DNA from: a virus
Lineage: Duplodnaviria > Heunggongvirae > Uroviricota > Caudoviricetes
DNA: 4,279 bases
Virus record (IMG/VR): IMGVR_UViG_2740892423_000004
Direction: 5' to 3' (one strand)
The notes beneath the pieces were generated by a model that was given only the letters and a program-made list of their open reading frames with translations, had not been told where the DNA came from and did no database searches. The position numbers were made by a program, and so were the translations under genes. Shown here in pieces: positions 1-4,279 of this stretch. Positions within the stretch are counted from its first letter, which is position 1, and each line of letters starts with the position of its first letter.

Positions 1-36
1 GTCGCTGTCGTTTTCAAAATCGGTGGAGCTGCATGA
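1..36 (+). CDS. Possible 3' end of an upstream CDS (5'-truncated by the window edge); product unknown, by position possibly a tail tube or other tail gene
   Basis: Frame 1 is open from base 1 to a TGA at 34-36 (…VAVVFKIGGAA*). The sequence after 36 is AT-rich and looks intergenic. An alternative frame 2 runs to a TAA at 77-79, so frame and end are uncertain. Confidence 0.25.
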   Translation, partial: VAVVFKIGGAA

Positions 37-117
37 CAAAGTCATCGGGCATTATCTGAACATAAAACACTATCAATAAGTTGGAGTCATTACCAAATAA
101 ACATATCGAATTAACTT

Positions 118-124
118 AAGAGGA
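118..124 (+). promoter_or_regulatory. Shine-Dalgarno motif (AAGAGGA) for the chaperone gene
   Basis: GAGGA at 120-124 lies 7 nt upstream of the ATG at 132. Confidence 0.5.
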
Positions 125-131
125 AACAAGA

Positions 132-440
132 ATGAATATTAATGAAATGCTGAAAGCTCTTTCTCCGAAACGCGAATCTCTGACCATCGGTGGATTCACT
201 TTCTATGCTCGCCCTATGTCAGTAAAAGAATTTAACGAACATGTTTTCAATACCGATAAAGATGACCGTGATGAACGTTCTATTCTTCGTTGTATTGAAG
301 ATGAAGACGGTAAACCAGTATTTGAATCTATGGAACAAGTTAAGGCACTGTATACTAACGTCCGCAGTGAATTAATCGGTTTGGTTGCTCAAGCGTCATT
401 GATGCAAGATCCGACAGTAATTGAAAACGAGGTAAAGTAA
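132..440 (+). CDS. Tail assembly chaperone, short form (lambda gpG-like), 102 aa
   Basis: ORF with a good RBS, sitting immediately upstream of the tape measure gene. It is small and acidic, and its last 16 nt overlap a downstream ORF in the -1 frame, which is the conserved G/GT arrangement. Function is assigned from synteny and architecture, not verified homology. Confidence 0.7.
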   Translation: MNINEMLKALSPKRESLTIGGFTFYARPMSVKEFNEHVFNTDKDDRDERSILRCIEDEDGKPVFESMEQVKALYTNVRSELIGLVAQASLMQDPTVIENEVK

Positions 441-469
441 ACCCGCTTCTGAATTTCTATTTTCGGCAA

Positions 470-811
470 ATGATGCGATCGGGGCTTAGTAAAGATGAAA
501 TGGATAATATGCCAATCACTCTGTTTTGGAAATTATACATTTTCGACACCTACTTAGAACCACAAAGCCCCGCGTTTCATGATATGCAGAATGCGATGTT
601 GCAATATTCCATGTATATGACGTCGCAAGGAATGACACGCGAAACTGCACGCAAACTCAAGCCTAGCCAATTCCAATTAATTAGAGAAGAAAAACTCTTT
701 AAAACTAAAGAAGAACTGGAAGAAATTGCACGCAAGAAAGAAGAAGAACGTAAAGCGGCAATGCTGAACATGTTTGATCCATCTTTGCTTGAGAAACTCA
801 GAAGCGGTTAA
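470..811 (+). CDS. Tail assembly chaperone frameshift extension (lambda gpT-like segment); probably made only as a -1 frameshift fusion with 132-440 (about 226 aa)
   Basis: This ORF is in the -1 frame relative to 132-440. Its frame is open from 425 (upstream stop TGA at 422-424), overlapping the end of the upstream ORF. No convincing Shine-Dalgarno precedes the ATGs at 470, 473 or 500. It ends 11 nt before the tape measure start. The charged C-terminal part is consistent with a tape-measure-binding T domain. Confidence 0.6.
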   Translation: MMRSGLSKDEMDNMPITLFWKLYIFDTYLEPQSPAFHDMQNAMLQYSMYMTSQGMTRETARKLKPSQFQLIREEKLFKTKEELEEIARKKEEERKAAMLNMFDPSLLEKLRSG

Positions 812-816
812 AGGGG
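811..816 (+). promoter_or_regulatory. Shine-Dalgarno motif (AAGGGG) for the tape measure gene
   Basis: AAGGGG at 811-816 lies 6 nt upstream of the ATG at 823 and overlaps the stop codon of the preceding ORF. Confidence 0.5.
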
Positions 817-822
817 TAATTT

Positions 823-3252
823 ATGACAAAACATATAGTAACAATAGAAGGGGATAATAAAGGTCTAAGGAGAAGTACCAATGAAGCCGCCGACCTTCTC
901 GATAGTTTGTCTGAAAAGGCAAGTAATATTGATTTTGGTGGTGGCTTATCTGGTCTGACTGGATCTCTTCGTGGGATCGCTGGCTCTGCTGGTTTGGCTG
1001 CTGGTGGTATCGGCTTAGTTGCGACCGCAGTGGTTGCAGCCGCTAAAGCTGGCGCGGAATACGTTAAACAATATTCAGAAGTATCTAAGGCGACCGGACT
1101 CTCGATTGAATCCCTTCAAAGACTGGAAAAGGAATTTTCTGGTACTGGCCTAACAGTTGAAAAATTCGGTGATATCAACAAAGACACCTTAGATAAGATG
1201 GGTGATGCATGGGCTAACGGTGGTGGTATTGCTGATGACTTAGAATCGGTTGGTCTTAAGTTAGAAAACTATGCTCACTTCATGACAGATCCGCAAGGTG
1301 GTATGAAAGCGGCGATCCAAGTGTTCTATGACATGAAGAAAGCCGGAAAATCAATGGCTGAAATCAAGTTCATGATGGAATCTTTAGCCAGTGATTCAAG
1401 CCATATGACCAGCCAGCTTGAGAAATATAATAGTGCTCAAGAGGCGATGATCGCTATTCAGAATCAATCTGTTAACGTCACCGAAGAAAACGCTAAAAAA
1501 TATGATAAATTTTCTCAGAATATTAATAAGCTGGAAAATAACCTGAAAGGCGCAGCCATGACCATTACTGGTCCTTTGGTTGATAGCTTAAACTGGTTAT
1601 TTGAATGGTTTAATATTGATTGGGAAAAGAGTTCTCTATTCAGGGCATTAGACCGTCTGAATAAAGAAGGTAAGACCGCAACTGGTGGTATTCTTAACAC
1701 CAACCATAAAGACGCTCAAAAGATTATTGACAAGTACAATAAAGAAAAGCGTTGGAATAATCTAGCAGATTGGGAAAAGGCCGCGATCCGTGGTGCTGGT
1801 GTCGATCCTCGTACTGCTGGCTTTGATGTAGAAGGATTTAAGAAACGTTTTGGTGGGTCTTATAAGAAAAATGGTGCTCTGATTGTCGTAGATGCTGGTG
1901 AACATCTGACACGCAAGGCAGATCCTAACACTGATTTAACTCTACCAAATAAACCAGTAAGACCAGAATCATTGGGTAAATCTGGCAACGAGAAGAAAGC
2001 CGAGGAAGAAGCACGCAAGAAAGCGGAAGAGGCAGCTAAAAAGGCTAAGGAAGCCGCAGAAAAAGCACAGAAAGAACGTGAGGATGCAATCAAGCGTCTG
2101 AATGCACTTGATGTTAAATTGCAAGGGCAAGTTGCAGCGTCTATTGCTTCTCAAAACAAGCAGTTAGAAGCCAGCTTGAAAGATTTGGATACTGCTTTAG
2201 ATCTGGGCTTAATCTCTCAGCAAGACGCAGCCGCGAAACGCCAATCCTTAATCGATCAGAATACTGAAAACGTATACAAGATGATTTTAGGTGCTGATCC
2301 GGTTGATGCTCTGAATGCTTTAACACAATTGCAACAAATCAGGGATAATGAGTTAGAAAGCCATAAACGGTTACTTGATGGTAAGGCTATCTCCTACGAA
2401 GAATATATGCGTCGTGTGAATGATACCGAACAAAGTTATTCGCAGATTGAAGATTCTTTGCATGGAATGGATGGTTTTAAAACCAATCAGTTGACCAATA
2501 GCTTAGACTATCAGGACTCAAATAATCCGTTTGCTAAATTTAATGCAATCGATAAAGAGAAATCGGAAGCCGAACAAGATTATAAAACCGATAAACTCAA
2601 GATTGATGGGATCACCGATCCGGCTAAACGGATGGAAGAATTAGAAAAACTCAATGAAAACCATCAAAAACGAATGGCTGCAATTGAGAAGAAATATGCT
2701 GATGCTCGCCAGTCAATAGCCGATGATATGTACGGCGGTTTTGCTGCTGCAATGACTCTCTTCGGGCAGGAAAACACTAAAGCTATGCAGATGGCTTTCA
2801 ATGCTCATAAAGCATTCTCTATCGGACAAGCGACGGTGAACATGTGGACGGCTGCTACCGATGCATGGAACGATCCGACCAACGTAACCACAGGTCAAAA
2901 AATCGCTGCTGCTGCATTGGCTGTTTCTCAGAACATGGGGAACATCGCAAACATCAAGTCTACTAACGTTAGCGGTATGGCTCATGATGGTATCGATAAT
3001 ATCCCTCGTGAGGGTACATGGTTGCTTGATAAGGGTGAACGAGTAGTTGATCAGCGTACTAACGGTGATTTGAAAGACTTCCTTGCTGCTCAAAAATCAG
3101 GCGGTGGCAACTCTCAGCCGATTGAAGTTAACGCACCTTTGAACATTAACGGCAACGTTAATAGCTCAGACAAGATGGTCATGGATGCTATCAAACGTCA
3201 CGCTAAGTTAGTTGCTCAGGCGGTAGAAGACGCACAACGCCGTAAGATGTAA
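823..3252 (+). CDS. Tail tape measure protein, 809 aa
   Basis: It is the longest ORF and sits directly after the chaperone pair. It has a Gly/Ala-rich hydrophobic segment near the N-terminus (about aa 39-80), long predicted helical charged regions including a KAEE-type low-complexity stretch (about aa 387-425), and a C-terminal region that resembles the conserved C-terminus of lambda-family tape measure proteins as I recall it. Stop is TAA at 3250-3252. Confidence 0.9.
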   Translation: MTKHIVTIEGDNKGLRRSTNEAADLLDSLSEKASNIDFGGGLSGLTGSLRGIAGSAGLAAGGIGLVATAVVAAAKAGAEYVKQYSEVSKATGLSIESLQRLEKEFSGTGLTVEKFGDINKDTLDKMGDAWANGGGIADDLESVGLKLENYAHFMTDPQGGMKAAIQVFYDMKKAGKSMAEIKFMMESLASDSSHMTSQLEKYNSAQEAMIAIQNQSVNVTEENAKKYDKFSQNINKLENNLKGAAMTITGPLVDSLNWLFEWFNIDWEKSSLFRALDRLNKEGKTATGGILNTNHKDAQKIIDKYNKEKRWNNLADWEKAAIRGAGVDPRTAGFDVEGFKKRFGGSYKKNGALIVVDAGEHLTRKADPNTDLTLPNKPVRPESLGKSGNEKKAEEEARKKAEEAAKKAKEAAEKAQKEREDAIKRLNALDVKLQGQVAASIASQNKQLEASLKDLDTALDLGLISQQDAAAKRQSLIDQNTENVYKMILGADPVDALNALTQLQQIRDNELESHKRLLDGKAISYEEYMRRVNDTEQSYSQIEDSLHGMDGFKTNQLTNSLDYQDSNNPFAKFNAIDKEKSEAEQDYKTDKLKIDGITDPAKRMEELEKLNENHQKRMAAIEKKYADARQSIADDMYGGFAAAMTLFGQENTKAMQMAFNAHKAFSIGQATVNMWTAATDAWNDPTNVTTGQKIAAAALAVSQNMGNIANIKSTNVSGMAHDGIDNIPREGTWLLDKGERVVDQRTNGDLKDFLAAQKSGGGNSQPIEVNAPLNINGNVNSSDKMVMDAIKRHAKLVAQAVEDAQRRKM
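1990..2097 (+). repeat. Purine-rich low-complexity coding tract (encodes EKKAEEEARKKAEEAAKKAKEAAEKAQKERED)
   Basis: Runs of GAA/AAG/GCA codons giving a Lys/Glu/Ala-rich, probably coiled-coil segment inside the tape measure gene. Confidence 0.6.
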
Positions 3253-3254
3253 TT

Positions 3255-3302
3255 AAAAGCCCCCATAGTCATAAATAATCATAAAACTATGGGGGCTTTT
3301 CT
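3255..3302 (+). terminator. Candidate intrinsic terminator or mRNA-stabilising hairpin (possibly bidirectional) between the tape measure gene and the next gene
   Basis: Perfect inverted repeat: AAAAGCCCCCATAGT (3255-3269) pairs with ACTATGGGGGCTTTT (3286-3300) around a 16-nt AT-rich loop, followed by TTTTCT. The A-tract before and T-tract after give the same structure on both strands. The right arm contains the GGGGG that would act as the Shine-Dalgarno for the ATG at 3303. Confidence 0.55.
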
Positions 3303-3863
3303 ATGTTCAAATCCAAGAATATTAAAATCACAGATTTTACTCTTAAATCAAAACAGCCTTTCTTCAAGGCGCAATCTATCTCCGGTAAATTTCAACGTCG
3401 CTTTACTGGCATTCATTTTTACGAAGCAGAATTTACCGCGAATTACATGGCTCAGGATATTAACGAAGTAAAAGAATTTGTAGCACGTCACCTTTTTGGT
3501 CGTCCTTTTAGTGTGCCACTGTCTTACTTTTCAAAATATACAGGTGATGTACGCCAGATGGTTACGGCTGCTGCTGGTACTGCTCGCGGTGGGCGTAAGG
3601 TGAGAATCTCCAACTTCACCGGAACACTGAAAGCGGGAACTATCATCCAGTTTGAGAACCACAAGAAAATCTACACGATCACCGAAGATGTGAAATCAGG
3701 TGGCGAAATGAAACTCTTCCCTAATTTGCGTCAGAACGTCCTGGCTGGTGAGGTGATCAAGTATCAGAACGTAGAAGGTGAATTTGTTCTCAAAACGGAA
3801 AATATCGATTGGAAGATCGCCCAGATTGGCAAGATGAAATTCGAATTAGTGGAGAATGTATAA
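3303..3863 (+). CDS. Minor tail / distal tail protein (lambda gpM-position protein), 186 aa
   Basis: ORF directly after the tape measure gene, with GGGGG 7 nt upstream of the ATG. The N-terminal roughly 80 aa show a pattern (…EF.A.Y…E..EFV..H..G.PFS…) that resembles lambda gpM as I recall it. The C-terminal roughly 100 aa is an extra domain of unknown type. Stop is TAA at 3861-3863. Confidence 0.75.
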   Translation: MFKSKNIKITDFTLKSKQPFFKAQSISGKFQRRFTGIHFYEAEFTANYMAQDINEVKEFVARHLFGRPFSVPLSYFSKYTGDVRQMVTAAAGTARGGRKVRISNFTGTLKAGTIIQFENHKKIYTITEDVKSGGEMKLFPNLRQNVLAGEVIKYQNVEGEFVLKTENIDWKIAQIGKMKFELVENV

Positions 3864-4189
3864 TGGCAACTATTCAGGAATCATTCAGCAAACTATGCAC
3901 TAATCTGGACTTCATCGAGGTATACAACGACCAGACAGGTCAGAATGTGTCTAGATTGACTCTACCGCAGCTTTTCTCTACTGGCTCGATGTTTCACATT
4001 ATCGAAGTGATAACAGCGTCAGGGGACGTTCTACGGCTTACAGATGGGTATTTCGATTTGGACTATAACGGTTTTACATATCTCGCAACGGGTGATTTTC
4101 TTCAAATCTCATCGAATACCGAAGAGAAGGAGATCAACAACAACGGGATCAACGTAACTGTTTCTAACGTTCGCGAAGAATACATTTGA
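3863..4189 (+). CDS. Minor tail protein, 108 aa (sits in the lambda gpL position; possibly corresponds only to the N-terminal part of L-family proteins)
   Basis: The ATG at 3863 overlaps the upstream stop (TAATG), and GGAG lies 8 nt upstream. The track ORF 3809-4189 is the same frame, but its start would overlap the upstream gene by 55 nt and has no RBS. Stop is TGA at 4187-4189. The functional call is from synteny plus a weak remembered resemblance. Confidence 0.65.
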   Translation: MATIQESFSKLCTNLDFIEVYNDQTGQNVSRLTLPQLFSTGSMFHIIEVITASGDVLRLTDGYFDLDYNGFTYLATGDFLQISSNTEEKEINNNGINVTVSNVREEYI

Positions 4190-4216
4190 AGTGGTTTACT
4201 GAATTTGGCCACCTGA

Positions 4217-4265
4217 ACAGAGGTGATATGCTCACCTCAGAACAACACAGGTGCCATAATGAAAA
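4217..4265. other. Nested inverted repeats in the spacer between the 108-aa gene and the next gene
   Basis: Inner stem GAGGTGA (4230-4236) pairs with TCACCTC (4242-4248) around a 5-nt loop TATGC. Outer arms CACCTG (4220-4225) and CAGGTG (4258-4263). There is no following T-tract, so it is not a typical intrinsic terminator. Confidence 0.5.
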
Positions 4266-4268
4266 AAA

Positions 4269-4279
4269 GAAATTTCAGC
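4269..4279 (+). CDS. Start of the next CDS (3'-truncated by the window end); product unknown, by position a further tail-tip gene
   Basis: ATG at 4269 (MKKRNFS…) with AGGTG 5 nt upstream. An alternative start is the ATG at 4238 in another frame (MLTSEQHRCHNEKKKFQ…), with AGAGG 4 nt upstream. Too little sequence to decide. Confidence 0.25.

What the first reader, a model, noticed from the sequence alone, without database searches (positions are those of the whole stretch)
425..440. Tail chaperone -1 programmed frameshift confined to a 16-nt overlap, with a non-canonical A-AAG-UAA site
The upstream ORF ends at the TAA at 438-440, and the -1 frame is open only from 425 (TGA at 422-424). Any fusion must therefore form within 425-440. 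There is no classic X-XXY-YYZ heptamer. The best candidate is G-GUA-AAG (431-437), where a lysyl-tRNA on AAG can re-pair on AAA (434-436) directly before the stop codon, a 'shifty stop' arrangement. The predicted fusion is about 226 aa (…ENEVK-VNPLLNFYFRQ-MMRSGLSK…). The downstream ORF has no Shine-Dalgarno, which favours frameshift expression over independent initiation. The G/GT frameshift is conserved in tailed phages, but the exact site here would be unusual.
Basis: partly seen in the sequence, partly recalled or inferred. Interest (0 to 1): 0.5.

Follow-up and report, generated by a model that had tools for sequence, protein, structure and literature searches.

The report
Tail chaperone frameshift at conserved A-AAG
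Two overlapping prophage tail-assembly genes are almost certainly joined by a ribosome slipping back one base on the sequence A-AAG just before the first gene's stop codon. This is a well-known phage trick, here with an imperfect slippery site that 17 related lineages all keep.

Summary
ORF1 (132-440) ends at TAA 438-440. The -1 frame is closed by TGA 422-424 and then open to 811. There is no X_XXY_YYZ heptamer.

ORF1 is a tail assembly chaperone "G": it matches phrog_344, and its predicted fold best matches the HK97 chaperone 2OB9. The -1 ORF is a lambda gpT-like "T" domain (PF06223). The tape measure gene follows.

All 55 intact related loci, plus the window, keep an in-frame NNA_AAG inside the 0/-1 overlap. 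They form 17 clusters below 85% amino-acid identity, one of them from phage DCP80. The codon before AAG varies: GUA, GAA, AAA, UCA or UUA. Three clusters have canonical heptamers at the same place (A_AAA_AAG twice, U_UUA_AAG once).

The 11 codons between the site and the first ATG of T evolve synonymously only in the -1 frame. In some relatives the first ATG lies 26-78 codons downstream. T has no Shine-Dalgarno sequence. So T is made only as a G-T fusion of 226 aa, ...ENEVK-VNPLL...

No stimulatory RNA structure or correctly spaced upstream SD was found. The adjacent stop codon is kept in only 9 of 17 clusters, so "shifty stop" is not the conserved feature.

A_AAG-only sites are already known from IS1222, B. 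subtilis cdd and synthetic constructs. This is a new member of a known kind, sitting in an IS-truncated prophage remnant.

The parts
132..440 (+). Gene G: tail assembly chaperone, 102 aa, with its own Shine-Dalgarno AAGAGGA at 118-124
   Evidence: phrog_344 tail assembly chaperone, E 8.3e-07. PF16459 scores 21.5 bits, below its 28.8-bit cutoff. AlphaFold model has pLDDT 79; its best Foldseek PDB hit is the HK97 tail assembly chaperone 2OB9, prob 1.00, TM 0.54-0.58, E 4e-3. SD duplex energy -6.0 kcal/mol.
422..424 (+). TGA in the -1 frame: the upstream limit of the frameshift window
   Evidence: Read directly from the sequence. The -1 frame is open from -13 relative to the G stop.
431..437 (+). 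Shift site G_GUA_AAG. The conserved core is the A_AAG tetramer at 434-437.
   Evidence: NNA_AAG lies inside the 0/-1 overlap in all 55 intact related loci and the window, across 17 clusters. Three clusters have canonical A_AAA_AAG or U_UUA_AAG at the homologous place: L035/L041, L042 and DCP80.
438..440 (+). UAA stop of G, directly 3' of the shift site
   Evidence: Read directly from the sequence. A stop is adjacent to AAG in 9 of 17 clusters only.
437..469 (+). Bridge: 11 codons in the -1 frame (VNPLLNFYFRQ), upstream of any ATG of the T frame
   Evidence: Codon differences among 8 near relatives are 94 synonymous: 48 non-synonymous in the -1 frame, against 6:127 in the 0 frame and 11:112 in the +1 frame. 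The motif N[PW]xxxF..R..[ML]R.GL is conserved across all clusters.
437..811 (+). T segment: 124 aa in the -1 frame, stop at 809-811, a lambda gpT-like domain made only as a G-T fusion
   Evidence: PF06223 Phage_tail_T scores E 3.2e-4, 21.5 bits in the window (cutoff 25.9). It is matched by 8 of 17 family members, best E 1.9e-6. There is no SD at ATG 470 or 473. The first ATG in the T frame is 26-78 codons after the site in L043, L044, L051, L052, L054 and L055.
823..3252 (+). Tape measure protein gene, 809 aa, the expected neighbour of G/T
   Evidence: phrog_13674 tail length tape measure protein, E 8.8e-64. Annotated as tape measure protein in NZ_CM149869.
3303..3863 (+). Distal tail protein gene (context)
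   Evidence: phrog_1302 distal tail protein, E 1.5e-16.
3863..4189 (+). N-terminal half of the baseplate hub gene, cut by the IS at 4186 (context)
   Evidence: phrog_2048 and PF09931 give weak matches. The intact homologue in L001 (11766-12419) is 217 aa.
1..94 (.). End of an IS1 copy that replaces the DNA upstream of G
   Evidence: 98-99% identity to IS1 in many records. Homology to the intact prophages starts at about position 95.
4186..4279 (.). End of an IS3-family (IS911-like) element
   Evidence: 100% identity to a transposon in phage SEN22 and 92.6% to IS911 in Sf6.

Best explanation
Window 132-811 is the G/GT tail-assembly-chaperone pair of a siphovirus-type E. coli prophage.

Most ribosomes translate G (102 aa) and terminate at UAA 438-440. 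A small fraction slip back one nucleotide while tRNA-Lys (anticodon mnm5s2UUU, the only lysine tRNA of E. coli) is on AAG 435-437. It re-pairs with AAA 434-436, and translation continues in the -1 frame with GUA 437-439. The product is a 226-aa fusion, ...ENEVK-VNPLLNFYFRQMMRSG....

The essential element is the A_AAG tetramer. The preceding GUA codon, read by tRNA-Val, can re-pair only partly on GGU (first and wobble positions). The site therefore behaves as a hexanucleotide or tetramer site rather than a tandem-slippage heptamer.

The slip may happen with tRNA-Lys in the A site, or in the P site while the stop codon waits in the A site. Both routes give the same protein.

By analogy with lambda, the G part binds the tape measure protein and the T part recruits the tube protein.

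Shown here: the anatomy, the family-wide conservation of A_AAG, coding constraint on the bridge in the -1 frame, and the absence of a start signal for T.

Inferred: that slippage really occurs, its rate (probably low, from a fraction of a percent to a few percent), and which ribosomal site is involved.
For: Gene identity and order:
- G and T are TAC/gpT homologues placed next to the tape measure gene. In the intact prophage L002 they sit between the tube gene and the tape measure gene.

Conservation of the site:
- In all 55 intact related loci and the window, T is in the -1 frame, runs 120-135 aa past the G stop, and overlaps G by 16-109 nt.
- All 17 clusters below 85% identity keep an in-frame NNA_AAG in the overlap, although the P-site codon changes (GUA, GAA, AAA, UCA, UUA).
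- In 11 of 17 clusters it is the only Z_ZZN tetramer in the overlap.
- The synonymous-choice probability is 10^-15.6 under naive independence. NNA_AAG is otherwise rare in G ORFs, 5 of 1720 dicodons.
- Canonical A_AAA_AAG (L035/L041, L042) and U_UUA_AAG (phage DCP80) sit at the homologous position.
- L019 carries a 3-nt GTA insertion right after the site that keeps both frames.

T is translated from the site onward, not from its own start:
- Fusion proteins predicted from a slip at A_AAG align collinearly.
- The bridge 437-469 shows 94:48 synonymous to non-synonymous codon differences in the -1 frame, against 6:127 and 11:112 in the other frames.
- The first ATG of the T frame lies 26-78 codons downstream in several relatives.
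- There is no SD before ATG470 or ATG473.

Literature:
- A_AA.G is the most -1-prone tetramer in E. coli, and tetramers are used by 87 IS elements (PMC4066793).
- G_CGA_AAG is used by IS1222 and A_CGA_AAG by cdd. G_GU P-site halves are known from T7 gene 10 (PMC5009743).
Against: - No protein-level evidence exists; everything is comparative.
- No stimulator was found. The downstream RNA folds no better than shuffles (z +1.7 and +0.6). The alignment fold gives -0.76 kcal/mol. Rfam finds nothing. The zone 8-23 nt upstream has no SD-like sequence in the window (+0.4 kcal/mol).
- In reporter constructs, tetramers without a stimulator were barely above background (0.147% against 0.112%, PMC4066793). 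The rate here could be very low.
- GAGGU at 429-433 abuts the site at a spacing that, from my own knowledge of dnaX and prfB work, would not favour -1 shifting.
- The window is an IS-flanked remnant with a truncated hub gene, so this particular copy may not be expressed at all.
- The clusters share ancestry, so the 10^-15.6 figure overstates independence.
Confidence: 0.8

Rival explanations
1. There is no frameshift. T is a separate protein started at ATG470/473, either by reinitiation of ribosomes that terminated at UAA 438-440, or at ATG500/509 as in the RefSeq annotation.
For: PGAP annotates a separate CDS from ATG509 and no slippage. ATG-ATG at 470-475 is conserved in the near clade and lies only 30 nt after the G stop. 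ATG500 has a -5.0 kcal/mol anti-SD match, though it is 15 nt away.
Against: - ATG470 and ATG473 have no SD (-1.1 and -1.7 kcal/mol).
- The 11 codons upstream of ATG470 are under purifying selection in the T frame only.
- Their peptide motif is conserved in all clusters.
- In relatives the first ATG is 26-78 codons further down, inside the conserved domain.
- The invariant A_AAG would be left unexplained.
Confidence: 0.08
2. The -1 shift occurs at the other tetramer in the overlap, A_AAC (425-428, heptamer U_GAA_AAC), giving ...IEN-RGKVNPLL....
For: It is the only other zero-frame Z_ZZN tetramer inside the 16-nt overlap. A shift there avoids the -1 frame TGA, because that codon would only be re-paired in the P site and never decoded.
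Against: A_AA.C was not among the shift-prone tetramers in E. coli (PMC4066793). The motif is present only in the window clade and L024, and absent from the other 15 clusters. P-site GAA to UGA re-pairing is poor.
Confidence: 0.03
3. The frame change is a +5 hop of peptidyl-tRNA-Val from GUA 432-434 to the repeated GUA 437-439 (GUAAA-GUAAA), giving ...ENEV-NPLL....
For: The direct repeat GUAAAGUAAA exists in the window and in L033, L037 and L040. Low-level hops are known from synthetic constructs (Weiss et al. 1987, cited in PMC5009743; the details are from my own knowledge).
Against: The repeat is absent in L039 (GUAAAGAAAA), L047 (GUAAAGGAAA) and in every GAA, AAA, UCA and UUA cluster. A hop needs an empty or slow A site, but AAG is an ordinary sense codon.
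Confidence: 0.02
4. The signal is intact but idle. This copy is a decaying prophage fragment, and nothing is made from it. This is compatible with the best explanation of what the sequence encodes.
For: IS1 replaces everything upstream of position 95. An IS911-like element cuts the hub gene at 4186. No head, tube or tip genes lie in the window. The L010, L032 and L053 copies of the family are visibly damaged.
Against: Positions 98-4185 are 100% identical to an apparently complete tail module in NZ_CM149869, so the insertion events are recent and the genes are undamaged. Outward transcription from IS1 cannot be excluded.
Confidence: 0.5

Closest known systems
Phage lambda G/GT (and HK97) tail assembly chaperone -1 programmed frameshift, site G_GGA_AAG
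   Same: The gene order is the same: tube, G, T, tape measure. G has the HK97 chaperone fold and T matches the lambda gpT family. T is in the -1 frame with a short overlap at the 3' end of G. The A-site half A_AAG is the same. No RNA structure was detected here; that lambda also needs none is from my own knowledge. A low-level shift sets a G:GT ratio of about 30:1 in lambda (PMC5009743).
   Different: The P-site half is G_GU(A), not G_GG(A), so tandem re-pairing is imperfect. In sister clusters (A_GUA, A_GAA, N_UCA) it is essentially impossible. The stop codon here directly follows the site.
NNA_AAG hexanucleotide / Z_ZZN tetramer -1 sites: IS1222 G_CGA_AAG, Bacillus subtilis cdd A_CGA_AAG, synthetic A_AAG constructs
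   Same: These work by single-tRNA slippage of tRNA-Lys from AAG to AAA, with a non-re-pairing 5' codon ending in A. A_AA.G is the best tetramer in E. coli.
   Different: Those cases rely on a stimulator: an upstream SD for cdd (from my own knowledge) and the IS3 pseudoknot in the synthetic constructs. None was found here. The genes involved are different (a transposase and a deaminase).
Phage T7 gene 10A/10B -1 frameshift with a G_GU P-site half
   Same: The P-site half is G_GU. From my own knowledge, it is read by tRNA-Val, which re-pairs on GGU with a middle-position mismatch. It is listed as an intermediate between hexanucleotide and heptanucleotide sites (PMC5009743).
   Different: From my own knowledge, the A-site half in T7 is U_UUC rather than A_AAG, and the product is a capsid protein variant, not a chaperone.
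Shifty-stop frameshifting (prfB +1 at CUU_UGA)
   Same: A stop codon lies in the A site next to a slippery P-site codon (AAG_UAA).
   Different: The direction is -1, not +1. The adjacency is kept in only 9 of 17 related clusters, so it is not the defining feature.

Membership tests
Lambda-type G/GT tail assembly chaperone pair | Two small ORFs lie between the major tail (tube) gene and the tape measure gene | tested here: met
   The tape measure gene starts 12 nt after the T stop. In the intact prophage L002 the tube gene directly precedes G. In the window itself the upstream gene is replaced by IS1.
Lambda-type G/GT tail assembly chaperone pair | The first ORF is a tail assembly chaperone by sequence or fold | tested here: met
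   phrog_344, E 8.3e-07. The best Foldseek PDB hit is the HK97 chaperone 2OB9, prob 1.00, TM 0.54-0.58, E 4e-3. Pfam PF16459 scores 21.5 bits, below its 28.8-bit cutoff.
Lambda-type G/GT tail assembly chaperone pair | The second ORF is homologous to gpT | tested here: inconclusive
   PF06223 scores 21.5 bits in the window protein, below the 25.9-bit cutoff. It is matched by 8 of 17 family members at E<0.01, best 1.9e-6. No solved structure is available for comparison.
Lambda-type G/GT tail assembly chaperone pair | The second ORF is in the -1 frame, overlaps the 3' end of the first, and has no translation start of its own | tested here: met
   frame and overlap; no SD; first ATG up to 78 codons downstream in relatives; bridge under selection in the -1 frame.
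Lambda-type G/GT tail assembly chaperone pair | A canonical X_XXY_YYZ slippery heptamer lies in the overlap | tested here: not met
   The window has G_GUA_AAG. Canonical A_AAA_AAG or U_UUA_AAG is present at the homologous place in only 3 of 17 clusters.
Lambda-type G/GT tail assembly chaperone pair | A G-T fusion protein is produced and required for tail assembly | not testable with these tools
   This needs proteomics or genetics.
Z_ZZN tetramer / NNA_AAG hexanucleotide -1 frameshift sites | In-frame A_AAG from which the -1 frame is open | tested here: met
   Positions 434-437. Conserved in all 17 clusters.
Z_ZZN tetramer / NNA_AAG hexanucleotide -1 frameshift sites | The host decodes AAA and AAG with a single tRNA-Lys (UUU) | not tested
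   This is established knowledge for E. coli (PMC5009743). The hosts of the relatives were not examined.
Z_ZZN tetramer / NNA_AAG hexanucleotide -1 frameshift sites | A flanking stimulator: an SD 10-14 nt upstream or a 3' hairpin or pseudoknot | tested here: not met
   There is no structure beyond shuffles, no conserved structure, and no upstream SD in the window. An SD-like AAGGU with a 12-nt spacing occurs in only some relatives (4 of 17 at or below -5 kcal/mol).
Shifty-stop frameshift sites | A stop codon directly 3' of the slippery codon, conserved as part of the signal | tested here: not met
   It is present in the window (AAG_UAA) but kept in only 9 of 17 clusters.

The most novel reading that the evidence does not exclude
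This chaperone family may run a biologically required -1 frameshift on a bare A_AAG tetramer, with no RNA stimulator and a freely drifting P-site codon. In about half of the lineages, including the window, the adjacent UAA would act as the stimulator by holding tRNA-Lys in the P site with an empty A site. That would be a natural -1 'shifty stop', which would be an uncommon arrangement for phage chaperone genes.
Probability: 0.2. Interest if true: 0.45.

Novelty: new member of a known kind. Interest (0 to 1): 0.3.

Why it matters
The G/GT frameshift sets the ratio of two chaperones that build phage tails of the correct length. Automatic annotation misses it here: RefSeq calls T from ATG509, and homologues of G carry the name "cytochrome".

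The family shows that the only indispensable sequence is A_AAG. The codon in front of it changes freely, and canonical heptamers appear and disappear among relatives.

This is useful for frameshift predictors that look for fixed heptamers. It also offers a natural test bed for how much a stop codon or the P-site codon contributes to tetramer slippage. It does not change current understanding of frameshifting.

Tried and rejected
- Downstream stimulatory RNA: single-sequence folds of 431-530 and 438-490 were no better than shuffles. A 10-sequence alignment fold gave three trivial pairs. Rfam at E<=1 found nothing.
- Upstream SD with dnaX-like spacing: absent in the window, present in 4 of 17 clusters only.
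- GAGGU 429-433 as a stimulator or restart signal: not conserved (UCGGU, GAAGU and AUCAGU in relatives), and no start codon follows it.
- Transcriptional slippage: rejected because the window has only A3 and A4 runs.
- +1 frame: closed at 487-489.
- Close isolated phages: megablast and blastn against the phage collection found only IS ends and a short tape-measure segment. tblastn with the fusion found only DCP80 at 32% identity.
- Plasmids: no match.
- PDB sequence searches with the G and T profiles gave nothing relevant.
- The source of the IS1/G junction was not found in complete E. coli genomes.
- Licznar et al. 2003, which measured NNA_AAG efficiencies, is not held in the library. No published value for GUA_AAG could be cited.

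Full report
**What is in the window**

The 4279-base window holds five co-directional genes:
- ORF1, 132-440 (102 aa).
- A -1 frame ORF open from 425 to 811.
- A tape measure gene, 823-3252 (phrog_13674, E 8.8e-64).
- A distal tail protein gene, 3303-3863.
- The first 108 codons of a baseplate hub gene, 3863-4189.

The first ~94 bases are the end of an IS1 copy. Bases 4186-4279 are the end of an IS911-like element. Positions 98-4185 are 100% identical to a tail module in E. coli HCP5S3_I4 and 96-97% identical to prophages in about 50 other E. coli chromosomes. No plasmid matches, and no isolated phage is a close relative. The window is therefore a recent IS-flanked remnant of a siphovirus-type prophage tail module.

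**Checking the observation**

The zero frame reads ATT GAA AAC GAG GTA AAG TAA, with TAA at 438-440. The -1 frame has TGA at 422-424 and then stays open to the stop at 809-811. There is no X_XXY_YYZ heptamer. The only zero-frame Z_ZZN tetramers in the 16-nt overlap are A_AAC (425-428) and A_AAG (434-437). A slip at A_AAG gives a fusion of 102 + 124 = 226 aa with the junction ...ENEVK-VNPLLNFYFRQMMRSG....

**What the genes are**

ORF1 matches the tail assembly chaperone family phrog_344 (E 8.3e-07) and, below threshold, Pfam Phage_TAC_13. An AlphaFold model built on 29 homologues has pLDDT 79. Its best PDB match is the HK97 tail assembly chaperone 2OB9 (Foldseek prob 1.00, TM 0.54-0.58, E 4e-3).

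The -1 ORF matches lambda Minor tail protein T, PF06223. It scores 21.5 bits in the window protein, below the 25.9-bit cutoff. Eight of 17 family representatives match, with a best E of 1.9e-6.

In the intact prophage of strain PigCaeca_2 the order is tube gene, G, T, tape measure. This is the lambda G/GT arrangement.

**Comparative test of the frameshift**

I collected 57 loci:
- two E. coli chromosomes;
- 52 IMG/VR contigs;
- a Buttiauxella genome;
- a metagenome-assembled genome (MAG);
- phage DCP80.

Two loci have a disrupted G. In the other 55 and the window, the downstream ORF is always in the -1 frame, runs 120-135 aa past the G stop (shorter only in the damaged L010), and overlaps G by 16-109 nt.

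The loci reduce to 48 unique sequences and 17 clusters below 85% amino-acid identity. Every cluster has an in-frame NNA_AAG inside the overlap:

| Site | Clusters |
|---|---|
| G_GUA_AAG | window, L024, L037, L039, L040 |
| A_GUA_AAG | L033, L047 |
| G_GAA_AAG | L036, L043, L044, L048 |
| A_GAA_AAG | L051 |
| A_UCA_AAG, G_UCA_AAG | L054, L056 |
| A_AAA_AAG (canonical) | L035, L042 |
| U_UUA_AAG (canonical) | phage DCP80 |

In 11 of 17 clusters A_AAG is the only tetramer in the overlap.

Given the amino-acid pair and each locus's own codon usage, the joint probability that synonymous choice yields NNA_AAG in all 17 is 10^-15.6. That assumes independence, which shared ancestry weakens. Elsewhere in the G ORFs only 5 of 1720 dicodons are NNA_AAG.

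**T has no start of its own**

Fusion proteins predicted from a slip at A_AAG align collinearly through the junction. The first residues after the junction carry a conserved motif, N[PW]xxxF..R..[ML]R.GL.

Among eight nucleotide-alignable relatives, the 11 codons between the slip site and the first ATG (437-469) differ as follows:

| Frame | Synonymous | Non-synonymous |
|---|---|---|
| -1 (T frame) | 94 | 48 |
| 0 (G frame) | 6 | 127 |
| +1 | 11 | 112 |

In distant relatives the first ATG of the T frame lies 26-29 codons (L043, L044, L054, L055) or 78 codons (L051, L052) after the site, inside the conserved domain.

Anti-SD duplex energies are -6.0 to -8.4 kcal/mol for the starts of G, the tape measure, the distal tail protein and the hub. 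They are only -1.1 and -1.7 for ATG470 and ATG473.

A 3-nt GTA insertion in L019, directly after the site, preserves both frames.

Together these results show that the T frame is translated from the slip site onward and not from an internal start. RefSeq nevertheless annotates T from ATG509 and shows no slippage.

**Mechanism**

The invariant element is the A_AAG tetramer, so the core event is tRNA-Lys moving from AAG to AAA.

The review of Atkins et al. states that Z_ZZN is the minimal -1 site. It notes that G_CGA_AAG is used by IS1222 and A_CGA_AAG occurs in B. subtilis cdd. It adds that efficiency on NNA_AAG depends on the 5' codon, and that G_GU P-site halves are known from T7 gene 10 (PMC5009743).

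Sharma et al. found A_AA.G to be by far the best tetramer in E. coli, at 5.6% with the IS3 pseudoknot. Tetramers without a stimulator were barely above background (0.147% against 0.112%). Among IS1- and IS3-family elements, 87 use tetramers and 403 use heptamers (PMC4066793).

In the window, tRNA-Val on GUA can re-pair on GGU at the first and wobble positions only. In the A_GUA, A_GAA and N_UCA clusters the P-site tRNA cannot re-pair at all. That is an inference from anticodon rules.

The slip could occur with tRNA-Lys in the A site or, in the window, in the P site while UAA occupies the A site. The products are identical.

**Stimulators**

None was found.
- The RNA 3' of the site folds no better than shuffled sequence (z +1.7 and +0.6).
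- An alignment fold of ten relatives gives -0.76 kcal/mol and three trivial pairs.
- Rfam has no match.
- The zone 8-23 nt upstream of the tetramer has no SD-like sequence in the window (+0.4 kcal/mol).
- 4 of 17 clusters reach -5 kcal/mol or lower, against 3% of background windows. An example is UAAGGU 12 nt upstream in L037.
- The GAGGU at 429-433 abuts the site and is not conserved.
- The stop codon directly follows AAG in 9 of 17 clusters only, so the 'shifty stop' may help in the window but is not the conserved feature.

The expected rate is therefore low. Lambda works at a G:GT ratio of about 30:1 (PMC5009743), and an HK97-like chaperone cluster measured 6-7% (PMC3711429). The rate here may well be below those values.

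**Rivals**

- Independent initiation or reinitiation of T is contradicted by the bridge constraint, the missing SD and the late ATGs in relatives.
- A shift at A_AAC (425-428) is unlikely. That tetramer is not shift-prone in E. coli and occurs in only two clusters.
- A +5 hop of tRNA-Val between the two GUA codons of GUAAAGUAAA is not supported, because the repeat is missing in most clusters.
- Transcriptional slippage is excluded by the lack of a long homopolymer.
- Separately, this copy may be silent because IS elements have removed its surroundings. That does not change what the sequence encodes.

**Verdict**

It is a lambda-type G/GT tail chaperone frameshift whose slippery site is a hexanucleotide or tetramer (NNA_AAG) rather than a canonical heptamer.

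Both the system and this class of site are known, and non-canonical sites in chaperone genes are widely noted (PMC10885494). I therefore rate it a new member of a known kind, of modest interest.

The useful extras are threefold. The family-wide evidence pins the site to A_AAG. The P-site codon and the adjacent stop drift among relatives. And current annotation misses the fusion.

Noticed in passing
window 1-94 and 4186-4279: The tail genes are flanked by an IS1 end and an IS911-like (IS3-family) end. The hub gene 3863-4189 is cut to 108 of about 217 codons. No complete E. coli RefSeq genome contains the IS1/G junction, so the source strain is not in that set.
   Followed up: partly
window 132-440 (homologues P0001, P0005, P0006 and others): NCBI and UniRef name the homologues of this tail assembly chaperone 'cytochrome'. 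This looks like a propagated misannotation, because family and fold point to an HK97-type chaperone.
   Followed up: partly
window 509-811; L001 8412-8714; L002 15412-15714: RefSeq/PGAP annotates T as a separate 100-aa protein from ATG509 (WP_001434083.1), with no ribosomal slippage. This drops 24 conserved codons of the T frame.
   Followed up: yes
L057 (phage DCP80, PQ671644.1) 6001-9101: A 141-kb record filed under Straboviridae/Gaprivervirus (T4-like) carries a siphovirus-style G/T/tape-measure block with a canonical U_UUA_AAG site. All its genes are annotated as hypothetical. Either the taxonomy or the assembly looks odd.
   Followed up: no
L037, L038 and L039, about 12 nt 5' of A_AAG: An SD-like (U)AAGGU lies at dnaX-like spacing upstream of the tetramer in some Salmonella-type relatives. 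Across the family, 4 of 17 clusters score -5 kcal/mol or lower against 3% of background windows. This may be a lineage-specific stimulator. It is absent in the window.
   Followed up: partly
L019 3304-3312: A 3-nt GTA duplication right after the slip site (AAG TAG TAA AC) adds one Val to the fusion and keeps both reading frames and the site.
   Followed up: no
L001 3176-7992 compared with L002 14482-14952: The region upstream of G is mosaic. One prophage has a long tail-fibre gene, a small tail protein gene and a gp38-like adhesin gene before G. Another has the tube gene directly before G.
   Followed up: no
L002 6383-6787 and 27209-30564: The related prophage in strain PigCaeca_2 is inserted in ycdX, which is split into two partial genes. 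It carries a large serine-type 'recombinase family protein' at its end.
   Followed up: no

Follow-up and report, generated by a model that had tools for sequence, protein, structure and literature searches.

In the coat/replicase gene pair of RNA coliphages, as well as in several operons of E. coli, translation of neighbouring genes is coupled by ribosome-mediated unmasking of the Shine-Dalgarno (SD) sequence. In bacteriophage T4, the SD sequences of e, soc, 49 and the I-TevI gene, and likewise that of mobE in phage Aeh1, are locked in a helix in those transcripts that are initiated upstream (PMC3014915). A late promoter box of the TATAAATA type is placed such that the locally initiated transcript is devoid of the 5' strand of this helix and hence is translated (PMC3014915). 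According to the definition of the T4 late box, it occupies positions -13 to -6 with respect to the start of transcription, and its first position is variable in T4 too (PMC2988020).

The locus considered here belongs to a stretch of 4,279 nucleotides (the window) from a Caudoviricetes record of IMG/VR, whose core is a 4.1-kb prophage remnant (95-4185) flanked by IS1 and an IS3-family element. Intact copies of the prophage are found in about 50 E. coli genomes, integrated at hicB, and relatives of the hicB-integrated prophage are also present in Salmonella. Examples of strains with the intact prophage are E. coli MEI003, where it occupies about 224.7-260.4 kb of CP071263.1 (locus L002), and HCP5S3_I4. 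The intact E. coli prophage, 35.7 kb in length, is temperate, encodes a serine recombinase and has a siphovirus-like tail; the E. coli members of the family are without recognisable replication genes. In E. coli the fragment 95-4185 occupies one place per genome (median 1, maximum 2). The plasmids searched contained zero copies of the prophage fragment, and at the DNA level isolated phages gave no match except for a short tape measure segment. Both IS junctions of the window are absent from the complete E. coli genomes in the collection and from the compared loci, and the hairpin element of the window, situated in an IS-bounded remnant, is probably no longer in use. The features referred to below are as follows.

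823-3252, plus strand: tape measure gene, 809 aa (open reading frame list, PGAP product name, DNA similarity).
3255-3269, plus strand: left (5') arm of the stem, AAAAGCCCCCATAGT (folding, inverted repeat, co-variation with the right arm).
3270-3285, plus strand: loop of 16 nt, A/T-rich, CATAAATAATCATAAA (sequence, folding, relatives).
3270-3277, plus strand: CATAAATA, a 7/8 match to the T4 late promoter box TATAAATA (box comparison, relatives).
3283, plus strand: predicted transcription start, assuming T4 late-promoter geometry.
3286-3300, plus strand: right (3') arm of the stem, ACTATGGGGGCTTTT, holding GGGGG (3291-3295) and the U tract.
3297-3300, plus strand: TTTT run straight after the GC core, a terminator-like U tract (TTTTT in many relatives).
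3303-3863, plus strand: distal-tail-protein-like gene, 186 aa, first of the tail-tip unit (homologue lengths and N-termini, Pfam).

The genes on either side of the hairpin had been assigned to the tape measure and the tail tip by an earlier, sequence-only reading, and product names, gene neighbours and Pfam agree with this assignment. PGAP names the 809-aa open reading frame a tape measure protein in a 100%-identical E. coli copy, and its C-terminal part shows DNA similarity to annotated tape measure genes. The start of the downstream gene at ATG 3303 is indicated by its homologues, since nearly all full-length ones measure 185-187 aa and have an MFKSKNIK-type N-terminus in common. In Pfam, the 186-aa product weakly matches the B domain of pb9, the distal tail protein of T5, and the order of genes runs from chaperone-like open reading frames via the tape measure and the pb9-like distal tail protein to the hub, a DUF6950 protein and a tail-tip protein.

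Between the two genes lies the perfect 15-bp hairpin that had been described before: its arms (3255-3269 and 3286-3300) comprise 15 nt each, are 100% complementary and enclose a spacer of 16 nt. They constitute the longest perfect inverted repeat of the window and also of the intact 35.7-kb prophage, and the longest one in 300 dinucleotide shuffles of the window measured 12 (spacer 3-40 nt). The folding-energy calculation proposed in the earlier reading yielded -25.6 kcal/mol for the RNA 3245-3315, compared with -9.7 +/- 2.3 kcal/mol for 200 dinucleotide shuffles (z = -6.9). Two details of the former description had to be amended: the gap from the tape measure stop (TAA, 3250-3252), which lies 2 nt from the stem foot, to ATG 3303 covers 50 nt (3253-3302) instead of 52 nt, and the element is not one perfect palindrome but a stem-loop whose 16-nt loop is not palindromic. 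In variants that feature a G at the first loop position, a short upper stem is possible. No Rfam 15 covariance model matched anywhere in the window at an E-value of up to 1.

The stem persists, with both arms changing together, in relatives from E. coli and Salmonella that share 68-100% identity with the window in their distal tail proteins. Double-sided compensatory changes occur at pair 5 in Salmonella (G-C to T-A) and at pair 9 in locus L072 (C-G to T-A), two paired indels add or remove pairs on both arms at once, and in two lineages a C-to-T exchange results in a U.G wobble, which pairs only in the plus-strand RNA. The table of pairs behind these observations was made by hand, since the automatic structural alignment (A6) had mixed in minus-strand matches and unrelated terminators. 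Compensatory changes, paired indels and the plus-strand-only wobble together support selection on the stem in plus-strand RNA. Moreover, because L072 replaces CCCCC/GGGGG by CCTCC/GGAGG, and thus by the canonical SD sequence, on both arms together, the right arm is identified as the SD sequence.

Beyond this clade, the more distant relatives L046 and DCP80 also possess a hairpin immediately behind the stop codon of the tape measure gene, but it has no U tract and leaves the SD sequence free; termination and masking are therefore clade-specific additions. Hairpins upstream of distant homologues of the distal tail gene (47-50% identity; L003, L038-L041, L048-L050 and L074-L079) were considered as independent proof of SD masking and rejected. 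In these loci the gene is not preceded by a tape measure gene, a lysozyme gene runs divergently on the opposite strand, and two divergent SD sequences together with two divergent ATAAATA boxes make up the inverted repeat, so that both arms are probably never found on one RNA.

With respect to translation, the best partner of the anti-SD sequence upstream of ATG 3303 is UGGGGGC (-8.4 kcal/mol), which contains the GGGGG at 3291-3295. The last G of this run is 7 nt away from the ATG, and other genes of the same phage employ GGGGG-type SD sequences at a similar spacing. The proposal that the hairpin buries this ribosome-binding site is borne out by folding. In read-through RNA the GGGGG of the right arm is fully paired in the minimum-free-energy as well as in the ensemble structure (predicted unpaired probability 0.00); its partner is the CCCCC of the left arm (3260-3264), which mimics an anti-SD sequence, while the AAAA foot of the same arm pairs with the U tract. 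For an RNA starting at 3283, on the other hand, the predicted unpaired probability of the SD sequence amounts to 0.59. A comparison of five junction versions, two from E. coli (the window and a further copy) and three from Salmonella relatives, gave values of 0.32-0.64 for RNAs starting 6 nt after the ATAAATA motif of the loop, as opposed to 0.00 for the read-through RNAs. At other junctions CCTCA or CCCTC, located directly 3' of the motif, pairs with the downstream SD sequence and would be missing from transcripts that start 6 nt after the motif. For several other junctions, folding predicts little or no unmasking.

The further claim that translation of the tip genes is held low until the structure is opened would apply to the read-through RNA, where the SD sequence is predicted to be paired. 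If the loop acts as a promoter, however, only the read-through RNA would be silenced, since the tip genes would then be expressed from a transcript that never contained the left arm. An effect on the stoichiometry between tape measure and tip proteins, which had also been put forward, is a weak argument, as both kinds of proteins are low-copy.

The earlier reading overlooked the loop and its motif ATAAATA. Although adjacent loop positions differ between the relatives from E. coli and Salmonella, this core (3271-3277) is invariant among them; the box of the window starts with C instead of T. The distance from ATAAATA to the ATG amounts to 25-27 nt across the relatives and to 25 nt in the window, which contains a single copy of the heptamer. 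Throughout seven family loci, which are mutually related and hence do not provide independent counts, ATAAATA is the commonest intergenic heptamer (32 observed versus 6.5 expected), whereas coding DNA contains 3 copies instead of the expected 29.5, a depletion of about ten-fold. No other of the 21 A5T2 heptamers is as rare in coding sequence, on the sense strand as well as on the antisense strand. Most copies precede a correctly oriented start codon by 26-34 nt, often directly after a terminator. They are also found on both sides of divergent gene pairs, as exemplified by the terminase/198-aa pair in E. coli, Salmonella and Proteus. Within the structural and lysis region of the intact E. coli prophage, the motif is found upstream of terL, of the distal tail gene and of the gene with which the lysis region begins, and nowhere else, which defines the junction of tape measure and distal tail genes as a unit boundary.

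This distribution across the family makes it likely that the loop motif is a promoter. A sigma-70 promoter was considered for the loop and rejected: no acceptable -35 element exists at 16-18 nt, a promoter scan found nothing there, and ATAAATA fits the -10 hexamer poorly; any register retaining the -11 A misses the -7 T. Under T4 late-promoter geometry, the predicted RNA from 3283 would begin 3 nt before the right arm and carry a 20-nt leader with a free SD sequence.

Hence, we favour, at about even confidence, a reading in which a weak-to-moderate terminator, a stem that silences read-through RNA and an internal promoter with a translatable transcript lacking the left arm are combined in one element. 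It would constitute a compact boundary between two transcription units with three overlapping functions, and the hairpin probably ends one unit and starts the next. First, the upstream RNA of the terminase-to-tape-measure unit would fold into the 15-bp stem, which in conjunction with its U4-5 tail would act as a weak-to-moderate intrinsic terminator. Second, in RNA that escapes termination, pairing of CCCCC with GGGGG would render the distal tail protein translationally silent. Third, a promoter in the loop, (N)ATAAATA, which corresponds to the core of the T4 late box, would initiate transcription near 3283 if T4 geometry applies. The resulting transcript would contain no left arm and could thus form no hairpin; termination would not occur at this site and the SD sequence would be free. 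As an outcome, the tail-tip genes would be expressed essentially from their own promoter. Sequence and comparison establish the stem, its maintenance through compensatory exchanges, the location of the SD sequence in the right arm and the non-random occurrence of the motif; the promoter function, the start site, the efficiency of termination and the factor that would recognise the motif are inferred.

If this is true, three signals within 46 nt would stop the upstream unit, silence leakage and restart transcription with a translatable message. A promoter inside the loop of the very terminator that it escapes would represent a compact insulator, of interest for phage regulation as well as for synthetic biology. 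If the promoter part is wrong, an ordinary, well-conserved terminator-like hairpin overlapping a ribosome-binding site would be left.

In the first alternative, the hairpin behind the tape measure gene is simply a leaky attenuator or intrinsic terminator that does no more than lower transcription into the tip genes; the overlap with the SD sequence would be a side effect of the short gap, and the loop motif A/T filler. That the element terminates or attenuates transcription had already been suggested, and its shape complies with this. An 11-bp GC-containing core (-19.2 kcal/mol) followed by UUUU(U)CU is kept in the E. coli and Salmonella relatives, the foot AAAAGCC...GGCTTTT is in the style of the other terminators of the prophage family, and the capsid and tail tube genes are likewise followed by terminators. 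The expected strength of termination is less clear-cut, since the classical score is borderline to moderate. With the formula of d'Aubenton-Carafa, most hairpin variants score positive, but the window reaches 1.6, L002 12.8 and L051 17.5, whereas the reference terminators trp t and lambda tR2 obtain 25-36. The borderline value of the window is due to its 16-nt loop and short U tract, and a terminator scan of the window did not call the hairpin. What renders a plain terminator unlikely is that it does not account for the loop heptamer, invariant amid changing neighbours and distributed in a strongly non-random manner across the family, nor for the co-variation of CCTCC with GGAGG, which preserves the pair of anti-SD and SD sequences specifically. 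In addition, the essential tip genes would rely wholly on read-through RNA with a buried SD sequence.

A second alternative is translational coupling, in which the stem masks the SD sequence and the ribosome finishing the tape measure gene melts the left arm, so that the distal tail protein would be made only from mRNAs that have just yielded tape measure protein; the same ribosome could also weaken termination. It is well established that ribosomes can unmask SD sequences and that a nearby stop codon can weaken a terminator. The fully paired SD sequence of the read-through RNA and the position of the stop codon, 2 nt from the stem foot in E. coli and in Salmonella loci L051-L053, are in accordance with coupling. 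Among the relatives that keep the hairpin, however, this distance varies from 2 to 9 nt (8-9 nt in L045 and L054-L056). Furthermore, a ribosome at the stop codon would reach the first few pairs only and leave the C5/G5 core intact, which is at least 8 nt away from the stop in all of them, and the conserved loop motif is left unexplained. We therefore regard coupling as rather improbable as the sole account, although it is compatible with the preferred boundary of terminator, mask and internal promoter as a secondary route beside it.

Just a few nt past nearly every structural gene of the prophage lies a stable GC-rich hairpin, in many cases with no U tract. This is consistent with a further role, that of a 3'-end protector or processing hairpin, which would stabilise the tape measure message against 3' exonucleases or mark a cleavage site without any part in initiation. 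The idea is also in line with L046 and DCP80, where a tight hairpin directly behind the tape measure stop is all that is present. Yet it leaves unexplained why the SD sequence is located in a co-varying arm and why the motif is conserved at a fixed distance from the ATG, and a stem of 15 bp is short for RNase III; we thus deem it improbable to a considerable degree. An element acting at the DNA level, such as a cruciform, a small mobile repeat or the binding site of a dimeric protein, is scarcely credible. In its favour are the perfect symmetry of the arms, flanked by A and T tracts, and one contig (L013) in which IS1 is inserted exactly at the hairpin foot. However, the arms change in sequence and yet stay complementary, which is the opposite of a protein-recognition site, and the C-to-T variants pair only as plus-strand RNA. 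When 479 kb of family loci were searched with a covariance model of the element, only the orthologous junction and weak matches to generic terminators were retrieved. Neither a protein footprint nor copies of the hairpin at unrelated positions, as in REP- or MITE-like elements, were seen, and no Rfam family matched.

Provided that the loop motif is a promoter, the question arises which factor would recognise a T4-like late box when the element has no recognisable gp55. The search covered the complete E. coli prophages L001 and L002 and parts of the loci of Salmonella, Proteus and other relatives. In these, tblastn with gp55, gp33 and gp45 of DCP80 returned no match, and sequence searches against Pfam, PHROGs, NCBIfam and the PDB disclosed no sigma-like proteins. 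The predicted folds of the conserved 198-aa and 152-aa proteins do not resemble sigma factors either; a very divergent late factor is conceivable. Among isolated phages, Escherichia phage DCP80 alone encodes related terminase and distal tail proteins. The record of this phage was considered as proof that the structural module travels with gp55 and was rejected, because it is a scrambled assembly (rIIA present three times, many duplicated T4 genes).

Given T4-type boxes without recognisable gp55, gp33 or gp45 in the family, and E. coli members without recognisable replication genes, the prophage could need a superinfecting T4-like phage. The family would then be a T-even-dependent hitchhiker or satellite, or else a decoy, whose structural genes are switched on by T4-like superinfection, a scenario that we consider speculative and distinctly unlikely. 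In that case, the hairpin would ensure that tip proteins are made only from late-box transcripts and never from read-through in the lysogen; the T4-type boxes of the family precede the packaging, tail-tip and lysis units. In a milder version, an unrelated factor of the family's own could have converged on the T4 box.

Among the described systems, intrinsic terminators, including bidirectional ones with A and T tracts, share with the present element the GC stem, the immediate U run and the 5' A tract. They differ from it in loop size, which is 16-17 nt here instead of 3-8 nt, while only 4-5 U residues follow the stem and the start codon is located 2-3 nt past the U tract. The likeness to translationally coupled systems consists in a downstream SD sequence paired to a segment within reach of the ribosome that terminates upstream. 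Here, however, the distance from stop to stem is not conserved, the GC core is beyond the reach of the ribosome, and the promoter-like motif would provide a ribosome-independent way round the mask.

The closest resemblance is to the T4 module of e, soc, 49 and I-TevI, with which the element has in common the masked SD sequence and the box core ATAAATA, whose distance from the start codon is comparable as well. The start predicted from T4 geometry, 3283, would lie downstream of the left arm, with the putative promoter box between the arms. In contrast to T4, the host of the module is a 35.7-kb temperate siphovirus-like prophage with a serine recombinase, gp55, gp33 and gp45 are not detectable in its family loci, and the upstream transcripts would be late structural instead of early ones. 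Moreover, the arrangement deduced here from sequence comprises a helix that is also terminator-shaped and a box inside its loop. If the preferred reading is correct, the principle known from e, soc, 49 and I-TevI would thereby extend to temperate siphovirus-like prophages that are common in E. coli and Salmonella.

The phage DNA of the window is a 4.1-kb remnant bounded by two insertion sequences, since the end of such an element lies at either extremity, as the following features show.

1-94: IS1 end
132-440 and 470-811, plus strand: two tail-assembly-chaperone-like ORFs (from the ORF list)
823-3252, plus strand: tape measure gene, 809 aa
3303-3863, plus strand: distal-tail-protein-like gene, 186 aa, weakly matching the B domain of the T5 distal tail protein pb9
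3' of the latter, plus strand, cut at 4185: hub gene, start only
4186-4279: end of an IS3-family element (labelled IS911 or transposase in matching records)

A 100% identical copy of the 4,091 phage bases lies within a prophage of E. coli HCP5S3_I4 that is otherwise largely intact, and full-length copies of 90-97% identity occur in about 50 complete E. coli genomes, in every case on the chromosome. The two IS junctions of the window are absent from the complete E. coli genomes in the collection, no copy of its phage DNA was found on plasmids, and a DNA-level search of isolated phages matched nothing beyond a short tape measure segment. The intact prophage of E. coli MEI003 (L002) comprises 35.7 kb inserted in hicB, in the order terminase, portal, capsid, fibre, tube, chaperones, tape measure, distal tail protein, hub, DUF6950, tip, lysis genes and serine recombinase. 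The window's own copy of the hairpin element, lying in an IS-bounded remnant, is probably a fossil. In IMG/VR contig 2690316210_000001 (L013, 1-60), a second, independent IS1 insertion beside the tape measure/distal tail protein junction takes the place of the tape measure side, the IS1 end meeting the hairpin precisely at its 5' foot (...GCAGCATCACC / AAGCCCCCC...).

The hairpin arises from an inverted repeat of 3255-3269 with 3286-3300, in which 15 of 15 positions are complementary across a 16-nt spacer. The sequence-only reading had described exactly this hairpin, and the folding energy calculation it proposed bears it out (-25.6 kcal/mol, z = -6.9 versus shuffles), as do the repeat lengths: shuffling the window's dinucleotides 300 times gave no perfect inverted repeat above 12, and the 15-bp repeat is the longest perfect one in the entire intact prophage. 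On the other hand, the intergenic gap measures 50 nt rather than the 52 nt first given, and it does not form one palindrome, the 16-nt loop being non-palindromic. A search of the window against Rfam yielded zero matches. The best anti-Shine-Dalgarno (anti-SD) partner 5' of the ATG is GGGGG at 3291-3295, a type of SD that is also found at other genes of the same phage.

Orthologous junctions were gathered from 41 viral contigs, 19 metagenome contigs and Salmonella genomes reached via distal tail protein homologues, counting only loci in which a tape measure gene of the same orientation precedes the distal tail protein gene, and their pairs were tabulated in a hand-made structural table.

Hairpin arms at orthologous junctions
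E. coli: 5' arm AAAAGCCCCCATAGT; 3' arm ACTATGGGGGCTTTT
Salmonella relatives L051-L053: 5' arm AAAAGACCCCCTAGT; 3' arm ACTAGGGGGTCTTTT
Salmonella relatives L045, L055, L056: 5' arm AAATACCCCCTAGT; 3' arm ACTAGGGGGTATTT
Metagenome contig L072 (88% protein identity): 5' arm AAAGCCTCCATAGT; 3' arm ACTATGGAGGCTTT

According to this table, double-sided changes affect two stem pairs (G-C to T-A and C-G to T-A), two stem pairs are gained or lost simultaneously in both arms, and a lone A.C mismatch occurs in one contig. Moreover, a single C-to-T change giving U.G occurs in one lineage of E. coli and in one of Salmonella; because this variant pairs in plus-strand RNA alone, its minus-strand equivalent being an A.C mismatch, it speaks for a structure in coding-strand RNA and against a site in the DNA. 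In metagenome contig L072, GGGGG is replaced by the canonical GGAGG and its partner by CCTCC, which is strong comparative evidence that the right arm acts as the SD and that selection keeps the left arm complementary to it. Further away, in L046 (56% identity) and phage record DCP80 (43%), a tight hairpin directly follows the tape measure stop, with the SD free and the U tract absent, so the post-stop hairpin is an old feature. SD masking and U tract are traits of the E. coli/Salmonella clade and locus L036.

Hairpins with an SD in the right arm at distant homologues (47-50% identity) were rejected as a test of the RNA hairpin, because their arms are two divergent ribosome-binding sites, the upstream neighbour being a lysozyme gene on the opposite strand. 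At several loci (L048 1-4720; L049 2963-4702; L003, L038-L041, L074-L079) the distal tail protein and hub gene pair diverges from the lysozyme gene, so that the tail module is divided in an unusual way, with a near-symmetric pair of ATAAATA boxes and SDs in the intergenic region; in L048, two small genes and one of 754 aa, taken as chaperone- and tape-measure-like, come after the lysozyme gene. In Salmonella serovar Manhattan (L045, 3495-3503) the deposited start of the distal tail protein homologue is ATC, the likelier start being an in-frame ATG 6 nt upstream (MSIFNS...).

The sequence-only interpretation, which holds in part, overlooked a signal in the loop. The first eight loop nucleotides, (C/G)ATAAATA, are kept in E. 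coli and Salmonella while the remaining loop drifts (AATCATAAA, CATCAAAA, TCATTAAA), the distance from ATAAATA to the ATG is constant at 25-27 nt, and the window holds this single copy. In the intact E. coli prophage 12 of 12 copies are intergenic, half of them (6/12) lying 26-34 nt 5' of a correctly oriented start codon, including on both sides of the divergent pair of large terminase gene and 198-aa gene. The same pattern recurs in Salmonella, Proteus and more distant relatives, and the motif often stands directly 3' of a terminator (e.g. gcggggtttttcATAAATA). Over seven loci it is the commonest intergenic heptamer (32 observed versus 6.5 expected) and about ten-fold depleted in coding DNA (3 versus 29.5). 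Among 21 A5T2 heptamers in coding sequence it has the lowest count for the sense strand (1) and shares the lowest for the antisense strand (2). Since both strands avoid it, the signal more likely acts in the DNA, as a promoter, than as an RNA motif. The same heptamer forms the core of TATAAATA, the late promoter box of T4. The T4 box is located at -13 to -6, is most variable at its first position and functions without a -35 requirement (PMC2988020).

Within the structural and lysis region of the intact E. coli prophage, the box occurs only before the large terminase, distal tail protein and first lysis-region genes, which would make the junction of the tape measure and distal tail protein genes the boundary where a head-plus-tail-shaft unit gives way to a tail-tip unit. 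Elsewhere in the family, CCTCA or CCCTC immediately 3' of the box pairs with the downstream SD and would be omitted from the predicted transcript starting 6 nt past the box, the same trick in a different geometry.

A stretch of about 1.4 kb without annotated gene (L002 2524-3909; L080 12793-14230; L081 12205-13663) is retained at the same left-arm position in the prophages of E. coli, Salmonella and Proteus; its ORFs do not exceed 53 aa and it matches nothing in Rfam. In E. coli it carries three ATAAATA copies together with a minus-strand sequence near 2975-2945 that fits the sigma-70 consensus perfectly (TTGACA, 17 nt, TATAAT). The Salmonella prophages L051 and L053-L056 encode T4-type, UvsW- and UvsY-like recombination genes, and CapR/DUF723-type genes, at least one preceded by an ATAAATA box, are inserted in their structural module. 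No replication gene is recognisable in the E. coli prophage.

With moderate confidence, we regard the element as a composite of terminator, translational mask and internal promoter, everything past the structure and its conservation being what we infer from sequence. In RNA arriving from upstream the stem would form, its foot and U4-5 tail being terminator-like, and any read-through RNA would have its SD buried. Transcription from the loop box with T4 geometry would start at about 3283, 3 nt 5' of the right arm, and yield a transcript in which the hairpin cannot form and which hence would not be stopped by it. The predicted probability of an unpaired SD is 0.00 in read-through RNA versus 0.32-0.64 in loop-initiated RNA over five junction versions (the window, one other E. 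coli copy and three Salmonella relatives), which, together with the anti-SD match of GGGGG, supports the masking proposed earlier.

Termination, likewise proposed earlier, is plausible in that a stem and a U tract are present, though the loop is not compact. The foot AAAAGCC...GGCTTTT is typical of the family's terminators. The d'Aubenton-Carafa score is 1.6 for the window, 12.8 for the MEI003 prophage and 17.5 for Salmonella L051, and negative for L056 and L036 as delimited here, both of which keep the hairpin; trp t and lambda tR2 score 25-36, with the formula and both reference sequences entered by hand. A plain leaky terminator would account for the shape but leaves the invariant loop motif and the SD/anti-SD co-variation unexplained, and we consider it unlikely. 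Ribosome-mediated coupling, which the 2 nt separating stop and stem in E. coli would suit, is slightly less likely again, given that this distance is 8-9 nt in Salmonella relatives keeping the hairpin and that the GC core is beyond the ribosome's reach, although coupling may act additionally. That the hairpin merely protects the 3' end agrees with the presence of hairpins after almost every structural gene of the phage and is improbable, as it accounts for neither SD nor motif. A DNA-level site or mobile repeat, contradicted by the co-variation, the strand-specific wobble and the absence of further copies in 479 kb of family loci, is hardly credible. These readings are not mutually exclusive, and the suggestion that the element sets the stoichiometry of tape measure to tip proteins is weakly supported.

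In the MEI003 prophage, the frame remains open past the UGA of the capsid and tail tube genes (13440-13600 and 19270-19450) for 28 and 39 codons, and a motif (NEELPE...VTAKATAK...) is common to both extensions, with a nearly identical terminator, AGCCCTGCCT..GGTGGGGCTTTTTT, behind each; programmed stop-codon read-through may extend both of these major structural proteins by a Lys-rich tail.

Escherichia phage DCP80 (L058-L060, PQ671644.1), labelled a T4-like Gaprivervirus, looks like a scrambled assembly, with rIIA present three times and exonuclease, primase and spackle genes duplicated. Its first ~26 kb form a siphovirus-like module related to the window's prophage, with TATAAATA boxes after terminators and an unannotated distal tail protein gene homologue at 16905-17462.

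The composite reading has its counterpart in the T4 genes e, soc, 49 and I-TevI, where the ribosome-binding site is sequestered in transcripts begun upstream, and translatable ones come from late promoters within the region encoding the 5' strand (PMC3014915). The logic of a masked versus a locally initiated transcript is the same. However, homologues of gp55, gp33 or gp45 or a sigma-like protein were not found in two complete E. coli prophages and the available parts of the relatives' loci, and the predicted folds of the two conserved unknown proteins modelled are not sigma-like. Because such late-factor genes are a defining feature of the T4 modules, membership fails there, and the element is proposed to work like these modules, not to be one. 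In contrast to them, it would double as a terminator, its box sits in the hairpin loop, and its host is temperate with a siphovirus-like tail.

Follow-up and report, generated by a model that had tools for sequence, protein, structure and literature searches.

Layout of the locus

The window (the whole stretch of DNA analysed here, 4,279 nucleotides) carries the following pieces and genes, all read in the same direction.

1-94, plus strand: right end of IS1, comprising the 3' end of insB, its stop TAA at 77-79, and the terminal inverted repeat ...GGAGTCATTACC running to 94
95-4186, plus strand: fragment of an E. coli prophage tail module, 4,092 bp, recognised by its identity to E. coli genomes
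132-811, plus strand: tail assembly chaperone pair, ORF 132-440 (102 aa) followed by ORF 470-811 in the -1 frame
823-3252, plus strand: tape measure protein, 809 aa, called "phage tail tape measure protein" by RefSeq at the identical locus
3303-3863, plus strand: distal tail protein (Dit, M-position), 186 aa, matching phrog_1302 "distal tail protein" with E = 1.5e-16
3863-4186, plus strand: codons 1-108 of 217 of the hub gene (gpL-like, DUF2163/PF09931), truncated, as aligned to intact loci
4187-4279, plus strand: left end of ISEc52 (IS3 family), IS nucleotides 1-93 of about 1,250

The first 94 nucleotides are 97-99% identical to annotated IS1 copies in P1, SfIV, RCS47 and others in the phage collection, and homology to intact prophages starts only at position 95. 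From there to 4186 the window holds the chaperone pair, the tape measure, the distal tail protein and the first half of the hub gene. This fragment is 100% identical to positions 2478175-2482266 of the E. coli HCP5S3_I4 chromosome; its identity to the other 24 genomes listed is 95.6-97.3%. In all, 50 genomes contain 80% or more of the window. The genome matches stop at 95 and 4186 in all of them except H28, where the place extends to query position 1 by way of a separate IS1A piece.

The chaperone pair gives weak Pfam matches to PF16459 (Phage_TAC_13) and PF06223 (Phage_tail_T), and from reading the sequence, A_AAG at 434-437, immediately 5' of the stop of ORF 132-440, is a likely slippery site. 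The distal tail protein has a weak match to PF21430 (pb9 B domain). The phage part of the window had no match in the plasmid collection. In the phage collection, matches at the DNA level were confined to the two IS ends, and the single distant protein match was to phage DCP80, at 43.5% identity. Taken as a whole, the window is what is left of a defective prophage, with IS1 at one end and ISEc52 at the other.

Interruption of the tail-tip hub gene

The sequence-only reading had drawn attention to an ORF that ends after 108 aa, at a place where lambda-like tail modules would be expected to encode a protein of about 230 aa. Both points were borne out. The ORF (3863-4189) has 108 codons and a TGA, and its ATG at 3863 shares one base with the stop of the preceding 186-aa gene (TAATG). 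The intact gene, represented by loci L001 and L002, is 654 nt long and encodes 217 aa, which is similar in size to lambda gpL (232 aa), its structural match. The gene is uninterrupted in all 56 complete E. coli genomes that carry it, and alignment to these relatives, which had been proposed as a check, recovers a single 217-aa ORF across the junction.

The identity between the window and the intact loci ends exactly after ...GAATACATT (codon 108). At this breakpoint the intact loci read ...GAATACATT followed by AGCCTGATTCG..., while the window reads ...GAATACATT followed by TGAAGTGGTTTACTG... The next codon is supplied by the mobile element.

4187-4189, plus strand: TGA stop of the truncated ORF, which is IS bases 1-3 (5'-TGAAGTGG...), from the alignment with intact loci

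The ORF is 108 aa long because the first three bases of the IS (TGA) end its frame. The sequence from 4187 to 4279 is 100% identical to copies that carry the RefSeq name "IS3-like element ISEc52 family transposase", among them one in E. coli Nissle 1917; there are 951 records with matches of at least 99% identity, and every ISEc52 copy starts with these 93 nucleotides. We are highly confident that a copy of ISEc52 sits in the tail-tip hub gene of this E. coli prophage, immediately behind codon 108 of the gene's 217, and nothing in any of the analyses reported here contradicts this as the main claim. The suggestion that the gene is interrupted was therefore right in kind, although the agent is a whole IS and not a point mutation, a frameshift or a scar.

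The base-exact switch to ISEc52 excludes a group I intron or homing-endonuclease insertion, a pseudogene made by frameshift or point mutation, and a programmed split gene.

It had also been proposed that the 108-aa ORF is a genuinely small tail protein, or one half of a gene split into two ORFs, with the spacer acting as a phage regulatory element. The ORF does have a coupled start and lies in the right place in the tail module, and several public contigs seem to encode exactly 108 aa. Most of these do not hold up, however. Contigs L086, L088, L089 and L091 end at ...ATTA, whose last base agrees with the intact gene; L087 stops one base earlier, at ...ATT. All five are contig breaks at a variant branch point, and are neither stops nor IS junctions. 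An exact look-up gave one genuine contig matching the exact 108-aa product, L084; the last 53 nt or so of this contig have no match in ISEc52 or in any complete E. coli genome. The relatives carry the unbroken gene, and the spacer and next start are entirely ISEc52, the downstream start being that of its orfA. In a profile search the 108-aa product scores 18 bits against PF09931, under the cut-off of 26, and lacks half of the predicted domain, while the full-length 217-aa relative reaches 26.3 bits. The distant homologues (best 150 of 171 at E <= 0.001) are mostly about 175-230 aa long, and many align over nearly their full length. Both the small-protein and the split-gene readings are refuted by these comparisons, and we give a stand-alone or half-gene product practically no credence.

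The junction might instead be a chimera made during assembly, in a short-read contig that ends in a repeat, with the gene really intact. The window resembles a draft contig, each of its ends being about 94 nt of a high-copy IS, and the unmatched end of L084 can be counted on the same side. Assemblers normally end contigs inside repeats at true IS junctions. Moreover, both junctions recur in a contig that has a record of its own and covers a different extent (JRQF01000212.1, from GCA_000768125.1); it agrees with the window over 4,202 nt with 0 mismatches. The break also falls, to the very base, where the IS begins with its true terminal TG, which is expected of transposition and not of a random mis-join. 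We consider a chimera very improbable.

The preferred reading is an insertion of ISEc52. The window ends inside the IS, with the right end of the element and the other half of the hub gene lying beyond it, and both a simple insertion and an IS-mediated deletion or rearrangement fit what it shows. In a simple insertion, about 1,250 bp of ISEc52 ending ...GACCACTTCA would be followed by ATT (or CATT) and then AGCCTGATTCGAAAC... An exact scan for the left junction gave 0 matches in genome_contigs and in metagenome_contigs, and the predicted right junction (...CCACTTCA+ATT+AGCCTG, with a duplication of 3-4 bp) likewise gave 0 matches in the scans.

Fold of the hub protein and probable effect of the truncation

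The hub gene product matches phrog_2048 (tail protein), and several of its orthologues are named "DUF2163 domain-containing" or "baseplate hub domain-containing" in RefSeq. A search of PDB sequences with the 217-aa protein gave no match at E <= 10, and the Pfam family of lambda L matched neither the fragment (E <= 1) nor the full-length protein (E <= 0.01).

A fold search was made with Foldseek, using as query not the truncated product but the AlphaFold model of a 189-aa homologue (residues 29-217, pLDDT 87). It matches T5 pb3 (E = 6e-7), chain 6tba_7A of the RcGTA virion (5.5e-5), which we take to be the RcGTA hub protein, and chain L of the lambda tail tip (1.5e-4). There were further matches to baseplate chains of DT57C and R4C and to JBD30, and the Foldseek probability was 1.00 for all of those named. 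The modelled fold matches that of lambda gpL, the N-terminal domain of T5 pb3 and the RcGTA hub, with a TM score of about 0.5 (query-normalised) and E values of 6e-7 to 1.5e-4, although the sequence identity is just 12-18%. All of them occupy the same place, after the distal tail protein and before the J-like tip protein. Downstream of the 217-aa gene the intact loci have a DUF6950 gene and then one for a 1,258-aa protein with PF09327, PF12421 and PF13550 domains, and the order tape measure, distal tail protein, hub and J-like tip is found complete. The window keeps this order only as far as the break.

On this modelled fold, the hub protein is the structural counterpart of lambda gpL. Lambda gpL has a C-terminal iron-sulfur cluster held by four cysteines. 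The 217-aa protein, whose only two cysteines are C12 and one in ...DDECKN..., cannot hold such a cluster. The likeness to gpL is limited to fold and position.

The truncation point corresponds to residue 80 of the model, ahead of strands 92-100, 107-127 and 132-142. As judged from the model, the truncated protein would lack three long core β-strands and the C-terminal helices of a single-domain fold, and it is therefore almost certainly non-functional. The prophage would then be unable to make a tail tip.

Insertion of these elements into phages is not new: IS911 is found in Sf6, the same IS end in Salmonella phage SEN22, and IS1 in P1, all within phage or prophage genomes. The present case differs from these in that the target is the structural gene for the tail hub, that a second IS bounds the fragment, and that the outcome is a remnant and not a viable phage.

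The left end of ISEc52

The last 93 nucleotides of the window contain a set of overlapping elements.

4187-4222, plus strand: left terminal inverted repeat (IRL, about 36 bp), the transposase-binding end, from alignment of IRL with IRR in the Nissle copy
4205-4232, plus strand: putative weak resident promoter (pIRL-like), from reading the sequence
4210-4253, plus strand: nested inverted repeats, two nested pairs of arms with the loop TATGC at 4227-4231
4249-4279, plus strand: Shine-Dalgarno AGGTG (4249-4253) and start of orfA, ATG at 4259, MKKRNFS..., of which 7 codons lie in the window

Thus 4187-4258 is the left inverted repeat of the IS together with the orfA leader, and the ATG at 4259 is the start of orfA, which encodes the small HTH protein of ISEc52. 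The new start (4259-4261) and the nested repeats CACCTG…GAGGTGA-TATGC-TCACCTC…CAGGTG had been located correctly by the sequence-only reading. The spacer, given there as about 80 nt, is in fact 69 nt from stop to next start, and the spacer, palindromes and start do not belong to the phage as had been supposed.

In Nissle 1917 ISEc52 is 1,250 bp long, has TG...CA ends, and is flanked on both sides by a 3-bp repeat, GTT. It encodes an orfA of 100 aa that matches PF01527 (HTH_Tnp_1) with E = 6e-14. The A_AAA_AAG frameshift site of the reference copy (at about 2123-2130 of L003) lies beyond the reach of the window. Elements of the IS3 family typically have imperfect terminal inverted repeats of about 36-40 bp that begin 5'-TG and end CA-3', a target duplication of 3 bp (occasionally 4 bp) on either side, and an orfB for a DDE catalytic domain, to which programmed -1 frameshifting at A_AAA_AAG gives access. 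Contigs that consist only of the IS (1,249 nt) have orfA 72 nt from the end, as the window does. Compared with the annotated E. coli copies in RefSeq, the window has the same TG terminus, the same 72-nt distance from end to orfA and the same first 7 orfA codons, with no difference within the 93 of about 1,250 bp that are visible. The Nissle element ends ...CCACTTCA, and the window has TGAAGTGG... at 4187. The bases common to IRL and IRR in the Nissle copy are TGAAGTGGT..AC..AA..TGGCCACC.....AGAG.

The model element of the IS3 family is IS911 of Shigella dysenteriae. The left end in the window is 92.6% identical to that of the IS911 in phage Sf6, and the core of the nested hairpin is identical. 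By the usual 95% rule, ISEc52 is a named element distinct from IS911. The differences include IS nucleotides 9-13 (TTTAC in ISEc52, CACAC in IS911) and the spacer between Shine-Dalgarno and AUG (CCATA and CTCCA, respectively). IS911 has 36-bp inverted repeats, a 100-aa OrfA, the A_AAA_AAG frameshift and a pIRL promoter (PMC2909936), all with counterparts in ISEc52, where the promoter is putative.

Structure and conservation of the nested hairpin

The inner arms, GAGGTGA (4220-4226) and TCACCTC (4232-4238), are complementary at 7/7 positions around the 5-nt loop TATGC. The outer arms are CACCTG (4210-4215) and CAGGTG (4248-4253), and can be extended to 13 nt at 77% complementarity (4203-4215 with 4248-4260). 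An ATG does lie in the apical loop, as had been noticed, but at 4228-4230 and not at 4238, a slip of 10 bases. This ATG does not share the frame of the ORF downstream, and in complete copies of the IS it begins an ORF of just 20 codons.

The RNA from 4187 to 4279 is predicted to fold with -23.6 kcal/mol, compared with -16.1 +/- 2.9 for shuffled sequences (z = -2.64), and 3 of 200 shuffles folded as well. Among 54 distinct IS911-like left ends, the columns of the inner hairpin (IS nt 34-52) have a mean identity of 99.1%; the figure is 99.2% for IS nt 14-36, which enclose the 5' outer arm, and 92% for CAGGTG, the 3' outer arm (IS nt 62-67). In this set the hairpin region is better conserved than the sequence flanking it and the first codons of orfA. 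When the whole window was scanned against Rfam (E <= 1), no family matched. A scan of 3800-4279 for promoters and terminators found none at threshold, so that the hairpin is not an intrinsic terminator.

The putative promoter falls under the threshold of that scan. It consists of a -35 TTGGCC (4205-4210), a 16-bp spacer and an extended -10, TG-A-TATGCT (4224-4232), with 8 of 12 consensus matches plus the TG motif, and the loop ATG lies inside its -10 hexamer.

Possible roles of the hairpin

The 3' arm of the hairpin covers the orfA Shine-Dalgarno, which makes a block of orfA translation on read-through transcripts plausible. We put forward tentatively, as a possibility a little short of even, that the nearly invariant hairpin is an RNA device that hides the orfA ribosome site on transcripts reading in from outside, and spares the element's own transcript with its short leader. 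The 5' outer arm lies within the transposase-binding part of IRL, and the 3' outer arm is the Shine-Dalgarno itself. With the -10 of the putative weak promoter in the inner loop, RNA made from that promoter would begin past both 5' arms, and its ribosome site would be open. RNA that enters from the tail operon would carry both arms, and the site would be buried. The net effect would be to shield the synthesis of transposase from transcription that begins elsewhere, a kind of control found in IS10, IS50 and IS200. The folding model is consistent with this scheme in that the predicted unpaired probability of the Shine-Dalgarno is at most 0.11 for transcripts starting at or upstream of the IS end, while for a start at 4239 its first three bases are unpaired at 0.96, 0.45 and 0.44. 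Against the scheme, the last two bases are predicted to be paired with a downstream segment even with that start.

IS10 and IS50 are known for fold-back inhibition of transposase translation. In IS200, sequestration of the Shine-Dalgarno is documented (PMC4513863). The leaders of these elements likewise have an inverted repeat at the left end with a 3' arm over the Shine-Dalgarno, which in the present case is a predicted fold; they differ from the ISEc52 end in that here there is no terminator-like element, no Rfam family and no evidence of antisense RNA. The literature search found no mapped transcript start for pIRL, and no published analysis or functional test of the left-end hairpin of the IS911 family.

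The earlier idea that the palindromes are a protein-binding site or an RNA control was reasonable, except that they would serve the genes of the transposon and not the tail gene. They could well act at the DNA level only, as an inner part of IRL bound by transposase or as a promoter and operator at the -10, the RNA hairpin being incidental; to this we assign a probability somewhat below one half. IRL holds the 5' arm of the outer helix, inside the block common to IRL and IRR (TGGCCACC). The 36-bp inverted repeats of IS911 are the binding site of OrfAB, as found with OrfAB[1-149] (PMC2909936). In IS2, the region just inside IRL carries both an analogous extended -10 promoter, PIRL, and an operator for OrfA (PMC3299598). 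There is also no covariation in the stems: across 19 pairs and 54 sequences there were 0 two-sided changes, the values equal those of shuffled controls, and the stems are almost invariant, so that the conservation is equally explained by DNA-level constraints such as transposase binding or a promoter. On the other hand, IRR has neither the inner palindrome nor the CAGGTG arm, yet both of these are as conserved as the inverted repeat proper, and OrfA of IS911 is not a promoter repressor (PMC3299598).

Some of the rare changes bear on pairing. Where inner-stem positions depart from the commonest letter, 7 of 9 cases keep the pair in plus-strand RNA, and a common A-to-G change in the 3' outer arm (22 sequences) keeps pairing by turning U-A into U-G. 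In the outer helix 4 of 9 pairs lose pairing, in one or two sequences each. The pair-keeping changes are weak evidence for an RNA role because transitions are also the commonest mutations.

The proposal that the hairpin acts selectively on read-in transcripts has a further difficulty. The circular intermediate of IS911 carries a strong junction promoter, the start of which is expected near IS nt 21. Reading of the sequence suggests a corresponding promoter here, in which TTGACC of IRR and TTTACT (IS nt 9-14) would stand 17 bp apart across a 3-bp junction, and which would start transcripts at that same point, just 5' of the 5' arm. Junction-promoter transcripts should therefore hold the whole hairpin, which is a misfit with a purely insulating role. 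The hairpin might then act on all orfA transcripts, including those from the circle junction, either by damping translation in general or, as a 5' stem-loop, by making the mRNA more stable. In the fold computed from 4205 most of the Shine-Dalgarno remains paired, in agreement with this, but the folds vary with the length of downstream sequence included, and we regard such a general role as unlikely.

Significance

In annotation, the 108-aa ORF should be treated as a pseudogene, a fragment of the tail-hub gene that ISEc52 has disrupted. Beyond this correction the insertion has little importance. It does carry a caution, namely that a short ORF, a palindrome or an apparent new start close to the end of a draft contig often turns out to belong to the terminus of an insertion sequence. 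If the role proposed for the hairpin is true, it would be an IS3-family counterpart of the controls found in IS10, IS50 and IS200.

A prophage tail module between two insertion sequences

The middle of the window is prophage. Positions 95-4186 match the E. coli HCP5S3_I4 chromosome at 100% identity and the 24 other listed genomes at 95.6-97.3%, and 50 complete E. coli genomes contain at least 80% of the window. All listed matches end at 95 and 4186, with the exception of H28, where a separate IS1A piece carries the match to query position 1. The prophage family occurs in 56 of 5,426 complete E. coli genomes (about 1%), mostly pig-derived. Megablast of the window against phage records gave matches at the two ends only. 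Positions 1-94 are 97-99% identical to annotated IS1 in P1, SfIV and RCS47, and the other end (4185/4187-4279) is an IS3-family element: Salmonella phage SEN22 carries a 100% identical stretch labelled 'transposon', and IS911 in Sf6 is 92.6% identical. Since the left edge is an IS1 end, the tail-module fragment is bracketed by two different insertion sequences. Its five ORFs all have the same orientation.

Features of the tail module and its left edge
1-94, right end of IS1, with the insB stop codon at 77-79 and the terminal repeat up to 94
132-440, tail assembly chaperone ORF 1, 102 aa (profile search)
470-811, tail assembly chaperone ORF 2, 113 aa, -1 frame (profile search)
823-3252, tape measure protein, 809 aa (profile search)
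3303-3863, distal tail protein, 186 aa (phrog_1302, E = 1.5e-16)
3863-4189, truncated hub ORF, 108 aa plus TGA (partial matches to phrog_2048 'tail protein' and to PF09931)

The IS1 end adjoins prophage intergenic DNA, 5 nt past the stop of the gp38-like gene of intact relatives. The chaperone ORFs have a 0/-1 frame relationship (420-445), the -1 frame being closed until a TGA at 422-424. An A_AAG motif at 434-437, immediately 5' of the TAA stop of the first ORF, looks like a possible G/GT-type programmed -1 frameshift site. A terminator-like stem-loop (AAAAGCCCCCATAGT...ACTATGGGGGCTTTT, 3255-3300; -25.6 kcal/mol, z = -6.1) sits inside the tail operon, after the tape measure stop and ahead of the distal tail protein start, and is also present in intact prophages.

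The hub gene is interrupted by ISEc52

The sequence-only reading had listed an interrupted gene among several readings of the 108-aa ORF, and had proposed looking in relatives for a single longer ORF across the junction. The gene is interrupted, and relatives do have the longer ORF: the ORF starting at 3863 is 654 nt (217 aa) in intact E. coli genomes, and is in one unbroken piece in all 56 complete genomes having the gene, while the window switches to ISEc52 after codon 108. In the alignment, ...GAA TAC ATT AGC CTG ATT... of the intact loci stands against ...GAA TAC ATT TGA AGT GGT... in the window; the alignment is base-exact across the break, so that the insertion sequence supplies, in its first three bases, the stop of the hub frame. 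Among the best 150 of 171 distant homologues (E <= 0.001, library of 1.8 billion proteins), most measure about 175-230 aa, and many of the alignments cover almost the full length. A protein search of 50,697 phage records found one distant relative only, in phage DCP80 (43.5% identity). RefSeq labels the intact gene hypothetical, 'DUF2163 domain-containing' or 'baseplate hub domain-containing', and its start-codon calls differ, giving 217, 189 or 175 aa. A DUF6950 gene follows, then the gene for a tip protein of 1,258 aa that has lambda-J-type domains.

Positions 4187-4279 are 100% identical to RefSeq 'IS3-like element ISEc52 family transposase' elements in complete E. coli genomes, where 951 records match at 99% identity or more. 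The copy in E. coli Nissle 1917 is 1,250 bp long, starts TGAAGTGGTTTACTG..., ends ...GACCACTTCA and is bordered by a 3-bp GTT repeat. Its first gene, orfA (100 aa; PF01527, E = 6e-14), opens with MKKRNFS at a distance of 72 nt from the left end and is followed by an A_AAA_AAG frameshift motif; the same 72-nt offset is seen in 1,249-nt IS-only contigs from several genera. The break is at the true IS terminus, to the base.

The exact 108-aa product is also recorded in contig JRQF01000212.1 (assembly GCA_000768125.1), which has both IS junctions of the window, agrees with it over 4,202 nt without a mismatch and has different ends of its own. We regard the phage/ISEc52 junction as real. In this contig about 151 nt of ISEc52 give way to 53 nt (TACCAACCAGCCCTAACTAATCC..., its positions 4261-4313) with no match in ISEc52 or any complete E. 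coli genome, which is either a second IS interruption or an assembly-end artefact.

Further contigs listed with a '108-aa' product were rejected as real short products. Five were compared, two lacking an exact anchor being left out: four end ...ATTA, their last base being that of the intact gene, and one breaks off a base sooner, ...ATT, so that they stop one base past the insertion point or exactly at it. Intact prophage variants diverge right after codon 108 (AGCCTG against ACTCTC, 10093-10100 in two intact E. coli loci, L001 and L002), and these ends are therefore assembly-graph breaks, not stop codons.

It is concluded that ISEc52 is inserted into a prophage structural (hub) gene, inside a prophage remnant that has IS1 at its other visible edge. 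The far side of ISEc52 lies outside view, scans for either junction in one-genome-per-species contigs and JGI metagenomes having given no match, and a simple insertion and an IS-mediated deletion therefore fit equally.

Fold of the hub protein

The profile search of the 108-aa product proposed earlier did recover tail families, but the match to PF09931 ('baseplate hub N-terminal attachment domain') scored 18 bits, short of the cut-off of 26. For a 189-aa orthologue, corresponding to residues 29-217 of the full protein, an AlphaFold model with a mean pLDDT of 87 shows one beta-rich domain. In model numbering the break is at residue 80, ahead of the three longest strands (92-100, 107-127 and 132-142) and the C-terminal helices, and the truncated product is, on this model, half of one domain.

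Foldseek against the PDB with this model matched siphophage baseplate-hub proteins: T5 pb3 (E = 6e-7), DT57C and R4C baseplate chains, JBD30, the RcGTA virion chain 6tba_7A (E = 5.5e-5), which we take to be a hub protein, and lambda tail-tip chain L (232 aa, E = 1.5e-4). The protein thus resembles lambda gpL in fold and gene order, and here the earlier assignment to the L position, with a size of about 230 aa, stands. It does not extend to the sequence family: the Pfam search gave no lambda L match, the PDB sequence search gave no match at all, and the protein has two cysteines only, which places it outside that family by sequence.

The ISEc52 leader hairpin

The nested inverted repeats described earlier are indeed present. 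The ATG said to lie in their loop at 4238 is actually at 4228-4230, and the next ATG after the spacer, at 4259, is the orfA start.

Features of the ISEc52 left end
4187-4222, left inverted repeat (IRL), IS nt 1-36
4210-4215 and 4248-4253, outer arms CACCTG and CAGGTG, extendable to 13 nt
4220-4226 and 4232-4238, inner arms GAGGTGA and TCACCTC, loop TATGC
4205-4210 and 4224-4232, candidate weak promoter, TTGGCC, 16 bp, TG-A-TATGCT (sequence reading)

As RNA, the 93 nt 3' of the ORF have a predicted fold of -23.6 kcal/mol, with z = -2.64 relative to shuffled sequences. On the 3' side, the outer arm CAGGTG includes the likely Shine-Dalgarno sequence AGGTG, 5 nt 5' of the orfA ATG. The candidate promoter has 8 of 12 consensus matches plus the TG, which is under the promoter-scan threshold, and a scan of the region reported nothing. 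It resembles the extended -10 promoter PIRL of IS2, just inside IRL (PMC3299598). If it is correct, the loop ATG lies within the -10 hexamer and the resident transcript would start near 4239, past both 5' arms.

In partition-function folds the Shine-Dalgarno sequence is unpaired at 0.11 or less in transcripts starting at the IS end or the tail gene; with a 4239 start, its first three bases are unpaired at 0.96, 0.45 and 0.44. Transcripts from outside would fold the 3' outer arm and hide the site, while the resident transcript, without the 5' arms, would leave more of it free. IS10 and IS50 use the same sequestration logic. It has also been shown for IS200 (PMC4513863). We tentatively prefer the reading that the hairpin insulates orfA from outside transcripts, at slightly under even odds.

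Across 54 distinct left ends of IS911-like elements, taken from many Enterobacterales, column identity is about 99% in the hairpin region, against 73% at IS nt 9-13, 81% in the SD-AUG spacer and 94% in the first orfA codons. None shows a compensatory change, and pair statistics equal those of shuffled controls, so the conservation may be at the DNA level only. A purely DNA-level role is almost as likely as the insulator reading. The 36-bp repeats of IS911 are bound by the N-terminal part of the transposase (PMC2909936), and IRL and IRR, the right inverted repeat, share TGAAGTGGT..AC..AA..TGGCCACC.....AGAG, so that there is overlap between the transposase-binding block and (C)CACCTG, the 5' outer arm. 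One Sodalis sp. MAG holds dozens of diverged IS911-like copies, many with CGGGTG for CAGGTG in the SD arm, keeping a U-G pair. A caveat on the insulator reading is that the strong circle-junction promoter of IS911 should start near IS nt 21, and its transcripts would carry the whole hairpin. That the hairpin is a general damper or stabiliser seems unlikely.

ISEc52, IS1, insertion into a prophage gene and the disrupted hub family are all well known, and the observation that began this analysis was correct but ordinary. Control of translation by the invariant leader hairpin of the IS911 family, if it exists, would be a minor point on the insertion sequence and not on the phage.
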